A stretch of 10,105 bases of DNA from Candidatus Thorarchaeota archaeon. GTDB lineage: Archaea > Asgardarchaeota > Thorarchaeia > Thorarchaeales > Thorarchaeaceae. Numbering within the stretch: the first letter of the stretch is position 1; each line of letters opens with the position of its first letter. The stretch lies in the NCBI GenBank assembly GCA_019057475.1, contig DXJO01000023.1, positions 1-10,105 of the forward strand, written 5' to 3'. Of the stretch, positions 1 through 10,105 are shown one piece after another. A model generated the notes under the pieces. The model ran no database searches and was not told the DNA's origin. It saw only the letters and a list, made by a program, of their open reading frames with translations. The position numbers and the translations under genes are program-made.

Positions 1-1
1 T

Positions 2-442
2 CAGGCGTCTTTAGTTCTCACACATGAGGGAGGCGCTGTTAGCACATTGGATTCAATCTGGCATTGGGTTGAGCGGCCAAACGAGAGGATGATAGAGCTC
101 TTCTTTGAGAAAGGGTTCATCAGTATTCGGCTTGAGTCTGGCAAGCGCGTACTGGATTATCAACTACGGGGAGAGGGTCCTGTGCGAGTTTGGGAGGAAA
201 CCGCGAATCTGGCACTTCTCGAAACCCTAGGTGTGCATTCTAAGAACCTGTCAATGGAATCTGTTGAAACCCTGACTTCTGTTGGCGCTGAAAGATACGC
301 AGCTCTAAGCTATGCATTCCTCAAGTCAGTCCAATCTGGGACTGAACCGTTTCCTAGCTTCAGAGATGCAGTTACGGCCCATAAGGTCGTGGACGCAGCC
401 TATGATTCAGCTAACAAGAACCAGTGCGTTGATCTGCTGTAG
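2..442 (+). CDS. Gfo/Idh/MocA-family oxidoreductase, C-terminal part (5' end outside window)
   Basis: The frame is open from base 2 (QASLVLTHEGGAVSTLDSIW...), so the TTG at 47 is internal. The 'A-x-L-x-L-x-x-x-G-G-A-V-S-T-L' segment and the C-terminal 'FLKSVQSGTEPFPSFRDAVTAHKVVDAAYDSA' helix match the Gfo/Idh/MocA C-terminal pattern. Confidence 0.8.
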   Translation, partial: QASLVLTHEGGAVSTLDSIWHWVERPNERMIELFFEKGFISIRLESGKRVLDYQLRGEGPVRVWEETANLALLETLGVHSKNLSMESVETLTSVGAERYAALSYAFLKSVQSGTEPFPSFRDAVTAHKVVDAAYDSANKNQCVDLL

Positions 443-498
443 AGTACAAGAGGACAGCCTTAAGTGGGTTTAACCTCTATCTCGGCCTGAGTTCGACA

Positions 499-1869
499 AT
501 GCGCGAAATACCGGTTGGCAAAGTAGAGCCCTCTGACTATGATGTTGTCATTGCAGGGGCTGGCGCAGGTGGGCTATTGACTGCTCTTGCGCTAACTGCT
601 GAGGGCAGAAGACCTCTCATTTTGGAGAAGAGTGACCGTATTGGAGGTGTCTGTTACGGCTACGATTTTGAAGGCTACCGCATTGACAATGGACTCCACG
701 TCATAACAAGAGTGCACCATGGCGCATTCACCCGTTTTCTCCGGACCTATCTCAAGCCACCTCCTGAGTTCGTACTCCACGAGGGTTGGTTCTTCAGAGT
801 CTTTGACAAGGTTGGTACAATACCCGCCAGCGTCGGCGAAACCCTGACGTGGCCGCTCACAGGAATGCGGGGGCGTCTTGGATTAGCCAAGATTGGTGCC
901 AAGATAAAAACAATGAAACTTGATGAAATGCGCAAGTACAAGGACATCTCATTCCTCGAGTTTATGCAATCCAAAGGCGCCACGAACCAAGTGATGCTTG
1001 ATGTGATGCAGAGCGCAATCTACATGGCTGCCGGAGTGCCAATCGAACAAGCTTCTGCGTATGAGGCATTACGCACGCTGAAGGATACAGACAAGGAATC
1101 TTCAAAGCTAGGGTCTCTCAAGAAACTCCTCTTTGGTTCTGGGGCGGAGTATGACGAAGGTGTGGTAATCGGCGGAATGCAGGCACTCATTGAACGTGTT
1201 GCTGAAGCAATAGATGGCGACATCGTGTTGAATGCTCCAGTTGAGAGAATCACTGAACAAGACGGACATGTATCTGGTGTCACCGCCAACGGAGAGGATA
1301 TTCCATTCTCAAGAGTGGTCAGCAACATCCCTCTATGGTCCATGCCTGCGATAGTCAAGTCCGATCGTGCCGAGGTGAATGACTTCTTCCAAGAGTGGGA
1401 CCACATGAAGGTCACACGGGGTCTGACACTGTGGCTCGGACTGAACAAGGTAGTTCTTGGTGATCGTAAGTCTAGGGTTATTGTGCATCCGAATCCCAAC
1501 CGATGGATGCTCTCGCTCTCAAGCTTTGATCCCACGTGCGCCCCTCAAGGCAGGGAACTCATTGGAATTGCCACCATGTTGGAAGAAGGCACGACCATTG
1601 AAGCACAAGTCGAGAGAATGAAGGGGAATGGATTGGACGAGTATTATCCGGAGATATTCGACCAGATAGAGATGGAGCACGTTCAGACATCGTATGCAAC
1701 TAGAGCGGCTCTGATACCGGGACAGACTGCGCTTGACCGACCCGGTCCTCACACTCCAATCCAGGGGCTGTACATTGTAGGTACTGACACAGCTGGTGAG
1801 GGCGTTGGTCTTCAGCAAGCAGCCAATTCAGCAGAGGGTGTAGTTAGTGCACTGAACGCCGGGTGGTAA
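499..1869 (+). CDS. FAD-dependent oxidoreductase, phytoene desaturase/amine oxidase-like family
   Basis: N-terminal dinucleotide-binding motif DVVIAGAGAGG...LEKSDRIGG, then GYRIDNGLH, GGMQALIERV and C-terminal TPIQGLYIVGTDT...G.G...AANSA. Substrate cannot be determined from the sequence. Confidence 0.85.
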   Translation: MREIPVGKVEPSDYDVVIAGAGAGGLLTALALTAEGRRPLILEKSDRIGGVCYGYDFEGYRIDNGLHVITRVHHGAFTRFLRTYLKPPPEFVLHEGWFFRVFDKVGTIPASVGETLTWPLTGMRGRLGLAKIGAKIKTMKLDEMRKYKDISFLEFMQSKGATNQVMLDVMQSAIYMAAGVPIEQASAYEALRTLKDTDKESSKLGSLKKLLFGSGAEYDEGVVIGGMQALIERVAEAIDGDIVLNAPVERITEQDGHVSGVTANGEDIPFSRVVSNIPLWSMPAIVKSDRAEVNDFFQEWDHMKVTRGLTLWLGLNKVVLGDRKSRVIVHPNPNRWMLSLSSFDPTCAPQGRELIGIATMLEEGTTIEAQVERMKGNGLDEYYPEIFDQIEMEHVQTSYATRAALIPGQTALDRPGPHTPIQGLYIVGTDTAGEGVGLQQAANSAEGVVSALNAGW

Positions 1870-1896
1870 CCTGAAATTTACTGCTCGCTGAGCTAA

Positions 1897-1912
1897 CGAA
1901 AAGGTTTTGTTA
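1897..1912 (+). promoter_or_regulatory. Possible BRE/TATA-like promoter for the gamma-subunit gene
   Basis: CGAAAAGGTTTTGTTA is a purine-rich BRE-like tract followed by an imperfect TATA-like tract. A GAGGAG ribosome-binding site lies at 1952-1957. Confidence 0.3.
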
Positions 1913-1966
1913 TGCCGATACCGGCAAGTGGCTGACCTTGCGGTCTGCTCTGAGGAGTCATTTGAT

Positions 1967-2524
1967 ATGCCCATGATTGAAATTCGATGGCATGGCCGAG
2001 GTGGACAAGGCGGTGTCACCTCCGCCGAGCTTTTAGCGAAGGCAGCTTACATAGACGGTTACATTGGAGTCCAAGCTTTCCCTTACTTCGGGGCTGAGCG
2101 TAGAGGAGCTCCTGTTAAAGCATTCACTCGCATCTCTGACAAGGAGATCAATGTTAGGAGTCAGATATACACGCCCGACATTGTGGCAGTCCTTGATGCT
2201 GGTATCGTAGGGCTGATTGATGTCACTGAAGGCCTCAAAGAGAATGGGACGGTGATAATAAACACGCAAAAATCCCCGAATGAGATGAATCTAAAGAAGG
2301 GTCATGTGTATACGTATGATGGAACTGGCATTGCCCTGAAGAACGGTCTTCTCGTGGCTGGGCTGCCCGTTGTCAACACGACAATGTTGGGTGCGTTTGC
2401 TAAAGCTACCGGCTTGATCAAACTGGAATCAATCCAGCAAGTGATACGCAAAAACTGGCCCGGGAAAGTGGGCGACAAGAATGCTCTTGGTGCGCAAGAG
2501 GCCTATGATACCTGTACCGATTGA
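1967..2524 (+). CDS. porG: Pyruvate/2-ketoisovalerate:ferredoxin oxidoreductase gamma subunit
   Basis: Signature motifs EIRWHGRGGQGGVT, QAFPYFGAERRGAPV.AFTRI and P.VNT.MLGA. Start moved from the track's 1907 to ATG 1967 (alternative 1973) because GAGGAG lies at 1952-1957. Confidence 0.93.
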   Translation: MPMIEIRWHGRGGQGGVTSAELLAKAAYIDGYIGVQAFPYFGAERRGAPVKAFTRISDKEINVRSQIYTPDIVAVLDAGIVGLIDVTEGLKENGTVIINTQKSPNEMNLKKGHVYTYDGTGIALKNGLLVAGLPVVNTTMLGAFAKATGLIKLESIQQVIRKNWPGKVGDKNALGAQEAYDTCTD

Positions 2525-2538
2525 ACAAGCATGCCTGA

Positions 2539-3318
2539 TTAGGCGTACATCCTCTCATATCCAGGTCTGCTAACTCCTGGTTGGGCCTTTCTCATACCCT
2601 CGACCTGACGAGCCATCTCCTCCATCTTCTTGCGGATAGCTTCGGCACTCTCTATCAAGCCTGAGACATCGACTCCTACATCATATAGTCTGTTCAGAGC
2701 CTCAAGAAGTTCTGCTGCACCCTCCGGATCAGGAACGATGGCAACTGCCGGAGTCAGAAGAGCGAAACCAACCATGTCCCGACACAGCGTTTCGGACAGT
2801 ATTGAACCCGCTATGCCCGTGATGATGCCCTTTTGTAGAATCTCCATCTTTTCGTCCTTATCGAGGTCTGCAATCTTCTCTTCCTCAGCTGCATAGAGGA
2901 CTTTCCTGTTCTTCGGCAGACCTTGAACAGGTATCCCATCAAGAACGACAGTTTCTCTGACACCTATACTCGCCGCCCAGTCCAAGAGGGCCGAGCTCAC
3001 GTGATACATTCCTTCCTCAGCTATAGGGAGCTCAGTTGTAACAACAAGCAGGTTTCGCTCCTTTGAGCCGTAGATTCTGAATGGATGTCGCAATCGTCCG
3101 TCCAGAAACACAGCGGCGGACGGCATGTATTTTGACCTGACATGCGCCATCTCTTCCATCTGGAACTGATCAATAACTGTATTGGCGGCGATTGTGCCTA
3201 CAACTCCTGCAGACGGGAAACCGCACACGAGGAGCGGGTCCTTCATCTCTATTTTCTTGGTCTGTACAACCTGCGCTTCGGGTGCACCCAAAATCTTGGC
3301 ATTGCAATCTTCAGTCAT
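2539..3318 (-). CDS. Proteasome assembly chaperone (PAC2) family protein, PbaA/PbaB-like, with C-terminal HbYX motif
   Basis: Motifs LVCGFPSAGVVGTIA, HPFRIY, GIITGIAGSIL, PDPEGAA.LL..L and VDVSGLIESAE.I; C-terminus is ...MYA. Likely start is ATG 3318 (MTEDC..., GGAG upstream) rather than the track's 3408. Confidence 0.9.
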   Translation of the reverse strand: MTEDCNAKILGAPEAQVVQTKKIEMKDPLLVCGFPSAGVVGTIAANTVIDQFQMEEMAHVRSKYMPSAAVFLDGRLRHPFRIYGSKERNLLVVTTELPIAEEGMYHVSSALLDWAASIGVRETVVLDGIPVQGLPKNRKVLYAAEEEKIADLDKDEKMEILQKGIITGIAGSILSETLCRDMVGFALLTPAVAIVPDPEGAAELLEALNRLYDVGVDVSGLIESAEAIRKKMEEMARQVEGMRKAQPGVSRPGYERMYA

Positions 3319-3507
3319 TTCCAATGAACTCCAAGCAATACTCTTCACGCCAATGAATATTAAGATTGAGTTGAATCGCTGCGGGAATTCTCCGTCCAAG
3401 TCGACCAATTCGCCATCTTGGGCCCAAACGAGGATTGCAGGCTTAGGCGAAACGCATTTTGCTTAGTTAGGCAGTTATATTCCGTTACGTTTCAGTGGTG
3501 TCGCATC
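3319..3507. promoter_or_regulatory. Divergent promoter region between PAC2 and the aminotransferase
   Basis: Non-coding gap between divergent starts. TTATAT at 3475-3480 is 27 nt before TTG 3508, and an AT-rich TTAATA reads on the minus strand near 3358-3363. Confidence 0.4.
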
Positions 3508-4665
3508 TTGAAATTTCGCACCGAAGGAATCAGATTTCCTCCAATAGTGAAGCTGAGGGAAGCCGCTAGGAAGTTCGTTGGATCTCCTGATTTTCTTGAC
3601 CTTGGACAGGGTTTACCGGGCCATATTCCGCCGCGCCGGCCGCTGATTGCATTCAGCGAGAGAATTCTGCATCCAGCCGTTCACAGGTATACCCCTGACC
3701 AAGGACACATAGAACTCAGAGAAGAACTGGCCCTCTACCTGCGGAGAACCTCCGGTGTTCACGCAGACCCACATAGCGAAGTGACCATAACTGCAGGCGC
3801 AAACCAAGCATTCGCCGGGACTGTGTTAACAATCATAGGCAAGGGCGACAATCTGATTATACCGTCACCATACTACTTCAACTCAGTCATGGCGGTCCAG
3901 CTTGTAGGGGGCAAGGTTGTCGACATACCCGTTGGAAGCGGGTTTCAACCAGTCTTCGAGGACATAGAGGCAGCGGTGAACAAACGTACACGTGGAATAC
4001 TCCTCGTTTCACCGAACAACCCTACCGGCGCCGTGTACAATCGTCAGCTGATTGACCAAGTTGTCGACTTGTGCATGGACCGCGATATCATGCTAATTTC
4101 AGATGAAACTTACTCACAGCTTGTCTACGACGGATCAACACATTATAGTCCTCGATCAAGAAAGGACGCACGCGACCATGTTGTTACGCTGGGAAGCTTC
4201 TCCAAGGATTTTGGAATGTCCGGTTGGCGAACCGGTTACCTTGTAGGACCCTCCTTATTCATTGAGGAGTTCATGAAGGTACAGGATACAGTAACTATCT
4301 GTGCACCGACACCCGGACAGTTCCTTGCCCTTGAGATACTGAAGACTGGGCTTGATGCAGTGGAATCTGAAGTCAAGCGTTTGGGATTTCTCCGCGATTT
4401 AGCCTATCTACGGATTGATCAGATTGTTGCGCTTGAGACCGTACGAACCGGCGGCACATTCTACCTTTTCCCGCAAGTCAAGGGCTGCACAGATTCCCGC
4501 AAGCTAGTCTTGGATATCCTCCAGTCCACAAAGACATTGGTCTTGCCGGGAATCATTTTCGGTGATGCGGGAGAAGGTCACATCCGCCTTTCAATTGGAC
4601 CGTTAACTACTGAAGCGATAGATGAGGCCTTTGATAGGCTAGCTAAGTACTTCAACAGTGCCTAG
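3508..4665 (+). CDS. PLP-dependent aminotransferase, class I/II (aspartate aminotransferase-like)
   Basis: Motifs DLGQGLP, YTPDQG..ELRE, PNNPTGAVY, SDETY, SFSKDFGMSGWRTGY (PLP lysine) and PG..FG..GEGHIRLS. Likely start is TTG 3508, preceded by GGTG at 3497-3500. Confidence 0.92.
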   Translation: MKFRTEGIRFPPIVKLREAARKFVGSPDFLDLGQGLPGHIPPRRPLIAFSERILHPAVHRYTPDQGHIELREELALYLRRTSGVHADPHSEVTITAGANQAFAGTVLTIIGKGDNLIIPSPYYFNSVMAVQLVGGKVVDIPVGSGFQPVFEDIEAAVNKRTRGILLVSPNNPTGAVYNRQLIDQVVDLCMDRDIMLISDETYSQLVYDGSTHYSPRSRKDARDHVVTLGSFSKDFGMSGWRTGYLVGPSLFIEEFMKVQDTVTICAPTPGQFLALEILKTGLDAVESEVKRLGFLRDLAYLRIDQIVALETVRTGGTFYLFPQVKGCTDSRKLVLDILQSTKTLVLPGIIFGDAGEGHIRLSIGPLTTEAIDEAFDRLAKYFNSA

Positions 4666-5969
4666 ATGTTGTGGTATTTCTCCCATTCAAATTCAGTCAC
4701 AATAAGGCTCTGATACTCCATCCACTCTTCTCGCTTCACCTTCAGATAGGTTTCTACAAGCTCAGGGCCAAGTGCTTCTTTCATCAGGCTGCATTCTTCA
4801 AGCTGATTCAAAGCATCATCTAGAGTTGCTGGAAGTGTACCTATCCCCAAATCTTCTCTCTCTTTATCTGTGATATGGAATACATCTTCGCTCCTCGGCT
4901 CTGGTGGTTTGAGTTCTCTCTTGACACCGTCCATGCCTGCGGCTATCACAGCTGAAAATAGGAGGTACGGATTAGCAGTTGCGTCGGGAGACCGGAATTC
5001 AATCGCCGCTTTGTCACGTGTGCTGAATTGGGGTACTCTGATGAGAACTGTGCGATTTCTCAATCCCCACGAAATATAGACTGGAGCCTCATAATGGGGA
5101 ACTAACCTTTTGTATGAGTTTACGCTCGGGTTCGCTAAGGCTGTGATTGCAGGAGCGTGATGAAGCAATCCGGCAACAAACATCTTGCCAGTTTCCGAGA
5201 GTTCATCCCCCTTGTCTGTTCCAAACAGGTTCTTGTTTCCGTCCCAGAGCTGCATGTGACAATGAAGTCCATTTCCGGCGGACCCCGCAAAGGGTTTGGG
5301 CATGAATGAAACGTCGAGGCCGTAGTTCTGAGTGACCGCCCTGGCGAGATTCTTGAAGAGAAGAACAAAATCAGCCATCCTCTTGGCTTCTGCATAGTCA
5401 ATCTCTATTTCCTGTTGAGATTTCCCCACTTCATGATGTATCACTCGTGGATGCATGCCGTAGTCTTTCACTGCCGCGGCCATCTCAAGCAAGATGTCGG
5501 ACCCGGGGTTTGTTGGAAATGTGTCGGCGTAACCAGCCAAATCAAACGGTTCGCGATCGGTGGTTATGATGTGGAACTCGGGTTCAATCTTAACATCCAG
5601 GCGGAGATTGCCGGGAAGGTACCTCTCACAGACAGAGTAGAGGACCGCCCTTGTGTCTTTTGGGTAATACTTCTGGTCAGTTGCAGGCACCATTTTATCT
5701 TTCACAAAACACATCGCTGCTGCAATACGTTGCGAAGCATAGGGGATCTCAACCAGCGTAGACATGTCAGGTTCAAGACGAAGATCTGATGATTCAACTC
5801 TCGAAAGCCCAGTGATTGAGCTACCATCCACGCTTGTGCCTTTTTTGAGAACTGGGTCTTTCTTGAGTTCCTCTATCGTTTCTGCAGGTTTACAGGGTAC
5901 CGTCATTCCCTTGAGACGACCCAATAGGTCAGGGAATCGCAGCTCCACATATTCAATTCTTTCAGACAT
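4662..5969 (-). CDS. glnA: Glutamine synthetase, type I (GSI-alpha-like)
   Basis: Motifs DGSSI, EPEF, HHEVG..QQEI, FMPKP...AGNGLHCH, NSYKRLVP.YEAP, NR..LIRVP and IEFRSPD..ANPYL. The Asp of DGSS and the flap Glu of YEAP are present, as in true biosynthetic GS. Confidence 0.93.
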   Translation of the reverse strand: MSERIEYVELRFPDLLGRLKGMTVPCKPAETIEELKKDPVLKKGTSVDGSSITGLSRVESSDLRLEPDMSTLVEIPYASQRIAAAMCFVKDKMVPATDQKYYPKDTRAVLYSVCERYLPGNLRLDVKIEPEFHIITTDREPFDLAGYADTFPTNPGSDILLEMAAAVKDYGMHPRVIHHEVGKSQQEIEIDYAEAKRMADFVLLFKNLARAVTQNYGLDVSFMPKPFAGSAGNGLHCHMQLWDGNKNLFGTDKGDELSETGKMFVAGLLHHAPAITALANPSVNSYKRLVPHYEAPVYISWGLRNRTVLIRVPQFSTRDKAAIEFRSPDATANPYLLFSAVIAAGMDGVKRELKPPEPRSEDVFHITDKEREDLGIGTLPATLDDALNQLEECSLMKEALGPELVETYLKVKREEWMEYQSLIVTEFEWEKYHNI

Positions 5970-5981
5970 CGTCCAGTGCCC

Positions 5982-6293
5982 CTATCCCCAGAGTTCTTTG
6001 TACCATGCTTCAGAGTCAATTCCTACCTCAAGCCTGATGGATCCGCTAACAACACTCACATCTCTATCATCATTAACCTCGAAGTTGAGAGCGGCAATAC
6101 GAATCGCCTTCTTCTCCAGATGGACGTTGTTTATGTTGCGCGCATGAAGTCGAACAACTCTCTTTCCCCCGTCCATGACTAGAAGTAGATCCTCGTATGT
6201 GACATTACACTTCATCTTAAACTTGCTATCCCTCAGGGAGCCCATGTGCGTTTGCAGGTTAGCAAACTCGGCCTTGATTTTCTCTGCTTTCAT
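5982..6293 (-). CDS. Hypothetical protein, 103 aa, possible PH-like fold
   Basis: Clean ATG-to-TAG ORF ending 12 nt upstream of glnA on the same strand. It shows alternating beta-strand patterns and a terminal helix SEAWYKELW. Confidence 0.75.
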   Translation of the reverse strand: MKAEKIKAEFANLQTHMGSLRDSKFKMKCNVTYEDLLLVMDGGKRVVRLHARNINNVHLEKKAIRIAALNFEVNDDRDVSVVSGSIRLEVGIDSEAWYKELWG

Positions 6294-6415
6294 TTCCAGT
6301 CACGAGCGAATGCGAAGCTCTGCCACTTATGAATGTCTTTCTATCGTCAATGGCCTGTTACAATCCCAAGTCGGAAGACAAAAGACAGTGCTTGATACTT
6401 TATTATGGGGTTAGC

Positions 6416-7237
6416 ATGCGTAAGGGATTGCATATCGGAACCAGCGGCTGGTCATATGACGATGACAAAGGCTGGCGAGGTGTCTTCTATCACTCTAGGC
6501 GCTCTCTACTCCAGCAGTATCTTCGCATATTTCACACAGCGGAAATTAATTCGACTTTCTATGCTCTCCCAACTCCAAGCTTCATCAAGCATCTTGCCAA
6601 CATCAAGAACGAAGCTGTCTTCTTCACAGCAAAGCTGCCGAAGAAGGTCACGCATGAGCACAGACTGGACCTGAGCGGTGAGGGCGGAGCTGTACTCTCT
6701 GACTTCTTTTCGCTCATGGAACCTGTGAAGCATCGCCTTGAGGCGTTATTGATCCAATTACCTCCGTGGGACATCTCGAACATGGCAGATGTCGAATCGT
6801 TCTTCTCTGGGCTCGATGATTCATTTAGATATGCAATAGAGTTCCGGCACGAGAGTTGGCTGAACGACTGTGTCTGGAAGCTGCTTGAGGACTATGGCAT
6901 TGCGCATGTGATTGTAGACGAGCCCAAGCTACCAATCAGTCTGCGAGTCACCACCGACTTCGCATACATCCGCTGGCACGGTCATGGCTCTCGTCCATGG
7001 TACAACTACAGATATTCCGTCGAGGAGCTTGAGGCTTGGAAACCTCGCCTTGAAGACCTCATGGGACGATCTGAAACAGTTCTGGCGTACTTCAACAATC
7101 ACTTCAGTGGCCATGCGCCACTCAATGCTTTGCAGATGCTTAGTCTGATGGAGTCTATCAATCCCGGACAGACGATGAAGCTTGAGCGAATGCTAACACA
7201 CATGTCCGTGACCCAGACCTCACTTGATGAGTTCTAA
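6416..7237 (+). CDS. DUF72 (YecE-like) TIM-barrel protein
   Basis: Motifs IGTSGWSY...W...FY, EINSTFY..P, F.AK.PK.VTHE, LIQLPP, AIEFRH.SW, AYIRWHG, Y.YS..EL..W and YFNNH..G.A..NA. Start set at ATG 6416 (MRKGLHIGTSG). Confidence 0.93.
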   Translation: MRKGLHIGTSGWSYDDDKGWRGVFYHSRRSLLQQYLRIFHTAEINSTFYALPTPSFIKHLANIKNEAVFFTAKLPKKVTHEHRLDLSGEGGAVLSDFFSLMEPVKHRLEALLIQLPPWDISNMADVESFFSGLDDSFRYAIEFRHESWLNDCVWKLLEDYGIAHVIVDEPKLPISLRVTTDFAYIRWHGHGSRPWYNYRYSVEELEAWKPRLEDLMGRSETVLAYFNNHFSGHAPLNALQMLSLMESINPGQTMKLERMLTHMSVTQTSLDEF

Positions 7238-7320
7238 GTCCGCAATAGCTGGGATATGAACGCGAGCCAAGCGGAGAACCGACTAGGAACAGTCCCAATG
7301 ATGAATCGGTGCTCTACACT

Positions 7321-7527
7321 CTAAGAACTCATGTTTGTGTAGTATTGGTAAATATAGAGAACGATCCAGAGGATGTCAATCGCGAGAACGGTCATCCACA
7401 TTAGATTTCCAAACCCAAAAGCGAAAACCATATAGACTTGGTAAATGAATGTCCCTGTCCAAAGACGAATGAAGAAAAGGAATACACTCTGTCTGAAGTC
7501 CTTAGTTTCTAATACTACATCAGCCAA
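7321..7527 (-). CDS. Small membrane protein, about 68 aa, two hydrophobic segments
   Basis: A strong GGAGGT ribosome-binding site lies 6 nt before TTG at 7527 (MADVVLETK...). Two long hydrophobic stretches follow. Confidence 0.6.
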   Translation of the reverse strand: MADVVLETKDFRQSVFLFFIRLWTGTFIYQVYMVFAFGFGNLMWMTVLAIDILWIVLYIYQYYTNMSS

Positions 7528-7599
7528 AGAGGTACCTCCACTCCCAACCAATAGACGCTGCTTATGAGGATTTTCAATCTGTTGCTTGATCCTTAAACA

Positions 7600-8079
7600 T
7601 CAGGCATAGTAAGTAGGACCTTGTTTTTCAGACTCCGAAAGCCGTGGTATAGTATCTAGCCCAACAGCCGAGAACAAGAGTTTGTGGAGACTTATGCCTG
7701 CCAAAGTCACATTTCGCATGGCTATGGACAATCTGTCATAACTGAAACCGTCATCAAAGATTCTGTCATAAACCACAAATGGTGACCCTGGCTGAAATTA
7801 AATATCAATATTCAGCGTGGGATATTTCTCTATCACAGCCCCTTTGAACTTCGAATCTCTCTTAGGAGTGTAACGTTTTTCATGTTCTGCTGGCAACATG
7901 AACCGTGCATGGACTGCAATGTGGTCCTTGTTACTATGTCGGACTATAATCATTGCAATGGGCCCTCGTTTTATGCGAAACCTGAATTCAGTTGTATCAT
8001 CGGATATGTCTTCAGGTGAGTGGTTGTTAGCCTGAAGCCACTCCATTATCTCCTTCTTTGTAGGATCTCGTTGTGTCAT
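7600..8079 (-). pseudogene. DUF2299-like protein interrupted by one in-frame TAA (7798-7800)
   Basis: The 93-aa ORF continues in frame after TAA for 65 more codons (FQPGSPFVVYDRIFDDGFSYDRLSIAMRNV...SEKQGPTYYA) to TGA at 7600-7602. I..WL, PAEH and IF.DGF..D.L resemble archaeal DUF2299 proteins; this family assignment is from memory, not a search. Confidence 0.7.
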
Positions 8080-8142
8080 TTAGCATTACCTTGACAATGT
8101 TTTGGCATCTACTCCAATCTTGTTATGTTTCCACTTTTGCAC

Positions 8143-8403
8143 TTAGCACATGCTGGAATGGATTGAGATTCTTCTCCATACTTGCTTCCTTTTGATGGTG
8201 GAAATGCTGATTCTCCAACCCTCAGCACTATTCCATAAACTATGATTGTCAACTGCTTTATTCTTTCGCGTTCTCCTGCAATATATTATAGTAGCGACAA
8301 TTAGTCCAATTGTTCCCACTATTCCAAAGAGAATACCACCAGTAAAATCAACTGGCGGCGCTGCTTGCAACAGTACTAAAACTTGCTTTATTTTATCAAA
8401 CAT
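8143..8403 (-). CDS. Small single-pass membrane protein (3' part possibly degraded)
   Basis: GGGAGG lies upstream of ATG 8403 (MFDKIKQ...). Transmembrane segment GILFGIVGTIGLIVATIIY is followed by a basic stop-transfer stretch RRTRKNK. Confidence 0.55.
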   Translation of the reverse strand: MFDKIKQVLVLLQAAPPVDFTGGILFGIVGTIGLIVATIIYCRRTRKNKAVDNHSLWNSAEGWRISISTIKRKQVWRRISIHSSMC

Positions 8404-8503
8404 TCCCATTCCTCCCTGCCATAACGAGTGGGTCATTTGGTTTTGTCATAATATTTCGCAAAGAAACTGTTTTTGTAGATATAAAAATGGCACTCTCTGA
8501 AGT

Positions 8504-8522
8504 GTTGAGTTTGAAAAATAGA
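8504..8522 (+). repeat. 19-bp direct repeat, copy 1 (GTTGAGTTTGAAAAATAGA)
   Basis: Exact match to 9386-9404; preceded by ACTC at 8492-8495. Confidence 0.95.
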
Positions 8523-8680
8523 GATTTGATAATTGGTGCGTTTTAGTTTAAAGCGTTATAGATAGAGAGAAAGTTGAGTAAGCCAATAGCAGGACTACGA
8601 CAAAGGGAGTTCTTAGAAAAAAGTAAGAGTTTGGACAAAAAAGAACCTATAGATTTGTTTCTTTGTCACACGAGCATGGA

Positions 8681-8723
8681 CAGAAGTTTAAAGAGATAAA
8701 ACCGGTAACATGGTTTAGGTGAT
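8681..8723 (+). promoter_or_regulatory. BRE-TATA promoter and ribosome-binding site for the 8727 gene
   Basis: CAGAAG-TTTAAA at 8681-8692 and AGGTGAT at 8717-8723, just before GTG 8727. Confidence 0.5.
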
Positions 8724-8726
8724 AAC

Positions 8727-9101
8727 GTGCAGGTAAATTTTTGGAACCCACTCACGTTTTTAGCAGTGTGTCTTGGCTTCTTTGTCCTCTTCACTACGTT
8801 CATGTATTCAAAGGGGCTGTTGTGGTTCCAGCATGCCGATGCGGCTGGAACTGATAATTGGCTCGCCACATTTTACGCAAAGGATTTAGCAACAGGAAGC
8901 TGGTGTCGTCGATTTGTTGTGCCGGTTTCTGCATTGTTCTTGCTACTCTCAATACTTAATTCAGTTGTGATGAATTTACTTGAGCTCTCGTCGTTCCAGC
9001 GTCTTATCTTTCTCATGTTCTATTTTCCATCCATTTTTGTTATTGGAATCTTCTTTTTCGTGATGCTAGCGAGGATTAATAGACATGTGCTGGAAACATG
9101 A
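8727..9101 (+). CDS. Hypothetical membrane protein, 124 aa, about three transmembrane helices
   Basis: Three hydrophobic stretches (LTFLAVCLGFFVLFTTFM; FVVPVSALFLLLSILNSVVM; LIFLMFYFPSIFVIGIFFFVMLA) with an upstream promoter and RBS. Confidence 0.7.
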   Translation: MQVNFWNPLTFLAVCLGFFVLFTTFMYSKGLLWFQHADAAGTDNWLATFYAKDLATGSWCRRFVVPVSALFLLLSILNSVVMNLLELSSFQRLIFLMFYFPSIFVIGIFFFVMLARINRHVLET

Positions 9102-9144
9102 ACAACCCAATCCGTGACAAGCGGGAACATCAAAAGAGAAAGGG

Positions 9145-9390
9145 TTCTTGGGTTCGCCAATAGATTCTGTTGTGTTTAATGGATATTCTGACGGTCAAAC
9201 AGAAGAAGTCATATTAGTGGAGATCAAGACGGGAAAACCCAGACTGAGCAAACGCGAACGAGACATTAAGAAAGTAGTTGAAAAGGGTAAGGTCAGTTTC
9301 ATTGAAGTCAACATAGATGAAGGCTTTACCATCACTTCTGAGTTTGTAGAGGACAAGTTTACTGAAGACGAGGACTCATTGCGGCGTTGA
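9145..9390 (+). pseudogene. Holliday junction resolvase-like PD-(D/E)xK endonuclease (Endonuc_Holl type), C-terminal fragment
   Basis: FLGSPIDSVVFNG...ILVEIKTGK.RLS.RE..IK..VE.GKV is the characteristic core of this family. An in-frame TGA at 9115 means the usual N-terminal part is absent. Confidence 0.75.
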
Positions 9391-9404
9391 GTTTGAAAAA
9401 TAGA
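9386..9404 (+). repeat. 19-bp direct repeat, copy 2 (GTTGAGTTTGAAAAATAGA)
   Basis: Exact match to 8504-8522; preceded by ACTC at 9374-9377. It lies 18 bp from the integrase stop and supplies the nuclease ORF's TGA. Confidence 0.95.
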
Positions 9405-9422
9405 ATAAGGTAGGGATTGATC

Positions 9423-10103
9423 CTACCCAAACATCTTCTTGATTCTGTCACGTTCTTCATCTGGGAAAAGTGGTTCAATAGGTTCTTCATCAATACCATA
9501 CAGCCTGCTGAAGAAGTCCTTAACTGATTTGTTGGTGAGATGGGCGTATTTCGTTATTGTATCTGAAGTTTCAGACCAACCCATGAACTTCTTGATGATA
9601 CTCTCAGGAACTCCTAGTTCAATGAGATAAGTAGCCTTGGTATGTCTGAAGATGTGGATTGTTCTAGCACGCTTCCTGACTCCAGCCCTCTGGAAGATGT
9701 CCACGATTTTATCAAGCACTACACGATATGAGATTGGTCTGTCAAGATATCGACTACTGTTGAATACAGGACCACTTAGACGGATTACCAAGTGATACTG
9801 GAAACTTGGTAGATTATCTTTGAGTAATGGGATTTGACGAGACCCGGTCTTACCAATGACGTCCACGTAGAGGAAGTTATCATCTGTGGTAATATCTTCA
9901 ACATTGAGACTAAGTACCTCACCAATTCTACAACCTGACTCAACTAGCAATTCTATCATTGCACGTTCATACAAATCATTGCAGGCTCTCAACAATGCAG
10001 CAATTTCATTAGGAGTCAAGAGGTCACGTCGTCTAATAGCTGAAACTTCTTTGGGTCTTGGAATAGGTTCAATCAACTCAGGACAACCTATCTCTTTGCA
10101 AAT
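9423..10103 (-). CDS. Tyrosine recombinase/integrase (5' end outside window)
   Basis: Complete catalytic set: SGCRIGE (R), GKTG (K), HIFRH (H-x-x-R), MGWS (W at the H/W position) and KYAH (Y). The frame stays open to the window edge (ICKEIGCPELIEP...). Confidence 0.95.
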   Translation of the reverse strand: MCKEIGCPELIEPIPRPKEVSAIRRRDLLTPNEIAALLRACNDLYERAMIELLVESGCRIGEVLSLNVEDITTDDNFLYVDVIGKTGSRQIPLLKDNLPSFQYHLVIRLSGPVFNSSRYLDRPISYRVVLDKIVDIFQRAGVRKRARTIHIFRHTKATYLIELGVPESIIKKFMGWSETSDTITKYAHLTNKSVKDFFSRLYGIDEEPIEPLFPDEERDRIKKMFG

Positions 10104-10105
10104 GA

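Follow-up and report, generated by a model that had tools for sequence, protein, structure and literature searches.

Introduction

Ordinary tyrosine recombinases need an identical overlap sequence between their binding arms, whereas IntDOT does not (PMC2817482), and integrases of the IntDOT/Tn916 family carry arm-binding domains and serve elements whose ends bear target-derived spacers (PMC2817482). In archaeal integrons, the attI site has been reported immediately downstream of intI, with a GTTRRRY-like core and with inserted genes facing the site (PMC9668308). Archaeal mobile elements integrated in tandem, as reviewed in PMC8371274, exchange modules and combine XerA/SNJ2-like two-domain integrases and intergenic targets with mosaic modules and loss of the integrase after integration, and the archaeal integrase IntpTN3 offers a precedent for low-specificity recombination of homologous DNA (PMC8371274). 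Among Asgard archaea, Yucahu-i of Atabeyarchaeia (PMC11529989) has a tyrosine integrase beside a Holliday-junction-resolvase gene, circularizes, and bears a short non-tRNA att repeat whose two identical copies delimit a 10.9-kb element including the integrase. The orphan arrays of the V. cholerae T6SS Aux1 cluster (bioRxiv 10.1101/2021.05.28.446156) carry variable-length displaced tails of an anchor gene, which are the footprint of homology-facilitated illegitimate recombination (HFIR). Here we compare with these systems a 19-bp direct repeat beside a Thorarchaeota integrase gene, and conclude that its copies are probably two paralogous terminator/promoter copies stemming from module accretion in a mosaic element, not att sites. 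Neither this integrase nor its locus figured in any paper returned by our literature search.

Results

The repeat and its genomic setting

The window, by which we mean the whole 10,105-nt stretch analysed, is the complete contig C1 of a 3.3-Mb Ca. Thorarchaeota MAG (G000) whose closest named relative is Ca. Thorarchaeota CSMAG_1051 (G, C and L numbers denote genomes, contigs and loci). Host genes stop at DUF72 near ~7.3 kb, with accessory DNA from there rightward and a drop in GC from ~50% to 40% at the same place. A tyrosine recombinase gene runs off the contig, whose 127-nt overlap with C45 (at its end) and C17 (at its start) implies that this gene continues on C45, beside the divergent rpl13e. 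A second integrase, 97% identical, lies on C17, all 21 kb of which look accessory. Within the window, positions 7280-8106 hold more variable cargo, including a 93-aa ORF at 7798-8079, and are replaced by 257 bp in the related genome G004; a gene fragment at 7494-7572 is common to C17, L058, and L059. The features around the repeat are as follows.

6416-7237, plus strand: DUF72 host gene, which closes the variable rpl13e-DUF72 interval on its far side; it and the promoter repeat are separated by 14-34 bp in six empty genomes
8107-8449, minus strand: zinc-ribbon gene (46 aa, CxxC..CxxC), interrupted by a membrane-protein ORF at ~8220-8433
8480-8487, minus strand: TATA-like box of putative function, 30 nt before the zinc-ribbon gene start and directly after the site
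8492-8522: copy 1, A-type spacer; a 31-bp segment of ACTC arm, 8-bp spacer, and 19-bp block, between two divergent TATA boxes
8504-9385: 882-bp indel, consisting of 863 unique bp and one 19-bp block; five alleles lack it and four have it with the same junctions
8523-8699, plus strand: promoter (TATA-like, 8547-8554) and truncated small ORF (8574-8699), with 26/56 in-register matches to C17
8679-9143, plus strand: membrane-protein module with an intact 124-aa ORF (8727-9101); 96% identical copy on C49
9143-9390, plus strand: Holliday-junction-resolvase-like nuclease remnant (PF10107), 3' part, 76/229 codons, cut at both ends
9374-9404: copy 2, B-type spacer; a paralogous 31-bp segment whose 19-bp block supplies the integrase terminator with its T-rich tail
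9408-9428, minus strand: terminator-like hairpin overlapping the integrase stop codon
9423-10105, minus strand: tyrosine recombinase (PF00589), 3' two thirds; the contig ends inside the gene, which encodes 291 aa in L034 (646-1521)

The 19-mer occurs at 8504-8522 and 9386-9404, 882 bp apart, and both copies have ACTC, the reverse complement of the GAGT within the repeat, 8 nt upstream (8492-8495 and 9374-9377), with copy 2 lying 18 nt from the integrase stop codon (9423-9425, minus strand). All positions and spacings given in the preliminary description, which had reported a 19-bp direct repeat with ACTC arms near this stop codon, were thus reproduced exactly. Because exact repeats of at least 19 nt arose in 0 of 500 order-3 Markov resamples of the window, and ACTC-N11-GAGT has two matches there against 0.12 expected, the repeat is not a product of chance. 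Perfect identity of the copies is strain-specific (17/19 in G004, 18/19 in L058), and their spacers agree at only three of eight positions, so the identical overlap of an attL/attR pair is missing.

Only these two exact copies exist in the 3.3-Mb genome, together with a copy bearing three mismatches on C17 and a half-site on C38; the motif does not recur genome-wide, as the preliminary description had anticipated, and a genome-wide terminator or repeat family is excluded. A tRNA target is excluded as well, there being no tRNA in the window. Across the genome, the 11-nt spacing of ACTC and GAGT was not enriched relative to spacings of 8-14 (70 versus 59-72). A pattern search of 86 genomes of the family returned true homologs only in G000, G004, and G005, the remaining matches being dissimilar to the element, and the 18 pattern matches in viral contigs all lay in unrelated context, with no close relative of the integrase. 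The rpl13e arrays of other genera gave only scattered 4-mismatch matches to the site.

Empty and filled alleles

Comparison of alleles revealed forms with and without the 882-bp piece, and all differences between empty and filled forms map to the 19-bp block, inside which the crossover falls. Five alleles (L034, L035, L059, L060, and L189) carry a single site directly behind the integrase, joined to the DNA found left of copy 1. These are the empty, single-copy alleles looked for in an attL/attR pair, and they bear out the earlier expectation of a gene-content breakpoint at the repeat. By spacer, four of them are A-type and one (L059) is intermediate. The same insert with the same junctions fills the window, G004, L058, and L062 (which ends within the insert), and other segments take its place in L061 and C17. 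Identity between the two copies stops exactly at the spacer edge. Since the unique part of the insert is 96-98% identical in the three complete carriers (96.1-97.6% among the window, G004, and L058), the filled form reflects one old event; all filled alleles having identical junctions, the repeated integration that had been proposed is not supported. The insert was found behind integrase haplotypes 93-100% alike, and the presence of the same cargo behind them shows allele exchange close to the junction.

The cargo itself consists of truncated genes with three odd junctions, and the 882-bp insert is gene debris. Its nuclease remnant reads into copy 2 for a stop codon, and full-length relatives end two codons past the junction. 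The natural 3' end of a resolvase-like gene at L169:712-740 resembles site A when aligned by eye (15/20 with one gap), a likeness that possibly caused the junction. The membrane-protein module has a 44% homolog in the rpl13e array of G001. On C49, co-oriented repeats of 60-140 bp (762-896, 6520-6623, 7353-7490, and 8377-8442) lie between membrane/surface protein genes, and one of them abuts the copy of the window's membrane-gene module. Behind the same integrase, L189 carries different cargo (1224-1960), with DpnII-MboI-like (PF18742) and DUF2321 genes, likely defence genes.

Flanks, spacers, and arms of the two copies

The preliminary description had read each copy as an invariant element end joined to a degenerate target arm. 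Left of copy 1, homology among all alleles runs through the TATA-like box to the zinc-ribbon start codon, and the same TATA-box spacing precedes the intact zinc-ribbon genes of C17, C38, L059, and L189 in the alignment. The left flank of copy 1 is thus conserved zinc-ribbon promoter DNA and not a degenerate target arm, and the spacer of copy 2 is a known allele, so this reading fails at both copies. Copy 1 equals the single site of the empty alleles L035, L060, and L189, and the copy 2 spacer agrees at 6/8 positions with the spacers of C17 and the L059 single site. The spacers form one family, with the consensus RCNNCARW in 18 of 19 copies. Two allelic types exist in the population, A in copy 1 and most alleles and B in copy 2, C17, L059, and L189, with intermediates between them.

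Of the claim of inverted arms, part stands: two B copies (C17 and L059) keep the pairing through a compensatory change to ATTC/GAAT, but the arms are broken in 5 of 19 copies. In a homolog from another genus (G071), the promoter-side half is kept and a different, longer palindrome is present. From its position before the zinc-ribbon promoter, we suggest an operator/BRE-like role for the segment. Neither ACTC-N11-GAGT nor GCA-N6-TGC is enriched between the genes of G000, which excludes a general promoter palindrome and leaves position as the basis of the putative operator role; the promoter roles of the segments are likewise inferred from where they lie. In the Atlas, the zinc-ribbon gene, which is intact in C17, C38, L059, and L189, matched only small hypothetical and zinc-ribbon clusters.

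On the other side of copy 1, the module at 8523-8699 is a distant homolog of the ~60-aa ORF module bordering the site in C17, L059, and L189: over 56 nt, the 26 in-register matches to C17, which include the start codon and TATA box in a register first set by eye, compare with 176 of 100,000 shuffles. The ORF at 8574-8699 had also been considered as a TIR fragment, a candidate dropped for lack of a family match and because the alignment with the 60-aa ORF module was better; the 61-aa ORF had no match in the Atlas. In the window, L061, C17, L059, and L189, the block is joined at about the same base, a recurrence that at first sight suggests site-specific capture, and L061 has 46 bp next to the site in common with C17 and L059. 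Because these five are homologous in the DNA beside the distal sites as well, the recurring junction was inherited from one divergent-promoter module comprising the small ORF, the site, and the zinc ribbon.

Displaced integrase tails and sites without an integrase

The element repeatedly gains modules, such that the 3' end of the integrase is replaced and the old end, with its sequel, is pushed downstream. Second copies of the integrase 3' end lie downstream of new cargo in L059 (~45 bp), C17 (~54 bp), and L189 (~100-125 bp); in C17 and L189, the older intact module comes next. Such tails of an anchor gene, variable in length and set beyond new cargo, point to homology-anchored module accretion at this locus. 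The second integrase of C17 (L028:677-2257) has had its 3' end replaced, and a gene of the insert, which has a weak C-terminal Cap12/TIR-like match (E 0.02), is possibly anti-viral.

The site also occurs without any integrase, inside inserts of ~0.9 kb (C38) and ~0.7 kb (G005:C147) that are bordered by 28-31-bp host-promoter duplications and have empty loci in sister genomes. It lies 65 bp (C38) and ~190 bp (G005) inside these inserts and therefore not at an element border. The two inserts (L030:7029-8012 and L057:2035-2738) occupy different host promoters, each duplication starting at the TATA box, and share the short motif GAAGYCGGCATCCC just before the far copy; they are possibly one family of promoter-targeting modules. 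Among the three distant integrase homologs examined, L053 (72%), L054 (67%), and L063 (~46%), the site was not found after the integrase stop, where L054 has only a T-tract and AACTC. A box beside the upstream repeat of L054 (contig positions 9880-9912) and copy 2 share the nine bases ACTCATTGC, whose orientation with respect to the integrase is reversed between the two; this may be chance.

The integrase and the rpl13e promoter repeat

The integrase is catalytically complete, with R124, K150, H215, R218, W241, and Y251 invariant in 14 homologs, as a nearby attL/attR pair would require. Its best fold match is archaeal XerA, with an all-helical core-binding domain and a catalytic domain that align to lambda Int 75-356; we found no arm-binding domain, no IntI insertion, and no extra domain around patch III. 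Scores were 89 for the XerA model (cut-off 220) and 45 for TIGR02249 (IntI; cut-off 265), and a close homolog is present in 2 of 41 genomes. A Xer/dif system, with its single-copy 11-6-11 site and housekeeping recombinase, is excluded by the 4-5-bp arms, the several copies, the XerA score, and this narrow distribution. On C45 (the L029 3' end, C45:63199-63518), residues 1-106 of the integrase are 77% identical to L034 and the rest 96-97%; judged by its sequence, the C45 integrase is a mosaic gene.

In L034, the entire 1.86-kb element is flanked by two copies of a 17-19-bp sequence that belongs to the rpl13e promoter (C45:63123-63141). This promoter repeat was located in L029 (G000:C45:63123-63141), L034 (570-588 and 2428-2446), and L094-L133; the window holds no copy, the far one having been lost in this allele. 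In six genomes the rpl13e-DUF72 interval spans 14-34 bp, and elsewhere it reaches as much as 6.8 kb; 12 of 36 such loci contain 2-5 repeat copies, forming family-wide cassette arrays in which the same modules occupy different slots with exact ends. The integrase starts 73-78 nt from the repeat at nine loci (five intact genes, and remnants in four other genomes), and duplications immediately ahead of the gene are likewise present in homologs at other loci (L054, L063). Of the 26 internal repeat copies, 16 are preceded by a GC-N8-GC box, which stands before 1 of 35 first copies and none of the 6 empty ones, counts that are not independent since the genomes are kin; this distribution is as would be expected of an element-side arm. 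The likeliest att site of the integrase is thus the rpl13e promoter repeat, which lies beyond the window, ~75 bp ahead of the integrase start, and we infer that the integrase builds the promoter-repeat cassette arrays. With this better candidate upstream, and with the site internal cargo in two inserts, the proposal that the 19-bp repeat is the integrase att site is not upheld. In six genomes of one genus (G085, G086, G088, G094, G095, and G097), rpl13e was matched in two pieces, some with an 80-240-bp gap, possibly through an intron, insertion, or frameshift.

Discussion

Under module accretion, the paralogous segment would combine the integrase terminator tail with an operator/BRE-like stretch ahead of the zinc-ribbon promoter. 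One homology-anchored capture, with a crossover in the integrase gene or terminator and a second junction that was either illegitimate or at the shared block, may have set a B-type copy and nuclease/membrane-gene debris ahead of the A-type copy, gain and loss both being conceivable directions. Filled and empty forms would later have been interconverted as the 19-bp blocks recombined and alleles were frequently exchanged. Against this stand the crossover that always falls in the 19-bp block, a short tract for recombination of the RecA/RadA type, the inverted arms with one compensatory change, and the empty allele L059, whose B-like spacer and A-type flanks are as expected if excision left either spacer.

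These same observations are where the adjacent integrase might come in, with the repeat as its second, relaxed-overlap cassette site of the IntDOT/Tn916 kind, having ACTC/GAGT core arms, 8-bp coupling sequences, and an 882-bp circle that enters and leaves there, an amended version of the preliminary proposal. The clean indel at the site, identity that ends exactly at the spacer edge, the compensatory ATTC/GAAT arms, the existence of both A-like and B-like empty alleles, and the native nuclease-gene end resembling site A all agree with it, and IntDOT tolerates mismatched overlaps (PMC2817482). We nevertheless regard this as unlikely, as the arms are only 4-5 bp and broken in 5 of 19 copies, the spacers are one homologous family and not derived from unrelated targets, the site is internal in two inserts and not seen in three more distant homologs, the integrase has no N-terminal arm-binding domain and a better att upstream, and the supposed element end amounts to 7 bp and then a truncated gene. 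In a variant that likewise seems to us unlikely, a small XerA-like integrase directed at a ribosomal-protein promoter would have a second, different site downstream of the integrase gene; this site, with arms of 4-5 bp and mismatched 8-bp spacers, would admit cargo in the manner of attI. Rather doubtful, too, is low-specificity recombination by the integrase between short homologies in its own element, as by IntpTN3, with the block a substrate by homology: the dense short-tract mosaicism around the integrase would suit it, but IntpTN3 activity is reported for identical segments of at least 104 bp (PMC8371274).

The repeat does start with a match to GTTRRRY in its first seven bases and sits just downstream of the integrase, where archaeal attI has been reported (PMC9668308), yet neither strand folds into an attC-like hairpin before either copy (z -0.23 to +1.18), and the TIGR02249 score and patch III region speak against IntI; with the attC fold and IntI domain missing, an archaeal integron is contradicted and very improbable. 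An assembly artefact or chance repeat has a negligible probability. The contig does end in a collapsed integrase repeat common to C17 and C45, but the same filled allele, at 96-98% identity, in three independent assemblies refutes it, as do the Markov resamples.

As best explained by module accretion, the repeat is an ordinary, well-documented module-swapping scar in an Asgard mobile element, and it warns that integrase-adjacent repeats need not be att sites of that integrase. An intact 291-aa integrase is available from the locus, and both the rpl13e promoter repeat and the 882-bp-indel site are candidate substrates for it, so that one in-vitro comparison can test whether the integrase builds the Thorarchaeota promoter-repeat arrays. 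If the second site works, it would be a new relaxed-spacer capture site, and if the integrase truly uses both sites, the locus would hold an integron-like capture system that lacks attC hairpins.

Comparison with known systems

Set beside IntDOT/Tn916-family elements (PMC2817482), the locus is alike in that their mode of exchange would account for different spacers at the two junctions, but neither the arm-binding domains nor the target-derived spacers of these elements are present. With archaeal integrons (PMC9668308) it shares the site just downstream of the integrase, the GTTRRRY-like core, and inserted genes that face the site, and differs in having no attC hairpin and no IntI additional domain. 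Yucahu-i (PMC11529989) is likewise an Asgard element with a resolvase gene beside its integrase and a short non-tRNA repeat; here, however, gene debris lies between the repeat copies and the integrase outside them. The tandem archaeal elements (PMC8371274) resemble this one in their two-domain integrase, intergenic target, mosaic modules, and integrase loss after integration, whereas here the probable target is a ribosomal-protein promoter and the repeat is internal, not attL/attR. The T6SS Aux1 arrays (10.1101/2021.05.28.446156) are alike in the crossover within an anchor gene, in a second junction without long homology, and in an old tail of variable length pushed outward, with the difference that the anchor here is the integrase gene itself and the displaced pieces are non-coding terminator/promoter segments on which no selection is evident.
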